Shown here one piece after another: positions 1 through 64,000 of a stretch of 64,000 nt of DNA. The position numbers and the translations under genes were made by a program. The notes under the pieces are model-generated. The model worked only from the letters and a program-made list of their open reading frames with translations, was not told the origin of the DNA and did no database searches. Source of the DNA: a virus (Duplodnaviria; Caudoviricetes); the IMG/VR virus record IMGVR_UViG_3300021387_001774, positions 128,001 through 192,000 of that record. The stretch is one strand, 5' to 3'. The first letter of the stretch is position 1. The number at the start of each line of letters is the position of its first letter.

Positions 1-23
1 CAAAATGAATCCTCCAAAAAATT

Positions 24-45
24 AAAGGCACTTAAAAGTGCCTTT
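24..45 (-). terminator. Intrinsic terminator hairpin
   Basis: AAAGGCAC-ttaaaa-GTGCCTTT inverted repeat just downstream of the small minus-strand ORF 53..202. Confidence 0.65.
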
Positions 46-52
46 TTAGATA

Positions 53-202
53 TTAAGTGTTGAGAGTCTTTTCCAACTCTTCTTTCTTTTTCTTATTGTT
101 ATAATAAGTTTCTATTCTTTGATACTTGACACAAAGCTTACATTTTCCATTTTTATAATGTGGTGTTAATCCATGATGAATACAGAATTTTAGGTTATTC
201 AT
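53..202 (-). CDS. Small 49-aa Cys/His (zinc-finger-like) protein, below ORF-track cutoff
   Basis: Own translation MNNLKFCIHHGLTPHYKNGKCKLCVKYQRIETYYNNKKKKEELEKTLNT; CxxHG...CxxC pattern; GAGG upstream; directly follows RNase H. Confidence 0.55.
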   Translation of the reverse strand: MNNLKFCIHHGLTPHYKNGKCKLCVKYQRIETYYNNKKKKEELEKTLNT

Positions 203-214
203 ATTGTGCCTCAT

Positions 215-826
215 TTATTTTCGCTTAATATTATTCTCTATACAGAAATCATCCATAAGTTTTCTACAATTAATATCTACTCTTTCATTTCCTTCTACAC
301 CACTATGACCTGCAACTTTTTCATAAGATATTTTTCTACTGATATTCAAATCATATAATCTTTGCCAAAGTTTTAGATTCTTAATTTCTATCTCTTTACC
401 TTTATCATCATATCTTTTCCAATCATTTGCTTTCCATTTTTTAGACCAGAATAAAATTCCGAATCTCACATAATCTGAATCAAGACAAATTGTACACCAT
501 TTATCCTTTGGAATACCCAGTTCATCCAAATATTCTAAAGCTTTAATTACTGCCATGAGTTCCATAGCATTGTTGGTAGCATCGTCACAAGCTTCCCCAT
601 ATATTTCGTTGGTATTTTCATCATAAAATGACCATGCTCCAACATATCTTTTTCTTTCTGCAGTTGGTATAATTCTGGAACCACCATCAGTATAAATTTT
701 CTTTACACATTCAGGTGGTCTAAATTCTTTTTTCTTAGCTCTAAAGTCTGAAGACTTAGGCTTATATTTTTGTATTTCACTCGGTTCCCATTTAATTTCT
801 CCCTCATCGAAAGTCACTTCTTTCAT
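215..826 (-). CDS. rnhA: Ribonuclease HI
   Basis: IYTDGGS, TNNAMELMAVIKAL, DSDYV, KNLKLWQRL and VAGHSGVEGNERVD match the RNase HI catalytic motifs. Confidence 0.93.
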   Translation of the reverse strand: MKEVTFDEGEIKWEPSEIQKYKPKSSDFRAKKKEFRPPECVKKIYTDGGSRIIPTAERKRYVGAWSFYDENTNEIYGEACDDATNNAMELMAVIKALEYLDELGIPKDKWCTICLDSDYVRFGILFWSKKWKANDWKRYDDKGKEIEIKNLKLWQRLYDLNISRKISYEKVAGHSGVEGNERVDINCRKLMDDFCIENNIKRK

Positions 827-962
827 GGTTTACCTGCCTGATTCTTTTAAGACTTCTTTATCAAATAAAGACTGTTCTTCACAGAACCCATAAGTAGTTT
901 TCTTGGAAGAATGTTTCATCTTCCAAGATTTAAACAGTCTTACCAAGAACTGTTTAATAATA

Positions 963-1478
963 CTACTCACTCTTCTTTCCTTTGATAAAATTCTTGATGA
1001 TTTCATCTTGCTGAGCTTTAGTTTTATTCTTTGATGCAGATTTTGCTTCTTCCATAGCTGTGTCAACTGCGTAGCTAGCACATCCCAAGAAATTTCCAAC
1101 GATTGCTCCACCGGCCATACCAACAAATATTGTAGAACCAATTTGTCTAATTCTACAATTACGTCTATTTTTCTTCAAAGCTTTTTCATGTGATATTTCA
1201 AGTTCTTTAATATTAGTATCATATTCTTCTTGTGTTATATCGCCATTTGCAAGGCGATATTTCTCATGTTCATAAGCTGCGTTAAAACCTGCATTAATTT
1301 CATGTGCGAAATTATCTTTCGTTGCTTCTGCTGAAGACCACAAAAGATCTGATGTAATAAGAGATGTTGCTACAGTACCGGCTGCGAATAAAGTAGACTT
1401 TCTCTTAAGTGATCTCAATTCTTTGTTCTCTGGTTTCTTAAGAAACTCTTTAAGTTCTTTCTTTTCTTCTTTGGTCAT
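963..1478 (-). CDS. Hypothetical protein with two hydrophobic/glycine-rich segments
   Basis: Start moved to ATG 1478 (SD AAGGAGGG at 1486-1493); segments LFAAGTVATSLI and IFVGMAGGAIVGNFLG; own promoter motif at 1533-1542. Confidence 0.65.
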   Translation of the reverse strand: MTKEEKKELKEFLKKPENKELRSLKRKSTLFAAGTVATSLITSDLLWSSAEATKDNFAHEINAGFNAAYEHEKYRLANGDITQEEYDTNIKELEISHEKALKKNRRNCRIRQIGSTIFVGMAGGAIVGNFLGCASYAVDTAMEEAKSASKNKTKAQQDEIIKNFIKGKKSE

Positions 1479-1532
1479 ATTTTGACCCTCCTTAAAATAT
1501 AATTTAACAGAATATATCTTTCTGTCACTCAT

Positions 1533-1542
1533 ATAATATATA
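1533..1542 (-). promoter_or_regulatory. Phage promoter motif TATATATTAT
   Basis: Exact 10-mer that recurs in intergenic DNA upstream of genes across the window. Confidence 0.65.
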
Positions 1543-1548
1543 ATTATA

Positions 1549-1577
1549 AAAAGAGTTGGTATTTAACCAACTCTTTT
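1549..1577 (-). terminator. Intrinsic terminator
   Basis: AAAAGAGTTGGT-attta-ACCAACTCTTTT 12-bp stem immediately after the stop of the 1582 ORF. Confidence 0.75.
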
Positions 1578-1581
1578 ATTT

Positions 1582-3654
1582 TTATTTATATTCTTTAGCT
1601 AATACTTCGTTTGTACGATGTTGATCTTTTAATATATAATATTGCTCATCTTTATCAAACTTATTCAAATTTACACATAACATGAATTTCTTTGTTTCTC
1701 TATTGAATATATAGAACTGATATTCTGGATCAGGTTTCAGTACTTCTTCACGATTTATAGCAAAGAAATCATTCTTGTCTTTAAAATAAAATTGTAGATC
1801 GTCTCTTACTTCTACTACTTCTGCTAGTACAGGTATAAAATCTCCATCAACACTCTTTGTATAGTATTGATAATCTGGCGAAGCAATGCAGAAATCTTGT
1901 GTCTTTATAGGTACGAATGTATCGTTCTCGAGACTCTTTACAAGATAATGCCATCCTCTACGATGTGCAAACTTCCAGAAGTATTCACTACCTACAGTTA
2001 AGAAGAAAGTTTTATCATAATAAAATCTAGAGCCATTTTCATCTACACCATCAAGTGTTGCTGTAAATGAATCATTATCTTTAGTAGAAGTACCATCGCT
2101 ACCATTATTACTAGTACTATCATCAAGATAATATTGTTTTGTAATTGGATTATATCTATAAGTACCTGTTCCAAATTTACTTTTCTTTGTATGAGTTATA
2201 TATTGGAAAAGTATTTTATAAACATTTCCTTTACCCATATTTATAATATCTTTAAATGTAGTTCCAGTTTTATCAAGAATAATACCAGCATTATAAAGTT
2301 TATTTAAAATATATTCAATCTTTGTTTGATATATTTCCTTATTTATAAAAATATCGATATAATATGGAACCATAAGATCACAATCATGTACTGTAATAGT
2401 AAAATTCTCATCAACTTCATATTTGTCTTTTGATAATGGTTCATTATGTTTATAAATATCTATATCAAAAAGTCTGTTAAACTCTTCTTTACTTTTTATT
2501 GTATCTAATAACGCACTTATTATATAATAAGCTGAAGGAGTATCATTTGGATCTATTACTTCATCGAGGATGTTGAACTTTTCTTCTTTAGTACTCATCA
2601 TAATTTCATATTCTGTATAAAATAGATTCCAACGTTTATCTACTGTTAATCTTTTACGATCATCTTTAAACACTTCTTTAAAAGTCATTATATTAGAACG
2701 ATTCTTATAATCCTTTGTAGAAGACAGTCGGATGTAATGATCGTTCTTTCTTCCACGAATTATAGCTGGTACATTAGTAATAAAACTAATAGGGTTAGCA
2801 TATTCCATCCAACCTGAAGTTGTAACTTCAAATCCGGTATAAGCTCCACCTTTTTTAGTACCTTCATCACCATCAGGACGTTCTATTCTAAATGTGATAT
2901 ATTGTGTTCTTGCTAATGAATACACATAATTCGTAACGCCTGTTTCTGTATCTTGTTCTCTAAATGGTTTAATAGCTTTATTAGAAAAATCATAAAGATA
3001 TTCTGTAAAACGATCATTAATTCTATTTCGATAATTTCGTTTATCCTCAGAATCTCCAACCATTTTTTCTAGCATATCCATCTCATATTTAAATACAGAT
3101 TTCTTTATATATTCCATCATTAAGTTTGGAAGTAATATCTTTGTTTCTACTGGAATAACTTGAACATACATGTGTTTAAGATTTGAATCACAGTAGTTAA
3201 ACATAGAAAGTTGATCAGCCTTGGTTTGTAATTGTATTCTAATATCAAAATTATTTCTAATAGTATAATCATTAGAACAAAGAATTACACCATATGGATC
3301 ATAAAAGAAAGGTTTATATCCGGTAAGATCTGTATCAATCATAAATGCACCAGGTTGTTGATTAGGATTCCAGAAGTTACCAAATACTTCGTCCATATTA
3401 TTTTTACCCTGATTAACATTCATTCTAAGAGCAGGCTGTAAAATCTTTTGACCTGGAGCAGTTTTCTGTAATTCTCCCGTTTGTTCATTAATTATGTATG
3501 ATGAAGCGGCGGAAGATTGTGTATTTAAGAAAATATGATTAAAAAATCCAGGAGAGAATCTACTTATAAACCATTCTAGAACTCTCTTAGCTATATCATC
3601 TTGAAATATTTTATTACTTGTTGATGGGAATGTTCCCAAACGTATTGTTCCCAT
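1582..3654 (-). CDS. Large hypothetical protein, probable virion structural protein
   Basis: ~690-aa ORF; start at ATG 3654 with GAGGTG SD; C-terminal Tyr-rich repeats shared with the 45575 and 49753 ORFs; structural role is inference. Confidence 0.6.
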   Translation of the reverse strand: MGTIRLGTFPSTSNKIFQDDIAKRVLEWFISRFSPGFFNHIFLNTQSSAASSYIINEQTGELQKTAPGQKILQPALRMNVNQGKNNMDEVFGNFWNPNQQPGAFMIDTDLTGYKPFFYDPYGVILCSNDYTIRNNFDIRIQLQTKADQLSMFNYCDSNLKHMYVQVIPVETKILLPNLMMEYIKKSVFKYEMDMLEKMVGDSEDKRNYRNRINDRFTEYLYDFSNKAIKPFREQDTETGVTNYVYSLARTQYITFRIERPDGDEGTKKGGAYTGFEVTTSGWMEYANPISFITNVPAIIRGRKNDHYIRLSSTKDYKNRSNIMTFKEVFKDDRKRLTVDKRWNLFYTEYEIMMSTKEEKFNILDEVIDPNDTPSAYYIISALLDTIKSKEEFNRLFDIDIYKHNEPLSKDKYEVDENFTITVHDCDLMVPYYIDIFINKEIYQTKIEYILNKLYNAGIILDKTGTTFKDIINMGKGNVYKILFQYITHTKKSKFGTGTYRYNPITKQYYLDDSTSNNGSDGTSTKDNDSFTATLDGVDENGSRFYYDKTFFLTVGSEYFWKFAHRRGWHYLVKSLENDTFVPIKTQDFCIASPDYQYYTKSVDGDFIPVLAEVVEVRDDLQFYFKDKNDFFAINREEVLKPDPEYQFYIFNRETKKFMLCVNLNKFDKDEQYYILKDQHRTNEVLAKEYK

Positions 3655-3699
3655 AGTAAAACACCTCATTTATCATCGTTTATATTCCTTTGTCTTCAA

Positions 3700-4063
3700 T
3701 TACTGTTCAAACTATATAGTCTAATTATATTTATGGAAGATAGAAATAGAGTAGGGTGCTGTAACACCCTACTCTATAAATTTAATTATCTTTCAAGGAG
3801 GTGATTTTTATGTATCAGTACTGGTATTCCATAAACGACAATGGGGTACTAAAATCAGATTATACTTATCTTACGAGAGATGAGTATATTAAGGTTACTG
3901 GACATACTCCAGAATTCATGGGAGCATATAGAGTTGCATAACTTTACTCTCATGAAACCTTATCGAAGAAAGATAATATACTATAATGTATATTTATTAA
4001 TTAAAAAAATAAACTCTCAGAGATATCTGAGAGTTTAACAGGTCAACTAACAGTACCTGTTTT
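3700..4063 (+). repeat. Copy 1 of duplicated structured small-ORF cassette
   Basis: Shares near-identical ~105-nt leader, 3' AAGAAAGATAATATACTATAATGTATATT block and two terminal hairpins with 45136-45573. Confidence 0.9.
3810..3941 (+). CDS. 43-aa peptide of cassette copy 1
   Basis: SD AAGGAGGTGA at 3795-3804; MYQYWYSINDNGVLKSDYTYLTRDEYIKVTGHTPEFMGAYRVA; homologous to 45252..45419. Confidence 0.8.
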   Translation: MYQYWYSINDNGVLKSDYTYLTRDEYIKVTGHTPEFMGAYRVA

Positions 4064-4100
4064 ATTTTTTATCATTCAAGTTTATATGTTACATAGAGTG

Positions 4101-4304
4101 TTAATGGATCTCCAAGATTCTGAATATATGAGGATCTCCAAAATGACAACGTTTATCATTTTTACATTTTTTCAAATATGGACACCGCATTTTCATAGAT
4201 GTAGGACATCTTACAAAAGGAGGAACCCTATACTTATCTACAGTTTCTTTAGCTTTTTCTTTAATCTCTTTCATAATCTTCATAGAAATTTGTTTTGTTT
4301 TCAT
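4101..4304 (-). CDS. Small Cys-rich hypothetical protein (67 aa)
   Basis: ATG 4304 with AAGGAG SD; CPTSMKMRCPYLKKCKNDKRCH suggests metal binding. Confidence 0.6.
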   Translation of the reverse strand: MKTKQISMKIMKEIKEKAKETVDKYRVPPFVRCPTSMKMRCPYLKKCKNDKRCHFGDPHIFRILEIH

Positions 4305-4314
4305 ATTATTCTCC

Positions 4315-5826
4315 TTAGTTCTTAATAAGAACTGGATCGATATTGAATATCTTTTTATCCATATCGAATGTATCACATAAAGGACAAATGTAATGAGACA
4401 AACCAGGAGCACCAGCAGACTGTCCTTCAATAAGATTGATATTTCCTAGGTAGTCAATTGGGAATCTTCTTAAATTTGTACTTACTCTACTCGTCTTTTC
4501 TGATGGAGAACCAGCTCCAGTCTTTGTAGCCATTAATAATGTATTTGTTAATGAATCGTCATTCGATTCACTAGAGAATTTAGCAATATTCATACCAGTT
4601 ACTTCTGGTGAAATCTTACCAATAATACTATTGATAATAATCGTTGATTTAATTTTGAATACATCCAATAGACCGTCAATAGATTTAAGTTTTTCTGGTG
4701 TGTTAATAAATCTGTAAATCTTTTGTGTAAACATCTTGATAAACGGGGAAATAAGATATTCAGATAAACGAATACGTTTATTCTGTAATCCATCATCTTT
4801 CGAAGTTAATGTTGCATAGTTTACAAATATCCATCTAGTTACTGAAAATATATTATTTCTTTCTGTTCCAGGTACCAATTGTCTAATAATACCTGCTGTA
4901 TGGAAATCCAAAGCGTTAATAAATGTTTTAAGTAATGCTACACCTTTATCTAATGATTTCTGGATATTAAGATTTTCACCAAGTAATGATGTCCATCTTA
5001 CAGGATTTCTAATATAATTCATATCCATTGTACGTTTTTGTGTAGCAAGAATCGTTGCTACAAACTGTTGTAATACACGATTTTTGTCAAATGCTTCTTT
5101 ATCGACTCCAAGGAATACTGATCCAAACTTGAATACATACTTATCCTTAGGGATTCCTGTACCGACATCTCCTGAATAGATTTCTATATATTTTTCTGCA
5201 CCAAAGTATTTTAATGTTTTAAAGAAACCATATCTAGCAAAATAATATATTAATACTGGAATAGATTTCCTTTCAGTAATATAGATCATGATCTTAGAAG
5301 TAATATATTTATTACCATAAATGTCAGTAATAGTAGCTTTTTCACGTTCGAATTTTATAGCTCTTGTAATCGTTTTAAGAACCAAAACATTTTTCTTTGT
5401 AAATGTAATAGCGTCAATAATTTGTAATGGACAAGAATATTTATTTCCTCTAATATAGAAATGAGCATTATCATACAACATTGGAACCCAAATTGAGAAT
5501 GATTGTTTAACTTTCTGATTACCAAACATACATTCAAATTCAAATATAGCTTCTTTAGCATATGTATCAGAAATATGAATATGAACTTCGTTCTTAGGTG
5601 CGGTTTTAACTCCACCATCATCTTTATTCATATCAAGCATTTTAGAACGAATATTCTGATATCGATATCCATTATACCTGATATATTCTGGTGCTAACTG
5701 TACAATAGCTTTACAAGCTTCATCGATATACTTGGCCATTTCATCATTAGCACGCATATTATAAATAAGATCATTATTGAACTTATTATCATTAATCCTT
5801 GAAAAGTTTGCTATCACATCTAACAT
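4315..5826 (-). CDS. Phage multisubunit RNA polymerase beta subunit, N-terminal half (non-virion type, phiKZ gp123/AR9 gp105-like)
   Basis: FYIRGNKY, NKRIRLSEYL, and RRFPIDYLGNINLIEGQSAGAPG, which corresponds to the beta motif R.vHpshyGRicpieTpeGpniG. Confidence 0.8.
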   Translation of the reverse strand: MLDVIANFSRINDNKFNNDLIYNMRANDEMAKYIDEACKAIVQLAPEYIRYNGYRYQNIRSKMLDMNKDDGGVKTAPKNEVHIHISDTYAKEAIFEFECMFGNQKVKQSFSIWVPMLYDNAHFYIRGNKYSCPLQIIDAITFTKKNVLVLKTITRAIKFEREKATITDIYGNKYITSKIMIYITERKSIPVLIYYFARYGFFKTLKYFGAEKYIEIYSGDVGTGIPKDKYVFKFGSVFLGVDKEAFDKNRVLQQFVATILATQKRTMDMNYIRNPVRWTSLLGENLNIQKSLDKGVALLKTFINALDFHTAGIIRQLVPGTERNNIFSVTRWIFVNYATLTSKDDGLQNKRIRLSEYLISPFIKMFTQKIYRFINTPEKLKSIDGLLDVFKIKSTIIINSIIGKISPEVTGMNIAKFSSESNDDSLTNTLLMATKTGAGSPSEKTSRVSTNLRRFPIDYLGNINLIEGQSAGAPGLSHYICPLCDTFDMDKKIFNIDPVLIKN

Positions 5827-6048
5827 TTATTTTGACTCCTTTCTTCGTCGTTGTTTAGCAAGATATTTTAGTCTCTCTTTACGAGACATATGTTTCAGTT
5901 TATCATATGGAGGATTAGCCATTCCTTTCATATGAGTTTTCTCAAATGTTATAGTTTTACTTTCCCTTTCATCATTTGGTAAAAATAAATTATACATACT
6001 CATCGCAGCCATAATTGGTAGAAGTCGTTTATGTGTATTACTATCCAA
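5827..6048 (-). CDS. Small basic hypothetical protein
   Basis: 73-aa ORF, TTG start behind GGAGG, abuts the RNAP gene. Confidence 0.55.
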   Translation of the reverse strand: MDSNTHKRLLPIMAAMSMYNLFLPNDERESKTITFEKTHMKGMANPPYDKLKHMSRKERLKYLAKQRRRKESK

Positions 6049-6097
6049 AAATAAACCTCCAAAAATTATATAGAAATATTAAAGACTTTTTAAAATT

Positions 6098-6122
6098 CTA
6101 CTAGGACAAATTGTCCTAGTAG
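6098..6122 (-). terminator. Hairpin downstream of ligase
   Basis: CTACTAGGACAA-a-TTGTCCTAGTAG inverted repeat. Confidence 0.6.
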
Positions 6123-6129
6123 TTATAAA

Positions 6130-8082
6130 TTAATATTTTTGTACGAGTTTTAAGAACTCTTCTGGACTTATTATAGGTACTTTATATTTCATAGCTTTTA
6201 GTACCTTCGATGTAGATTTTTCATTAGTCACTAAGTAATTTGTTGATGTTTTAACATCTTTATCATATCTAAATGCTATATTTGTATTAAATACAGTTTT
6301 CACAAACTTATCTTTTGACTCAAATCCTTGTACTTCACCTGAGATACAATATGTAATTGTATTATCATTTGGATCTTCCACATCATGAAAATAATTCTTA
6401 CAGAGTTCCATAGATTTCTCTAAATCCATACGTTTCTGTTTATCATTATACCATTTCATAAGAGTTATATCAAATACTTCTTCAAGTACTGGTTTCTTTT
6501 TAAGAGTTTCACAATAATCTATAAACATCTTATAAGATCTGATACTGTGATCAAGCAAAGATGTTTCACCAATATACGGAATATTCATTGCTGCTATAAG
6601 TTTTATTTCCGTAAGATTATCAAACATATTCTCTAAAGCTTTCTTGAAAATGATTGGCCTTTTACCGCCACCATCTGGATCATTATCATAGAATACATTT
6701 ATTTTGCTTTCGTATTTGTAAGTTCCATTGATTGGTCTAAAGTTTTCAAAGAATGTATACAAATATAATTCTTTATTTTCTTCAGCAATCATATCAGAAA
6801 TACCTTTAATAACTGCTTCACCAATATTCTTTCCATCAAGAATCTTAACTAGATTCTCTAACTTAGAATTATATACTGCTTTACATCCAAATTCATTATC
6901 ACACATTAAATCTTGATATATCGGAACTAATTTCTTTCCACAACATGGACAATGTTCGATATCGATATACTTTATATCTACACCAGGCTTATTATAGCAA
7001 TCAAATATTTTTGGAATTACATCATTAGCTCTTTTTACAAGAACTGTAGTTCCAATACCTATATTCTTTTTCTTTATATTCTGATAATTATCAAGTGTAG
7101 CCCTACTAACATTTGTATCTAACAAAGTTATTGGTTTTATTTCTGCTACAAATGAAACTTTACGCCTATTAACATATGGAATTATATTTACTATTTCTGA
7201 TTCGGCAAATTCTGCTGGAGGTTTAAGAGCCATATTAAAACGATTGAACGAAGATATCTTATATCTAGAATTCAAATCATTATATGTGTTCTGATCTCCG
7301 TCAATTGTCATTATGATACCATCAGTTTCATAAGGCCACTTATTTCTATAAAGACTTACATATTTATTATAGATCTCTGTAACATTTGAAGTCCTTTCTA
7401 CAGGAACTATGTAAAAATGTTGATCAAGATCTGTCAATATTTGATTTATTTTCTTTATTTTATCTCCACGATTTGTGAATTCAAATTGTTTATCATAAGT
7501 ATGTGTATCATATATTACAAATGAAACATAATTGACTTCTGGGGTATATTCTTTTCTTTTCATTATACCAGAACATACATTTCGTAATGGACCATTAAAA
7601 CGATTTCTATGTTTTTTGAATATAATAAATTCTCCACGTAATTCTGAATTAGGTAAATACTTTGTTGGAACTCCATCTATCATTTTACCAAATGGTACAA
7701 GAGCTCCAACTAAACCATCACCTCTTGTAGAAGCAAATTCATAATTACCTTTTGAATCATATACTATCTTTCCAGATATACCGTCAAGTTTTGGATCTAT
7801 CCACACCGATTGTAATCTAAGACTATTATACCATTTCTCTGCGTCTTCGGCTGTCTGAACTTTTTGCATAGATAGCATCGGTATTCTATGCTCAACTTCT
7901 TCAGAATCTTTAGATACTTTATTTCCTACTTTATCAAAGTAGGGATTATTAGGATCTAAAGTTTTCAATCTTCTTTCATAAAAATCAAATTCCTCATCGG
8001 GGATATCTGATTCACCATTATAATATTTTTCTCTATATACATTAAGCTTTTTGACTAAGTCATTAATTTCATTAGTAACCAT
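6130..8082 (-). CDS. ligA: NAD-dependent DNA ligase
   Basis: YYNGESDIPDEEFD, HRIPMLSMQK, KLDG adenylation motif, ELRGE, DGII, RATL, Cys4 zinc finger and C-terminal BRCT-like domain. Confidence 0.95.
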   Translation of the reverse strand: MVTNEINDLVKKLNVYREKYYNGESDIPDEEFDFYERRLKTLDPNNPYFDKVGNKVSKDSEEVEHRIPMLSMQKVQTAEDAEKWYNSLRLQSVWIDPKLDGISGKIVYDSKGNYEFASTRGDGLVGALVPFGKMIDGVPTKYLPNSELRGEFIIFKKHRNRFNGPLRNVCSGIMKRKEYTPEVNYVSFVIYDTHTYDKQFEFTNRGDKIKKINQILTDLDQHFYIVPVERTSNVTEIYNKYVSLYRNKWPYETDGIIMTIDGDQNTYNDLNSRYKISSFNRFNMALKPPAEFAESEIVNIIPYVNRRKVSFVAEIKPITLLDTNVSRATLDNYQNIKKKNIGIGTTVLVKRANDVIPKIFDCYNKPGVDIKYIDIEHCPCCGKKLVPIYQDLMCDNEFGCKAVYNSKLENLVKILDGKNIGEAVIKGISDMIAEENKELYLYTFFENFRPINGTYKYESKINVFYDNDPDGGGKRPIIFKKALENMFDNLTEIKLIAAMNIPYIGETSLLDHSIRSYKMFIDYCETLKKKPVLEEVFDITLMKWYNDKQKRMDLEKSMELCKNYFHDVEDPNDNTITYCISGEVQGFESKDKFVKTVFNTNIAFRYDKDVKTSTNYLVTNEKSTSKVLKAMKYKVPIISPEEFLKLVQKY

Positions 8083-8175
8083 ACTAATTTCCTCCGTATA
8101 TTACTTTAATAATATATATTTAAGAAAAAAATAAAAAGAGCAGAATTAACTACTCTTTTTATTTAAAATGTGAAA

Positions 8176-8646
8176 TCATTCAATATAACCATCTTCTAAC
8201 CGTTTGATAACAACTTCCATAGCATCATCGATATTCATTTCTAAACAATTTTCAAGACAAATAGATATGCATTTGAAATTAAGATCTGATATACATTCAT
8301 TATTTATCGTTAAATATGGACTATAATAATGCATGTCAACATATCCTGGTTTAACTTTAGCATAATTATAAATACTAAAATGCGTATCAAATATATTCGT
8401 AAAACTCTCAACAATATCTATATTTGTTTCAAATGTGATTTTTATATAATTACATCGATTGTTATATCTTATAAATATATCATCTATATTTTCAACATCT
8501 TTCAATAATGTAGCTAATGCTCTCATACCTTTCGTCAGTTTTGCAGATTTTGCTATTTTTTCCTGTCTTTTTCTCTCTTCTTTTGCTTCTTCAATAGTCT
8601 TGCGTTTATCATCACATTTTTTCAATAAATCTCCATACTTACCCAT
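8176..8646 (-). CDS. Hypothetical protein
   Basis: 156-aa ORF with AGGAGG SD, own promoter and terminator. Confidence 0.7.
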   Translation of the reverse strand: MGKYGDLLKKCDDKRKTIEEAKEERKRQEKIAKSAKLTKGMRALATLLKDVENIDDIFIRYNNRCNYIKITFETNIDIVESFTNIFDTHFSIYNYAKVKPGYVDMHYYSPYLTINNECISDLNFKCISICLENCLEMNIDDAMEVVIKRLEDGYIE

Positions 8647-8748
8647 AGTATTATCCTCCTAAATTATTATAATAAGTACAACGTACTCATTAATATAATA
8701 TATAATTAAAAAAAGAGAGATTATTATAATCCCTCTTTCAATAAGCTA

Positions 8749-8850
8749 CTAATATTTCATTAGTAACTTTTCATAATAATTCACTGCAGCTAATGCAGCT
8801 ACAGTGAATCCTAGCATTATGATCCCTGTGATTACAACTAAATTGATCAT
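8749..8850 (-). CDS. 33-aa single-transmembrane peptide
   Basis: MINLVVITGIIMLGFTVAALAAVNYYEKLLMKY; AGGAG SD; own promoter (8914-8923), 5' hairpin and terminator. Confidence 0.65.
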   Translation of the reverse strand: MINLVVITGIIMLGFTVAALAAVNYYEKLLMKY

Positions 8851-8993
8851 TTTTAATCTCCTATGTTTTTATAATTTCCGGAAATAGAGTCTTTCTCTAT
8901 TCCTTACATTAATATAATATATAATCAACATAGGAGGTTTAACAGTAGTTAAAAAAAATAAAGGTGGAGTATAAATTCCACCTTTATTCTATC

Positions 8994-9251
8994 TTACTTA
9001 ATTACATTTGAGCAATCATGATAAATTTTTAATAAAAGTTCACGCACCACATTATAATTTCTTATAATATTAACAATTGAGTTACTATCAATCGATGGAT
9101 ATTCATCTGGATTCTTAGCGGAATCCGCTAATCCACTCATAATATTATCAATTGTATCGAGACTAAGTTTCAATGATGTATAAATATGTGATGATAACAA
9201 TGAAACATCATTAGCTAATTTCAGTTCTTTCTCATTGTAGTTCTTTTCCAT
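8994..9251 (-). CDS. Hypothetical protein
   Basis: ATG 9251 behind AGGAGAG; own promoter and terminator. Confidence 0.6.
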   Translation of the reverse strand: MEKNYNEKELKLANDVSLLSSHIYTSLKLSLDTIDNIMSGLADSAKNPDEYPSIDSNSIVNIIRNYNVVRELLLKIYHDCSNVIK

Positions 9252-9391
9252 TCGCTCTCCTTTCTTTATCACAATATCTTATGACCATAGATAAAGATAT
9301 GGCATATGTAGTTTTCTCTCTACATCGTTTCATAAATATAATATATAAATAAAAAAAATAAAGGTAGGATATAATCCTACCTTTATTTTAA

Positions 9392-9829
9392 TTAAAGTTC
9401 TTCATCAACGATTCGTTTGAATTCATCCCAACTTATTTTATCAAAAGATATTGGAATATCTGATTTATTATCTTTGAAATCTTCTTCACATAATGTGCGA
9501 TAAATGGCGATAATTTTATCAGCATTTGGATTTTTTGATATAACGTGGAGCATATAAAATAAATCTGTTTTATGAAGAGTCAATTTATTATGACATTTGA
9601 ACCAAGCAGAAATCATTTGTTTAGTATAACCCATTTGTTCGCTCAATTTAGTTAAATTGATTCCTCCGATAATCATGGATGAATAAAGAAATTCAAATCT
9701 TATCGATTTAATATCTGTAATTTTATATCGATGATAACTCATATTACGCTCCTTCAGTTCTTTTTTCTGTTTATAATATTTTTTCTGATATTCTTTATTG
9801 TACTCTCTCATTTCTTCTTTAGTTTTCAT
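9392..9829 (-). CDS. Putative helix-turn-helix DNA-binding protein
   Basis: GINLTKLSEQMGYTKQMISAWFK resembles an XRE/Cro HTH; basic N-terminus. Confidence 0.55.
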   Translation of the reverse strand: MKTKEEMREYNKEYQKKYYKQKKELKERNMSYHRYKITDIKSIRFEFLYSSMIIGGINLTKLSEQMGYTKQMISAWFKCHNKLTLHKTDLFYMLHVISKNPNADKIIAIYRTLCEEDFKDNKSDIPISFDKISWDEFKRIVDEEL

Positions 9830-9977
9830 ATTTCTTTTCTTCCTTATGTTTATAGTAGTATCATCTCTACTTCGATAATATAATTAATAATAAGTGTAAC
9901 ACACTCATTAATATAATATATAATTAAAAAAATAAAGGTAGGATAAATTATATCCTACCTTTTAATTAATTAAGTAA

Positions 9978-10904
9978 TTATTTCATATTAAAACATTCGT
10001 CAATAAAATATGCTAAAAGATTTTTAGCAGAAGCTAATTCTTTAGATTCATCAATAGTACTATAGAATTCACAATCTTTAATTTTAGGTTCAATATACTT
10101 ATTATAACGCCTTTTAATACTTTCTAATTCAAATATATCATTTTCTCTAAGCTCATTACACATAGCAATCATATTTTTATCAGTTCCATATCTTTCAGGA
10201 TAATATTTTTCAACAATATTGAATATCTGATTCTTTATGTATTGTACAATAGAAATAGTTACAGAATAATTTGAATTTTTCAATTCGTCTGATTGTTTAA
10301 TCGAATTTCTTAATTCAGATTTTGATAAAGTATTTTTGTGGAACAAAGATTCATATACGAATTTCAAAATATATTCGCTAGTTTCTTTATCACTCTTTTC
10401 GATTATTTGATAAGCTCGTTCGAGTAAAAGCATTTTATATGTTTTAATCAACTTACTTATATCTATACACATTTTCTGCATCATTGTTGATCCATCTATG
10501 ATTTTTGTTTTATTATGTTTTAGATTTACAGTACTACCAAAAAGATTTTCAAATCCAGTTCCAGTAAATAAATCGTTGAATTCTTTATCTGAATCTTTAG
10601 TTTTAAGAGCTAATTCATCAGGATAATATTTTTCAACAATATTAATTATATTATTAAATGTTAATAATAAAATATTTTTATCATCAATTAAACTATTAGT
10701 TAAATTTCCGAGAGTTACACTAGTTTTTTCAAACATTTCCGTAGGGTTGAAACCACCAAAATATGTTTTATGGTGTCTTTCCAGTTCATTTTGTGTAGCT
10801 TCTTTTTCTCGTTTTTCTTGAATTTTAGTTATAACGATTGGTAAACCAATACTAATACCAAGTATTCCTAATGCTTCAAGAATTGATTTAACAGTATCAT
10901 TCAT
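9978..10904 (-). CDS. Hypothetical protein with N-terminal membrane anchor
   Basis: ILEALGILGISIGLPIVI hydrophobic N-terminus; internal duplicated motif NIVEKYYP. Confidence 0.65.
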   Translation of the reverse strand: MNDTVKSILEALGILGISIGLPIVITKIQEKREKEATQNELERHHKTYFGGFNPTEMFEKTSVTLGNLTNSLIDDKNILLLTFNNIINIVEKYYPDELALKTKDSDKEFNDLFTGTGFENLFGSTVNLKHNKTKIIDGSTMMQKMCIDISKLIKTYKMLLLERAYQIIEKSDKETSEYILKFVYESLFHKNTLSKSELRNSIKQSDELKNSNYSVTISIVQYIKNQIFNIVEKYYPERYGTDKNMIAMCNELRENDIFELESIKRRYNKYIEPKIKDCEFYSTIDESKELASAKNLLAYFIDECFNMK

Positions 10905-11045
10905 AATTCTTATTCATCCTTATGTTATATTAGTAGTAACATCACTACTTCCTATTTAATTAATATTTATAAGAATCAACGATCCTTTTACATAAATATA
11001 ATATATAATTAAAAAAAGAAAGGACCGAAGTCCTTTCTTTTACTT

Positions 11046-11249
11046 TTAATCTTTTCTAATTAATGTCCTTATAAAGATTTCCATATCAATTTTCTTATCA
11101 AAATTAAGTTTTCTTGTTTTTCCACTAATAAAATGTATTTCTAATTGACATTTATTTTCACTTTCTTCATACGGTAATATTTCTTCGACTGTATCAGGAT
11201 TTATACAATAGTTCGTTTTTTCAAAAACTTTTATAAGTCCATTACCCAT
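11046..11249 (-). CDS. Small hypothetical protein
   Basis: 67-aa ORF directly after the tubulin gene, followed by a C(UUCG)G-loop terminator. Confidence 0.55.
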   Translation of the reverse strand: MGNGLIKVFEKTNYCINPDTVEEILPYEESENKCQLEIHFISGKTRKLNFDKKIDMEIFIRTLIRKD

Positions 11250-11250
11250 A

Positions 11251-12537
11251 TTAGATCAAGTCCATGAGGTCTTTATGATTGACTACCTTTGCATTAAAGG
11301 TATCGCTCAATTCCTCAGCATCTTTCTGAACAGTGCTGAAACCAGTAGACTGTTCTTTCATAACATTGTGTTTCTTCTGATTAGCTACTCTCAAACGTCT
11401 TTCATTATCACGAAGATCTTCTACGACAGCATTGAGAGACTTGTAACCGAAGAATCCGACCATGGAAGCTGAGATAAGATCCTTAGCTACCTGATCTACA
11501 TTCAAACCTGATTCTTTAAGATCAAAGAACACTGATGTTGTATCCAAAGACATTACATCAATAGAATTCATCATATTCTTTGCAGCTGATTCTTCTTTGC
11601 TAAGATCTTCTACATCATGTCTAAGCATAAGAACTGTTCTTGCTACAGACTGACCTCTTGGTGTCGCATAGTTGAACTGATTCTGCTTTGTAATTGTTGT
11701 AAATGATGAACAACCAGGAATACGAAGAACGTTAATCTTGTCCTGAAGGTCCATACACTTAATGCTTGAATTCATTTCTACACCGAAGAACTTAACCCAA
11801 GGTGCTACAATTCTAGCATTAATAATATTAAACATTTCGTCTGTATCATTGAACTTAACATCATCTGGAAGATTGTTATCTGCAATGAAGAAGTTACAAA
11901 GACCCAGATCTACAAACTTCTGGATATCCAAGAAGCATTCGATATTGTTCTGCAAGTTAGTAGAACCTGATTCAATTCTACAACGAGGTACAAGACCTAC
12001 TACTACAGGACGTGGTACATTTCTCATCATATCATCAATTTTGTATTCTTTATCACCAATTCTGAATGATTCACAACTGTTAATATAGTTTGCAAGTGTT
12101 GCTGTGAATGCCGGACCAATACCTGAACCAGTACCACCATCAGCACTAAATACACTGATAATAATTGTTTGTTCTGTTGGATGGAAGAGGACCTCTTCAT
12201 AGTATCCAATAAACGCTGTTAATGCATCAAGATCTTCTTTTCCATAAATGTTCGTTTGTTTGAAGTTTTTATAGAAACTCTTAGCAAGGTCTCTATTCTT
12301 TCCTGCTCCGTTTACATTTACACCACCGATTTTAAATGTCTGCTGATCAGGAAGATCAACCTTCTTAAAATCATCTGTTGATGTGTTAATTGCGATACGA
12401 TAAGGATTATTTGGAAGCATTGATGCAAGCATTTTACCAATGTTGTATCCACCCTGTCCCTGTGAAATAATCACAAATCGCACCTTCTGCTCATCGCCTT
12501 TCTTTACGACAACTGTCTCGTTACCTGTTTCGTTCAT
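11251..12537 (-). CDS. Tubulin/FtsZ-family GTPase (PhuZ/TubZ-like)
   Basis: GQGGYNIG, AINTS, GAGKNR, GGTGSGIGP tubulin signature, DN and MDLQD (T7-loop-like) motifs. Confidence 0.9.
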   Translation of the reverse strand: MNETGNETVVVKKGDEQKVRFVIISQGQGGYNIGKMLASMLPNNPYRIAINTSTDDFKKVDLPDQQTFKIGGVNVNGAGKNRDLAKSFYKNFKQTNIYGKEDLDALTAFIGYYEEVLFHPTEQTIIISVFSADGGTGSGIGPAFTATLANYINSCESFRIGDKEYKIDDMMRNVPRPVVVGLVPRCRIESGSTNLQNNIECFLDIQKFVDLGLCNFFIADNNLPDDVKFNDTDEMFNIINARIVAPWVKFFGVEMNSSIKCMDLQDKINVLRIPGCSSFTTITKQNQFNYATPRGQSVARTVLMLRHDVEDLSKEESAAKNMMNSIDVMSLDTTSVFFDLKESGLNVDQVAKDLISASMVGFFGYKSLNAVVEDLRDNERRLRVANQKKHNVMKEQSTGFSTVQKDAEELSDTFNAKVVNHKDLMDLI

Positions 12538-12647
12538 ATACGAAAACCTCCTGAATGTATTTCTACTCCAATAATATATATTTATAATTATTTTAGATAT
12601 AAAAAAATAAAAGGTAGGATAGTGAAAACACTATCCTACGTAATTAC

Positions 12648-13073
12648 TTATTTTCGATTTGGATTGGCTTTAAACATATCCTCTGGATCATAAATAATTT
12701 TACCATTTCCCCCATGATAATGAATGTAATATTTTTGATAAACTTCATAATCCGATTTACTTAATATCTTTTCTGCTTCAGCTAACACATTTATAATTTC
12801 TTCCTTAGTAATAGGATTACGTTTATAATAGTTTTTCTTCCCTTTATTTGAATTAATTTCTTTCATAACTCTCTTATGAATGTCATAGTACTTAGCAATA
12901 TTCGGTGGTCGTGAATACACCTTAGTACCACAATCATTCATAAGATTATTCTTAATATCTATTCCCATCTTAATTTTATCTGCTGTTTTACAGACAAAAT
13001 CAGGATCAGAACATTTTTGTTTGACGATTTCGATTATACTACTTAATATTCCTTTTTTCATTTCTATAATCAC
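12648..13073 (-). CDS. Hypothetical protein
   Basis: 141-aa ORF following the SbcC-like gene. Confidence 0.6.
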   Translation of the reverse strand: MIIEMKKGILSSIIEIVKQKCSDPDFVCKTADKIKMGIDIKNNLMNDCGTKVYSRPPNIAKYYDIHKRVMKEINSNKGKKNYYKRNPITKEEIINVLAEAEKILSKSDYEVYQKYYIHYHGGNGKIIYDPEDMFKANPNRK

Positions 13074-13095
13074 CTCTTTATTTCGTTATATTATA

Positions 13096-15840
13096 TTATT
13101 GAGCTCCTTGGTATCTAAATAAAATATTCTTGTTCTTTAATTTCATCTCAGGAACTTTTGATCCTTTCAATAAAATTACATCACAAGGAATATCCTCAAA
13201 TTCCCCATTATGTGTTATTATGAAGCATGAATTACAATTCATTTCATCTACTCTCTTTTGAATCATATCGATAAATCCCATTCGACGCTTTTCATCTAAT
13301 GGACCATCAACTTCATCAAGTCTTAATACATCATATCCATTATTCTCAATATTTGATTCTATTATACTAAACGATATAGCAGCATTAATTGTTTCTCTCT
13401 CACCCTGTGAACACAATGATGCATCTTTTATTTCTACTCCATCTTTTTCCATAACAATAGAAAAATCTGTAGCATCCAATTTAAATTCTTTAATCTTAAG
13501 ATCTGAACCCCACATACTATTCATATCTTCGTTCGTTTTTATAGTTAAATCATTTAAGAACTTTTCTATTTTCCAACTTGGATATCCTACTTTCGGAGAC
13601 CAAATTTTATTTAATATGTTTACTCTATTAAACTTTTCTTGTATCTCATTACGCATCTTTTCTATTTGTCGTTTACTGATAAAGAATGTAGTCATTTCAT
13701 CACGTTTCTTATTAAGATTAAGTAATTCATTTTCTAATTCTGTTTTCTTAGGCAATAAAGTATTATCTATATAATTCTTATTAGAATTATAGATATAAGT
13801 GCTTCTATTCCATATATGTAATACATTCTTCCATTTCTTAAGATTTTCACTTACTTTATTATATTCATCAAAATCTTTATCACGTTGTCTGAATATTTCT
13901 TGCGAATTTCTATATGTATCCAATTTCTTCATTAGATCTTCTATATAATCCATAAGATTATTTTTATTTCTCATAGAGTCTTCATACTTAGTATTAAGAT
14001 CATTTAACTTAGCTTGAATCTTTTCATTATTTGTTACTAAAGTCTTTAGTTGATTCAAATCATTTATAGATTTCAACAATTCTTCTTTCTTACGTATAAC
14101 AGTTGAATATTCATAAAGATCATTCATAATCATTTTTATTTCATTCATTTTAATATATATAAATACTGGTTCTTTAGTGAAGAAATCTATAAGTATTTCT
14201 GGCATAGATGAAACCAATTCATTATTATTATATAAATAATTTATAATTTCTTTATAATATGTAAATCCTTTCTTATATTCTATAAGAGATCTTTCTATAG
14301 ATTCTCTTTCTTCTTTAAGTTTATTAACTTCTTCTGTAGAATTTCTAGAACGTTCGTATAATTCTTTTAGATTATCTTTTGGATTAAGATATTTCATGAG
14401 TTCTTCTACTATTCCACAGGAATGATTCTTACAAAAATCTGGACGTTTCATGAGAATTTCTGTATCAAGATTACCATGCTCGTATTTATAAATTTCATTG
14501 TTAATAAATGTAAGATTCTCAAATGTCTTAGTATACATTTCGATTACAGTTTGTAATCGTTTTTCTTTATTAGAAATACTTTCTTCTAGACTACTCATGT
14601 CTTTTATGCTGTCAAGACTAATAAGATTATTTAAATACAAGAATTGAGCATCCAATTTCTGCAAGAATTCTGTATATCTATTATAGTTTATATTGTATTC
14701 ATCCAAATTTTCGTTAGGATATTTTTCTTCATATTCTTCTATAGAAGAATCAATAGATTTCAATAATTCTTCATTTCTAAAAATAGTTTCATGAATATTA
14801 TTTAAATCCATATCATTTAACTTCTCATCATTATTTAATAATGACATATTGCTAGAAATTTCTGATGTTAAAATAGCTATAGTTTCTTCAACATGAGTTA
14901 ATTTATCATGCAATGATTTCAATTTATTTTCTAGTTCATGTGTCTTTTCTTCTATATTACAATCAAGATCTATTTCAGAAAGATTCTTATATTTTTCTTG
15001 AAGAATATCATATTTCTTTTTATGATTTTCTGTATATTTCTTAAAATCTATAATACAATCAGAAATATATTTCATTTCTTTTACATTCGGTTGTATTTGA
15101 TCTTGATAAGTATTCAATTGAACTATTTTAGATTCTATCTCTTTCAGTTGTTTATTGATATTCTCTATATTAGTATTCATGAAGTTTAATTCTAGTTCAT
15201 AATTGATACTACTCATATTACCAATTTGTTTATTATAATTATCTATATCTTTCTTAAACTTTGATAATACTTTAGAAGATAATTTAAAAGCATCTAGAAA
15301 TTCAGCAATTTCGGGCATCCATTCACTTATATATGAATTTCTTTCTGTAGGACTCATAGAAATAAAGTTTTTACTATTTCCACTACCACAAAGATATCCC
15401 ACATTTGTATAATTTTTCTTTATATGAAGTTCATGCTCAATTACTTCTAGATAAGATTCTACATTTCCATTTGGATTTAGATCTATTTCTTTACCATCGA
15501 TATATTTAACTATAAAGCATTTAGTAGATTTTACAGGATCATAAACTATTTTAATCTTATATAATACTACACCATCAACCAAATAGTCCAATTCCTTTAT
15601 GCCTAATAATTGTTTACCATTTTCATCTTTAAGAATTCTAGATTTATTTCTAGGTCCAAAATGCTCTAATGGAAATGGTGTCATTTCTGATAATAAAGAT
15701 GTCTTACCAGATCCATTATCACCAAGTAACAGAATAATATTATTATTTGATTTTGACCTATCTATTTCTAATTCTTTTACACCTATACCTAGATAAACTC
15801 CTACAAAGTTAACAAGCTTGATTCGTAATAAATTAACCAT
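13096..15840 (-). CDS. SbcC/Rad50-like SMC-family ATPase (recombination exonuclease subunit)
   Basis: Walker A GDNGSGKT, long coiled coil with central CKNHSC, signature CSQGE, Walker B/D-loop LRLDEVDGPLD, ITH. Confidence 0.9.
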   Translation of the reverse strand: MVNLLRIKLVNFVGVYLGIGVKELEIDRSKSNNNIILLLGDNGSGKTSLLSEMTPFPLEHFGPRNKSRILKDENGKQLLGIKELDYLVDGVVLYKIKIVYDPVKSTKCFIVKYIDGKEIDLNPNGNVESYLEVIEHELHIKKNYTNVGYLCGSGNSKNFISMSPTERNSYISEWMPEIAEFLDAFKLSSKVLSKFKKDIDNYNKQIGNMSSINYELELNFMNTNIENINKQLKEIESKIVQLNTYQDQIQPNVKEMKYISDCIIDFKKYTENHKKKYDILQEKYKNLSEIDLDCNIEEKTHELENKLKSLHDKLTHVEETIAILTSEISSNMSLLNNDEKLNDMDLNNIHETIFRNEELLKSIDSSIEEYEEKYPNENLDEYNINYNRYTEFLQKLDAQFLYLNNLISLDSIKDMSSLEESISNKEKRLQTVIEMYTKTFENLTFINNEIYKYEHGNLDTEILMKRPDFCKNHSCGIVEELMKYLNPKDNLKELYERSRNSTEEVNKLKEERESIERSLIEYKKGFTYYKEIINYLYNNNELVSSMPEILIDFFTKEPVFIYIKMNEIKMIMNDLYEYSTVIRKKEELLKSINDLNQLKTLVTNNEKIQAKLNDLNTKYEDSMRNKNNLMDYIEDLMKKLDTYRNSQEIFRQRDKDFDEYNKVSENLKKWKNVLHIWNRSTYIYNSNKNYIDNTLLPKKTELENELLNLNKKRDEMTTFFISKRQIEKMRNEIQEKFNRVNILNKIWSPKVGYPSWKIEKFLNDLTIKTNEDMNSMWGSDLKIKEFKLDATDFSIVMEKDGVEIKDASLCSQGERETINAAISFSIIESNIENNGYDVLRLDEVDGPLDEKRRMGFIDMIQKRVDEMNCNSCFIITHNGEFEDIPCDVILLKGSKVPEMKLKNKNILFRYQGAQ

Positions 15841-15866
15841 TTGTGAAACCTTCCTTTATCGATTTC

Positions 15867-15942
15867 ATAATATATATTCATATTAAAGTTTAATTACAAA
15901 AGTACAATATAATGTATAAAAAATATTTTAAATATATATTAT
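15867..15942. promoter_or_regulatory. Divergent promoter pair
   Basis: TATATATTAT on minus at 15867-15876 (toward SbcC) and on plus at 15933-15942 (toward tRNA and HU-like gene). Confidence 0.65.
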
Positions 15943-15965
15943 GTATATGCACGATGAGTGTATTT

Positions 15966-16039
15966 GGCTCTGTAGCTCAGTTGGATAGAGCAATTGCCTT
16001 CTAAGCAATGGGTCGGCGGTTCGAGCCCGTCCAGGGTCG
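15966..16039 (+). tRNA. tRNA-Arg (anticodon TCT)
   Basis: Cloverleaf: acceptor GGCTCTG/CAGGGTC, D arm GCTC/GAGC, anticodon arm ATTGC-CTTCTAA-GCAAT, T arm GGCGG-TTCGAGC-CCGTC. Confidence 0.95.
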
Positions 16040-16084
16040 TACCATTCAGTACGAATGGATAAATATATTTAAGGAGGGTAATAT

Positions 16085-16456
16085 ATGATTACCATTACAC
16101 ATCGTGAAATCTCAGCTAGTACAGCTGGTAGATTGGGAAAAGACGTAACTGCAGAATCAGTAGGAAACATTGTTACTGAATATGCAAAAACTGCGTTCGA
16201 TCTCATGAAAGAAAAAGGACCAAATAGTAGTAAAGAAAAGACATTAGTAGAAACACCTCTGTGTGGTTATGAAGTGAATTACCACGAAAATATGACTAAG
16301 ACAAATCCAGATGGAACTAAACAGAATGTAGGAGCAAGACGTACAGTTAAAGTTGCTCTTCCAAAGACATTGCTTGAAGGTCTTAATGCAGACCTATTGA
16401 AACTTGGTGCAAAGATTATTAAAGCTGTAATTGATTCAAAGAAAGAAGCTGCATAA
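16085..16456 (+). CDS. HU/IHF-like DNA-binding protein
   Basis: Two N-terminal helices, then a beta arm with NP tip (YEVNYHENMTKTNPDGTKQNVGARRTVKV) and terminal helix KTLLEGLN; SD AAGGAGGG. Confidence 0.6.
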   Translation: MITITHREISASTAGRLGKDVTAESVGNIVTEYAKTAFDLMKEKGPNSSKEKTLVETPLCGYEVNYHENMTKTNPDGTKQNVGARRTVKVALPKTLLEGLNADLLKLGAKIIKAVIDSKKEAA

Positions 16457-16489
16457 AAATTATTAGTTATTATTATTTAGCTAAATAAT

Positions 16490-16516
16490 ACTAAGAGGTC
16501 TACGAGACCTCTTAGT
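16490..16516. terminator. Bidirectional terminator between convergent genes
   Basis: ACTAAGAGGTCT-acg-AGACCTCTTAGT. Confidence 0.75.
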
Positions 16517-16529
16517 TTATATATTTTTT

Positions 16530-18329
16530 TTATTCTTCTTCGATATTTTTTGAAGTTGCGTTATGTCGTTTTTTATCTTGTAACTCTTTATCATATACAT
16601 AAATATTATAAAGAGCGGGTTTCATTTGTTTAAAGTTACCTTTATCATCTATGCCACAAGCGTAGACATTAGAAACCATTTTCTTATGCATCTTATTATA
16701 AAGTGCTGAAGCCACATTACCATATATCAATCCAAATTTTGCTCTAGCAGAACTTAACGATCTATTATACATATAGGATCTACCATCGATCTTTTGTATA
16801 ACTAAATCTTTACTAAAAACGAATTTGGGATTCATTTTTTTAACAGTCTCATTAATATCACTCAACGAACAACTTTTAAGATTATTCTTATTCAACCATT
16901 CATCTATTTTCTTACAGTTTTCTTCATAATGTTTATCTTTCTTTATGTCATTTATATGAACACAATTCATAAGAGAATCGAAAGCTTCATTGGATTGATA
17001 TTCATCAGATCCATGATAACGTTCACGAACATTTCTTATAAGTTCTTTTATTTCTTTTGGAGGTTCTATCTCAAGTATTCTAGAATACTCATTTTTATCT
17101 CCATAAGTAACTGTAGCATTTTCATATAAGGAAACTATCTTAGATTTAGACTTAGGCATTCCTATGTATGCAGTTTTCTTATTAACAAACTCTTCAGCAC
17201 GTTTATATATACCATTCAAGTTATTCATATTACCCGAAACAAACGTTGCATCGTTATGTGATCCATCTTTTAATTCGATAATATAATTGAGTCTTATATG
17301 AATATTATCATTAGCATTTATTTCATTTTTATAGAGATCCATTCGTTGCTCAACAATATCACGTTTACGTATATCATCTTCTATATAAATATCCACATCA
17401 TCTTTAAATTTTTGAAGATCACAGTACTTTATAAATTCTGTTTCAATCTTATCAATATCATTTGCTAGTTTAGAAATATATTCGTCTAACTTCTCAACTT
17501 CTTCTGGAGAAAAATATTTCGTAGAGTTTTGAATCATTCTTAATCTCTCTTCGTGCTTATTATAAGCTTTATCAATACCGAATGCTGCTCCACCAACAAT
17601 AGAACCCAATAATACCAAGCCTAATGTACCAAAAACTTCTTGAGATCTATTATTTTCTATAGCGAATAATGATTGCTTTCTGAAGAACATTTTATTTGGT
17701 TTATAATTCTTAACAATAGACATTTCTCTATCACGTTTACCACGAATAAGAAGATCTTCAGATTTATTATATTTTCGTTTCTGAATAAGATTAAGTGTAA
17801 AAAATCTAAAATTATTCTGTACACCTTCATCAATAGGTCGTACGTCGAATCCATATGGATTCATTTTAGACTTTATCCCTTGTATACATATATCTCTTAT
17901 AGAATTAAAATCTTTAACACAGAATGTTTTTGGCATACCTTGATTCGCCAATCTATCCCATCTTTCTTTTTTGATATACAGTTTGAATGATACTGGGAGT
18001 TCAAATTCAATAGTTTTACCTATAATTTGATCATTAGCATCCATACAAACCGCATGACGGAATAAATACTGACAATATTCTGATTTCTCATATGCCGTAA
18101 ATCGTTTATTCAAATCTTTAGGAATAGGTTCTATACCATCAATCATCAATACTTTAAGGTCATTGGTATATCTTCCTTCTAAAAACTTTCTACAAACTGT
18201 TACATAAGTGTCCCAATCATCTTGATAACATCTTTCGATACGTTCAGTATACTTATCACAATAACGTTCTAATAGATCTTCTCTACTCGGAACAATATAT
18301 AATTTAGGACAAAATTCAGGTTTCTTCAT
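16530..18329 (-). CDS. Hypothetical protein, possibly internal head/ejected protein
   Basis: 599 aa; central hydrophobic Gly-rich segment preceded by AIE/SQE motifs. Confidence 0.6.
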   Translation of the reverse strand: MKKPEFCPKLYIVPSREDLLERYCDKYTERIERCYQDDWDTYVTVCRKFLEGRYTNDLKVLMIDGIEPIPKDLNKRFTAYEKSEYCQYLFRHAVCMDANDQIIGKTIEFELPVSFKLYIKKERWDRLANQGMPKTFCVKDFNSIRDICIQGIKSKMNPYGFDVRPIDEGVQNNFRFFTLNLIQKRKYNKSEDLLIRGKRDREMSIVKNYKPNKMFFRKQSLFAIENNRSQEVFGTLGLVLLGSIVGGAAFGIDKAYNKHEERLRMIQNSTKYFSPEEVEKLDEYISKLANDIDKIETEFIKYCDLQKFKDDVDIYIEDDIRKRDIVEQRMDLYKNEINANDNIHIRLNYIIELKDGSHNDATFVSGNMNNLNGIYKRAEEFVNKKTAYIGMPKSKSKIVSLYENATVTYGDKNEYSRILEIEPPKEIKELIRNVRERYHGSDEYQSNEAFDSLMNCVHINDIKKDKHYEENCKKIDEWLNKNNLKSCSLSDINETVKKMNPKFVFSKDLVIQKIDGRSYMYNRSLSSARAKFGLIYGNVASALYNKMHKKMVSNVYACGIDDKGNFKQMKPALYNIYVYDKELQDKKRHNATSKNIEEE

Positions 18330-18353
18330 CTCATCACTCCAAATTTAAGTATA

Positions 18354-19121
18354 TTATTTTGTCGAGGTTTTAATGATTTCATTTAAGTTTATTTCTATTG
18401 TATTATATATTGAACAGAAATCTTTAAACATAAAATCGATAATACGGTTATACATATGCATAATATTATTAGATTCACCAAAAAACATATCATCTGTATA
18501 GAAATGTTTTATACCATCTTTAATGTCGTATATATCATAAAAATAATATCTCTTAAGGGATTCTTTCTTTAGCTTTTTGATCTTATCATGTCTATCTTGG
18601 AAATCTAATTCATTCATAGAGTTTATAACACAACTATTATGAACAATTTCTTTAAGAGAACTCAATGAAGAACGAATATAAGATGTTTCATCTTTAAACG
18701 AATCCAAAACATTCATAAAACGAGAAATTTCTATTTCATTTAATAATGTCATTTCTTTTGAGTTCTTATATATTTCGTCATAATAAAACTTATCTATAAA
18801 CCAAATAAATTCATCGATCTGTACAAATATATCCTTTAAGAAAATAAGAGAATTATAGAAGTTAGAAAGATTAAGAAATACTTTCTTTAAAAGGTTTTTA
18901 TTTTTAACTAAGTCTACCTTTTTAATAGATGTATTTTCATCTACTCCAAATAATAGAACTTTCATTATATTAAATACATCATTTTCAGAAAATAAACTAT
19001 ACAATTTATCATTTTCTTTAGCCAAACTTTCTACATACGGAATAAATTTTTCTTTAAGATTTATAGTCTTTGTATACATAGTTTTGAAAATATTTATTTC
19101 CTTTTCTTTATCCATAAACAA
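18354..19121 (-). CDS. Hypothetical helical protein
   Basis: 255-aa ORF with AGGAG SD. Confidence 0.6.
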   Translation of the reverse strand: MFMDKEKEINIFKTMYTKTINLKEKFIPYVESLAKENDKLYSLFSENDVFNIMKVLLFGVDENTSIKKVDLVKNKNLLKKVFLNLSNFYNSLIFLKDIFVQIDEFIWFIDKFYYDEIYKNSKEMTLLNEIEISRFMNVLDSFKDETSYIRSSLSSLKEIVHNSCVINSMNELDFQDRHDKIKKLKKESLKRYYFYDIYDIKDGIKHFYTDDMFFGESNNIMHMYNRIIDFMFKDFCSIYNTIEINLNEIIKTSTK

Positions 19122-19134
19122 CTCCTAAAAAATA

Positions 19135-19159
19135 AAGACCCCGAAGTAATCGGGGTCTT
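19135..19159 (-). terminator. Intrinsic terminator of chaperonin gene
   Basis: AAGACCCCGA-agtaa-TCGGGGTCTT followed by a T-tract on minus. Confidence 0.8.
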
Positions 19160-19165
19160 AGTAAT

Positions 19166-21274
19166 TTATTGACGACTGAATGAGGCACTAGCCATGTACG
19201 CTGCACCTGTTTCCAACTGTTTAAGCTGGAGAGCTTCAACGTCAACATTTGGTGGCATAAGAGAAATCATATTTCCAACATTAATCAATTCTCCTACACT
19301 CTCGATAATGACTCTAAGAAGTGCTGCATCAGTATTTCTTGGAACCATAATGGAAGTACTAGACTCAACTGAATCAGGATCAAATTTCTCATCCATATTA
19401 GTCATAATGTTATAGATCGTTGGATCTTCACGATGTACACATTCCTTCCATTTATCCATAGCAATCTTAGAATCTCTATACATGTTATACAATGCATAGC
19501 GATAAGCGTTACCAAATGAATACTGGATAGCTTGTACAATAATACTTACGATTTCACGAAGACTTGTAAAGTTCTGTGCTGCAGTAATATTGATTTTTAC
19601 TTTATAAATATCCTCAATAATACTATTAACAAGATAATCAAAATTATGTTCGATAAAATGACAAATGGCCATATTACCACCGATAGAAACTCCACCATGT
19701 TTAATAGCTGCTGCTACAGATGATGTTGCATCTTCGATGATAAGCTTTCTAGAATATTTTGCCTTCTGAGTTCTACCACCACAATAGTAGTAAGTAGTTC
19801 TAGCCTGAAGGTTATCTATACGACTAAACAAATCATCTTCATCATAATCTGTTTTATGGAACTTAACCTTCTTCAACTTTTCAGCACGACTCTTAAGATC
19901 TTTAATAAGAGAATCAAAAGCTTCCTTATTTGGTTCACATCCTACAAAGTTTGTTTCACCACGACCACAAGAAATATGCTCACAAGTTCCAAGAAGATTC
20001 TTCAACTGTTCCATACGGATATCTTTATCCTTAGAGAATTCAGTCATCTTTGTAAGTTCTGTACTAAATGCTCTAGAATTTGTCATCAAAAGAAGATCTT
20101 CAAATCTAAACTGCTCAGTAATCAATTGATTCTTCAACAAAGAAGCACAAATAGAAATCTTTCTAGTTCTAGCAGAAGGATCAGCATCGGGAGAATTCAA
20201 TTCTTGTCCAAGTTCATTATAATATGTACCATCAATACACTGTCTCATGTATTGAGCAATTTCATAATTGAAATTGGATGCAACTACATAAAGTGGTCTC
20301 TTGAACTCAAAAGCTACTGTTTCTACAATCTGCTTAAATGCTGGAAGATCTGTTTCAAGCACAGAACCATCAAACATAGCAATCATAGGTTTATCTGCTT
20401 CCCATGTAAAATGATCTGCAGAATTACACATACGTGCTTCATCGAGAGGTCCAGTAGGCACAACGAATGCATTAGTTTCTTCGTAATATTCATCTTCTGT
20501 CTTAGACTCTGTAACAATAACAGAACCACGACCATCAAGTTTATTACGATAAAGTTCGGCAATCTTTTTACCGGTTTCCAAATCATTATTAGCAGAAATT
20601 GTAGCTACTTTAGTAAGCCATTCTACTACATCATCTTCATCTTTCTTATTATCGTATTTTCCTACTTCATTTACTTTAGGGAAAATCTTTTGATACTTAG
20701 TATTCTTATCAAGTTCTTTAATAATTCTTTCAGAAGCAATAGTAGAAATATTCTTAATTCCTACTGGAGAATACTTCCATACACCTTTAGATTGATCGTT
20801 AAAGATTTCTACAAACTTCTTAAGAAGTGCATTCTGAATAGGAATACCAGATGATGTAGAATCACCTACTTCACTCTGCATATATTCAGAAGCTTCTCGA
20901 ATTGTTTTGAAAATACCATTAGGGATAGGTTGACTATACTTCATATTCTGAAGAATAGTGTATCCATCACGAGTATTATAAATAGGTACTTCTCTATCTG
21001 CAAACTGTTGAATAAGAGTTGCATCAGCATATGGACCAATTGTATGACCAATAGCGGTTTCAGCAGCTTCAGAAATATTAAGAATTTCATGAATTACGGC
21101 ATCATTTCTAACGATATTTGGCTTAGAAGTTTTATATTCATTCTTACCAAAGCCCATATCAGAAATACGCATGTCTGCAAAATCACCTTCAAGTTGCATA
21201 CCAATAGAATCATTAAAATTCTGTTGTTCAATCTCTTTCTTGAGATCCTCAGCTATCTTATTTGTTTCTTCCAT
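19166..21274 (-). CDS. Phage GroEL-like chaperonin
   Basis: TIGPYA (cf. TLGPKG), TRDGYTIL (TNDGVTI), VGDSTSS (AGDGTTT), ATISANND, IEDATSSVAAA and GGN. Confidence 0.88.
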   Translation of the reverse strand: MEETNKIAEDLKKEIEQQNFNDSIGMQLEGDFADMRISDMGFGKNEYKTSKPNIVRNDAVIHEILNISEAAETAIGHTIGPYADATLIQQFADREVPIYNTRDGYTILQNMKYSQPIPNGIFKTIREASEYMQSEVGDSTSSGIPIQNALLKKFVEIFNDQSKGVWKYSPVGIKNISTIASERIIKELDKNTKYQKIFPKVNEVGKYDNKKDEDDVVEWLTKVATISANNDLETGKKIAELYRNKLDGRGSVIVTESKTEDEYYEETNAFVVPTGPLDEARMCNSADHFTWEADKPMIAMFDGSVLETDLPAFKQIVETVAFEFKRPLYVVASNFNYEIAQYMRQCIDGTYYNELGQELNSPDADPSARTRKISICASLLKNQLITEQFRFEDLLLMTNSRAFSTELTKMTEFSKDKDIRMEQLKNLLGTCEHISCGRGETNFVGCEPNKEAFDSLIKDLKSRAEKLKKVKFHKTDYDEDDLFSRIDNLQARTTYYYCGGRTQKAKYSRKLIIEDATSSVAAAIKHGGVSIGGNMAICHFIEHNFDYLVNSIIEDIYKVKINITAAQNFTSLREIVSIIVQAIQYSFGNAYRYALYNMYRDSKIAMDKWKECVHREDPTIYNIMTNMDEKFDPDSVESSTSIMVPRNTDAALLRVIIESVGELINVGNMISLMPPNVDVEALQLKQLETGAAYMASASFSRQ

Positions 21275-21633
21275 TCACGTTCCTCCAGAACTCCTTTAGT
21301 ATTTTTGGAAATTGTTATTGAATTTATTTTATTCTTTGATGTGGATAATTCGATATTGTTTTCAGAGCAATATGATTTAACTCTTTCCATACTCTTATCA
21401 TCTACATCTGTATCTATTTTTGCAGTAATTGTTTTATTCTTACGATCTTGTATTATCTTATTTATTGGGAGATACCTTTTCATGGTATTTCCACAGTTTT
21501 CTTCAAAATGATGAAGCTCCACATAATGATTTGTATAATTCACATCATATGGGTCATCAGGTTTTCCATTAGTGGAAAACACATCTGTTGCTATATCGAC
21601 CATGAAATCGATAAGCGTCTTTGTAAAATTCAT
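21253..21633 (-). CDS. Hypothetical protein
   Basis: 126-aa ORF overlapping the chaperonin start. Confidence 0.55.
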   Translation of the reverse strand: MNFTKTLIDFMVDIATDVFSTNGKPDDPYDVNYTNHYVELHHFEENCGNTMKRYLPINKIIQDRKNKTITAKIDTDVDDKSMERVKSYCSENNIELSTSKNKINSITISKNTKGVLEEREWKKQIR

Positions 21634-21685
21634 TTTAGTATATCAAATCTCCATACCAAATAAAATATTTTACTATCGAGCAATA

Positions 21686-22114
21686 TTATCTAGCTCCTAA
21701 TTCCTTTAATACTTTATCATCCAATTTAGTAGTCTCATTCTTCGTGTATGCATTTATTGCACCAGTTTCTTTAAATTCCTTATAAGAAACATCAATATTA
21801 TGAAATTCATTACTAACTATATTTTCAAATGTTGGTATATCTAAAGATAATAATTGTTCGATAGTAAACCGACCTTCAAGTAATTTTGAGGCGTTCAATA
21901 TATTCTGCATTATTTTATCAGATTGTTTATCCATCGTTTCTCTTATAACATCTTCATGAGTTTCTTCTACTTGAAAATAATCACTTCCGCCGCCTACATA
22001 AACATCTTCTTCTATTTCTTTCTTCTTATTTTTATTTTTGTTGTTAACAGGTTTTAATTTTTCTTGCGCAGCCTTTTCTTTTTCTTTTAGACTAACTCTT
22101 CCTGCGCGATCATA
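21686..22114 (-). CDS. -1 frame extension (gpGT-like C-terminal part) of the upstream ORF
   Basis: Frame stays open 60 codons upstream of the tracked ATG 21934, back to the T8 run, with no ATG/GTG/TTG. Confidence 0.65.
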   Translation of the reverse strand, partial: YDRAGRVSLKEKEKAAQEKLKPVNNKNKNKKKEIEEDVYVGGGSDYFQVEETHEDVIRETMDKQSDKIMQNILNASKLLEGRFTIEQLLSLDIPTFENIVSNEFHNIDVSYKEFKETGAINAYTKNETTKLDDKVLKELGAR

Positions 22115-24183
22115 AAAAAAAGCGTTTCAGGTTCTACAGAAATATTACCAAGTTCTGCTTTACAAGTAGGTTCATGACATACTCCTCCCTTGATAGCATG
22201 ACGAATTCCTGTAACCCTTACAAGTTTCTGTAATGTTTCATCAGTAATAAGTGCTTTATAATCTGCCGGAGAAAGATTCTGGATAGAGTTATAGATAGCA
22301 TTCTTATCATCAAAATTAACATAAGAAACTTTTACACTATTATTTTCTTTATCTTCATCAACAATATCAGCAACAATGAGTTTATTAAGATACAGATAAT
22401 AACGAAGTTCAATAAGATCTTGTGTAAGACCAAATGAAGAATCGATATATACTGTAGATCCACTATATTCATCAGTGTAAGAAAGATCCTTATCTCTAAA
22501 GATTTCAATAAGATCTTCCATAGCTGCAAGAGCTTCACCAATTGTAGGAATCTTTAGGTCATAAATAAATGCTGAATTAGGCAATGCTTTCTTTGTACGA
22601 TAAGTATTGTTAGCCATTTCAACAATCTTTTCTTCCTGGAATTCCTTATAGATCTTTGCTGATTCTGAAGCATCAAGAGTTGAACCCTTTTCAATATAAT
22701 AAATAAGCTTATTAATATTGATATTGGTATTCAACAAGAAACAAAGATCCTTTGGTTTAGCATCTACAAAGTTATCTGAACCACATGTTCCACAAGCTAT
22801 ATTAAATCTATGTTCCTTAGATTGAGATGTTGTTGCATAAGCTGCAAAGAACAACTGTTGGAAATCAGGGAACTTCAAAATCTTATTAAATAATTCATCA
22901 AATGATGGCTTCTCAACATATCCAGATACTGCAGTAATATGTTTATAGAATAACTGCAACTGTTTCTTACGTTTCTCAATAAAGTTCTTATTCTTTTCAT
23001 AGATATAATCTGGATCATTCTGATCAAGGTCTAGAAGCTTTTCTTCAATAAGACAAATTTCTTTAATATCAGGCCATGAGAATGCTGACATACTAATTAC
23101 AACACCAGAAATAATCATTGGAACTACAGCGATTGATGGTTGTAATGTAGGATAAACTGTGTTCAAATAAATTTTCTGTCTATCTTGAGCAGTCTTAGCA
23201 TTAATTCCTACAGACTTGATCTTACTTGTATCATCGATTTCGATATTTCTTAGAATCTTTGCATTCTTTGAAACTCTTGTTTTAAATGATGTTACTTCTC
23301 CATCGCCACCATAATATTCAACAGTTCTTTCTTTCTTAGTAGCTGTTTTCTTCGGCTTTTCTTTCTTTTCTTCTTCCTCATCAATAATTTCTACCTTCAT
23401 ATTTGTAGTAGGTGTTTCTTTTGTAGCATCATCACTATAAATATCATCGATAGTCTTATTGATCTTTTCTACAGTCATTTCTTCTGCATCTTCATATGAA
23501 TCACTATTCTTGATAACTTCTGTATTTGCGATTTCAACTTTCTTATCCAAGTCATCAAAATCTTCAATAGTGTTCTTAACTGTAGGAACAGATTCTGCAT
23601 TACTTTTCTTATCTTTAATCTGCTCTGCATATTCTGGAGAAATAATATCGACTTTCTTTTTCTTTGTTTCTTTCTTCTTGGTCTTTGGTTTTTCTTCGGT
23701 AACTACAGGTTCTTCTTCGACCTTCTTAGCTTTCATTTTTTCTTCTTCTCTTGCTTTAATTTCCTTGTCAATAGCTTCTTCCATATTTACAAATGGATAC
23801 TCTGATGGTGGTTCTTCAATTCCATCAGGAAGTGTTTCAACAGTTTCTACTTTAGGTTCTTCTTCAACCTTCTTAGTTCTCAAAATCTTTTCTTCCCTTT
23901 CTTTAATTCGTCTATCAATATCTTCATTTATATCACCTGGATATTCTGATGCAGGTTTATCTTCAACTTCATTTGATTCATCTTTAGCCTGCAATTCAGA
24001 CATTTCTTCATGGAATTTATTAGGATTATTCTGAACTTGTTCAGTTTTTTTCTTAGCTAGTTCTTCTTGATGTTTTTCATTCAATTCGTCCATCATTTGT
24101 TGTCTCTGTACAACATTTGGATTTTCCATTTGATTAACGAATTCATCATTCTTTTCATTATCAGTCATTACTACACACTCCAA
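22087..24183 (-). CDS. Putative tail-assembly-chaperone-like protein with acidic disordered N-terminus
   Basis: Acidic/Lys-rich N-half with a ~50-aa duplication; C-half with CGTC and CHEPTC; ends LFF on a slippery T8; probable start ATG 24168. Confidence 0.55.
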   Translation of the reverse strand: MECVVMTDNEKNDEFVNQMENPNVVQRQQMMDELNEKHQEELAKKKTEQVQNNPNKFHEEMSELQAKDESNEVEDKPASEYPGDINEDIDRRIKEREEKILRTKKVEEEPKVETVETLPDGIEEPPSEYPFVNMEEAIDKEIKAREEEKMKAKKVEEEPVVTEEKPKTKKKETKKKKVDIISPEYAEQIKDKKSNAESVPTVKNTIEDFDDLDKKVEIANTEVIKNSDSYEDAEEMTVEKINKTIDDIYSDDATKETPTTNMKVEIIDEEEEKKEKPKKTATKKERTVEYYGGDGEVTSFKTRVSKNAKILRNIEIDDTSKIKSVGINAKTAQDRQKIYLNTVYPTLQPSIAVVPMIISGVVISMSAFSWPDIKEICLIEEKLLDLDQNDPDYIYEKNKNFIEKRKKQLQLFYKHITAVSGYVEKPSFDELFNKILKFPDFQQLFFAAYATTSQSKEHRFNIACGTCGSDNFVDAKPKDLCFLLNTNININKLIYYIEKGSTLDASESAKIYKEFQEEKIVEMANNTYRTKKALPNSAFIYDLKIPTIGEALAAMEDLIEIFRDKDLSYTDEYSGSTVYIDSSFGLTQDLIELRYYLYLNKLIVADIVDEDKENNSVKVSYVNFDDKNAIYNSIQNLSPADYKALITDETLQKLVRVTGIRHAIKGGVCHEPTCKAELGNISVEPETLFFMIAQEELV

Positions 24184-24184
24184 A

Positions 24185-24218
24185 AAAAGAAGAAAGATAT
24201 TTCTATCTTTCTTCTTTT
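24185..24218 (-). terminator. Intrinsic terminator
   Basis: AAAAGAAGAAAGATA-tttc-TATCTTTCTTCTTTT 15-bp stem. Confidence 0.7.
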
Positions 24219-24229
24219 GATTAATTTAC

Positions 24230-24964
24230 TTAGAACGGATCGTAATCCGCACTAGGAGAATAACCGCCAGAATTACCACCAGCGTTTTGATTATATGAAG
24301 CAGTATCACCTTTGTTTCCACCCTGTCTTCCACTGAAGCAAGATGAAATATATCTAGTAATACTATTAACAGCTGCATCCTGAATCCTATAAACCATAGG
24401 AATCAAAGGATCCTGAAGTTCCTTGATAACATTAACGAATTCAAATGCCTGAATATCAGCATAATCAATATTGTTAACTTTACAAGTAGCTTCAATCTTA
24501 CCATTAGGAACTCTACTATTAAATACAACTTCAATAGTATCGTTCTTTTCGTAATCTGTATATGAGATCTTTACTCTCGGAATCCCATCATACATTTCTG
24601 TATCAACAACAAGAAGACCAGTTGATACTTCTGTACCATCTCGCATTGATGTTGTTGGAATCTTGATCACTTCATCAGGATTATAGTTCTGTCCAGCTGC
24701 ATAAGCATCTCTACGACGAGCCATCATACCTTCAAGAAGTCTTGAGAAATCGAATGCCTTTCCTGCTGGAAGATAACAATTCAAATCAAGTACATTCTCT
24801 GAAGTAATTCCACGTTTAAAATGTAATGTTGTCATACCATTATAGTAATTAACATACATCATCGCATATGCACCATTATCACCCGGTTTCTTATAAGAGA
24901 AATAGGTTGAACTCATCTGTGCACTAATATGGTAGGCGTTATACCTCTTCTTTTCCTCTGCCAT
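24230..24964 (-). CDS. Putative single-stranded DNA-binding protein
   Basis: Beta-rich core, Gly/Asn-rich linker and acidic C-terminal tip ADYDPF resembling the SSB tail DDDIPF. Confidence 0.45.
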   Translation of the reverse strand: MAEEKKRYNAYHISAQMSSTYFSYKKPGDNGAYAMMYVNYYNGMTTLHFKRGITSENVLDLNCYLPAGKAFDFSRLLEGMMARRRDAYAAGQNYNPDEVIKIPTTSMRDGTEVSTGLLVVDTEMYDGIPRVKISYTDYEKNDTIEVVFNSRVPNGKIEATCKVNNIDYADIQAFEFVNVIKELQDPLIPMVYRIQDAAVNSITRYISSCFSGRQGGNKGDTASYNQNAGGNSGGYSPSADYDPF

Positions 24965-25283
24965 CTTCGGTCTCCTGTTTAAAATAACGATGTGAGCGAT
25001 CTTTCATTTCATTATAAATCTCTCTCATGCACTGTGGAATATACCACACATCCATGTCATCATTTGTTCTATAAGTAAATGGTTCTTCACTAATTTTCCA
25101 TTCACCAAACTTTCTCTTATTAGCGCGTTCCAAAGCAAGAGTTACAAGTTCTTTCTTTGTCTTTGGTCTATCGGCTTTGTTAAGATAGCAGCAACCAAGA
25201 ATATCTCTATCAATTGCTACAACGCACCCAATAGGTCTATTATCATTCTTATCTCGAACATACTTAACGATAAACTTACACAT
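24939..25283 (-). CDS. Hypothetical phage protein
   Basis: 114-aa ORF coupled to neighbouring genes. Confidence 0.6.
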   Translation of the reverse strand: MCKFIVKYVRDKNDNRPIGCVVAIDRDILGCCYLNKADRPKTKKELVTLALERANKRKFGEWKISEEPFTYRTNDDMDVWYIPQCMREIYNEMKDRSHRYFKQETEDGRGKEEV

Positions 25284-25703
25284 CTAAGTCGTCTCCTCAT
25301 ATTTAGATGAAATTTTTAGGATGTTATCAAGTAAATCCATATCATGACTATCTTTAAACATAATATCGTTTAGACCAAACATACTACACTTCACACAGAA
25401 TGTATGTAACATAGCAAACTCTGTAAGAGTTAACTTATATTCTGATACAACATCTGGATCATAAGCAAAGAACTTTTCACTCATGATCTTTGGATCTACA
25501 ACTTCATCTACTTTAACACAGTTATCTAGTAAAACATCAATCAATACTCTTCTAGCATTCTGAAGTTTTTCTGTTCTTTCTTTTGTAAACATTTCATTAA
25601 AAACTTCTCTAATATTCTTAAGTGCATCTTTCACACGAGCATCATTCAATGCTGCATTTTCTTTATCTTTTAATAATTGGATTCCTCTAATTGTTGTTGC
25701 CAT
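25284..25703 (-). CDS. Hypothetical protein
   Basis: Start moved to ATG 25703 (MATTIRG) behind GAGG. Confidence 0.6.
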   Translation of the reverse strand: MATTIRGIQLLKDKENAALNDARVKDALKNIREVFNEMFTKERTEKLQNARRVLIDVLLDNCVKVDEVVDPKIMSEKFFAYDPDVVSEYKLTLTEFAMLHTFCVKCSMFGLNDIMFKDSHDMDLLDNILKISSKYEETT

Positions 25704-25704
25704 T

Positions 25705-25884
25705 TTAACCTCTTGAAAATTCCATAGAATTTGTACCACATGCACATTCGTTCTTTGTACAATTTACACATTTACTAGCTTCTTCTCTACTCATCTGTTT
25801 ATTAGGTTCATTCATTACTCCATCCATAGAATCTCTAATGGACTCATTAGAACGAACATGAGTTTCATAATCTTTATCTTCCAT
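25705..25884 (-). CDS. 59-aa Cys-rich hypothetical protein (not in ORF track)
   Basis: AGGAG SD; MEDKDYETHV...KCVNCTKNECACGTNSMEFSRG; fills the gap and stops 1 nt before the next ATG. Confidence 0.55.
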   Translation of the reverse strand: MEDKDYETHVRSNESIRDSMDGVMNEPNKQMSREEASKCVNCTKNECACGTNSMEFSRG

Positions 25885-25913
25885 AATACTTCTCCTATTT
25901 AAGATATATACTA

Positions 25914-26357
25914 TTATGAGTTATTCTTTAATTTTTTAATCATTTTACGTTCATTCTTAGCTATTTCTTCATTCTTTACACTTTCAAAGTCGAATTCTTC
26001 AAGACTATAATGAAATAGATCTGCTAAGTATTTAGTTTTTTCTTTAACAAATTCATAATGTTCTATGTCATAATATTCCATTTTTGCTACATTTGGTATA
26101 AATTGTGGTAAGAAATACTTAACGACTTGTTCTAATCGTTTAGGATCAGAACACTTATATACGTTAAGTATTTCTTTTAAATAACCATTTGTATCACTAT
26201 TATTATATTGCTTCATACGTCTAAAAACATTGTTGGAAATTCCAAGCTTAAGTGTATCTTTACCATGAAAGTTTACACAAATTAGGTAAAAGTATTTACA
26301 TTTTTTACTTTGTTTTGGTGTAGTTCTAGGTCGTCCAACTCTATTTTTCTGATTCAT
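25914..26357 (-). CDS. GIY-YIG superfamily (T5orf172/MUG113-like) protein
   Basis: YFYLI...TLKLGISNNVFRRMKQYN...LEQ...EYY pattern; N-terminal GRPR AT-hook-like motif. Confidence 0.65.
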   Translation of the reverse strand: MNQKNRVGRPRTTPKQSKKCKYFYLICVNFHGKDTLKLGISNNVFRRMKQYNNSDTNGYLKEILNVYKCSDPKRLEQVVKYFLPQFIPNVAKMEYYDIEHYEFVKEKTKYLADLFHYSLEEFDFESVKNEEIAKNERKMIKKLKNNS

Positions 26358-27651
26358 CTGTAATTCCTAACGTTTCGTTCTTAAATAATTTATAACTATC
26401 TTCATGGTTATATGAAGATCCAATAAATTTATCTTTAATATCTTTCTTAGCTGATTCTACTAACATAGTTAGACTCTGTGTAGCTGATTCTATCATATTT
26501 ATAGTTGATGTTATATCTCTTGTAATGCTTAATTCTTTCATAGATTTATCTATGTAATCTAGTTTGGCTATCTCGCCGCTATATTCTATATCATTTACAA
26601 TCATTTCTGAATCAATAGCATATTCACAATATTGTCTATGTAATGGTTTAGTCATCCTTATTTCTCTAGAACTATCAAACAAATGTAAATCACACATCAT
26701 AAATTGATCCGATATTCTAGTTATTAAATAAAAATTGCCTTTAAGTTTGTTTCCTAGTATTTCAATTTTCTCATTTATTTTATCTAACAATTCATTAACA
26801 AATGTATCAGTCGTATTTTGATTAAACTTCAAGAATGAACTTAATGAAGTTATATTTAACTTATTACGTAATCTTGAATCATATACAAATTCTACCTGTT
26901 CAAATGGTAAGAATAAATAGCTAGTAAAGAAATCACCCATATATTCATTAAGATTAATTGTTTCTTTATCTACAAATATTCCAGTTTGTTGGATATTTCG
27001 TTTGAAATTTAATACTGAATCTATATCACTTTTATTAAAGATAATTTTTGTTCGATTATCTACTATTTCATCCATAATAATAGCTCTACCATCATATCTT
27101 CTGTAACCTTCTTCTAATTCCATATGTCTTTTAGAATAATATTTTGGATTATAGTTTTCTCCAACTACTACTTCTTTATACATAGGATATTGGTCTGCTG
27201 AGAAGTTTATTATACCGAATGATGAAGATTTATTTACAGTCAAATCAACCAAACTTAAACCCAAATCAATAGTTCTATTATCTGGAGTTTCTATTACATT
27301 ATATGCAAATGCATACATAGGTTTTACTAAACATTTATCAAGACAAACACTTATGTTTTTCTTGACACTCTTGGAATCTAACGTATCTGGATATTCCAAT
27401 TCACACAAATAAACTGTCTTATTATATATCGTACCTAATTTCTTATTCTTATCTTTACTAATATTAGTAATCAAACAACCTACATTAGTTATAACATCGT
27501 TATTTGCAATGTTATACATATTCTTCTTTTCTTTCATAAAAATATTAATCTTACGAAAATAATTCTCAAAGCCTATATCACTTAATACTTTGTATTCTGA
27601 GTCTAATGTCTTATTATTTCTTGAACGTTCAAGAAAATTATTCATATTCAT
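26341..27651 (-). CDS. Hypothetical protein
   Basis: 436-aa ORF; promoter motif at 27678-27687. Confidence 0.7.
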   Translation of the reverse strand: MNMNNFLERSRNNKTLDSEYKVLSDIGFENYFRKINIFMKEKKNMYNIANNDVITNVGCLITNISKDKNKKLGTIYNKTVYLCELEYPDTLDSKSVKKNISVCLDKCLVKPMYAFAYNVIETPDNRTIDLGLSLVDLTVNKSSSFGIINFSADQYPMYKEVVVGENYNPKYYSKRHMELEEGYRRYDGRAIIMDEIVDNRTKIIFNKSDIDSVLNFKRNIQQTGIFVDKETINLNEYMGDFFTSYLFLPFEQVEFVYDSRLRNKLNITSLSSFLKFNQNTTDTFVNELLDKINEKIEILGNKLKGNFYLITRISDQFMMCDLHLFDSSREIRMTKPLHRQYCEYAIDSEMIVNDIEYSGEIAKLDYIDKSMKELSITRDITSTINMIESATQSLTMLVESAKKDIKDKFIGSSYNHEDSYKLFKNETLGITDESEK

Positions 27652-27732
27652 AAAATATCGACCCCCTTAGTATATTAATAATATATATTCTAAATAAATA
27701 TAAAATGTGGAGAATAAATCTCCACATTATGA

Positions 27733-28515
27733 TTATTTCTTAATACGTTTCCTCGTAAGATAATTCAAATACAAATGTATTGAATTAAACAAATACTTTG
27801 GTTTCTTTTTTGCATTTGTCTTAACAAATGGTGTTAATAGTTTTGGAATTCTTTCCTCTAACATTGGACCTTCCACATAGAACTTATATACACCATATAG
27901 CTTTCGTTTATCTAAATTCGTACAATCTGAGAAATAATACTCTGTATGTTTAGATCTATTATACAATGATAGCTTTCCAATTAATTCATATTCTTTTTTA
28001 TTTTCTGGATTAAGATTTTTATAAATATTGTGTTTAAATGGTATGTATTTTGTTTCTTTCTTTTCTTCTTTAAACTTCCATGCTACATATCGTTCTGCTA
28101 ACATATTGAAATTCAATGCATAATACCATGTGTCAAACTTCTTATCATAATAGAAATAATACTCTTTAAGATATGTATCAGAATTTCTATATTCCATAGA
28201 ATCTTTACGTTTAGATAAACTATCTATATATTTGATTATATCTTCTTTCTTAATAGCTTTATCAAACTTATATTGAGTAAAGTTATACAGGAATAAACCA
28301 GAATTAGCATTCAAGAGATTATAAATAATCTTCTTTGAATGAGATTTCAGTTTACCAAATAGATTGAATTCTACTGGAACTCTGATAATGAAATCACCAA
28401 AGTTTTTACCTTTGGTAATAAACTCCTCTTTCCACGTGTATGAAAAGTCCCTCTCCTTTTTAAGAACATGGTTCTTTTTCTTAGAATCATGTTTGATGTC
28501 TTTCCTATTAGACAT
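27733..28515 (-). CDS. Basic hypothetical protein
   Basis: 260-aa ORF with GGGAGG SD, downstream of DNA polymerase. Confidence 0.65.
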   Translation of the reverse strand: MSNRKDIKHDSKKKNHVLKKERDFSYTWKEEFITKGKNFGDFIIRVPVEFNLFGKLKSHSKKIIYNLLNANSGLFLYNFTQYKFDKAIKKEDIIKYIDSLSKRKDSMEYRNSDTYLKEYYFYYDKKFDTWYYALNFNMLAERYVAWKFKEEKKETKYIPFKHNIYKNLNPENKKEYELIGKLSLYNRSKHTEYYFSDCTNLDKRKLYGVYKFYVEGPMLEERIPKLLTPFVKTNAKKKPKYLFNSIHLYLNYLTRKRIKK

Positions 28516-28529
28516 TCAAATCCTCCCTT

Positions 28530-30638
28530 TTAGAAGTTTATTAATGAAGATAATCCCATTCTCTTTGTACTACTATCTGGTTTTACATAAGAGCATGGTG
28601 ATAAAAGTAATGATGGGAACAATGATACTATTGGTTGCAGATGTTTTTCACATAAGTCATTCACGTCTATAAATGGAAGTATCCATTCTGGTATTTTTGT
28701 CGCATCACCGAATGCTGGAACAACAAATGTTCTTAATCCAAACCTAGAAAAATCGAAATTACCATATTTTCTAAATACAGTATTTCTTACTCTTTCTTTA
28801 ATATCATGGAACTTCTCAGGTATTTTATCAAGATCTTCTTCATTATATAATGTTGTATTAAATACATACATAGAATCACCAGGCGATATCTGATCTTCAG
28901 GATAAATATTATTCCAGATTATTGTTGCTCTAACTTTAGAAGTAGTTTCTGGATTCTTAATACTTTCAAAACCGTTATACCTAGCATATACACCAAATGT
29001 CATATCACCATTCTTCAATCCATCTTCAATTTGATGTCTAAGATTTAATACCTTTTGATAAACTATCAAAGGATTAAAGTTTTTTGATCTTAATACATCA
29101 TTATGTAAGATATCAAGAATTTTAGATGAAATATATTCATTAAGTGTATCAGAACCAAGGTTTCTACCTGTAATAGCTAATTGTTTTTTCTCTGGAAGTT
29201 TTCTACCTTCCTGAATAGTCTGTATACCGATATAATTCTTTTTAGTATTATACAATAATACAATTGGGAAGAAGAATTCATTTTTCATATACATGTAAAA
29301 CTTTTCTCCTTCGTTATACTGATTGCAACACACAACAAAATTCCGACAAGCTTCTGACATAAGATCTGATATTATCGAGATATAAACCATACCTATTTTG
29401 GTGGATATCATTGGATCATCCATCAAATTTTCTTTACCAAATACTTTAAGTGTATTTTCTGTTATTTCATAGAATGAAGGCATTGTTGAATCAGTATCAC
29501 CAATAACACAAGCCTTTCTCTTTCTAGTTCTATATTTCTCAACTCTATTTCCATTAATAATAGTAGCGAAACAGAATACAGCAACAATTTCTCTAAATTC
29601 CTTTAACATGAAATAAAATTTTGATGCTTTAGTTGCTAATACATTTGCTTCTGTTGGGTCATTCTCTTCTTTATTTGTGTAAAAATCATAAAACCAATCA
29701 TAAACTTCTTTTTCAGTCATAGTAGGTTTAATCTTTTCGAACATATAAGGATTAATGAATTCTATATCGAAAGCAATCAGATCATTTACTATCTTAGCTA
29801 TTTTAGGATTCATTTTTATAAGTAATATAGGATCATATGAATAATAGAAAAATATCTTTTTCCAATCATCCATCATTTCAAACATCAAGAATGTGGTTTT
29901 AGAAACATCTAGTTCAGATCGTCGTATATTTGTAACATCTCTTGTAGAATAAACATATTTTTGTGAGCAATCATGAGATGTAGGAATATATGTAATATAT
30001 TTATTGATATAAAAACTATAATCAAGTTTACTCTTCATTTTGAATAATTCATCTAACCAACAAAAAACTTCATCCAAACTACCAAATGTATAATTATTTC
30101 CTAAGAATCTTTCTATATTCCATACCATTTCAGATATAAAATTTCTAGCTTGTGCTGTAATAGCTCCACCCATATCAACATTAGAAGTAAAACCTTTACT
30201 CATAGTTGAAGCGCCATAGATTGAGTTCGTTTTAGCTTTTACTGTATTCTGCATACCGTTATTTATAAAGAATCCAAAATCATCACTGTTTACTTTAGCT
30301 TCAAACATTTTATTCTTATAAACATCACGTAACTTACTAAGCATATCAATGATAAAATAACTAATTGGTTTAACATTTGTTGTTAAAGTACCATTCGCAT
30401 GTATATTAAGATGCTCAGATCTTATATCTTCCATAACCTGTTCTATAGGTAATTGTGTACCATAATCATATTTATACAAGTTTCTTGTATTTGCAAATAT
30501 AGGTGTGCTATATGCTTTTTCAGTAATTTTATTCAAATATTTATCTATAAACTCTTCAGATACCTTTCCATTATAAGCTGTCTTTAAAATACCTTTCATC
30601 TTATTCTTATACATATCTATCAGAATATTATTAGACAT
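28530..30638 (-). CDS. Divergent family-B DNA polymerase subunit (phiKZ/AR9-like)
   Basis: Motif B KAKTNSIYG, ITAQAR, motif C IGDTDS, MKNEF and KKNYIG; no motif A or exonuclease motifs recognised. Confidence 0.85.
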   Translation of the reverse strand: MSNNILIDMYKNKMKGILKTAYNGKVSEEFIDKYLNKITEKAYSTPIFANTRNLYKYDYGTQLPIEQVMEDIRSEHLNIHANGTLTTNVKPISYFIIDMLSKLRDVYKNKMFEAKVNSDDFGFFINNGMQNTVKAKTNSIYGASTMSKGFTSNVDMGGAITAQARNFISEMVWNIERFLGNNYTFGSLDEVFCWLDELFKMKSKLDYSFYINKYITYIPTSHDCSQKYVYSTRDVTNIRRSELDVSKTTFLMFEMMDDWKKIFFYYSYDPILLIKMNPKIAKIVNDLIAFDIEFINPYMFEKIKPTMTEKEVYDWFYDFYTNKEENDPTEANVLATKASKFYFMLKEFREIVAVFCFATIINGNRVEKYRTRKRKACVIGDTDSTMPSFYEITENTLKVFGKENLMDDPMISTKIGMVYISIISDLMSEACRNFVVCCNQYNEGEKFYMYMKNEFFFPIVLLYNTKKNYIGIQTIQEGRKLPEKKQLAITGRNLGSDTLNEYISSKILDILHNDVLRSKNFNPLIVYQKVLNLRHQIEDGLKNGDMTFGVYARYNGFESIKNPETTSKVRATIIWNNIYPEDQISPGDSMYVFNTTLYNEEDLDKIPEKFHDIKERVRNTVFRKYGNFDFSRFGLRTFVVPAFGDATKIPEWILPFIDVNDLCEKHLQPIVSLFPSLLLSPCSYVKPDSSTKRMGLSSLINF

Positions 30639-30703
30639 ATGCTTACCTCACTCTATCATATTCACATGTATATTATGTAATTAAAAAATATTTTATAAAA
30701 AAG

Positions 30704-30730
30704 AAGAGTGTAGCTTTATGCTACACTCTT
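30704..30730 (-). terminator. Intrinsic terminator after gyrA
   Basis: AAGAGTGTAGC-tttat-GCTACACTCTT with flanking A/T tracts. Confidence 0.75.
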
Positions 30731-30737
30731 TTTAAAC

Positions 30738-33146
30738 TCAAATCTTATAACTGACTATTCCCAATGTATTCACAGGAACACGTTTTGGGATTCGAGTCAA
30801 ATCTGAAGAACGAATATTTTGCATAGATATTTGTGAAGTAGAATTTCGTCCGATTAAAATACATTTGTAATCTTTTTCTTTGGTATTAACCAGATTTACA
30901 TTAGTCATTTTAAAACCATCATCTAATTCAATCAATTTCTTTACTTTGTTTACTCTATTCGTTTCTTCAAGTAAGTCTTGCTCAACCCTTAATATATATG
31001 AATACCCACTATCGTCAACAATAGAACACAAACCTGTTTCATCAGAGTATTGTTCCATTTGAATCATCGATATGCTTTCATTGTCTGGTAGAGTTATATT
31101 TACACCGGAAGCTGTTCTTCCTAATTCTGGAATATCACTTATCTTAATAAAATGATATCTTCCAGATTCAGTTGTAATAAGACAAACATCTTTTCCTTTC
31201 TCTACTCGTTGAACAAGTCTTATATTTCCTGTAGTTACAGCTTGTTTTCCAAATGATTCTACAGAACTTATTTTAATCTTGTTGTTATCCGAGATAACGA
31301 TATATTTATCATTGTCATCATGTATTGGAATAATACCTGATATAACTGGTTCATCTGCTACGGAAATCCAGTTATTAATTCCAACAATGTCTGCAACATT
31401 GATACGTTTGGCTGTACCGTTATTCATAAACAGAAGTATACCAACAAGATCTTCTTTAATATTGTGACATCCTACAATTTCTTTTACATTTCTTCCTTCA
31501 AACTTAACATTCTTAACACCATTCATCAATGTTTTACCATTAATAAGATTATTAAGATCAAATATAGCATACTGATTTCTTGACCAAAGTATTGCTCCAT
31601 TACTCATCGGGATAGAAGATATATTTTTGTTATTAACTTCATGTTCCTCTAAGATAACAGTTCTTCTAGGTCTTCCATACTTCTTTCTAAGCTTTTCCAG
31701 ATCATCTATAATTACATCATCGATGTGTCTCGATTTTTCATCAAGTTCAGCTATCTTCCTATGTGCTTCATCGATAATTCTTTGAAGTTCATCTTTTGAT
31801 GTATTATTCAATTGATGAATTTTCATTTCTGTTATAGCTTTAGCCTGAATAGGTGTCAAATCATATTTATTTACTAGGTGATCTATAAACTCATTCACAT
31901 TCTTTGATTTCTTAGCAAATTCGATTATAGGATCAATATGATCATAAATCTTCAACTTTCCTTCGGTGATATGTGCATCATTACTCAATATAGATTGTTG
32001 ATAATTTATCTTTCTTAGTTTTGTAGTATATATCGTATCATACCAGAAAGCAATAATATCTTTAATACTAACCTTTTCAACATACTTATTATCATACATT
32101 ATATTAGAAATAGGTATAGTTTTAGACAATACTAATTTCTCGAGATCTCTAGCTACTTCGAGTATATTAGCATTCTTATCAAATATAACTTCATATTCAA
32201 TATGAATATCATCAACATGTTCTCTAGAAGTTTTAATATCGATAACATTCAGAACTTTAGATAAGACAGCATGTTGTTTTTCGTGATAATTCTTAATCGT
32301 GCTTCTAACATCAGCTTCTGTCATATTATATGGAAGATCTTTAATTATAATCTTATTTTCTTCACGATTCACTTCCATAGTAGCTTTCATTTTAACATTA
32401 CCAGGAATATTAAACTTATAGCACTGTTCAATTTCTTCTTTATTCAAGATTATTCCAAAGTTAGGAAAATCAGGATAAAAACCATCTACTAGTTCATAAT
32501 TCCTAATATTTTTATTTCTTATAAATTTTTCACATATATCTACAACATCGTTAAGATTATGTGGAAGAATTGATGTCATATAAGAATCGGCGATTCCATA
32601 TGAACCATTTATTAAAATTACAGGAATCTTAAATGGTATATAAGCTATTTCTTTATCACTATTATCGAAATTAGGAATAAAATCAACATATTCTTCTTTG
32701 ATATCTTCACAAACATCATCAAAGAATTCTGATAATTTACATTCTGTATAACGCATTGCTGCGGCAGATTTTCCTAAAACATTTCCCCAGTTACCTTTAC
32801 CGAATACCAATGGATAGTTATTTGTCCAATCTTGACTAAGTGTTACTATTGCTTGGTATGCAGATTGATCTCCATGTGGATGGAATCTACCAATTATATC
32901 ACCAACAATAGTTGCAGACTTTACTGTTTTCGTATTACTTCTAATCTTCTTGTTAATCATATCATATAAACCGCGACGATATGCTTCAATAAGACCATCC
33001 TTTACATAAGGGACAGCTCTTGAAAACGTCGTTGTAGCATATATGGTTTTATTATCTCTAATCGATCTATACAGTTCTACATCATCGTGTTTTTCTACAA
33101 ACCCTTCAGGTATATCAAATGAAGTTATTATCTTTTGATTTTTCAT
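30738..33146 (-). CDS. gyrA: Type IIA topoisomerase subunit A (GyrA/ParC-like)
   Basis: RAVPYVKDGL, KSATIVG, GRFHPHGD, AAAMRYTE catalytic Tyr, PDFP and C-terminal pinwheel-like repeats. Confidence 0.92.
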   Translation of the reverse strand: MKNQKIITSFDIPEGFVEKHDDVELYRSIRDNKTIYATTTFSRAVPYVKDGLIEAYRRGLYDMINKKIRSNTKTVKSATIVGDIIGRFHPHGDQSAYQAIVTLSQDWTNNYPLVFGKGNWGNVLGKSAAAMRYTECKLSEFFDDVCEDIKEEYVDFIPNFDNSDKEIAYIPFKIPVILINGSYGIADSYMTSILPHNLNDVVDICEKFIRNKNIRNYELVDGFYPDFPNFGIILNKEEIEQCYKFNIPGNVKMKATMEVNREENKIIIKDLPYNMTEADVRSTIKNYHEKQHAVLSKVLNVIDIKTSREHVDDIHIEYEVIFDKNANILEVARDLEKLVLSKTIPISNIMYDNKYVEKVSIKDIIAFWYDTIYTTKLRKINYQQSILSNDAHITEGKLKIYDHIDPIIEFAKKSKNVNEFIDHLVNKYDLTPIQAKAITEMKIHQLNNTSKDELQRIIDEAHRKIAELDEKSRHIDDVIIDDLEKLRKKYGRPRRTVILEEHEVNNKNISSIPMSNGAILWSRNQYAIFDLNNLINGKTLMNGVKNVKFEGRNVKEIVGCHNIKEDLVGILLFMNNGTAKRINVADIVGINNWISVADEPVISGIIPIHDDNDKYIVISDNNKIKISSVESFGKQAVTTGNIRLVQRVEKGKDVCLITTESGRYHFIKISDIPELGRTASGVNITLPDNESISMIQMEQYSDETGLCSIVDDSGYSYILRVEQDLLEETNRVNKVKKLIELDDGFKMTNVNLVNTKEKDYKCILIGRNSTSQISMQNIRSSDLTRIPKRVPVNTLGIVSYKI

Positions 33147-33193
33147 ACAATATACTCCTTTCTCATTCTTACTACACCTCTATAATATATAAT

Positions 33194-33478
33194 CTATTTT
33201 ATTTCTTTTTTAACACTTACATCATCAAAATTCAGTGTTACTTTAGTAGAAGCATTAGGATCTTTTTCTAATCGTTCTTTCTCTTCATCCGTCATCTTCC
33301 CTAATGCATCATACAAGAAATTACTCTTATGAATCTTTTCAGCATATTCTTTTGTAATCTTCTTCATTTTAAAATGCTGATATATTTTTACACCATAAGT
33401 TACAAAAATAATAATCAATGTAGCATTTCCAAGAAAAAATACTATACCATTATATATTTTAAGTAAAATATTAACCAT
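33194..33478 (-). CDS. Small membrane protein
   Basis: N-terminal hydrophobic helix; GGAGG SD. Confidence 0.6.
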   Translation of the reverse strand: MVNILLKIYNGIVFFLGNATLIIIFVTYGVKIYQHFKMKKITKEYAEKIHKSNFLYDALGKMTDEEKERLEKDPNASTKVTLNFDDVSVKKEIK

Positions 33479-33576
33479 TATTAAACCTCCAAATATATAA
33501 AGATGTAATATTACAAATAAATAAAAAAAGAGCGGTAGTTTACACTACCGCCCTAGATGACCTTTAGAAGAAGTTA

Positions 33577-34035
33577 TTATTTCTTCTTAGAAACTTCTTT
33601 CTTCTCTTCTTTCTTTTCTACGATCTTCTTAACTGAAGATTCATCAGAATCAGGACTATTTCCTCCACTAAGAATCTTATCAGCAATCTTAAGAACACCG
33701 AGAATTGCTCCACCGATACCAATAGCGGATCCAGTCTTACGAATCACGTCTGTGATTGTATAACGAAGATCTGAACGCTTATTCATTTCTTCTGTAATAC
33801 GCATCAATTTGATGTCATGTTCGCGCTTAGCTTTTTCGGCAGCTTCAACCATTACATTGTTTTCTTTCATGATTTGAGCTTCCATCTCACAATGTGGTTT
33901 TACAACCTCATCATTGTAAGTTTTTGCAAAGCTTTTGATCTTATCAAGGTTCTCTCTTGTTGTGAGTTCCTTGAAATCCTTTGTACCATCGCATTCAAGT
34001 GCGACCTCGTCTTTGTTGATCTTCAATGTGATCAT
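33577..34035 (-). CDS. Hypothetical protein with Gly-rich hydrophobic segment
   Basis: AGGAGG SD; GSAIGIGGAILGVL. Confidence 0.65.
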   Translation of the reverse strand: MITLKINKDEVALECDGTKDFKELTTRENLDKIKSFAKTYNDEVVKPHCEMEAQIMKENNVMVEAAEKAKREHDIKLMRITEEMNKRSDLRYTITDVIRKTGSAIGIGGAILGVLKIADKILSGGNSPDSDESSVKKIVEKKEEKKEVSKKK

Positions 34036-34262
34036 TTGTCTCCTCCTATAAGGAATGTGTCTTTAACACATTTGATAACTATTAATGGAAACCACATGCC
34101 TGTCATGAATACAATCGCGTTTACTTTAGCTGCATCCTTAGCAAGCAATGGTTCATTTTTATTATCGAATATCTTTAAGATCAGGAATTCGATTAAGAAT
34201 CCAACTCCGATCAAAAAGGATACTCCATAATACCATCCCACACAAACAAGAATTTCATTCAT
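34032..34262 (-). CDS. Small two-TM membrane protein
   Basis: 76 aa with two hydrophobic helices; overlaps the next start. Confidence 0.6.
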   Translation of the reverse strand: MNEILVCVGWYYGVSFLIGVGFLIEFLILKIFDNKNEPLLAKDAAKVNAIVFMTGMWFPLIVIKCVKDTFLIGGDK

Positions 34263-34285
34263 AATTCTTGCCCCCTTTGTTATAT

Positions 34286-35110
34286 TTAGTCGATATGAAA
34301 TTTGTTTTTCAAAGCGACTACATTTCTAGATGCTACATCGTGATAGTCAATAATTGTTGTTCCAACGATAGGTTTTTCTTTTCCTTCTGGATCAACGAAT
34401 GTATTGCTTACTACCAGAGCAACATCATAAATGTCTTCAACATTGTCTGTATTATTGAATTTCTTTAATACTTCGAAGAATGCATCAATAATTTCAGACT
34501 GGTATTGAACCATCTTATCAGCCAACTGATCTCTTGACGCAATAAGAATCTCTACACCTTTTGCATTATTCATTGCTTTCATTTGATTGATATTATTTTC
34601 AAGATCATTTACTTCTTGAGTGATCTGAGCAATTTCACTCATATTTTTCATTCCAACAATGACCTGATTATCATCAAACTTAGACAGTGGAGATAAGAAT
34701 TCCATACCTACATCATGAGTAATCAAACCTTTATTACTTGTAATGCAGAATTTTGCTACTGGCTTCTCCATAAATTCTTTTGTAAACTTCTCACTACCAT
34801 GATTACAATCAATAAAACCTTGAAACATCATAGAAATAAACTGAAGAAGTTCATTTCCTTTATCATAATTAAATTTTAGTTCTTTGTCCTTAAATCCACC
34901 ATTATCACAGATAATTACACGGATTGTATCATTAGGACCATTTTCGAGATTGTAGAACTTGTCTCCAAGAATTCTACGTACGCTCGTAATAGGAAGTTCG
35001 AACCTATTAGGTTCCATCTTACTTACTGGCTCCAGTTTGCCAAACGCCTTCTCAACGCTCTCAGCAGCAATGGGACTAGCATTCTTAAAGAAAGAATGTT
35101 GAATGATCAT
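34286..35110 (-). CDS. Hypothetical protein
   Basis: 274 aa; GGAGG SD; promoter motif at 35131-35140. Confidence 0.7.
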   Translation of the reverse strand: MIIQHSFFKNASPIAAESVEKAFGKLEPVSKMEPNRFELPITSVRRILGDKFYNLENGPNDTIRVIICDNGGFKDKELKFNYDKGNELLQFISMMFQGFIDCNHGSEKFTKEFMEKPVAKFCITSNKGLITHDVGMEFLSPLSKFDDNQVIVGMKNMSEIAQITQEVNDLENNINQMKAMNNAKGVEILIASRDQLADKMVQYQSEIIDAFFEVLKKFNNTDNVEDIYDVALVVSNTFVDPEGKEKPIVGTTIIDYHDVASRNVVALKNKFHID

Positions 35111-35152
35111 TACGCTTTACCTCCATAGATATAATATATAATTATTAAATAT

Positions 35153-37732
35153 TTATTTGGTTTTTATATTTTTGAATGGATTGTTATTTTCGTCTATTCC
35201 TGCTTTCTTCATTAAGTCAGGAATATTCTTATAATGTAATCCATCCAAGAACTCGTATGGATCTTCCTCATCAATGTCACCAATTTCCAATCCTATAGCT
35301 GATAAATATGCTACCAACTGTCTAGCTGGTATTGTATCGCAATCTATAGTATCATCATCATATGGTAAATCATGTAAACGAGTTGGATCTGCAAACAATA
35401 ACATTTCTGCACATTCAGATCTCATTTGTGGATCGGTTGATTGTACAGCTAAGAATCTAGAAACTTTCTTTGGATCTACAAGATTTTTAAGGTCTGTATT
35501 ATCCATTTCTGAGAACTGGTTAGCTGTATCACCATAAGGTTTACCAACTTCAACTTTCTTTGCTGACTTATTAGGTAATCCAAGTGGCGTCATAGAACCT
35601 AGAGATCTAACACTAAATGCTGCTGAAGGTAATTGTTTAAGAATCATCAAATAAACATCACCAATTACGATAGGATGTTTAGAAACGAATTCTCTTACAA
35701 TAGTATCTTCATTAAGTCTATATACTTTTGATTTAGATGTATCAAAAGAACTCTTATCTTTACACTGATTCATTATGAAATCATCTTTCTCAAATTGTCC
35801 TTCTAGTTCTTGAATAGTATTGATATAATGAACGAGTTCACTTTCATCATCTTTAGCGTTTCCAATATCTTCATATCCTATTTCATCATCAGACCATACA
35901 TAATCATCTGTCCATGAATTTTCTTTATAATCTTTTGATGATAATTTCAATGGATTCTTTTTCTGATTTCTTGCATCATCCACTGTGTATTCATTAAATG
36001 ATTTCTCTAATCCTAATACAGTTTTCTTTCCTTCTTTCTTCTTTACTACATTTGTACTTGTATCAAATGTATAATTTTCCATAAAATCTTTTACAAATTG
36101 AACTGTTTCTTTTGTATCATATAATGCTGCTATTTCTGGTGTTACTTTGTACTGTTTACACATCTTAACTTTAGATGGTTGAATCTTAAATTTTTTACAA
36201 ATATTCTTTATGAGGTCCCAACCAATTGCACCAAATGCTGGTGGATCATAAACGTATAAACCATTCTTTGATTTATAAAGAGCATCCAAATATTCTTCAC
36301 GTTCTTTCTTCGATCTGTCTCTATCAACATTTTCATTATATTCTCCCCATTTTGGAGACATATATTTAAAATATGAATTCTGAATTTCTATTGCTTTTTC
36401 TGGTGTCGTAGCTTTCTTCATCTTTTCTTCAATCATATCTGATGTGAAGTTAATGTGTTGTTCAAAAACCTGTTGAATATTTGCACGTCCGATAATACCA
36501 TTAGCGGAAGCAATTACATCTGCGCGTCTACCATATTCATCTACAGGCATCATTTCATCAGGCCATATATGTGAAACAACAGCTTTGCCACCACATCTAT
36601 TTGTAGTTTTCATAGCTTGTGTCAATGATTGTGTCTCACAAGTATAAATTGTAATATGTGCAAATTCAAAATTACTATTACTTGAATATTTTACATTTGG
36701 ACTAATATAGTTTCTTGCATTATATAAAGCATTATCAAGTTTGTCAGTTGTACGATTTCTTTTATCATTTACAATTCCTTGTAACACATTAACGATTTCT
36801 TGGTTATATCTAAACTGATCATTATATACTTCAAACAATTGTTGTCTATGCAAGTCTTTCTGTAATTCTTCTACATCATTTACTTTAATATCAATGTCAA
36901 CGACCTTTCCATGTGCTCCAAACTTATTATCTGTATAATAAATATTTGTAAGAGCCATATCTGTAAAATCTGCAGACAAATTCTTCTTATCCATTTTACG
37001 AGTAGCTATAAGAATACCTTTATCAGATACTTCTTCACCAACTACTGGGAAGGATTTATAATTTTTAAGATCTCCATAAATATTCAAAAGAATATCGTTC
37101 TTGTTAATAACAAGTTCTGTTTTAGTAATAAGATCAAATGTTGTATTCTTGGCTGCTGTTTCTGACATTACAATTGCATCATCTTTAACTTCAGGTATGA
37201 GCAAATATGCAACTTTGTAGTTTCTACCATAACGATAATTACCAAATTCATCAAGAGAATTAGCTTTATAAACAAACTCTCCTGGACGAATAGTATTACC
37301 AGGTACTTTATCATCCATATATGAAAATGGTCTTAAATAACCATGTTGATCAGAAAGCTTTTCATAATGTGATACTTTAATTATATCATAATTATTTGTA
37401 CCTATTTCACGTACTACTAACAAGTAAGCAATCTCTGGGAACGATTGATGTCTAACTATTTTAGCAACAATTTCCCAATTCTTTTCTGACTTATAAAACG
37501 AATTTAAATATTTTCCAAACTGATTTTCCCATCCAGTAAATGTTCTAGGTGTTTCTGGGTTCTTTAGCATAATATGCTGTGCATAGTGTACAGAAAACAT
37601 GTGAAGGCGTGGTCCAGATGATTCAAATGGATGTGTTAATAATCCTGTAGTAAATAATTTGTTAACTTGGTCTCCTGAATACTTATCTATCAAATATTTC
37701 ATTTCTTCTTCTGTAATATTTGCGCTATCCAT
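35153..37732 (-). CDS. Phage multisubunit RNA polymerase beta subunit, C-terminal half (non-virion type, phiKZ gp71-73/AR9 gp089-like)
   Basis: SSGPRLHMFSVHYAQ, GRNYKVAYL..KDDAIVMSE, KTTNRCGGKAVVSHIWPDEMMP..G..ADVI..GIIGRAN, IGDVYLMILKQ and FSEMD. Confidence 0.9.
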   Translation of the reverse strand: MDSANITEEEMKYLIDKYSGDQVNKLFTTGLLTHPFESSGPRLHMFSVHYAQHIMLKNPETPRTFTGWENQFGKYLNSFYKSEKNWEIVAKIVRHQSFPEIAYLLVVREIGTNNYDIIKVSHYEKLSDQHGYLRPFSYMDDKVPGNTIRPGEFVYKANSLDEFGNYRYGRNYKVAYLLIPEVKDDAIVMSETAAKNTTFDLITKTELVINKNDILLNIYGDLKNYKSFPVVGEEVSDKGILIATRKMDKKNLSADFTDMALTNIYYTDNKFGAHGKVVDIDIKVNDVEELQKDLHRQQLFEVYNDQFRYNQEIVNVLQGIVNDKRNRTTDKLDNALYNARNYISPNVKYSSNSNFEFAHITIYTCETQSLTQAMKTTNRCGGKAVVSHIWPDEMMPVDEYGRRADVIASANGIIGRANIQQVFEQHINFTSDMIEEKMKKATTPEKAIEIQNSYFKYMSPKWGEYNENVDRDRSKKEREEYLDALYKSKNGLYVYDPPAFGAIGWDLIKNICKKFKIQPSKVKMCKQYKVTPEIAALYDTKETVQFVKDFMENYTFDTSTNVVKKKEGKKTVLGLEKSFNEYTVDDARNQKKNPLKLSSKDYKENSWTDDYVWSDDEIGYEDIGNAKDDESELVHYINTIQELEGQFEKDDFIMNQCKDKSSFDTSKSKVYRLNEDTIVREFVSKHPIVIGDVYLMILKQLPSAAFSVRSLGSMTPLGLPNKSAKKVEVGKPYGDTANQFSEMDNTDLKNLVDPKKVSRFLAVQSTDPQMRSECAEMLLFADPTRLHDLPYDDDTIDCDTIPARQLVAYLSAIGLEIGDIDEEDPYEFLDGLHYKNIPDLMKKAGIDENNNPFKNIKTK

Positions 37733-37792
37733 TTATACTTTCCTCCATATTGATAGTTTAGCATCTGTATAATATATAAATAAAAAATATGT

Positions 37793-37824
37793 TAGAATGT
37801 GTGAATCAAAGTTCACACATTCTA
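37793..37824 (-). terminator. Hairpin terminator followed by promoter motif (37769-37778)
   Basis: TAGAATGTGTGAA-tcaaag-TTCACACATTCTA. Confidence 0.7.
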
Positions 37825-37840
37825 TTTTAAAATCTATTAA

Positions 37841-38080
37841 TTATTTATTCTTTTTAGCTTCGGCTTCTTCTTGCTTCTTTTTAAAGAAAGCTTCGAATGG
37901 TCTATACTTGTAAGTTCCGTCATCTTTCTTTACTGGTTTTTTCTTATCTTCTTCTTTTGTCTCTTTATTATTTTTCTTTTCAGTATTCTCTTTAGTTGTG
38001 GATACTTTCTTTGTTTTATCATTCTTTTTTGATTCCTTAATTCTTTCCTTCATTTTCTCATCGTTAATTTTGATACCCAT
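37841..38080 (-). CDS. Small Lys-rich hypothetical protein
   Basis: 79 aa; AGGAG SD. Confidence 0.55.
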   Translation of the reverse strand: MGIKINDEKMKERIKESKKNDKTKKVSTTKENTEKKNNKETKEEDKKKPVKKDDGTYKYRPFEAFFKKKQEEAEAKKNK

Positions 38081-38139
38081 AAAATTTACGCTCCTATTTT
38101 TAAGGTTTATATTGTATATGTAATACCTTATTTAATTTT

Positions 38140-39666
38140 TTATTCACCATTAGCCCAACAATATTCAGTATCACCAATCTTTGAAGTCCTATTATCCAAT
38201 TCAAATACTCTTTGAGTATTAGTCAATTCACCATTAGATACCAAGAACATCTCCATATCAGCATCGTTGAAACCAATATTCGGTCCTTCTCTTCTACACA
38301 TAGACATATTAAAGTTATCAGCAATTTCCTGATATTCTTCATCAACTACCCAACCACGATTTACATAAGAAGGATAATCCATAGAATGTGAAAGAATTGT
38401 AGCAACTCTAGCTTCAAATGGAATTTCTTCAAATGTATTAAGATCGGGTGGAGTTTCACGATTGATATATCTACTCAACAAGAATAATCTAGTTGTAAAA
38501 CTAAGAGCTCTTGCAAGTAATGGATTCTCGTGACATTTCTGAAGAAGGTTCTTTCTAGTAAATGATACTTCAGGTAATACACAAAGATGATAATTCATTG
38601 GATTACCTTTAACACCATATAAACCCTCGCTATAAAGAATTTCAAAATCAGTAAGTTCTGGTTTATATCCTGTTTCACCATCGAATACCATAGGATAACG
38701 AATTCCTTCAGGACCATTCTTATTCTTAAGAATATCCATAAGAGAAATCAAACCATGTACAGATGGACCATAAATCTGTTGCTTTTCATTGAACATTCTT
38801 TCCCTAATAGATAGCTGCCCAACACAGAAAGATTGGTACAAAAGTTCATTTCCACCTTTAACTTTCTGATTAAATTTCATACCAGGAAGTTGTGGTTTAG
38901 GAGGATTGTATCTATCAAGTACTGGAATTTCTACAAGGTGGTTAATCATGATTACACAAATCTTTGCTTCACAGCACTTCTTCTTAATTTCATTAATAAA
39001 GATTGTATTATCTTTAGCAATCTGCATAGCATCCATATTAGATGTACCAGCTACTGAATCTGTAGATTTAACATTACCTTCTTTATCGAATTCAAGATCT
39101 GTCTTAGAACGTACTGCTGCAATAGAGTCAATCAATACATAAGTTGTAGGAAGAACTTTGATAGATTCACCAAGAATATTTCTAACTCCTGTATCTACTT
39201 CAAGTTGTTTTCTATTCTTAATTTTCATTTCTGCATATTTAGCAATATCATTGTAAATTTCAATAATAGACCAAGGTTCTGAAACCATATGAACTGTTTC
39301 AGCCATAGTCTGTTCATCCCAACCAGTAAGCTTCTGAATACGATCAGGAGTAGTATGCATTTCAACATTATAGAAAAGAAGATCTGATACAGGACCATAC
39401 CATCTTCTCCAATTATCAATACAACCACCAACTACTTGAATCCATAGAGTAGTTTTACCAACAGCAGAAAGTCCAATTTCTGTATAAGGATTATTAAACA
39501 TTCCACCATTGATAATATCTACATCTAACTGATTAACATGCTCAATGTTTGCAGATAAAATATCAATTGGTGTAAAACCGCTGAATGTACCCAAGTCAGA
39601 ATCAAATGATCCTGCCTTCCTAAAAGCATCATTTACTTTGTTCATTGTGCTTAGCAGAAAGCTCAT
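38140..39666 (-). CDS. RecA/UvsX-like recombinase
   Basis: SGFTPIDIL, Walker A GLSAVGKTT, Walker B VLIDSIAA, INHL, KGGNEL and KNK; C-terminal extension. Confidence 0.85.
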   Translation of the reverse strand: MSFLLSTMNKVNDAFRKAGSFDSDLGTFSGFTPIDILSANIEHVNQLDVDIINGGMFNNPYTEIGLSAVGKTTLWIQVVGGCIDNWRRWYGPVSDLLFYNVEMHTTPDRIQKLTGWDEQTMAETVHMVSEPWSIIEIYNDIAKYAEMKIKNRKQLEVDTGVRNILGESIKVLPTTYVLIDSIAAVRSKTDLEFDKEGNVKSTDSVAGTSNMDAMQIAKDNTIFINEIKKKCCEAKICVIMINHLVEIPVLDRYNPPKPQLPGMKFNQKVKGGNELLYQSFCVGQLSIRERMFNEKQQIYGPSVHGLISLMDILKNKNGPEGIRYPMVFDGETGYKPELTDFEILYSEGLYGVKGNPMNYHLCVLPEVSFTRKNLLQKCHENPLLARALSFTTRLFLLSRYINRETPPDLNTFEEIPFEARVATILSHSMDYPSYVNRGWVVDEEYQEIADNFNMSMCRREGPNIGFNDADMEMFLVSNGELTNTQRVFELDNRTSKIGDTEYCWANGE

Positions 39667-40360
39667 TCTTTACCTCTCTATTCAAAGAAAAATCTTTTTC
39701 TCGTTTTTCATATACATTATATATATTTAAAGATAATTTACAAATGTGTTTCATATCATAATCATTAAGCCATTCTGTCATTTTATCTGCACTTTCATTA
39801 TTATTCTGCATTCTATTATAAAATTCAGCTTGAGCAATTTCATTTTCATTGAAGCGTTTAAGAAGATCATTCTTTACATATTCTGACACAAAGAATAATG
39901 GTGAAGGTTTATCTTTTTTAGTTCTTGTAAAATATGTATCTGTAGAAAAACCAGAATAATATTTAAACAACAGACTCTTAACAAAATCAGATGTTTCAGA
40001 AATGTAAATCATATATACACGATTTACAAAGTAATTTAAAAATGGTGTTACAGTTCCATTATCATCAAATGTAACATCTGGACGTAATAGATAAGAAATC
40101 AAATCACGATAATGACCACTAACAAACATTTTAACTTTAGAGTTTTCAGAAAACTGAATATCTTTTGATACATAAATACTCAATGATTTATTTATTGCTT
40201 CGTCAATAGCTTCATATACCATAGACATATCAGATTTCTTTTGCTCTGGAGATAATGGAATCATCATTTCGCCTAGTTTTGAACCAAATAATGGTTTTAA
40301 CCCAATATACAATAAAATAAAACTTATAATAATCATAAAGATCATAAAAGTCATTTCCAT
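39629..40360 (-). CDS. Membrane-anchored hypothetical protein
   Basis: N-terminal TM helix FMIFMIIISFILLYIGL. Confidence 0.65.
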   Translation of the reverse strand: MEMTFMIFMIIISFILLYIGLKPLFGSKLGEMMIPLSPEQKKSDMSMVYEAIDEAINKSLSIYVSKDIQFSENSKVKMFVSGHYRDLISYLLRPDVTFDDNGTVTPFLNYFVNRVYMIYISETSDFVKSLLFKYYSGFSTDTYFTRTKKDKPSPLFFVSEYVKNDLLKRFNENEIAQAEFYNRMQNNNESADKMTEWLNDYDMKHICKLSLNIYNVYEKREKDFSLNREVKNELSAKHNEQSK

Positions 40361-40647
40361 TACATACCTCGTTTATTAAAGATGTATCTGAACGTACGTT
40401 CATTCATTGTAAATATTTTTCTTTGCCTATCAATTACTATATATTCCATTGGATGTACAAGAATTGTTTCATCATTGTCTACAAGTCGTAGTTCATCACC
40501 ATCAACAAGTGTACAATCATCACAAAAAGCACCTTTCAAATATTTCGGAAATAGATGTATATTTGTGTATGAAACTTGTACAGCTAGAATAGTATTAATT
40601 GAGGGGCCATTCTGGATATCGAATAGTTCGAACTTGGGGGGTACCAT
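40360..40647 (-). CDS. Hypothetical phage protein
   Basis: 95 aa; AVQ...YIV..F...F pattern loosely similar to 41385..41843. Confidence 0.55.
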   Translation of the reverse strand: MVPPKFELFDIQNGPSINTILAVQVSYTNIHLFPKYLKGAFCDDCTLVDGDELRLVDNDETILVHPMEYIVIDRQRKIFTMNERTFRYIFNKRGM

Positions 40648-41407
40648 TTAACAGAAAATCCTCCGTTTTAATATTTTTATAAACATAATTCTCTTTATTA
40701 AAGAACCAAATAAGTGGTAAGTATGGTTTTAGATTAGATTCAAGAATCGTATCACCACACAATATCTCTTTTAGATCCCACTTATACATACAGAATTTTA
40801 TATCTTTCTGCATATTCATTTCAAACATCTTTTGAATATCTTTATGGAGTGGAATCTTCGGTTCTTTTTCACTCATTAATTTATAACGTATAGCATTTAC
40901 AGAATTTGTTTTATCTACAGAAGTTATCAAACTATACAATACATCATTCAGTTTTTCAAAATCAGCATATTCATTATTATAACCAAATATTCTATATTTA
41001 GGTTTTTCTTCAAATAGTTTATAAAGTTTATATTTCTGTTCGAACGAAAGTAGTAACCAGAAATAATAGTTACTACTATACATACAAAGATTATAAACAG
41101 TTTCATCATCCACACCAAGCTTCTTATAACTTTCTGGAAGAATAATTTTACCATTCTCTAATCCAAATGGAGTAAGATGATAAAAAATATTATCCTTATC
41201 TGGATCTCGTTCTTTTCGTTTTACTGTACCATATTCTGATGAATTTTGAGCAATAAATGTATTCTTTTTCATTTTCTCATCAATGATTACTTTTATCTCT
41301 CTATCACTGTAACCATTGCACATAAGAAATCTCATAAAATCAATATATTCATCAGGTACAGAAGCAATGTTTATTAAGCCGTAATTACGAGTTATCTCTA
41401 CCATCAC
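40595..41407 (-). CDS. Hypothetical protein
   Basis: 270-aa ORF with AAGGAG SD. Confidence 0.6.
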   Translation of the reverse strand: MMVEITRNYGLINIASVPDEYIDFMRFLMCNGYSDREIKVIIDEKMKKNTFIAQNSSEYGTVKRKERDPDKDNIFYHLTPFGLENGKIILPESYKKLGVDDETVYNLCMYSSNYYFWLLLSFEQKYKLYKLFEEKPKYRIFGYNNEYADFEKLNDVLYSLITSVDKTNSVNAIRYKLMSEKEPKIPLHKDIQKMFEMNMQKDIKFCMYKWDLKEILCGDTILESNLKPYLPLIWFFNKENYVYKNIKTEDFLLNGTPQVRTIRYPEWPLN

Positions 41408-41843
41408 TAATCTCCTTTTCTAAAGGAATATATGTCTTTTCAAACTCTTCATTCGGAACAGTTGATGTAAATCCATTATCATAAATAACTTCATACTCAT
41501 CATTATTCTTTTTTCTTGCTTTTACTATACTAATCTTTGTATAAATTTTATATTCTTTGTTATCTGGTTCTACGTATCCAGAAAACAAATATTCAAAAGT
41601 TTTAGAATCATAAATAACAAATTCTCCATTATCTAATACAATCCAATCATTCTTTTTGATTTCTAGTTTATTACCATCTTTTAACCAAAGATATGGAATA
41701 GGAAAGAAATCTGGCGAGAATGGTTTTTCTATAATTATTAAGCGTTCTTTACCTACGAACTCTTGTAGTTCTTTTGCATTTATACCATCGAACTTAATTG
41801 CTGTTAATGGTTGTTGTTTTCTCATAACTAAAGTTGTTGACAT
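41385..41843 (-). CDS. Hypothetical phage protein
   Basis: AIKFDG...DWIV...GEF..YD..TF pattern common in small phage proteins. Confidence 0.6.
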   Translation of the reverse strand: MSTTLVMRKQQPLTAIKFDGINAKELQEFVGKERLIIIEKPFSPDFFPIPYLWLKDGNKLEIKKNDWIVLDNGEFVIYDSKTFEYLFSGYVEPDNKEYKIYTKISIVKARKKNNDEYEVIYDNGFTSTVPNEEFEKTYIPLEKEISDGRDNS

Positions 41844-41845
41844 AT

Positions 41846-42622
41846 TTACTCCTTTTGATTCAAAAGTTTAGTTATTTCTTCATTGGTTATTTTAGAAACC
41901 CTATCTTCCAATAAGAGTTTATCCAATTTCTCCACAGTCAATAACGTTTTATTAGAAGCATTAATTACTGTAGGTTTATATTCATAGTTCTTAGGAACTT
42001 CCAATTCTGCAGAATGATTTGCTGTTAACCATTCTATATATTTAGATCTTGTATGTTCTGGTATAAAACGTTCATATTCTTTATAAAACTTTTCATAATT
42101 ACCAATAATAAGATCAGGATGAATATCAAGTTTTCCATCATGAACCTGTTGATGTGATGTTGGATCTAGTGGAACTAAACCAACCATAAATTTATAATGA
42201 AGCATAGCTACTTCTTTACAGACTTCCATTTCTAGTACATATGGTTCTTCACTATTTAATTCGTCAAGTTGTTTATTCACTACAGCTTCAGTATAATCAA
42301 ACAATGTAAATGGATGATGATGAAATTCAAGTTTCATTCCATTGTCTACAGAATATCCTTTAAAGAAAACACAAGATTTAACATCAAGTGTTTTCTTTAG
42401 CATATCTATAAACCAAGAATATTCAAACGAAGGACGTATTAATGTTTCAAAGTATTTTACTAACTCAGCTTTATTAGACTCATTAATAAAATACCTTTCA
42501 TCATACGGCTCTTCATCAATTAAATCATCATCTATATCATAAACCATTTCTTTAGAAGTTTTCAATATCTTATTTTCAATTTCTTTCTCCAGTTTTTCAG
42601 CACGATCTTCTAATTTAGCCAT
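41846..42622 (-). CDS. Putative HNH-like protein
   Basis: LEFHHHP...LVPLDPTSHQQVHDG resembles a His-Me finger. Confidence 0.4.
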   Translation of the reverse strand: MAKLEDRAEKLEKEIENKILKTSKEMVYDIDDDLIDEEPYDERYFINESNKAELVKYFETLIRPSFEYSWFIDMLKKTLDVKSCVFFKGYSVDNGMKLEFHHHPFTLFDYTEAVVNKQLDELNSEEPYVLEMEVCKEVAMLHYKFMVGLVPLDPTSHQQVHDGKLDIHPDLIIGNYEKFYKEYERFIPEHTRSKYIEWLTANHSAELEVPKNYEYKPTVINASNKTLLTVEKLDKLLLEDRVSKITNEEITKLLNQKE

Positions 42623-43829
42623 AATAGAAATTTACTCCTAAATTAAATACTGGAAGATTTTCTTCAGAAATATATATAATTCTATTATTTACTTTATCAA
42701 ATACTGCTTCTTCTGGTATAGTATCAGAATTAATTATCTTTTCAATAACTGGATCCTTATTAACATTATAAATAGTAGGATACATAGTTTTTATAAACTC
42801 TTTAAAAATATGCAAAACGTTCAATTCGTCAATATAAGGATTATTTTCTTTATTATTATTTGATGAAATTTCTATCATTCTAAGTTTGACTGGGAATTCT
42901 GGTAATTTATTTTCAATCTGACCGAATATTCCTGCATTGATATAATCAATAAAACCATTAAACTTATCAAATTCAGCTTTATTCTTAAACAATTTACCAT
43001 TAACTGGTTCAAAAGTAAGTTTTAGTTTACTTTTATAATCTTTATAGTTATAAACAAAGAATGGATCAACAATTGAACCAATATAATCGATAGTAATTTT
43101 ATCATTAGAAACATTCATTGTTGCACCATCAATTGTATCGTAGAGCAATGTTGTTTTACCAAGACTTAACATAAATGGATTAGCATTAAATGATGCAGAT
43201 ACAACACCATCAACTTTATCACTAAATGATAATTGATAGTCTTTAAGTTTTGTCATACATTCGATAGAATTTGCTGAAAATAATGGAATAGCAGTATTCC
43301 TATTTACAAATGTAATATAAGATGAATCAATTACAGAATCATAAAGATCTATATACAATCTAGAATTCTTTCTCAAATCATCTGCATTAAATTTAAGACA
43401 ATATTTATCAAGTTCAGCTAAAGTTCTATGTAATGCAAGAATATATTTCTTAGCATGAATTGTATTTGAAATATTTGCTTCAGTTATAGCCATACCAAAC
43501 GTTGCTACAGCCGTTGTTAAGCTTTTTACATTTATTGCTACTTTGGTAACGAATCTGTTTATCGTTGTATTTAAAGCTTTTGGGAAACGATTTATATACA
43601 TATCGTTTAACATGTATTTGATAACTTTATTAAAGAAAATATCCATCTGAGCTTCATGATCTATATAAACATAAGAACGTTCATCAAAAACTTTATCATC
43701 ATCTCCATCATTAGTATAACAACTACACAGGTATTTAAAAAATACAGGAGTGGATACTTTACCGTCTGAAAAATTTGTAACATCATCAAGTTTTATTCCA
43801 AATTTGTTACTTAATATATCTGTTAACAT
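42615..43829 (-). CDS. Hypothetical protein
   Basis: 404 aa; AAGGAG SD. Confidence 0.7.
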   Translation of the reverse strand: MLTDILSNKFGIKLDDVTNFSDGKVSTPVFFKYLCSCYTNDGDDDKVFDERSYVYIDHEAQMDIFFNKVIKYMLNDMYINRFPKALNTTINRFVTKVAINVKSLTTAVATFGMAITEANISNTIHAKKYILALHRTLAELDKYCLKFNADDLRKNSRLYIDLYDSVIDSSYITFVNRNTAIPLFSANSIECMTKLKDYQLSFSDKVDGVVSASFNANPFMLSLGKTTLLYDTIDGATMNVSNDKITIDYIGSIVDPFFVYNYKDYKSKLKLTFEPVNGKLFKNKAEFDKFNGFIDYINAGIFGQIENKLPEFPVKLRMIEISSNNNKENNPYIDELNVLHIFKEFIKTMYPTIYNVNKDPVIEKIINSDTIPEEAVFDKVNNRIIYISEENLPVFNLGVNFYYG

Positions 43830-43920
43830 AAAAACTCCTTAATTATTAATTTATCAAAATATATAATAATATATTTAAAAGATTAATTATTTATATATTT
43901 TGTATATGAGGAGTTCATAT

Positions 43921-44691
43921 ATGAGTGTGACAGTTGACAAAGTCATAAACAATAACATCAATTCACATATAATAAATTCAAATATAGTTGAGTATAATAT
44001 AGCTAAAGCTTATCCAACTATTCTCTCAATGTTAGATCCAAGGTATGAATATTTATTAGACTTAAGTAAAGATCAATACATCGAAGAAATAAATAAGATA
44101 TTTTCCTTGAATAAGGGTATAAAGAAAGATATAGAAAATAAAACAATTGAATTATACAATGACTGGTTAACTAGAAATAGAATAAACAAGAATAACTTTA
44201 TTGCGACAACGACTGATAGTATTATTATAAATAATCAATTAGCACCTATAAATAATATTGGTGATCTAGTATTTAGAAATAAAGACAAGATATCTTACAC
44301 AAGTTTATTTTATATAAATAAAGATATCTATATTCTATTTGATAGAATTACAAAGAAATTAAGAATATGTGGAGTATATAAAGATCCATTCATCAATACT
44401 TATCCTTTTGTAAATAAAGTACTTAAGGATTTGTGTTGTATATGTAACGAATATACATATGAAACGAAATATGATTGTTTAAGACGTATAGGAAAATTAC
44501 GTTATAAATATATCTGTTCAGATGATAAAACTATTTATGGAGATATACTCCATAATGGTGATTATAAATATAATATAGATGGAAACTTTGTATATACACC
44601 AGAATTATATACTTCTAAAGACGATATAAATCTTGTGATTGAAGATAATTACATGAATTTTATTCTACCTTTAATTCAAAGTCTGTTCTAG
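43921..44691 (+). CDS. Small protein with family-B polymerase palm-like motifs
   Basis: Start at ATG 43921 (GAGGAG SD); IVEYNIAKAYPTIL (motif A-like) and IATTTDSIII (motif C-like). Confidence 0.5.
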   Translation: MSVTVDKVINNNINSHIINSNIVEYNIAKAYPTILSMLDPRYEYLLDLSKDQYIEEINKIFSLNKGIKKDIENKTIELYNDWLTRNRINKNNFIATTTDSIIINNQLAPINNIGDLVFRNKDKISYTSLFYINKDIYILFDRITKKLRICGVYKDPFINTYPFVNKVLKDLCCICNEYTYETKYDCLRRIGKLRYKYICSDDKTIYGDILHNGDYKYNIDGNFVYTPELYTSKDDINLVIEDNYMNFILPLIQSLF

Positions 44692-44702
44692 GGAGGAACG
44701 TA

Positions 44703-45095
44703 ATGAATATATTTAAACGGTACAAACAAATGGAAATCTATTATTCTGAAATACGAATAATTAATAAGTGTACTTCAGATATAAAAGATCTGATGCATGA
44801 AACATCTATAATAACAAATAAACTCTTAGATATAGAAAAGAAATTATCCAATGTGGATAAAAATGATGAATCTATGAAAGCAGCATTATTAATAAATTAT
44901 GAAACAGAAGAAAAAGAACTTGAATCGATTGTTGAAAAAGCTATAAATTATGGTATAAGTAAATTTGGTCTATGGCTAAGGAGAAAAAGAAATGACAAAA
45001 CTATTATCTATATTTCTCATTTCTGTAGAAAAAATATCGATTACTTATTAAAGAAACAAGAAAAAATAACAAAGAAAATTAAGTCTTGGTTCTAA
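44703..45095 (+). CDS. Hypothetical protein
   Basis: 130 aa; GGGAGG SD; followed by AAGAGTACAC-atat-GTGTACTCTT terminator. Confidence 0.65.
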   Translation: MNIFKRYKQMEIYYSEIRIINKCTSDIKDLMHETSIITNKLLDIEKKLSNVDKNDESMKAALLINYETEEKELESIVEKAINYGISKFGLWLRRKRNDKTIIYISHFCRKNIDYLLKKQEKITKKIKSWF

Positions 45096-45135
45096 TATAT
45101 AAGAGTACACATATGTGTACTCTTTATTTTTTTGT

Positions 45136-45573
45136 TTACTGTTCAAACTATACTGTCTAATCATATATTATATTTATGGAAGATAGAAATAGAGTAGGGT
45201 GTTACCGCACCCTACTCTATAAATTTAATTATCTTTCAAGGAGGTGATTGTATGGTAAGAAAATACATCTATTTTACATCCAAAATGGATGAGAATGGAA
45301 ATGTATGTAAAGACCCCGATTTTATTCTTCTCGATAGAGATGAATATAAACGAACCCTAGGGGTTTATCCAGAACAAACTGGAGCCAGCTCAATGCTAGT
45401 TCCAAAAGACTGGAGATAAGACATACTTTCTTATTCTCTCATGGGCTCAAAGAAAGATAATATACTATAATGTATATTATTAAATAGAAAAATAAACTCC
45501 ATAATGAAGACTCGTTGAAGACATTATGGAGTTTGACAGGTCAACTGATATTAACGTATCAGTACCTGTTTTT
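45136..45573 (+). repeat. Copy 2 of duplicated structured small-ORF cassette
   Basis: Homologous to 3700-4063 in leader, peptide and 3' elements. Confidence 0.9.
45252..45419 (+). CDS. 55-aa peptide of cassette copy 2
   Basis: SD AAGGAGGTGA at 45238-45247; MVRKYIYFTSKMDENGNVCKDPDFILLDRDEYKRTLGVYPEQTGASSMLVPKDWR. Confidence 0.8.
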   Translation: MVRKYIYFTSKMDENGNVCKDPDFILLDRDEYKRTLGVYPEQTGASSMLVPKDWR

Positions 45574-45574
45574 T

Positions 45575-47770
45575 TTATTTTTTAAGCGTATAATAATCTC
45601 TAGTAAATTCACAAATATAATAATCTTTATCTACTTGGAACTCTGTATTCGTTGAAGGAACTCTTACATATTCATCGCCTTCTTTTGTGAAGTAGACTTG
45701 ATGTTGATTATAACCTAAAGCCTTTTCATCTTGGGAAACAAACCTGAATTCCTTTTTAAATGACGTTACATGAGCATCACCAATGTATGTTTTCTTTTCA
45801 GAGTCATATCTATAATAGACTGTATTCTCTATTGGACCATAAAGAAGTTCAGTATAGTTAAGTTTATGATAAGCATCATTTATCTTATCTCTTCTTACAA
45901 CTTGAAGTTTATAAGCAGAAACTCCTTCAAATACATCATCATATCCATGTCTATACCATTTCTCTGGAGCAAAGAAAACATTTTCACATTTATTTACAAA
46001 GTCATGACAAACACCATTCATTATAACAATATCATCAATATTCCAGTTTTCATTTATGAAATAGTTCTTTGTAGGTTTATTAAGTTTTATTTCTTCTCTA
46101 TTTTCTACAACTTCGATATCATAAGCTTTAGCAGCAATATTATCAAATTCGATAATAGCGTAAGTTCTATTTCTGAATTGTTCTACAACTACATCAAATG
46201 CTGAATGAGCATAATGATAGTTATCAGAACCAGAGGTTTCTCTCCACTCTTCTAGAGCTTGAGAATATTCTTGATATGCTGCATTGATACCTTCTTCATC
46301 GTCATTATGTAACTTTAAAAAGTCTTCAATCTTTGGTGATGCTACAATATCGTGAGATACTTGAGTAGAAAGATATTCTCTCATTCTTGAATACATTTCT
46401 GTGTAAAGAATATCGAATTCTAATTCGATAGTATTCAAGAATATAGATCCATCATCTTGTACTTCCCAAGAATCTTTATCAACAATCGTATTACCACAAA
46501 GAAGAATACTTTTATCTTTATTGACCTTATGTGAGAAATTAAGTTTATTTACCAACCAATAAGATTTGTTTGCTTCTTCTGCTACCGTTTTTAAAACCTT
46601 TCCCGTATGTAAAGGTTCAGTAAATGACGTTATAGAAATATTATCCCACTTGTAAATACGGATATCGAATACATAATTGTAACCAATCTTTTCTCTAGGT
46701 ATATCATATTTGATTATATCTATACCTTCTGCATTCTTTTCACCTACAGTTTTAGTACGAACTAAATAATCATCAATATTCACACCACTAATAAGTGTTT
46801 TAGGTTGTATAGCAGCATATTTAACAACGTCTTTAAGATATATTTGATTTTCTGATGGTCCTGGTATATAACCAACAATAACACCATTGAGAATGATAAA
46901 CAGATTAGTTAAATCTGTATATGGTTTATTCTCATTATCAATAAATGTCAATAATAAGTCATCAAACTTATGATTATTATTATTAGTATAAGTACCATTT
47001 GCAACAGTTTTTTCATCAATACTTGCTAATTTATAAGAGAATCTTGGCGAATTAGTAGCATGTACAGAATCTTTAGCATCCTTTTCTGTATCTGTAAATA
47101 CAATTCTAGGACACTCTTCAAACTTATATGTACCATCACCACGTTCAACAGAGTAAATGTAAGCGCTCTTATTGTATTGATCTCTTACAAAATACATAGC
47201 TTTAGGAATTTTGTTAACATCGGTAATTTGACAAAGAGTTACGAAATAATTATCTGTAAATGTACAATCGAATATTGTATTATCGCACACTTTAGTATAT
47301 ATAGAAGATTCCATAATATTTTCATTAATTGTACCTGTAAAGAAAGTACTGAAAATATTATCGGAATAATTTTTTACTGCAAAGTGAGGTCTAATCTTTC
47401 CAAGATCTATCCACTTACCATACTTATTTTTATAGTATTCATGTTGGAGTCCATATTTAAAAATCATTTCACGAATTACATCTAAGAAACGATATTGTCT
47501 ATGGGCTATATTTTTTTCTTCAGCAGTATCTATATAAGATGGTAAGACATGAAAAATAGGATGTAGACCAGATCTATCAACTCCAGCTTCATAGTTCTCA
47601 ATTCCATATGTAATATTTTGATCAGTTTGAGCATAGAGATAATCCAACGTAACTGCAATAGGAGTTATTCCATGCCCAAAATCAAATACTACAGTTCTAT
47701 TATAGAATTGATCAACCTTTTTAAAAGCTTGAGAAGTAGATATTACAGATTCAATAGCTAAATCTTCCAT
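45575..47770 (-). CDS. Probable virion structural protein
   Basis: 731 aa, beta-rich, in an operon of three large genes; C-terminal Tyr-rich repeats. Confidence 0.6.
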   Translation of the reverse strand: MEDLAIESVISTSQAFKKVDQFYNRTVVFDFGHGITPIAVTLDYLYAQTDQNITYGIENYEAGVDRSGLHPIFHVLPSYIDTAEEKNIAHRQYRFLDVIREMIFKYGLQHEYYKNKYGKWIDLGKIRPHFAVKNYSDNIFSTFFTGTINENIMESSIYTKVCDNTIFDCTFTDNYFVTLCQITDVNKIPKAMYFVRDQYNKSAYIYSVERGDGTYKFEECPRIVFTDTEKDAKDSVHATNSPRFSYKLASIDEKTVANGTYTNNNNHKFDDLLLTFIDNENKPYTDLTNLFIILNGVIVGYIPGPSENQIYLKDVVKYAAIQPKTLISGVNIDDYLVRTKTVGEKNAEGIDIIKYDIPREKIGYNYVFDIRIYKWDNISITSFTEPLHTGKVLKTVAEEANKSYWLVNKLNFSHKVNKDKSILLCGNTIVDKDSWEVQDDGSIFLNTIELEFDILYTEMYSRMREYLSTQVSHDIVASPKIEDFLKLHNDDEEGINAAYQEYSQALEEWRETSGSDNYHYAHSAFDVVVEQFRNRTYAIIEFDNIAAKAYDIEVVENREEIKLNKPTKNYFINENWNIDDIVIMNGVCHDFVNKCENVFFAPEKWYRHGYDDVFEGVSAYKLQVVRRDKINDAYHKLNYTELLYGPIENTVYYRYDSEKKTYIGDAHVTSFKKEFRFVSQDEKALGYNQHQVYFTKEGDEYVRVPSTNTEFQVDKDYYICEFTRDYYTLKK

Positions 47771-47787
47771 TATCTACTCCTCTTAAA

Positions 47788-49731
47788 CTAAGCAATTACC
47801 TGCATAACTGTTTTAAACACTTCGATGTTAATTAACGTAGAAGTATCATCAACCTCAGTAACAAACTTAGCAAATATGAAGTTACCAGTTCTATTATTGT
47901 TAAGTAATTCATTAACAACATCGTCTTTGTATACATTAACTGTAACTTGAGATGCTGTTGTATTAATCTGTGTTAATGGTGAAATAGGAGTAAATGTTGC
48001 ATCCTTAACCATAAACAACTGTACTTTAGAAGGTTTAACAAGAATACCATTGATCATTCTAGCATACTGGTCTCTAATATAGATTCCTTCTGCATTAAGA
48101 CCCAATGTGATTGTCTTAGAAGCAATAGCATCTTCATACTTAATAGTAGCAAGATTACATTTATTAACAGTATTGTTATTCCATGCATATGTAAATGCAA
48201 GAGAACTAAATAGTCCATCTGTTTCATAACCAAATTGTCTGTAGTTTGTAATAGGCTGTACAAACAATCCTGTTCCAGCACCAGAACCGAACTTAGCAGT
48301 GAATCTAAGGTCTTGAAGAATACCATTAGATCTAACTTGGAAGTTGAACTCTGTATCTTGTGCTTGAATATTTTGTGTATATGTAAAGATAACACACTGT
48401 TGATAAGGATCGTATGTAACAGGACAAGCTGTGAAATCAACAAGAGTCTTTTCATCACCACTTGACTGCACAACTTTCTTACTATCATAGAATGCTTTAG
48501 AAGCATTTGTGATAATACCATCAGAGCTCATTGTGAATACTTTAAGCTTGTATACAACAACTTCAGAACCAATAGAAACGTTAAGATCTGTAACATTATC
48601 AGTCCAAATAACAGGAAGAACCTTATAAAGTTTAGTATAGTTATTTTCCATAACCTGGAACTCTATAGTTTCTTCAATCTTTGAACCAGTTGGATTACCG
48701 TCCGAATCTACTGTTGACCAATAAGTAAATGTTACTGGGAAACGATCGCCTACTGCAGCTCCAGTAGTATTTACATCCCAGCCTTCTCTAGTCAATACAG
48801 GTGTATCGAGTTTATCTGTAATAAGTTTTTCAATACCGTCATCATATACAGCAATAACAGCAAATGAAGTTGTCTTAGATAAATCTTCACCAGCATAAAT
48901 ACCATATACTTTAGAATCAGTATTAGCTGTAATATTATTCTTGAATACAGTAATCTTGAGTTTAACAACTCTAGCTGATGGCAATTGTGTGGCTGTATCA
49001 ACCATAGCTTGAACAGCTTGGAATTGCTTTGTATCAATCAATTCACCATCACTATTGAAGAATTCGACCACATAGAACTCACCATTTATCAATGAAGAAT
49101 ACTGAGCGTCATCAGGATTTGAATCTTCGAAAATCTTAGCTGTACCCATTCTTGTATATCTTGTACCATTGACTGCATCGTTCACAATATGCATACCAAT
49201 CTTAACATCAAGAAGAGTACCATCCTGAACCACCCCTGCAACATATACTTTTTGGTTATTTGTATTCAGAGTTTGTCTACTAATAGTATAATAACTGTAA
49301 TTTGTTGGGAATACTAATGCTGAATTTGGGAATAAAGTTTTTCTACCAATATCATAATAGAACTTATAAGTCTGACCATTATTATAAGCAGACATCAACT
49401 GATTCAAAACACCACGTGTTTCATAATACTTAAGAAGATCTGCTACTTGTTTTGTTTGAGAAGTATAAGTATATTTGATTTCTCCACTAATTGGATCTTT
49501 AGTGATATCTGCTACATAAATATTTCTATCATCGTCGTAGAACTGTTCACCCTGATATGGTGCCAGCAAGTTTGCATTAAGTTCTGCTCTTTCAGATTCA
49601 TCAAGATCTTTTATATATGGATTATCTTTCATTAAACGAATATTGATTATATTCGCAGCAAAGCGACCTTTATAACCATTCTTTGCTACTGAAGCATACG
49701 CTTGTCTTTCAGGACTTGTATCTTCTGCCAT
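47788..49731 (-). CDS. Probable virion structural (baseplate/tail-associated) protein
   Basis: 647 aa, Thr/Val-rich beta-sandwich-like composition (FAVIAVYDDG Ig-like motif); AGGAG SD. Confidence 0.6.
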   Translation of the reverse strand: MAEDTSPERQAYASVAKNGYKGRFAANIINIRLMKDNPYIKDLDESERAELNANLLAPYQGEQFYDDDRNIYVADITKDPISGEIKYTYTSQTKQVADLLKYYETRGVLNQLMSAYNNGQTYKFYYDIGRKTLFPNSALVFPTNYSYYTISRQTLNTNNQKVYVAGVVQDGTLLDVKIGMHIVNDAVNGTRYTRMGTAKIFEDSNPDDAQYSSLINGEFYVVEFFNSDGELIDTKQFQAVQAMVDTATQLPSARVVKLKITVFKNNITANTDSKVYGIYAGEDLSKTTSFAVIAVYDDGIEKLITDKLDTPVLTREGWDVNTTGAAVGDRFPVTFTYWSTVDSDGNPTGSKIEETIEFQVMENNYTKLYKVLPVIWTDNVTDLNVSIGSEVVVYKLKVFTMSSDGIITNASKAFYDSKKVVQSSGDEKTLVDFTACPVTYDPYQQCVIFTYTQNIQAQDTEFNFQVRSNGILQDLRFTAKFGSGAGTGLFVQPITNYRQFGYETDGLFSSLAFTYAWNNNTVNKCNLATIKYEDAIASKTITLGLNAEGIYIRDQYARMINGILVKPSKVQLFMVKDATFTPISPLTQINTTASQVTVNVYKDDVVNELLNNNRTGNFIFAKFVTEVDDTSTLINIEVFKTVMQVIA

Positions 49732-49752
49732 AATTCTAAAATCTCCTATATA

Positions 49753-52700
49753 TTAATTATTACGTGACCGTATTGCTTGCTCAGCAAGTATTGCGGCTTG
49801 TAAATCGGGGTTTTCTGAATCAGGTGTAGTGTAATTACATACATCGACATCTGAACCTGTCCACATAACACCATTTCTATCTGGTGCTAATGGGAAATCT
49901 TCTGGATAAAGAATATTAGATAATCTATTGTTACACATTTCGATAACAGTATTATCCAATCTCGTTTCTTCATCGAATTGCTTAATATCTTCCTCAGAAT
50001 TACGTTTTTCTAAGATTTGAATAAGCATTTCGAAAAGCATACGTCTTCTTTCTCCAAAATTCATTGCTGGATAAACTATTTTAATTTTTTCTGTATCCCA
50101 ATCAACTTCATATGGTGGATTATTTACATCAGGTTTCAAACCGTCATAGAATCTTCCAGAATCAACAACAATATCAATTCTATTACCAATGATTACGTTT
50201 TCAAATACAGAGAAATAATTAAGAACTTGGGGATCAATATCTTGACCTTTAAATCCATAAGTTCTAGTTTTTCCAGACTTTGCTAACCAGTTGAGATACA
50301 TTATCTCTAGTGTATCTGTTAAATATGTATTTGTCTCTTCTTCAGCTAATGGATTTTCAGCTTGCTTTACAGAGTCAACATCGATAACAAAACCGTGATT
50401 ATCTCTATAAATATTGAAGAAGTTTCTAGCTTTTTCCCATGCTTCATACCTAAGCTCAATATCATCCAACGATGAATCTGGAGCAGGTATAGAAAGTTCA
50501 TAAGAAGAAGTCTTATCATATTCATAACCGTGTTCTTTAATATAATCTACATATTCTTTATAATATGGATTATCATAATCTTTACCCAAATCTCCAACGA
50601 AATCAGAATAATATGGGTCAACTTTATATACATAATCAATATTTGGTTTATTTCCATCAACATGTTTTGAAGGATCACAATTCCAGAAAATACTTTCAAG
50701 AAGTTTTTCAAATGGACTTGGTTCATAAAGATCTATATATTCTTTAAGTTCGATATCCTTATAAATACTATTTGTAGTAATAAGAATAGAACGTATAGGT
50801 CTTGTAATATTATGTACTCTTATAAGTTTATCAGAAAGAATATCTACGTCATATTCAGACATTTTTAATCCATTGACATAAATATTCATGTATTCTGTTG
50901 ATACAGGATATGGTAATTCAGAAAGATATACTAAACCAAATCTATTATCAATCTCCAAGTCATCATAACCTACGATAAGAATATTTGTTTTATTAGAATT
51001 GAACTGTACAACGATTTCATCATTATGAGCAGTTTGATTCTTGAATATTACATATGAAGTAGATAACTGGGGATTTTTCTCAGGATTCATGAATGTATAA
51101 TCTTTACCAAATATTAATTCTTTTTTATTCTTTGTAATAATAGGTTCTGAGTTATTTATATATGGAATATAATCATCCACAAAGTCTACAACTCTTTCAC
51201 CTAATTCATTAGTTTTATATGCTGTATAAGAGTTGTAAATAGGAATAAGAAGATCATTCTCTTCCATGTATGAGCCATCAGTATTATCAAAACGAATACT
51301 TTCACTTACGTTATATTGTTTTGCTAATAGATAGAAATTACCATTAGTTCTTCTAGCATCATATTCATGCAATTGAATTTCTATACTAAGTTCAGTTTCT
51401 GTCTTAGAAACAACTCTAAAATGTTTAACCATTCTCCATCCATATTTTTCTGGACCTGGATAAATATAATAGAATTCTTCGTTTCTAGAATCATACCAAT
51501 CTTTAGCTACTTTTTCAATAGCACAAATATCATCAGAAACTAAACCTTTTTCAAATGGTAAGTCGTCTATATTATACGTTTTCTTATATACGTATTCACC
51601 TTGTCTATTTATCTCTTGTGTAAATCCATTATTGATATTCTCTCTATAAATGGTTTTCTCTTTATAAGAGAGATCAAACTGGAACATTTCAACAATATTT
51701 ATACCAGACTTATATCCTGTTCCTTCATCATTTTCAACTAATGGAAGTAAAGCATCTTTACTAATAGTAATATAATCAAAATCGTTCTCACGTACTATAG
51801 TAACATATTTAGAATCAAGTATTTCATGATTCAAATATATTTTATAATAAACATTTTGTTCAGGATCAGTAATTTTAGAAATAGAACTCACGTTTATATC
51901 TTGAGTATTACCCATTACAATAAAGCGTTTACTCTTATTGCTGAATTGCTCTAGCAAACGTCTAAGCAAAGATGGTCTTTCAGAAATAAGCATCTTAGCT
52001 CTTTCTGAAGGAGACGAAGTATTGAATGCGAGATTATCATACTTTTTGATAGCTTTCTCTACATCAAATAATTCACCATTCTTAGAAAGCACATCTTTAA
52101 AAGATATATTGTATAAAGGATTATCAAAAACTGAATATGAAAGACTACCCTTCATCTTATCAACACATCTTTTTACACCAAGCATATTTAAAAGATAATA
52201 ATCATCTCCATAAGTTTTAAAACCGAGTTCATCTACTTTAAAACCTATATCTTCGATAAAGAAATCAATTTTAGTTTCATCGAAGGATTCAGCTACTTCT
52301 TTAGTATAATAAATAACATTTTCTTCGAAAGCATTCAAATGACCTAAACGTACATATTCATTATTAAGATTCTTTGTATAATAAATTTTATTTTGTGCAG
52401 GTGGTACACCAACTCTATGAGTAACCTTAACATATTTTTCTGTATCTACAGTATATTCAAAACTGTATCTGGATGTTTGAGTAATCTTTGTATCATCGAT
52501 TCTCTTTCCGTCATAAAAAAATGATACAGCAGATTTAGTTATAGGTCCACCAATAATATCAACAAAATAATTATCGTTCAAATAAAAATGAACTCTAGAT
52601 CCATTATTATTCATTACTGATTCATCAAATTTATGTCTATGAACTATATCTCCAAGAATATACAATTCAACATCGGAACCAATACAACTAGTAGGAAGTT

Positions 52701-53565
52701 GAAGTGTTAACATATCTTCGGTAAGTTCCATTTCGTTAACTTTTTCGAGATATCCATTAACGAACAAAACTATTTTATCAAGAGATATTTCTTTTCTACT
52801 ACTTTTATTATATTGGAATTTTGAATCAGAAAGATCTATTACATATTCATTTTCTGTTGGACTAAATCTATCATAAAAAAGTTCAGATCCAGCTTGACGA
52901 TAATCAATATTGATTACATCATCAATCATTGATTTTTTATCATGAATACTTCCACCCAAATATTTCTCTGGAATAAATACATCAGTAAATGATTTATTAG
53001 CATAAACAAATATTTCGTTATCTGGAATTTTTTTACCATTTATATAGAGAAATAATGAGTCAAGTTCATATATCTGAAGCTTATCGTTTCTTTGTAAAGG
53101 AAATGAATTATATGTATTCTCTATAAGAGATTTCTCTTCTTTAAAAGAATAAACTTCTTTATTTCCTTCTATTCTAGGTGTATTTAACTCATAAATAGAT
53201 TCAACGTTAGTTTTATCTATATATGTATCCTTAATATGTGCAGAATTACGAAAATTTAAAACTGCATTAGTTTTAAATTTAAAATAAGGAATTGGAGTAG
53301 AAATTACACCTGTATTGTCAGTATTTCTTTCGGTATCTGTAAAAAAATTAGACATATCGATAAATAGTCCATCATTTAAGATACCTTTATTTTTATTGAA
53401 TAAGTCTAACTGGGATTGAAAATCATTTCTTGTTTCTCCAGTTTTTATGTATTCTTGTCTTATATCATATGTATTATTTGCATCTGATACTCTCGTCATT
53501 GCTTGATATGAAGGATCATTGTTTCGGAGTAAGATGTAGTTATTTTCATCTAAAATTACACTCAT
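49753..53565 (-). CDS. Large probable virion structural protein
   Basis: ~1270 aa from ATG 53565 (GGAG SD); repeated LYINGKKI/LFVNGY/FFYDGKRI/IYVNGLK beta motifs typical of large tail/baseplate proteins. Confidence 0.65.
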   Translation of the reverse strand: MSVILDENNYILLRNNDPSYQAMTRVSDANNTYDIRQEYIKTGETRNDFQSQLDLFNKNKGILNDGLFIDMSNFFTDTERNTDNTGVISTPIPYFKFKTNAVLNFRNSAHIKDTYIDKTNVESIYELNTPRIEGNKEVYSFKEEKSLIENTYNSFPLQRNDKLQIYELDSLFLYINGKKIPDNEIFVYANKSFTDVFIPEKYLGGSIHDKKSMIDDVINIDYRQAGSELFYDRFSPTENEYVIDLSDSKFQYNKSSRKEISLDKIVLFVNGYLEKVNEMELTEDMLTLQLPTSCIGSDVELYILGDIVHRHKFDESVMNNNGSRVHFYLNDNYFVDIIGGPITKSAVSFFYDGKRIDDTKITQTSRYSFEYTVDTEKYVKVTHRVGVPPAQNKIYYTKNLNNEYVRLGHLNAFEENVIYYTKEVAESFDETKIDFFIEDIGFKVDELGFKTYGDDYYLLNMLGVKRCVDKMKGSLSYSVFDNPLYNISFKDVLSKNGELFDVEKAIKKYDNLAFNTSSPSERAKMLISERPSLLRRLLEQFSNKSKRFIVMGNTQDINVSSISKITDPEQNVYYKIYLNHEILDSKYVTIVRENDFDYITISKDALLPLVENDEGTGYKSGINIVEMFQFDLSYKEKTIYRENINNGFTQEINRQGEYVYKKTYNIDDLPFEKGLVSDDICAIEKVAKDWYDSRNEEFYYIYPGPEKYGWRMVKHFRVVSKTETELSIEIQLHEYDARRTNGNFYLLAKQYNVSESIRFDNTDGSYMEENDLLIPIYNSYTAYKTNELGERVVDFVDDYIPYINNSEPIITKNKKELIFGKDYTFMNPEKNPQLSTSYVIFKNQTAHNDEIVVQFNSNKTNILIVGYDDLEIDNRFGLVYLSELPYPVSTEYMNIYVNGLKMSEYDVDILSDKLIRVHNITRPIRSILITTNSIYKDIELKEYIDLYEPSPFEKLLESIFWNCDPSKHVDGNKPNIDYVYKVDPYYSDFVGDLGKDYDNPYYKEYVDYIKEHGYEYDKTSSYELSIPAPDSSLDDIELRYEAWEKARNFFNIYRDNHGFVIDVDSVKQAENPLAEEETNTYLTDTLEIMYLNWLAKSGKTRTYGFKGQDIDPQVLNYFSVFENVIIGNRIDIVVDSGRFYDGLKPDVNNPPYEVDWDTEKIKIVYPAMNFGERRRMLFEMLIQILEKRNSEEDIKQFDEETRLDNTVIEMCNNRLSNILYPEDFPLAPDRNGVMWTGSDVDVCNYTTPDSENPDLQAAILAEQAIRSRNN

Positions 53566-53656
53566 AATTGCTCCATATATAGATAAAAGTATATAGTTTT
53601 GTCGATAAAGCAAAAAATATAGAAACTGTGGATTTACCACAGTTTCTATTATTTGT

Positions 53657-55138
53657 TTAGTATGATATAAAGAAATCTCTGAATGAATTGCTCTTGTTTA
53701 TCAATAATTCATTAGAAATACTAGTAGGACTATTTATTCTTTCTCTAATATCCTTAATAACATCGAAATTTATTTCATTGAATCCATTAGAATAAAGTTT
53801 TTCATATACATAATTAGAAATTATATTTGTTATTTCAATAAACTGTTTAATAATTTTAATAATTAATGAATATACTTTATTAATAAAGAATTCTGTGTCA
53901 TTTATTAATGTATCAGCATTTTCACCGTATTTATCAATAAATGATTTTAATAATTCTGTTGTAGAAGGTCTTTCTTTTATATAACTTATAGTTTCTTTTA
54001 TAGAATAAATAAATTCACCCTTATTTATAAAACGTAATGAATCAAGATATTGTTGAATCTTATATCTAATTTCATCATAAACACAAGTGATTAATCTGTT
54101 ATCTTTTAGTCCGTTTGTCAAATACTTGTCAAGATAATTATCAATAGCTACACATAAATCGCCATGATCAGAATTTATGAGTTCATTATATTTATAAAGT
54201 CTATCAACATCAATAAATGTATCAATATTCTTATATTCTGAAACTCTACTCATTTCACGAATGATATCAAATATATAGTTGAATTTATCCAAAACTTGAT
54301 TATATTTTGTATAAGATTCATCTATTGTGTCATCAAGTAATAAACTTGGATTCTTAAAAATAGATACTTTTCCTTCACACGCATCGATGGTATATTTAGT
54401 AATTTTATGAGAATATTTCATTAATGATATAGCATTTGAAAAATGGAATCCACATACTGCGGAATATGTTTCTCTAACACAATTATTCTTTTTATCAATC
54501 ATTAAACTTTCATATTTATTTAAGAAAATTGTTTTTATAATTTTTGTTAGCCTTAAAAGTACAAGATATTTTTCAAAGAATTTATTTAATCTTATTCTTA
54601 TATCATGTAATGTCGTTTTAATACATTCTGTATTTTCTTTAAAAATTTCAATAATTAAATATTTATCAGTCTTAGAAATGTATTTATAAATACTTGGTAA
54701 TAAATTTCTAATTTCTTTGTGTTCTTGTTGAATAAAACGGTTGAATGCAATATTGAATGAATCTTCCAAAGGATTTTCTCTATAAAAATCAATATTATAT
54801 CCTTGTATTTTATTAAGTGTATTTGTAACTATTGGATAAAGATATTGATCTCTAAATATTTTCCATAAACGTTTAGAAATAGTTTTATACATTTTATGAT
54901 AAATAGTATTATCATAATATTTAATATAATATTTATATCCATTATTATCGACAAATTCTTCATCGGAATCAATTAAAAATGAACTATGAATTTTAAAACG
55001 AAGCATTCGTTTAAATATTTCAAATTTAGATATAACTGGCTCGAACCGAGTTTTCTCTAAATATTTTTCCAATTCTACGGTATTACAAATCTTTTCAAAT
55101 ACATATTTAGTTTCATCAAAACCATTTATGTTTTCCAT
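53657..55138 (-). CDS. Hypothetical helical protein, very AT-rich
   Basis: 493 aa; GGAGG SD. Confidence 0.65.
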   Translation of the reverse strand: MENINGFDETKYVFEKICNTVELEKYLEKTRFEPVISKFEIFKRMLRFKIHSSFLIDSDEEFVDNNGYKYYIKYYDNTIYHKMYKTISKRLWKIFRDQYLYPIVTNTLNKIQGYNIDFYRENPLEDSFNIAFNRFIQQEHKEIRNLLPSIYKYISKTDKYLIIEIFKENTECIKTTLHDIRIRLNKFFEKYLVLLRLTKIIKTIFLNKYESLMIDKKNNCVRETYSAVCGFHFSNAISLMKYSHKITKYTIDACEGKVSIFKNPSLLLDDTIDESYTKYNQVLDKFNYIFDIIREMSRVSEYKNIDTFIDVDRLYKYNELINSDHGDLCVAIDNYLDKYLTNGLKDNRLITCVYDEIRYKIQQYLDSLRFINKGEFIYSIKETISYIKERPSTTELLKSFIDKYGENADTLINDTEFFINKVYSLIIKIIKQFIEITNIISNYVYEKLYSNGFNEINFDVIKDIRERINSPTSISNELLINKSNSFRDFFISY

Positions 55139-55139
55139 G

Positions 55140-56348
55140 TTATTTTACCTCCAAAGTTGTGATGTTAATTCCTTCATCCATATAGAAAATATATAATGGA
55201 TCATATCTTATGATATCTCTAAAGTGCCTACTAATATTATAATTATAAAATCTAGAGATTTGATCATTGATTTGATTATGATATTCTTCTAATGAATTCA
55301 ACAAATCGCTGTTTATTATTAAATCATAGAATTGTGTTTTATTTATTTCAAAATCTTGCGTATGTGATGGATTTAATTTTGTCATTTTATCTGAAAGAAG
55401 TTTTAACATAAGTTTATTATTAGAGATAGTTTTCATTAGAGAATTATCAAATATATAATTTACAGCAACTTTATGGTTTTCTATTGTATCGAAATTATTC
55501 TTTATAGAATTTAATTTGTTTAAAACCGCAGTAATTTCTTTATTATTATAATTCAATATTTTCGAATTTGAAACTATTGACATTTCACAATCTTTTACGA
55601 TATCCTTTAATATATCATATCTATTATAATTATCTATAATGCAATATACTGCTGCAATTAAAATATTTATCATAACTTCTTTAAAAATTATTTTCAAGAA
55701 ATTATTATTATATTCATTCATATCTAAACAATCGTAATGCTTAACATGATTAAGCATATTATTCTCTACAAATACATCAGATAACGTAAATACTTTAAAT
55801 TTATCAAACATGAATGAACCATGAAATTTTATTTTAGAATTACATTCTTTAAAACAACCATATAAAGAATATTTCATTAAATTATAATAATTTTTAGAAC
55901 GTAAATAAGAAATCAACCCAGTAATAATAGGATCTATTAAACTAGCAAGATCTATATGATTAGTTACATTTTCCTTAACAAATTTTTTATTTACTTCGAG
56001 ATAATCAACAATAAAATCATTATAAACAGAATCACAAAATTTCATATCAGAAAATAAATATTTAGACATCACATTAGTGATTATTAATAAATGAGCACGA
56101 ATAAATTTATCATATTCTACAGTATATTCTTTATTTTTCTTTTTAATAAGTGAATCGTAGTCACATATTCTATCAAAATCTAGCATACGTTTATATTCAT
56201 CTTTTTCATAGGGATTACAAAACCTTTTAGTATTTTTAATGTATTTATTTCTAGATTTTTTCATATTTGTATAAATTACATGCAACAAAAACTCTCTACT
56301 ATATTCATCAGATTTAAAAAAAGTTTTTAGATATTCTACTTCGTCCAT
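55140..56348 (-). CDS. Hypothetical helical protein, very AT-rich
   Basis: Start moved to ATG 56348 (AGGAGG SD). Confidence 0.65.
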   Translation of the reverse strand: MDEVEYLKTFFKSDEYSREFLLHVIYTNMKKSRNKYIKNTKRFCNPYEKDEYKRMLDFDRICDYDSLIKKKNKEYTVEYDKFIRAHLLIITNVMSKYLFSDMKFCDSVYNDFIVDYLEVNKKFVKENVTNHIDLASLIDPIITGLISYLRSKNYYNLMKYSLYGCFKECNSKIKFHGSFMFDKFKVFTLSDVFVENNMLNHVKHYDCLDMNEYNNNFLKIIFKEVMINILIAAVYCIIDNYNRYDILKDIVKDCEMSIVSNSKILNYNNKEITAVLNKLNSIKNNFDTIENHKVAVNYIFDNSLMKTISNNKLMLKLLSDKMTKLNPSHTQDFEINKTQFYDLIINSDLLNSLEEYHNQINDQISRFYNYNISRHFRDIIRYDPLYIFYMDEGINITTLEVK

Positions 56349-56408
56349 AGTATTCCTCCTCTTAAGATTAAAATAGTCCATGTGTTTATAAACACATGGA
56401 CTTTGTTT

Positions 56409-57113
56409 TTAAAGAACGATGTCCATTAAGTTAAAACTTGCTAGTTTTGAGTTCTTACCAAAATACTTATTTGCTGCAGAAAGAACATCGGCTTTCATAG
56501 CACGAATTCTCTTACATACAAGTTTTCCATATTCTGGTGAGAGCTTATCGTTTTCTACATAAGATTTTCCATTCTCTTCAGTAGGCATAATATCTTCTGT
56601 CCAAACAGAACTATTTGTACCAGAATAGATATCAAGCATAGCTTTAAGAGAAATCTTTTCAAATCTCTCATCTTTCTGTGCTTCAAGTCTATATGTATAC
56701 TGAATAAAATTAATTATATCATCACACTTTCTAATAAACGATTTAATATTGCGAAGCATAGTATCAATTGTCATATTATCAAGCAAAGAATAAACGTATT
56801 CCTTATCGTATTCACATGAAAACATTTCTCTGAATTCGTCAATCATCATCCCATAAATTTCAACAAGTGGTTTACTTTCGATATCAATCTTTCTGAACTG
56901 TGCATACTTAATAATACAATCATAAAGTTCATTAGCTGTAGTAGAAATTTCATAACGCATCAAAGAACAAATTTCTTTAATACCATTATTAGTATATGCT
57001 GCCTTTTTAATCTTTGCTGAGAGATCGCGTCCACACATAGTCATAGATTTACCATAACTATACTTCACATCTTCATACAGATTTTTAAGAAAGAACTTAT
57101 CTGCGAAATCCAT
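56409..57113 (-). CDS. Hypothetical protein translationally coupled to RNAP beta'
   Basis: 234 aa; TAATG overlap with the beta' stop. Confidence 0.7.
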   Translation of the reverse strand: MDFADKFFLKNLYEDVKYSYGKSMTMCGRDLSAKIKKAAYTNNGIKEICSLMRYEISTTANELYDCIIKYAQFRKIDIESKPLVEIYGMMIDEFREMFSCEYDKEYVYSLLDNMTIDTMLRNIKSFIRKCDDIINFIQYTYRLEAQKDERFEKISLKAMLDIYSGTNSSVWTEDIMPTEENGKSYVENDKLSPEYGKLVCKRIRAMKADVLSAANKYFGKNSKLASFNLMDIVL

Positions 57114-58600
57114 TATTCTTTATCTCCTTTGATTTCATTACTCTCGTCTGGCACAAATGCAAACAAGAACATCATCAGATCTTTTGGTAATCCGAAGTCT
57201 GAGTTATAGACTTTATATCCAGAAGTTTTATTAACTATAAGACTTCTAGGATTAAATCCACGATTAAATGCGTCTGCGACACATTTTTCTTTAATACTAT
57301 AGACACTCAATGTATCACCATCAAAGTCAGCATTCCATGCAATAAGAGATGTCAATGGAACCTCCATATGATATTCTCTTGCATTTGGTAATACATCTAC
57401 GACTCTAAGCATCTGTAAAGAACCGAGATCCATCGTCGGTGGTCTATTTACTAAACAATACATTCCGTCTTTATGATTCTCTATCAACCATTTCATAACA
57501 GAATAGATTGCAGGATGTACTCTATTAGAATACTTTTCTACATCTAACCACTCTGCTATTTCGTATAGAGTTTTATCAACAAAGTAATTTGTTGCAACTC
57601 CACGTTTCAAACAATTCATTATTTCATAAATATATAATTCTAAGAAAGCTTTATACGAAATTACTAATCCATCAATATTAAAATTACTTGAAGTCAAAGC
57701 TGTAATAACCATACGTGATGACCAAGAAACTTTAGTTCCTTGAATCTTGCGCCTAGGTAATTTCTTTTTACCATCAAGTTTTTGAAGTATCAAACAATAA
57801 AGTTTAAACAATTCTGACTGAATAGTAAACAAATATTTATTAATATTCATATACTGATCTGTAATTTCTGCTTTCGCTATAAGTGATGCATTATTAATAA
57901 TAATTGAATAAGCTGTATTTATTCCATCGAATCTAAATTTCTTTTCAACAGAGTTTACGAATGCTGGTCTTAGTTCCTGTGCTAATACATTTATCTTAGA
58001 AGTCCATATTCTATTCTTGTATTTAATCAAGAACTCTGCATCTTCCATTTTACGTTTTTGCTTACCATAGAATCTAATTATTTCATCAAACCTTTTATAG
58101 AATTCAGTCATGCCTATTTTCATAAAAGGATGTTTCTTATTCACTTCCGACGATCCAATAACAATATTTCCTTGTAAGTCAATATTATCATTAAAATCAA
58201 TGATATCGTTAAGATTTGATTCACCAATTAAATCTTTAATCTTAGCAAATGCTGCTGGTTGAAGTATCTTATGTGAACCGAGAGTTATCCAACCATTTCT
58301 ATTAAATGATACAGCATAATTATTTTTTACTATCTGATGACATATAGGACATTCCATCCCTTCATATACTCTACCTACAAGATAACGACATGAAGTAGAA
58401 CAAGAATATTCACTTACATCAATATCATCTTCAATAAGACTTCCAATTTTACTAGAATAAATTCCACCTTCTTGAGGAACGATCTTTTTCTTTGTGTACT
58501 TTACACCCTCTTTATTAAAGAGGTTTACTGCTTCTCCTTTTAATACCTGATCATAATGTATTAGTTCTTGATTTTGATAACGTAAAATCTTTGTTCCCAT
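57113..58600 (-). CDS. Phage multisubunit RNA polymerase beta' subunit, N-terminal half with catalytic motif (non-virion type)
   Basis: GGIYS, zinc site CSTSC..CPIC, LRP, SSRMVI, NRPPT and WNADFDGDTL. Confidence 0.93.
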   Translation of the reverse strand: MGTKILRYQNQELIHYDQVLKGEAVNLFNKEGVKYTKKKIVPQEGGIYSSKIGSLIEDDIDVSEYSCSTSCRYLVGRVYEGMECPICHQIVKNNYAVSFNRNGWITLGSHKILQPAAFAKIKDLIGESNLNDIIDFNDNIDLQGNIVIGSSEVNKKHPFMKIGMTEFYKRFDEIIRFYGKQKRKMEDAEFLIKYKNRIWTSKINVLAQELRPAFVNSVEKKFRFDGINTAYSIIINNASLIAKAEITDQYMNINKYLFTIQSELFKLYCLILQKLDGKKKLPRRKIQGTKVSWSSRMVITALTSSNFNIDGLVISYKAFLELYIYEIMNCLKRGVATNYFVDKTLYEIAEWLDVEKYSNRVHPAIYSVMKWLIENHKDGMYCLVNRPPTMDLGSLQMLRVVDVLPNAREYHMEVPLTSLIAWNADFDGDTLSVYSIKEKCVADAFNRGFNPRSLIVNKTSGYKVYNSDFGLPKDLMMFLFAFVPDESNEIKGDKE

Positions 58601-58628
58601 ACTGGCTGATCTCCTAAAGAAAAATTAA

Positions 58629-58662
58629 AAAAGTAAATGCTATTTTACTAGCATTTACTTTT
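58629..58662 (-). terminator. Intrinsic terminator
   Basis: AAAAGTAAATGCTA/TAGCATTTACTTTT inverted repeat. Confidence 0.7.
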
Positions 58663-58678
58663 ATCTCTCTACATATTA

Positions 58679-59611
58679 TTAGAAGTTATTGAAACGTGAT
58701 CCATTGTTCCAACCATCATATCCCTGACCATAATAACCATCGTTAAAACGACTAATGTTACCACGAGACATACCAGTGATATCCTGCATAGCATCGATAA
58801 TTGTACTGAATGAATTTGACTGATTATTTCTCATTCCGTTATTAGAACGAATTGCTTTATTAAATGTATTATTACTAAAATCTGCAACACGAATACAACC
58901 TGTTACAAGATCATATCCTTGCTGAAGTTTTGGATCTGTACTTACAAACTTTCTCACAAGACCACCAAACATTTTCATTGGGAGAATTGATGAGAATCTT
59001 TCCATTACACTATATCTATCATCTGTCATTTTATCGACAAGATATGGAGAGATAGTGCTTGCTATTGTAACAAACATATCTCTCTTAGATGTATCATCAA
59101 CAATAACTTGCTGCTGTCCATTTGCTTGTCTACTGATATTTGAGAAATAATTTCTAAGTACTGTATGAGTTGATGGATATGCTTGGATTACGTTTACTAC
59201 ATTTCTGATATCGCCAAATGTAAATGGTGTCTTCTCTTTGATAGTATCTTGGATCTTACAATTCAAAGCTATTGTATCAAAAGCTTGAACTGCTGGCAAA
59301 ATCACAGATGCTCCAAGTCTGAAGACATCACTTTTCTTACATTTGTATGGAGTTGGATCTTTTCTATGCTTTATTGAATCAACAATCAACGGTATTGAAT
59401 TAATCGCAGCCGTTGATATCAATGAGAAAATGTCAGATTTAATCTTATGTTTTCTCTCTCTTTTCATATTTTCCATTTCTACTTCTTCACTTACGTTAAT
59501 TGAATCAGTATCTTCTGCATCATACACTGTAGCTTTGAAATCACCATTATTCTGATAATTATCATTAGCATAAGCTGCACCATCTTCACCAACAAATTCT
59601 TTAATAGCCAT
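58679..59611 (-). CDS. Hypothetical protein
   Basis: Start moved to ATG 59611 (MAIKEF, AAGGAG SD); Gly/Asn-rich tail. Confidence 0.7.
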   Translation of the reverse strand: MAIKEFVGEDGAAYANDNYQNNGDFKATVYDAEDTDSINVSEEVEMENMKRERKHKIKSDIFSLISTAAINSIPLIVDSIKHRKDPTPYKCKKSDVFRLGASVILPAVQAFDTIALNCKIQDTIKEKTPFTFGDIRNVVNVIQAYPSTHTVLRNYFSNISRQANGQQQVIVDDTSKRDMFVTIASTISPYLVDKMTDDRYSVMERFSSILPMKMFGGLVRKFVSTDPKLQQGYDLVTGCIRVADFSNNTFNKAIRSNNGMRNNQSNSFSTIIDAMQDITGMSRGNISRFNDGYYGQGYDGWNNGSRFNNF

Positions 59612-59660
59612 ATTCTTTGTACTCCTTGTAGAAATAATACGTAATTGAAAAGTTTTTTGT

Positions 59661-60851
59661 TTAAGCGGTCTTCTTTTCTGAAGATACTTTAACAACGGAA
59701 TCCGTCTTAATAGCAGACTTCTTGTTAACACTGTCTACCAAAGCATTACCGTCATACACAGTAACATCTTCCTTCTTTTCAATAATGGCTTCTTCAGGAA
59801 TTTCAAATTCACGATATTCAAAAGTCTTTGTTACGCAACCATTTCCAATAACTGAACCAATTGTAGCACCAAGAGCTGTATCACATATTGTAGAATTAAT
59901 CATGTGGTTAGTAGCAACCTTAGCGATTGTACCATATCCTGCAATAGGATCAACTTCAGCAAAGTCATAACTCTTAGCGAGTTCTTCCTTAAGCTTCTTC
60001 AACTGTTTCTTTTCAGAAATCTTTCTTACTGCCTTAAGACCAAGTTCACCAATACCAGAAAGTACACCAAATGATGTAGCTGCTGCAAGAACCTTATTGT
60101 TACTAATCTTCTCTTCAGCTACCTTGTTGATCAAGAGCTTAACAGCTGCAGGAGCAACAACAGTTGCTACAGTATGCTGTGCAGCAAACTTGAATTTCTC
60201 CTTACGGATCGTTGATCTAATAAGATCAGCTTCGGCAGATGTAATTACATTTGGATCAAACATACTGTTAATCTTCTCATCATTAGTTGAGAAGAACATC
60301 TGACCAAACATATTTGTACCAGCTGCGATAGCTGAACAAGCAATAATACCATTCTTGTTTCCGTACTTCAAAGAAGTTTCCATAGCATCGTTTACAACGA
60401 TCTTAGAAGTATTCTTCAAAGCAAACTTAACTGCTTCAGAAACCTTTGATTTCTTATCGCCAGAAAGATCAATACCTGTACAAGCTTTAACAATCTTGTT
60501 CTTAAATGGCTCATTTGTAAGCATTGTATCAAGTTCTTTACAAGCTGAATCATAAGCTGCTGTTCTAATAGCTGATCTATCAGTTCCAGTTGTACCTTCG
60601 AGACCTACAGGATCTTTTGCTGGTTCAACCGGTTTTGGATTGGTGTGTACAATCTTTCCAACGATTTCTTTGATTCTCATATCGTTATCTTCCTCCTCTG
60701 TGTAGTCCTTTGTTTTTCTAATTGCATTAGAAGCCATAGCTGCGGACAATCTAGCTATGGCCTCACCTTCAAGATTATTTGTGTACTCTTCACCCAATGC
60801 TGCTCTAATGCGTCGTGAAGGATCAAATGCACTTGTGTCGTTGATGGCCAT
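59661..60851 (-). CDS. Hypothetical protein with several Ala/Gly-rich hydrophobic helices
   Basis: 396 aa; AAGGAG SD. Confidence 0.7.
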   Translation of the reverse strand: MAINDTSAFDPSRRIRAALGEEYTNNLEGEAIARLSAAMASNAIRKTKDYTEEEDNDMRIKEIVGKIVHTNPKPVEPAKDPVGLEGTTGTDRSAIRTAAYDSACKELDTMLTNEPFKNKIVKACTGIDLSGDKKSKVSEAVKFALKNTSKIVVNDAMETSLKYGNKNGIIACSAIAAGTNMFGQMFFSTNDEKINSMFDPNVITSAEADLIRSTIRKEKFKFAAQHTVATVVAPAAVKLLINKVAEEKISNNKVLAAATSFGVLSGIGELGLKAVRKISEKKQLKKLKEELAKSYDFAEVDPIAGYGTIAKVATNHMINSTICDTALGATIGSVIGNGCVTKTFEYREFEIPEEAIIEKKEDVTVYDGNALVDSVNKKSAIKTDSVVKVSSEKKTA

Positions 60852-60865
60852 GTTTTATTTCTCCT

Positions 60866-63304
60866 TTAGTGTTGTACTGGATTATTTTTTGCTGCCAATG
60901 AATCAATGATGTAGTTTGCTGCTTCGAACAAGAATAACTTAAACTTAGAATCTCCAGAAGAAGACTCTCTAAGATATTTCTTGTAGTTAAGCTGGGACTG
61001 CTTATAAAGAATTCTTTCACTATCTTCAGAATTTCTATCCTCAAGCATTGTGAGAGAAACCTTAATAATATCATTAATGCTTTCGCTAGATTCAATCATA
61101 TTCAATGCATATGGCATTACATCAAATATAACTGGTTTATTATGTAAGAATTCTTCGAATCCTCTACTTCTTATAAACTGGAAACGTCCTTCTTTAGTAG
61201 ATATATCATAGTTTGACCACAATGATTTATCGTACTTACGCTGAATAGCTATAGGTGAAAGATATCTTCTATCGATACGTCCAACTTCGAAGTCGAATGT
61301 ACCTTCCATCTTTCTACGAGATGGAGGAAGGATAAACATTCCATCCATAACATTTGGATCGATTTTCTGATTGAGAGCTGGTTCAAGTCCATCTCTTTCA
61401 TCAAGCATTGCTACTACAGCTGGTGAAACCAATCCATCTCTATCATATTCAAACGTAATAGAATAAGGTGTTCCTGGTGCATATGTATTCTTATGCTCTT
61501 TAATTATACATGCTATAATTGTTTCCAAACCATCAAGAATAATTATTGGATTACATTCGTTATACTGCAAAATACTATATTCAACATACCTTTCATTTCT
61601 AGGAATAGCTGGATTCCTTAATCTCATATCATTCTTAATAATTCTTGCTGACAATACGAACTGAATATTGTATTCTTCCTGAGACGGAGGCTGATATTGT
61701 CCCAAATCTCTAAAGATCTGATTACGTCTAATAGCTCGCTTATCATTTACTGTTTTCTTATCAAGTACTATAATACCGATTGTCATGTTAGAAGGTTTAG
61801 ACATAGCTAATGGTGAATTGTCTGGCTTCTTTGAATCCATATCACCTTTTTCAAACATGTCGACATATCTTGGTTCTGTTGTATAAGCTACAACATAATT
61901 ACGATTTAACTTTACCTTATATTTCTGCTTATAATACTTGTATCCAATGAGTTTCTTCAAAGATGAAATAACTGATGTTGGTCTAGCTTTTGCATCATCG
62001 AGATAAAGTACACGTAGTTTAATAGTTCTATTATTAAATCCTTTAAATTGGAATGGAACTTTTCTAGAGATTAACATAGGATTCAATCTATACTGATCAG
62101 TATCATCTGTATCGATACAGATTAATCTTATTCCTGTACTATAATCAATAACTGGTATATAAGATGAATCTTCATTAATAGTAATATAAGAAAATATTTT
62201 ACTCATATCTGCGTATCTATCAGATACCATTACTTCTTTATGAATCTTATAGAAAGCCGATTCAAAGAAGTCTCTATCAGATACACGCTTATCATCAAAT
62301 ATTGAACTTTCTTCTTCATCATTAGTAATATTGAAAATTGTTCTATCGATTCTATATTGCTTGTATTTTTCTGCCTGTGATCTATTGTATTCTTGCTGCT
62401 TACGAATATATTCATCCTGAATAATATTCACATTGTTTGGATCTTTTCCATCATCATTTTCTATATGACTTTCAATCAAATGATTTCTTTTTCTTTCTTC
62501 GATTGCATCTGCGAAAAGACCAGCTGTAAGCACATAAAGATCACGCAATGCTAGTTCATTAGCAAAATCGATAGCTAATGAGAATTTACAATAGTTCATT
62601 ATAAATGTATCTGAGAAATCTTTTCTATTATTATCTTTATCAATAAAGTCACTAATATAATTTACAAGATCATCTTCTTTATATCTTGTATAAATATCTT
62701 TTACTGCATCTTTGAAGCGTTTTACCATATCGCTTCTAAAATTGATATCGAGTTCTGTATCTTCTTCTTTAGTTTTTACTAATGCTTCATCAGGAAGTTC
62801 ATTTTCATTCTTTTCTTCTACAACTTCTTCTTTTGATTCTTCGATCTTTTCTTCATCATTATTTTCTGTTTCTTCTACTGTACCTTCTACTGTACCTTCT
62901 GTTTCTTGTACATGAACTTCTTCTGTTTGTTCAGTTTCAACTGGTTCAGGATCACTTATTTCTGCTATTTTATCAGAATTATATTCTGTAAGCAATTTTG
63001 ATCCTTCTTCATTAATTTTTTCTTCTTCTGTAATTTCTTCAGTAGAATCAAATTTTTCTACTTCTGAAACTGTTTCTTCCGCTTCATCATTAGTTTCCTC
63101 ATCACCTTCAATGAGTTCCTTGATTGTAGCATTTTCCATGCCGTAATCGGTATCATCTTCTACTTCATCAGATGTGTTTTCTTCGTCTAATGGTGTAGAG
63201 TCTATTTCGTAATCATCATCGTCTGATTCGAAAATAGTTTTATCGATTTCGCCAGGTCTAATGTTTCTGTAATCAAGATCATCGTCATCGTACCTTTTAG
63301 CCAT
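60866..63304 (-). CDS. Large hypothetical protein with highly acidic N-terminal region
   Basis: 812 aa; ~185-aa D/E-rich N-terminus including a GTVE tandem duplication. Confidence 0.7.
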   Translation of the reverse strand: MAKRYDDDDLDYRNIRPGEIDKTIFESDDDDYEIDSTPLDEENTSDEVEDDTDYGMENATIKELIEGDEETNDEAEETVSEVEKFDSTEEITEEEKINEEGSKLLTEYNSDKIAEISDPEPVETEQTEEVHVQETEGTVEGTVEETENNDEEKIEESKEEVVEEKNENELPDEALVKTKEEDTELDINFRSDMVKRFKDAVKDIYTRYKEDDLVNYISDFIDKDNNRKDFSDTFIMNYCKFSLAIDFANELALRDLYVLTAGLFADAIEERKRNHLIESHIENDDGKDPNNVNIIQDEYIRKQQEYNRSQAEKYKQYRIDRTIFNITNDEEESSIFDDKRVSDRDFFESAFYKIHKEVMVSDRYADMSKIFSYITINEDSSYIPVIDYSTGIRLICIDTDDTDQYRLNPMLISRKVPFQFKGFNNRTIKLRVLYLDDAKARPTSVISSLKKLIGYKYYKQKYKVKLNRNYVVAYTTEPRYVDMFEKGDMDSKKPDNSPLAMSKPSNMTIGIIVLDKKTVNDKRAIRRNQIFRDLGQYQPPSQEEYNIQFVLSARIIKNDMRLRNPAIPRNERYVEYSILQYNECNPIIILDGLETIIACIIKEHKNTYAPGTPYSITFEYDRDGLVSPAVVAMLDERDGLEPALNQKIDPNVMDGMFILPPSRRKMEGTFDFEVGRIDRRYLSPIAIQRKYDKSLWSNYDISTKEGRFQFIRSRGFEEFLHNKPVIFDVMPYALNMIESSESINDIIKVSLTMLEDRNSEDSERILYKQSQLNYKKYLRESSSGDSKFKLFLFEAANYIIDSLAAKNNPVQH

Positions 63305-63351
63305 TTAGATCTCCTTTCTCACATCGATAAAATATATATTTAAAATATTTT

Positions 63352-63744
63352 TTATTTTTGTGCAACAATCTTAGAAATTTTAACAGCTTTATTGTTATCG
63401 ATAGCTCTTCCTGAACCAAAAGCTTTAACAAAATCGTCACCCATAATAGCTGCAAGTTCAGTAGCCTGAGCATTATCCATAGGTGATTTATCAGTATTTA
63501 ACTTACCATCAATTTCCAAACCATTTTCATCCACAGTTACTGAACCACGAGGAATTCTAGCACCTCTAAGGAATTCATTAGTAAACTTCTTCTTTTGTTC
63601 AGTTTTTTCAAACACCAAATTATCTGCAGGTACTGGTTTTCCATCTGCATCATAAAGTGCCCCATCATCATTAAAAGTATCTGGTGATGCTGGTAGAGGT
63701 TCAACTGACTGATACTCAAGGCCTTCTGTTTCATTTTCTGCCAT
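63352..63744 (-). CDS. Hypothetical protein
   Basis: 130 aa; AAGGAG SD. Confidence 0.65.
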   Translation of the reverse strand: MAENETEGLEYQSVEPLPASPDTFNDDGALYDADGKPVPADNLVFEKTEQKKKFTNEFLRGARIPRGSVTVDENGLEIDGKLNTDKSPMDNAQATELAAIMGDDFVKAFGSGRAIDNNKAVKISKIVAQK

Positions 63745-63846
63745 GATATTACTCCTTATATAAGTTCTAAATTATATATCAATATTTTGGTATTTTTAAT
63801 ATTTTAATGCAAAAAACATTAAAATATAGCGTAAAAGGATGATTTT

Positions 63847-64000
63847 ATGAGTAAAAACTTTGATTTTTTTGATTTTTTCCCAGGGTTGAATCAGAGTAAG
63901 GAAGTTTATTTTGGTTCATCTGCTCCCCTAGCACAACACCTAAATTTGTATTCTTCTCAGCTTAAAACTCTTTTTAGTAAGGTTAAAACAATAAAACAAA
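63847..64000 (+). CDS. 5' part of a CDS running off the window
   Basis: AAGGA SD; MSKNFDFFDFFPGLNQSKEVYFG..., open to the window end. Confidence 0.55.
   Translation, partial: MSKNFDFFDFFPGLNQSKEVYFGSSAPLAQHLNLYSSQLKTLFSKVKTIKQ

Follow-up and report, generated by a model that had tools for sequence, protein, structure and literature searches.

The window analysed here is a stretch of 64,000 nucleotides (positions 128001-192000) from a virus contig of 263,686 bp with 29.5% GC. The source is an AR9-like jumbo phage of about 264 kb from the ruminant gut. Long pieces of the window occur in gut and bovine-gut metagenome runs, and the usage of Shine-Dalgarno (SD) sequences suggests a Firmicute host. 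The window holds two copies of a compact unit, both on the plus strand, which runs in the order early promoter, 5' hairpin, strong SD, ORF of 43-55 aa, 3' block, hairpin and terminator (Table 1). The gene neighbouring copy 1 encodes a split RNA polymerase subunit with 23-28% identity to its counterparts in AR9, PBS1, phiR1-37 and staphylococcal jumbo phages.

Table 1. Features of the two cassette copies in the window (window coordinates).
Copy	Feature	Position	Strand	Remarks
1	Upstream ACTGTT box	3700-3716	+	Common to a subset of the phage's early promoters
1	Early (virion RNAP) promoter, damaged	3717-3735	+	Predicted +1 at 3735
1	Leader	3735-3794	+	Inner 13-bp stem 3746-3777; outer stem closes just before the SD
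1	Shine-Dalgarno	3795-3804	+	Read from the sequence
1	Protein, 43 aa	3810-3941	+	Allele type A, beta-beta-alpha family
1	3' fold-back strand	3958-3977	+	3958-3961 able to pair with the SD
1	Putative late-type (non-virion RNAP) antisense promoter	3976-3990	-	TACA-N6-TA-TA; predicted +1 at 3979
1	Predicted antisense RNA, about 240 nt	3737-3979	-	Over ORF and SD; inferred
1	3' hairpin and bulged terminator hairpin	4011-4066	+	Hairpin 4011-4036 (minus-strand U-tract); terminator with U-tract 4037-4066
2	ACTGTT box and early promoter	45136-45178	+	Core 45162-45171; predicted +1 at 45178
2	Leader and SD	45178-45247	+	Hairpin 45189-45220, outer stem, SD 45238-45247
2	Protein, 55 aa	45252-45419	+	Allele type B
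2	Fold-back strand overlapping putative late-type antisense promoter	45452-45474	+ / -	Fold-back 45452-45461 (+); promoter (-), predicted +1 at 45463
2	Predicted antisense RNA, about 285 nt	45180-45463	-	Inferred
2	3' hairpin and bulged terminator	45494-45575	+	

The original prediction described two such cassettes. The repeat is real and its motifs lie where they had been placed, but there are three copies rather than two. The third is outside the window (G000 215836-216235; nhmmer E=5e-42), and its 48-aa ORF encodes another member of the protein family. Copies 1 and 2 share 94% identity across the 83-nt leader, and the non-coding flanks do align far better than the ORFs, as had been claimed. 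The peptides of these two copies also align as expected (13/31 identity, E=1e-6). In other assemblies of the phage the sites of copies 2 and 3 hold units in tandem, with a different allele in each unit and the same flanks. In other strains the copy-2 site holds an E+B tandem and the copy-3 site a D+C tandem, whereas the source strain has single units; tandem units with new alleles are found in L016, L019 and L020. At least five allele types (A-E) are in circulation. Repeated promoter and stem-loop flanks, together with units that are gained, lost or replaced between strains, make the element PeSL-like (see below). Elsewhere in the window, several early genes at 8137-11012 are missing or replaced in strain X2, with the joints at repeated promoter-terminator elements.

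How new is this unit? The original prediction had allowed that a known Rfam family might already explain the repeat, and none does. A tRNA alone reaches the threshold in the window, and the best rows for the cassette (10-32 bits) are all well under their gathering thresholds, among them cow-rumen-4 at 22 against a threshold of 48.5. Relatives of the cassette were not found in a DNA search of named phages, and scans of IMG/VR and GTDB by peptide or DNA pattern returned no relatives, with chance matches in coding regions only. A literature search of incomplete coverage turned up no account of a comparable unit. The cassette is conserved beyond the source genome and is undescribed. It would be a new variant among antisense-controlled small-protein modules.

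One element that had been overlooked is the sense promoter. An AR9-type early promoter is present before copies 2 and 3. Its motif (a TATATATTAT core, then N6-G) has about 60 copies in the genome and equals the early motif of AR9, which is read by the AR9 virion polymerase (PMC5312081). The promoter lies directly upstream of the leader and is ranked 50 by the early PWM in copy 2 (score 21) and 21 in copy 3. Both promoters are intact, that of copy 2 with one mismatch. In copy 1, one of two 7-nt repeats is missing after 3723 and the early PWM score is -4.8; the missing 7 nt are present in run X2 and at locus L018. Because this repeat, intact in X2 and L018, has been lost from its promoter, copy 1 is probably weak or silent in the source strain.

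The sense transcript would begin with a structured leader. That of copy 1 folds with z = -6.5 against shuffles. When stems were read sequence by sequence, all 11 leaders examined had one of 11-15 bp (z -4 to -7.5), with the sequence changed and the pairing kept. On the minus strand the same stem has a tail of 3-6 U in 11/11 leaders, and these U-tails are modest. It is plausible that the leader hairpin, read backwards with its 3-6 U, acts as the terminator of an antisense RNA. The leader alone is not special to the unit, since 5' hairpins are common in this phage and an unrelated gene has the matching layout. Most early transcripts begin with a 5' hairpin, and across the whole genome several other repeated leader families (3-8 copies each) lie downstream of early promoters and ahead of unrelated genes. 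The gene in question (L046 3479-3880 (-); G000 193479-193880) is an early one of 105 aa, which has the cassette leader layout and its own terminator but no antisense site.

Is the small ORF a genuine gene? Among the alleles there are 38 synonymous versus 31 non-synonymous codon changes, with no stops and no broken allele, and the copy 1 ORF differs from that of L018 by 6 synonymous versus 1 non-synonymous codon change. With its SD, this synonymous excess, a conserved family and a confidently modelled fold, the ORF has the appearance of a translated one. Profile searches found further family relatives of 43-76 aa. Those that could be traced lie in AT-rich contigs, mostly with matching promoter motifs and phage-type neighbours, and in similar phage contigs only. 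They sit behind a like promoter and leader wherever the contig extends far enough. A separate observation is that L032 (640-760) has a remnant second leader and SD upstream of its homologue, with an antisense-type motif between the units, and this arrangement suggests a decayed tandem unit.

The AlphaFold model of the protein (pLDDT 92.6) consists of a beta-hairpin, a helix, a short helix and a strand, which points to a soluble and well folded product. The peptides had been judged polar rather than membrane toxins, and this holds for the wider family: in 13 members the best 19-residue hydropathy is <=0.65 and there is no hydrophobic helix. The transmembrane helix of the classic membrane type I toxins (Fst, TxpA, Hok, AapA) is absent, and the model is beta-beta-alpha instead. 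The pI of family members ranges from 4.2 to 9.7. Nothing significant was found for the peptides in Pfam, PHROGs, PADLOC, PDB sequences or the ESM Atlas. The same is true of the peptide model in Foldseek searches of PDB and BFVD, where the weak rows do not prove the fold new. This family of small proteins appears to be undescribed, matching known families nowhere searched.

Behind the stop codon lies a block that can pair with the leader. Positions 3968-3977 of copy 1 are the exact reverse complement of 3785-3794, the ten bases preceding the SD. In copy 3 both sides of the helix are changed and the helix is extended over the SD, and in the D alleles and L018 a full anti-SD is added to the fold-back. 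The pairing energy of C-type leaders is -14 to -20 kcal/mol when the 3' block is also of the C type, against -5 to -9 when it is of the window type. Once the 3' block is added, SD accessibility falls from 0.74 to 0.03 in L018 and from 0.38 to 0.07 in copy 3. When the growing transcript is folded, the pre-SD segment leaves the 5' arm and pairs with the 3' block instead; SD access drops in the A, C and D alleles and little in B and E. For full-length B-type mRNAs the fold-back is not predicted. Among close relatives, then, the 3' UTR is a candidate for folding back over the region of the SD, and the predicted pairing covaries; in distant homologues no clear fold-back was seen by eye. The support comes from about three independent versions, all close relatives, of a helix that partly overlaps the predicted antisense promoter.

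Further downstream, the two-hairpin 3' motif is kept in L032 and L034 with one compensatory change, and L031, L036 and L037 have a plain terminator only. No trans-acting RNA able to pair over >=14 nt with the SD regions of the cassettes was found. Two likenesses were set aside as AT-rich coincidences, namely that of the 3' block to a dif/loxP site, in which copies 1 and 3 have an interrupted dif-like arm, and that of the 3' motif to tracrRNA.

The most consequential correction concerns the minus strand. The motif TATACATTAT does lie there at 3992-3983 and 45476-45467, as the original prediction had it. However, it had been taken for the window-wide early motif, and for that class the sites rank 420, 1100 and 2162; they are a fair match to the late class. 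As an early promoter the site would have a core mismatch, no consensus prefix and a T instead of G at +1. Single mismatches are reported to affect the AR9 virion polymerase, and one has been linked to an inactive site (PMC5312081). A host sigma-A promoter was also considered and rejected, as inspection revealed no fitting -35 box.

The late consensus of the phage, RACA-N6-TA-TA, comes from an independent derivation on 44 genes that lack early promoters. It is like the late motif AACA-N6-TA of AR9 (PMC5312081). By the late PWM the three antisense sites rank 62, 71 and 151 among about 527,000 positions. Their scores (9.7 in copy 1 and 9.1 in copy 2) belong to the weak end of the class, which has a training minimum of 9.1 and a median of 17.5, and the sites carry two non-consensus (minority) bases, T at -11 and G at -2. 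In addition, AT-rich near-palindromes score on both strands, and an overlapping plus-strand late-type site reaches 8.5 in copies 1 and 2. The genome has 14 intergenic late-type sites in total that serve no gene, and three of them are the cassette sites.

One clue to the significance of these sites comes from the distant homologues. Four of the six have a late-type antisense site between -25 and +85 relative to the stop, and their sequences differ. The frequency among control ORFs of the source genome is 8/205 (Fisher p=9e-5), among control early ORFs 1/47 and among control neighbours in the homologues' own contigs 2/22 (p about 0.01 by hand), all at a score cut-off of 6.5 that was picked after seeing the data. 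In a fifth, an almost identical motif that departs from the consensus lies 133 nt out (score 4.1), and L037 has no late-type antisense site. The claim of a fully overlapping antisense RNA has in silico support, as an RNA of 240-285 nt ending at the leader hairpin; the class assigned to its promoter does not hold. An RNA library from the source sample has a 231-nt contig over the copy-2 ORF and none over the copy-1 ORF, but such contigs reveal no strand, ends or level and possibly include DNA, and the library was left unused.

How might these parts work together? At infection, the virion-packaged RNA polymerase would transcribe the unit from its consensus early promoter, a class taken from AR9. 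The 5' hairpin would protect the mRNA and leave the SD free during transcription. Once transcribed, the 3' block would swap in and, in several alleles, cover the SD, so that each mRNA is translated briefly; this folding is predicted, and in close relatives only. When the non-virion polymerase has been made, it would use the late promoter just behind the stop codon to produce a full-length antisense RNA. This RNA would end at the reversed leader hairpin and may silence the gene via duplex formation or polymerase collision. In other words, the packaged polymerase probably turns the gene on at the start of infection, and the later opposite-strand RNA of a second polymerase probably turns it off. 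The conserved flanks would allow whole units to be gained, lost and swapped by recombination, leaving each strain with its own allele set.

What would such a protein be for? Most likely it is an early host-takeover or counter-defence factor, needed briefly and harmful later. The early timing, the perfect SD, the non-essential and variable copy number and the allele diversity all point this way. We read the cassette as an architecture of the type I toxin-antitoxin kind put to use as a developmental timer, with an early host-takeover protein under its control, and put the probability of this reading at about 0.5. A fuller version is that a lytic jumbo phage has made a portable two-polymerase timer from the type I design, with a self-locking mRNA from the virion polymerase, its full-length antisense RNA from the late polymerase, a new class of soluble effector, and alleles collected and swapped by strains against varying targets in the host or rival phages. 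We hold this fuller version tentatively.

Perhaps the unit is simpler than this. It could be an ordinary shuffled early-gene cassette of the PeSL kind, in which a strongly expressed mRNA is stabilised and insulated by its hairpins, the 3' block serves as an RNA hairpin or scaffold, and the promoter match is an AT-rich accident that gives no functional antisense RNA. The 5' hairpins of most early transcripts, the repeated leader families and the 105-aa gene described above would all fit, as would the near-palindromic 3' block, the different hairpin that L032 has at that place and the weak promoter scores. However, accident does not readily explain why late-type antisense sites of different sequence lie behind distant homologues oftener than behind controls, or why changes in the 3' strand are matched in the part of the leader nearest the SD, and we consider this explanation rather unlikely. 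At the other extreme is a true type I toxin-antitoxin module, whose protein would kill the cell or halt it whenever the antisense RNA was missing. Such a module might maintain a carrier state or exclude a superinfecting relative with the same allele. Its attraction is the overlapping antisense layout, the SD lock by the 3' end, the dispersed and tandem paralogues and the allele diversity; these are type I hallmarks listed in PMC8594479. The difficulty is one of order. The sense strand needs the virion polymerase and the antisense comes later, which would put the toxin before the antitoxin, and the proteins have no hydrophobic helix. Copy 1, with an intact ORF and antisense site beside a damaged sense promoter, says nothing on toxicity. 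Since sense and antisense RNA would be made by two polymerases in turn, a timer is likelier than an addiction-type pair, and the timer is favoured over the other readings because the antitoxin-like RNA would come after the protein and not before. A true toxin-antitoxin module is improbable.

Two further ideas place the function elsewhere. The conserved 3' part might itself be a plus-strand sRNA of 85-110 nt, an A-rich single strand with two hairpins, which is either transcribed from the plus-strand late-type site that overlaps the antisense one or processed out of the 3' UTR. Scores for this plus-strand site are 8.5-9.0 in copies 1 and 2 and in L020, and the A-rich motif and bulged hairpin are kept, with the compensatory change, in L032 and L034. 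But the score is 1.2 in copy 3 and <=4.4 in distant homologues, and L031, L036 and L037 have only the plain terminator; this idea is improbable as well. Alternatively, the proteins might be p56-like inhibitors of the host uracil-DNA glycosylase, needed for uracil DNA, for which AR9-clade phages are otherwise known. VMY22 p56 heads the structural matches (Z 3.3, rmsd 5.0, 42 aligned), and a Ugi family search gave no match. Like the cassette protein, p56 Ung inhibitors and NUMOD1-like domains have a beta-hairpin and then a capped helix ending in Gly. However, Z is about 3 only; at 3.3 the p56 row does not rise above noise and equals those of homing-endonuclease DNA-binding domains, and there is no Pfam, PHROGs, PADLOC or PDB sequence match. 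The p56 motif, E-X-X-Y before the helix-ending Gly (PMC10303552), is absent in 13/13 members, and the spread of pI is unlike a DNA mimic. The phage also has its own dUTPase (L046 4867-5484 (-)), which makes thymine DNA likely, if not proven, and led us to drop the uracil-DNA idea; a p56-like role is very improbable. Family searches for ThyA and ThyX were negative. A phrog_6721 protein at L046 6486-7328 (-) looks ThyX-like by eye.

The timer reading borrows its layout from known systems. The aapA/IsoA system of Helicobacter pylori (PMC5416894) and hok/Sok, like the cassette, have a small ORF and several paralogous copies, and they have a cis antisense RNA of the kind predicted here. In both, the SD is occluded in the full-length mRNA by the 3' end, as is predicted for some of the cassette alleles, and such 5'-3' fold-back is a known device of type I toxin mRNAs, that of aapA included (PMC5416894, PMC8594479). 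They differ from the cassette in several ways. The cassette protein is modelled as soluble and globular and not as a membrane helix, its carrier is a lytic jumbo phage, its promoters belong to two phage polymerases in sequence, and the predicted antisense RNA covers the whole ORF. The cassette belongs to no classic type I family, and the likeness is one of layout. A cis antisense RNA also silences a regulatory gene in FinP/traJ, lambda OOP and P22 sar, and the leader hairpin of FinP doubles as the antisense terminator. However, these systems use the host polymerase, form no allele-swapping cassette and have no sequence relationship to the unit; the FinP and traJ rows in Rfam are sub-threshold, far under the gathering thresholds. 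The PeSLs of T4-type phages (PMC2839356) resemble the cassette in their repeated flanks of early promoter and stem-loop and in their non-essential orphan genes, which are gained, lost and replaced from strain to strain. PeSLs have sigma70-like promoters and flank unrelated genes, whereas the cassette carries one protein family, a predicted antisense promoter and a predicted SD lock.

AR9 itself provides the comparison within the same clade and with the same early and late promoter motifs. Seven of its late promoters drive antisense RNA, for which the accessible part of the report gives no function and describes no repeated, structured, portable unit (PMC5312081). With AR9-type late antisense RNAs given no role there, the cassette would be a compact case with predicted starts and ends on both strands. 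How AR9/phiKZ-like phages shut off the early genes read by a virion-borne polymerase is, to our knowledge, poorly understood. The cassette also points to a diversifying new family of 43-75-aa proteins that the phage seemingly doses tightly, and tight dosing usually marks an effector of host takeover or counter-defence.

Some other early units of this genome deserve mention. At about 8750-8925 (-) of the window, an early promoter with an ACTGTT box precedes a hydrophobic 33-aa peptide with a charged tail, which resembles a classic type I toxin more than the cassette proteins do; this unit has no antisense late site (score 4.3). Another early unit, at about 2880-3110 (+) of L047 (G000 224880-225110), has a 5' stem closing just before the SD, an acidic 17-aa ORF and a terminator. 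Finally, 15 nt at G000 203533-203547, which come after a tRNA-like unit and just before a terminator, are complementary to the SD and start codon of an early gene at 108242 (-), so that trans-acting silencing of early genes is possible.

Follow-up and report, generated by a model that had tools for sequence, protein, structure and literature searches.

A repeated small-gene cassette of an AR9-like jumbo phage with a predicted three-way anti-SD switch and a predicted late antisense RNA

The cassettes and their genome setting

The stretch of DNA analysed here (the window, 64 kb) is part of a virus record of 263,686 bp with a GC content of 29.5%. The phage is an AR9-like jumbo phage of the rumen with a genome of the lytic type. 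The minus-strand gene at 4315-5826, upstream of copy 1 of the cassette, codes for the N-part of the beta subunit of a non-virion RNA polymerase, whose nearest counterparts are in the Bacillus phages AR9 and PBS1 (28% identity). Relatives of the phage were found in gut metagenomes, mostly from ruminants.

The window contains two cassettes, both on the plus strand, copy 1 at approximately 3700-4070 and copy 2 at 45137-45576. A third (copy 3) lies in the same genome outside the window, at 215,879-216,227. The ORFs of copies 1, 2 and 3 were designated types A, B and C, respectively. The features of the two window copies are the following:

Copy 1
3701..3734, plus strand: early-promoter region, TACTGTTCAAAC element upstream of a damaged TATATTAT core; compared with relatives (L015, L032) 7 nt are missing, by deletion or assembly slip (AR9 early consensus, PMC5312081)
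3735..3742, plus strand: leader GGAAGATA from the predicted +1; tract partner 1 (ON fold) according to fold analysis
3746..3777, both strands: GC-rich hairpin whose loop varies; resembles a terminator on the minus strand, where it would end the antisense RNA
3785..3794, plus strand: pyrimidine tract ATTATCTTTC, predicted anti-SD switch segment and 5' arm of the long-range helix
3795..3802, plus strand: SD AAGGAGGT; tract partner 2 (local hairpin)
3810..3941, plus strand: ORF of 43 aa, type A, soluble beta-beta-alpha family
3915..3956, plus strand: stem spanning the stop codon
3968..3977, plus strand: 3' arm GAAAGATAAT, tract partner 3; corresponds to nt +3 to +12 of the predicted antisense RNA
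3977..3989, minus strand: late-type promoter ACA-6N-TA-TA, predicted +1 at 3979
3737..3979, minus strand: predicted antisense RNA of ~243 nt, closed by the 10-bp helix
4010..4070, both strands: two-way terminator module, minus-strand hairpin (4010-4037) followed by plus-strand hairpin and U-tract

Copy 2
45137..45177, plus strand: intact early promoter TATATTAT-6N-G with +1 at 45178, and upstream TACTGTTCAAAC element
45178..45185, plus strand: leader GGAAGATA
45189..45220, both strands: GC-rich hairpin, terminator-like on the minus strand
45228..45237, plus strand: pyrimidine tract ATTATCTTTC
45238..45245, plus strand: SD
45252..45419, plus strand: ORF of 55 aa, type B
45413..45438, plus strand: stem across the stop codon
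45452..45461, plus strand: 3' arm GAAAGATAAT
45461..45473, minus strand: late-type antisense promoter, predicted +1 at 45463
45180..45463, minus strand: predicted antisense RNA of ~284 nt, helix-closed
45494..45576, both strands: two-way terminator module

A comparison set of 21 full and some partial cassettes was assembled from protein searches, contig look-ups and a DNA pattern scan; it spans at least nine ORF types (A-I), with protein identities of 32-55% between types. There are one or two cassettes per locus, and 3' arms have been exchanged between ORF types. A search of a viral contig collection yielded no relatives. In relatives of the phage, two different cassettes stand in tandem at each of three loci, the terminator of one joined to the promoter of the other (L015:2926-3642; L011:2534-3276; L019:709-1451; L024:1000-1760). 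The present genome lacks types D and F, and L015 combines a type A ORF with a type D 3' arm.

Promoters, terminators and the encoded protein

The early motif TATATTAT-6N-G, which matches that of AR9, occurs at 67 sites of the genome. It is exact in copies 2 and 3, where the transcript would start at the G of the motif; in copy 1, 7 nt of the core are missing, and the core is intact in a relative. Copy 1 (deletion at 3713-3734) may be silent, or the gap may be an assembly slip in an AT micro-repeat. The element TACTGTT(C)AAAC (3701-3712, 45137-45148 and seven other sites of the genome) precedes some of the early promoters at a constant spacing. Eight of its nine genomic matches are intergenic and promoter-linked, and it is perhaps a second promoter element or a factor site. 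Elsewhere in the window a tRNA gene (15966-16039) lies immediately behind an early promoter.

The late motif ACA-6N-TA-TA was enriched upstream of non-early genes (41 regions vs 17 in shuffles), clustered 14-40 nt ahead of start codons and matched the AR9 late promoter (for both AR9 consensus sequences see PMC5312081). A 21-nt element that follows the stop codon and is near-invariant in types A-E is this late motif on the minus strand, with +1 at 3979 and 45463. Its score was about 7-9.3 bits, compared with a lower quartile of 13.3 in the training set, and it is non-canonical in having a G at -2, a base found in 1 of 42 training sites; the core is matched. Among early units, 2 of 55 had a backward late motif near the stop codon, both of them being cassettes; among other genes the count was 2 of 191. 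It recurs in types G and H with different spacers, and types F and I have neither an internal antisense promoter nor the helix. The invariant element was also considered as an early promoter on one or the other strand, a reading that was rejected because the +1 would be wrong and the core mismatched, and because the late motif fits; matches to host sigma-70 promoters on the cassettes were at chance level.

The predicted antisense RNA is 231-284 nt long; its end would lie at the leader hairpin, which on the minus strand resembles a terminator. No antisense ORF was kept in frame or length across the cassettes. Contigs from four RNA runs (window 500-12700) were uninformative: they gave no depth in the 3756-4162 bin, and neighbouring genes were thinly covered in one run. 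The variable hairpin loop was considered as a specificity site for kissing-loop contacts; this is not needed, as terminator loops vary anyway.

The two-way terminator module is generic, the same part being used by unrelated genes in the relatives. Other repeated early mini-cassettes of related phages (L022, L026, L029, L031) carry it behind a gene for an unrelated protein with a hydrophobic N-terminus. The loops of the first and second terminator hairpins, GTTGA and TCAAC respectively, are complementary in types B and C (45494-45569 in the window; L002) and nearly so in L009, and could form a kissing pair; this complementarity is absent in copy 1.

The cassette ORFs code for 43-61 aa and have pN/pS ratios of ~0.15-0.4 within types. 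An AlphaFold model (pLDDT 93) has a beta-hairpin, a helix and a short helix. The likeness to hok and aapA drawn in the initial annotation does not extend to the peptide: the best 19-aa Kyte-Doolittle mean was between -0.31 and 0.65, GRAVY was negative in 11 of 11 cassettes, and the model is a folded beta-beta-alpha structure. The ORF encodes a genuine soluble protein and not a membrane peptide of the hok/AapA/Ibs type. Rfam, Pfam and PHROG profiles gave nothing at gathering score on the cassette, and the protein had no match among PDB sequences or GenBank phages or, by Foldseek, in PDB or BFVD (E>0.1). Further fold searches reached at best Z 3.2 (VIA) and, in the ESM Atlas, a score ≤0.77 with TM ≤0.60 on 34 residues; a weak search found no fused longer form. 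The early timing, the varying number of copies and the divergence among paralogues point to a role directed at the host.

A p56-type uracil-DNA glycosylase inhibitor was considered and set aside; the fold match is weak (Z 3.2, rmsd 5.0), the genome has a dUTPase, and there was no Ugi or ThyA hit. The dUTPase gene, at 194,866-195,483 of the genome (L049), has the canonical trimeric motifs. The presence of a dUTPase and the missing Ugi and ThyA hits suggest ordinary thymine DNA, unlike that of AR9/PBS1.

Three pairing partners of the pyrimidine tract

It was correctly observed in the initial annotation that ATTATCTTTC (3785-3794; 45228-45237) is the exact reverse complement of GAAAGATAAT (3968-3977; 45452-45461) in both window copies. 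When the 35 nt before the start codon were compared with the 60 nt after the stop codon, 3 of 206 other genes had an exact 10-bp inverted repeat, and 6 of 191 had a duplex of ≤ -14.9 kcal/mol in the same geometry. Compared with shuffled 3' regions, the duplex between tract and 3' arm had p values of 0.014 and 0.018 in the two window copies. The helix of a single copy is thus only modestly above chance. Because their arms are identical, the window copies amount to one observation, and the weight of the evidence lies in the comparison with copy 3 and the cassettes of related phages.

In this comparison the inner pairs were counted in a hand-anchored ungapped register (tract plus antisense +1), as a gap introduced by MAFFT had broken the register; the tool's covariation count was restricted to the outer six pairs, which are nearly invariant and showed no covariation. 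In types A (copy 1), B and E the helix consists of 10 Watson-Crick pairs and stops just before the SD. In type C (copy 3) pairs 8-10 are changed on both sides (T-A to C-G, T-A to A-T and C-G to A-T), two-sided changes that represent one evolutionary event, and the helix continues into the SD for a total of 13-14 pairs. In types D and A', 16-18 of 18 positions are paired and the whole SD is covered by way of G-U pairs. The helix reaches into or over the SD in types C, D and A'; in the window copies it leaves the SD uncovered. Among the helix-bearing cassettes cognate duplexes ranged from -13.3 to -23.1 kcal/mol (p 0.002-0.04 vs shuffles). Absence from further homologues had been named as one observation that would refute the proposal, and this applies in part: the helix was kept in types A-E and absent from types F, G and I (p 0.2-0.6). 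Judged from the aligned sequences, the helix is a real, selected RNA pairing in one cassette clade and not in the whole family.

The second partner, also proposed earlier, is the leader segment GGAAGATA at 3735 and 45178, the predicted early +1, which can pair with the tract using one G-U pair. The leader:tract helix proved universal across the cassettes, being formed by different, covarying sequences in five leader classes. Cognate pairs were favoured; for example, in type G the value was -4.6, compared with +0.2 to -0.7 for most non-cognate tracts. A third partner had been overlooked: the tract can form a local hairpin with the SD itself (-6 to -13 kcal/mol in most classes). As anticipated, the folds are mutually exclusive. 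They are also nearly isoenergetic, the three state-constrained ensembles lying within 1-4 kcal/mol of each other. The stems suggested across the stop codons (3917/3947 and 45413/45429) were seen in local folds, but that of copy 2 was replaced in the full-length MFE structure.

In the full-length mRNA the predicted probability of the long-range helix was 0.70 for copy 1, 0.97 for copy 3 and 0.04 for copy 2, and across the cassettes it ranged from 0.00 to 0.99. For full-length copy 2 the predicted OFF state is the SD hairpin, and an adjacent AU hairpin occupies the 3' arm. Folding was also followed as a function of transcript length, with equilibrium folding serving as a proxy for kinetics. When the SD first emerged, the leader held the tract (0.83-0.92) and the SD was free (0.99-1.0). 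Later the SD hairpin took over in copies 2 and 3 and in type D, and the long-range helix reached its maximum (0.96-1.0) when the 3' arm had just been transcribed. At full length SD accessibility was 0.05-0.25, consistent with predicted anti-SD sequestration by the local hairpin or the long-range helix. Cutting copy 1 at the stop codon restored the leader fold and raised SD accessibility from 0.42 to 0.72; in truncated copies 2 and 3 and type D the SD hairpin stayed. The notion of an mRNA that is silent from the start, as in hok or aapA, was not supported: the earliest nascent RNA is predicted to be ON, with leader and tract paired and the SD free, which is the opposite of the behaviour of aapA.

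Two further sequences are of interest with respect to the leader. The stretch L019:1110-1178 is a type C variant in which the leader helix is strengthened and the SD hairpin lost, and is a candidate for a constitutively open natural allele. On the minus strand of the present genome, at 193,863 (L051), the leader fold of the cassettes recurs in a fourth early unit, with leader:tract helix, GC hairpin and the same linker, in a covarying sequence of its own. It precedes an unrelated 105-aa ORF and has neither an anti-SD hairpin nor a backward late promoter. Because the leader fold also stands before this unrelated gene without an anti-SD hairpin, it can be plain 5' structure.

A proposed timed expression unit and its alternatives

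Sequence and comparison support the presence of an early-type sense promoter, a late-type antisense promoter past the stop codon, three predicted tract pairings and a conserved ORF. These elements are best explained if the cassette serves the timed expression of a small, soluble protein made early, with the tract acting as a three-way translational switch. The virion polymerase would fire the early promoter, and the leader would pair with the tract ahead of the emergence of the SD, so that ribosomes could load on the young mRNA. The RNA would then refold into the local tract:SD hairpin; transcription of the 3' arm would add the long-range helix, which abuts (types A, B, E) or covers (types C, D, A') the SD, and translation would be limited to a pulse. 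Later the non-virion polymerase would produce the full-length antisense RNA, which the same helix would close and stabilise, and this RNA would remove leftover mRNA activity. The protein would most likely act on a host component early and be unwanted later, as timing, copy number and variation suggest. We consider this sequence of an early translation pulse, fold-back shut-off and late antisense silencing the best explanation, with a probability of about 0.5. Points against it are the low score and the G at -2 of the antisense promoter, the lack of the long-range helix in types F, G and I and its small share in full-length type B mRNA, the single event behind the two-sided changes, the leader fold in front of the unrelated 105-aa gene, and the damaged early promoter of copy 1. 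The maturation gene of MS2 offers a precedent, in that a transient fold of the 5' UTR permits translation before a stable fold closes the ribosome-binding site (PMC6733600). The cassette resembles it in the order of transient fold and stable closure, the kinetic step being our supposition for the cassette, and differs from it in that the mRNA is that of a DNA phage, the closing arm is 3' of the stop codon, and an antisense RNA is added.

In phages with two multisubunit polymerases gene timing is thought to rest on promoter class alone. Seven late promoters of AR9 drive antisense RNA, and the antisense RNAs, long leaders and leader motifs of that phage have no assigned role (PMC5312081). The present phage has the same early and late promoter classes; the AR9 antisense transcripts were not presented as parts of repeated cassettes that carry a structured switch (PMC5312081), and no homologue of the cassette protein was found in the GenBank phage set. 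The cassette offers a small and testable example of an early gene that mRNA folding together with a late antisense RNA would turn off, with one 10-nt segment predicted to work in both RNAs, and the natural variants with weak, strong or missing helix form a ready allelic series. The 43-61-aa family, well folded, under purifying selection and variable in copy number, shows a pattern that suggests a host-interaction factor.

It may be asked in which of the two RNAs the helix matters. Closing of the antisense RNA by the helix, as originally proposed, was predicted in all types A-E (mean pairing probability 0.70-0.88), more uniformly than in the sense RNA. The arm begins exactly at +3 of the predicted antisense start, and since only its first base lies within the promoter consensus, the arm is not explained by the promoter. 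Several A-C mismatches of the sense helix become G-U pairs in the antisense RNA. These observations would fit a helix whose main purpose is to close the late antisense RNA and protect its 5' end, in which case the mRNA helix would be a by-product and translation would be controlled by the leader and SD hairpins. We regard this as unlikely, though worth serious consideration. Several points speak against it: in the extended helices, G-U pairs available only to the sense RNA are more numerous than A-C positions; the extensions in types C, D and A' fall exactly on the SD; and type G has the antisense promoter and no closing helix. Furthermore, the sense duplex was the stronger in 10 of 10 helix-bearing cassettes tested; both strands folded far better than shuffles, with the stronger z-score on the sense side in 9 of 11 cassettes. 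Our own reading is that the helix serves both RNAs.

Several hallmarks of type I toxin-antitoxin systems (PMC8594479, PMC6733600) are predicted for the cassettes: a hairpin that sequesters the SD, long-distance pairing between 5' and 3' regions (types A-E), and an antisense RNA that overlaps the mRNA completely. Like aapA/IsoA of Helicobacter pylori and hok/Sok, the cassettes combine a short ORF, an anti-SD segment beside the SD, a predicted cis antisense RNA, several copies, and predicted alternative local and 5'-3' long-distance folds (PMC6733600, PMC8594479). The dispersed variant copies with variable loops recall ibs/Sib of Escherichia coli, which shares dispersed paralogues with variable regions and an antisense RNA over the entire ORF (PMC2943612). 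In a classical system of this type the 5'-3' helix would silence the full-length mRNA, 3' processing would activate it, the antisense RNA would neutralise the active form, and the protein would be a toxin serving addiction, a carrier state or exclusion of related phages; the effect of the stop-codon cut on copy 1 (see above) is what such activation would look like. Co-transcriptional silencing has been described for aapA (PMC6733600), and the cassette differs from it and from hok/Sok in that its nascent state is predicted to be ON, its protein is soluble and folded, its predicted antisense RNA spans the whole ORF and leader, and it uses two phage polymerases of different timing in a jumbo phage genome of the lytic type. 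Ibs has 18-19 highly hydrophobic residues and Sib is a constitutive RNA of ~140 nt (PMC2943612), unlike the soluble 43-61-aa cassette protein, whose best 19-aa window does not exceed 0.65, and the late predicted antisense RNA of 230-285 nt. The promoter motifs, early for sense and late for antisense, argue against a constitutive antitoxin produced simultaneously with the mRNA and in excess over it: with its late promoter the predicted antisense RNA would be unable to guard the first wave of an mRNA made from an early one. Taking into account also that the SD hairpin survives truncation in copies 2 and 3 and type D, and that types F and I do without internal antisense promoter and helix, a classical type I system seems rather improbable.

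The timed-pulse reading also has to be weighed against an ordinary mobile early-gene module of shared promoter, leader and terminator parts, in which folding only compacts or stabilises the mRNA, there is no switch, and the backward promoter is weak or silent. Reuse of the terminator module and leader fold by unrelated genes, the one or two copies per locus, the swapping of 3' arms between ORF types and the low score of the antisense promoter are all consistent with such a module. The backward late motif, however, is specific to the cassette gene family and invariant over proteins that are 32-49% identical, and extensions covering the SD occur in two arm lineages; we therefore think this explanation has little chance of being correct. 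In T4-like phages PeSLs, mobile promoter/stem-loop cassettes, also shuffle early genes by means of repeated promoter and terminator parts. They come from an unrelated phage group and have these repeated parts in common with the present cassettes; we know of no backward late promoter or fold-back helix in PeSLs.

A DNA-level role of the inverted repeat, as operator sites for the small protein or as ends for recombination or inversion, is highly improbable: the arms of the window copies are perfectly Watson-Crick and the protein fold is weakly like small DNA-binding domains (I-HmuI C-terminus, Z 3.2), but the arms do not follow the type of the protein (the 3' arm differs between two copies of type A, and one 5' arm is common to A, B, D and E), the variants preserve G-U pairing rather than identity, and inverted orientation was found in 0 of 21 cassettes.

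The cassettes are a new form of small gene with predicted antisense and fold-back control, and the literature search found no paper describing this arrangement. Going further, we suggest only tentatively that they may constitute an undescribed RNA timer of AR9-like jumbo phages, in which a three-state anti-SD switch would allow one burst from the nascent early mRNA, followed by fold-back closure and later by a self-closed antisense RNA from the second polymerase. Parts of type I toxin-antitoxin systems would thus be wired to the early-to-late polymerase change, and the mini-proteins made from them would form a new family, soluble, fast-varying and directed at the host.

In a more distant phage (L009:630-740) an ORF-less mini-unit lies upstream of a cassette and consists of a hairpin with an 8-U minus-strand terminator, an SD, an ATG and a late-type promoter. 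It could give an antisense RNA of ~90 nt with a match of 12-13 nt across the SD of the cassette that follows, and a second late-type promoter is located beyond the terminator of that cassette.
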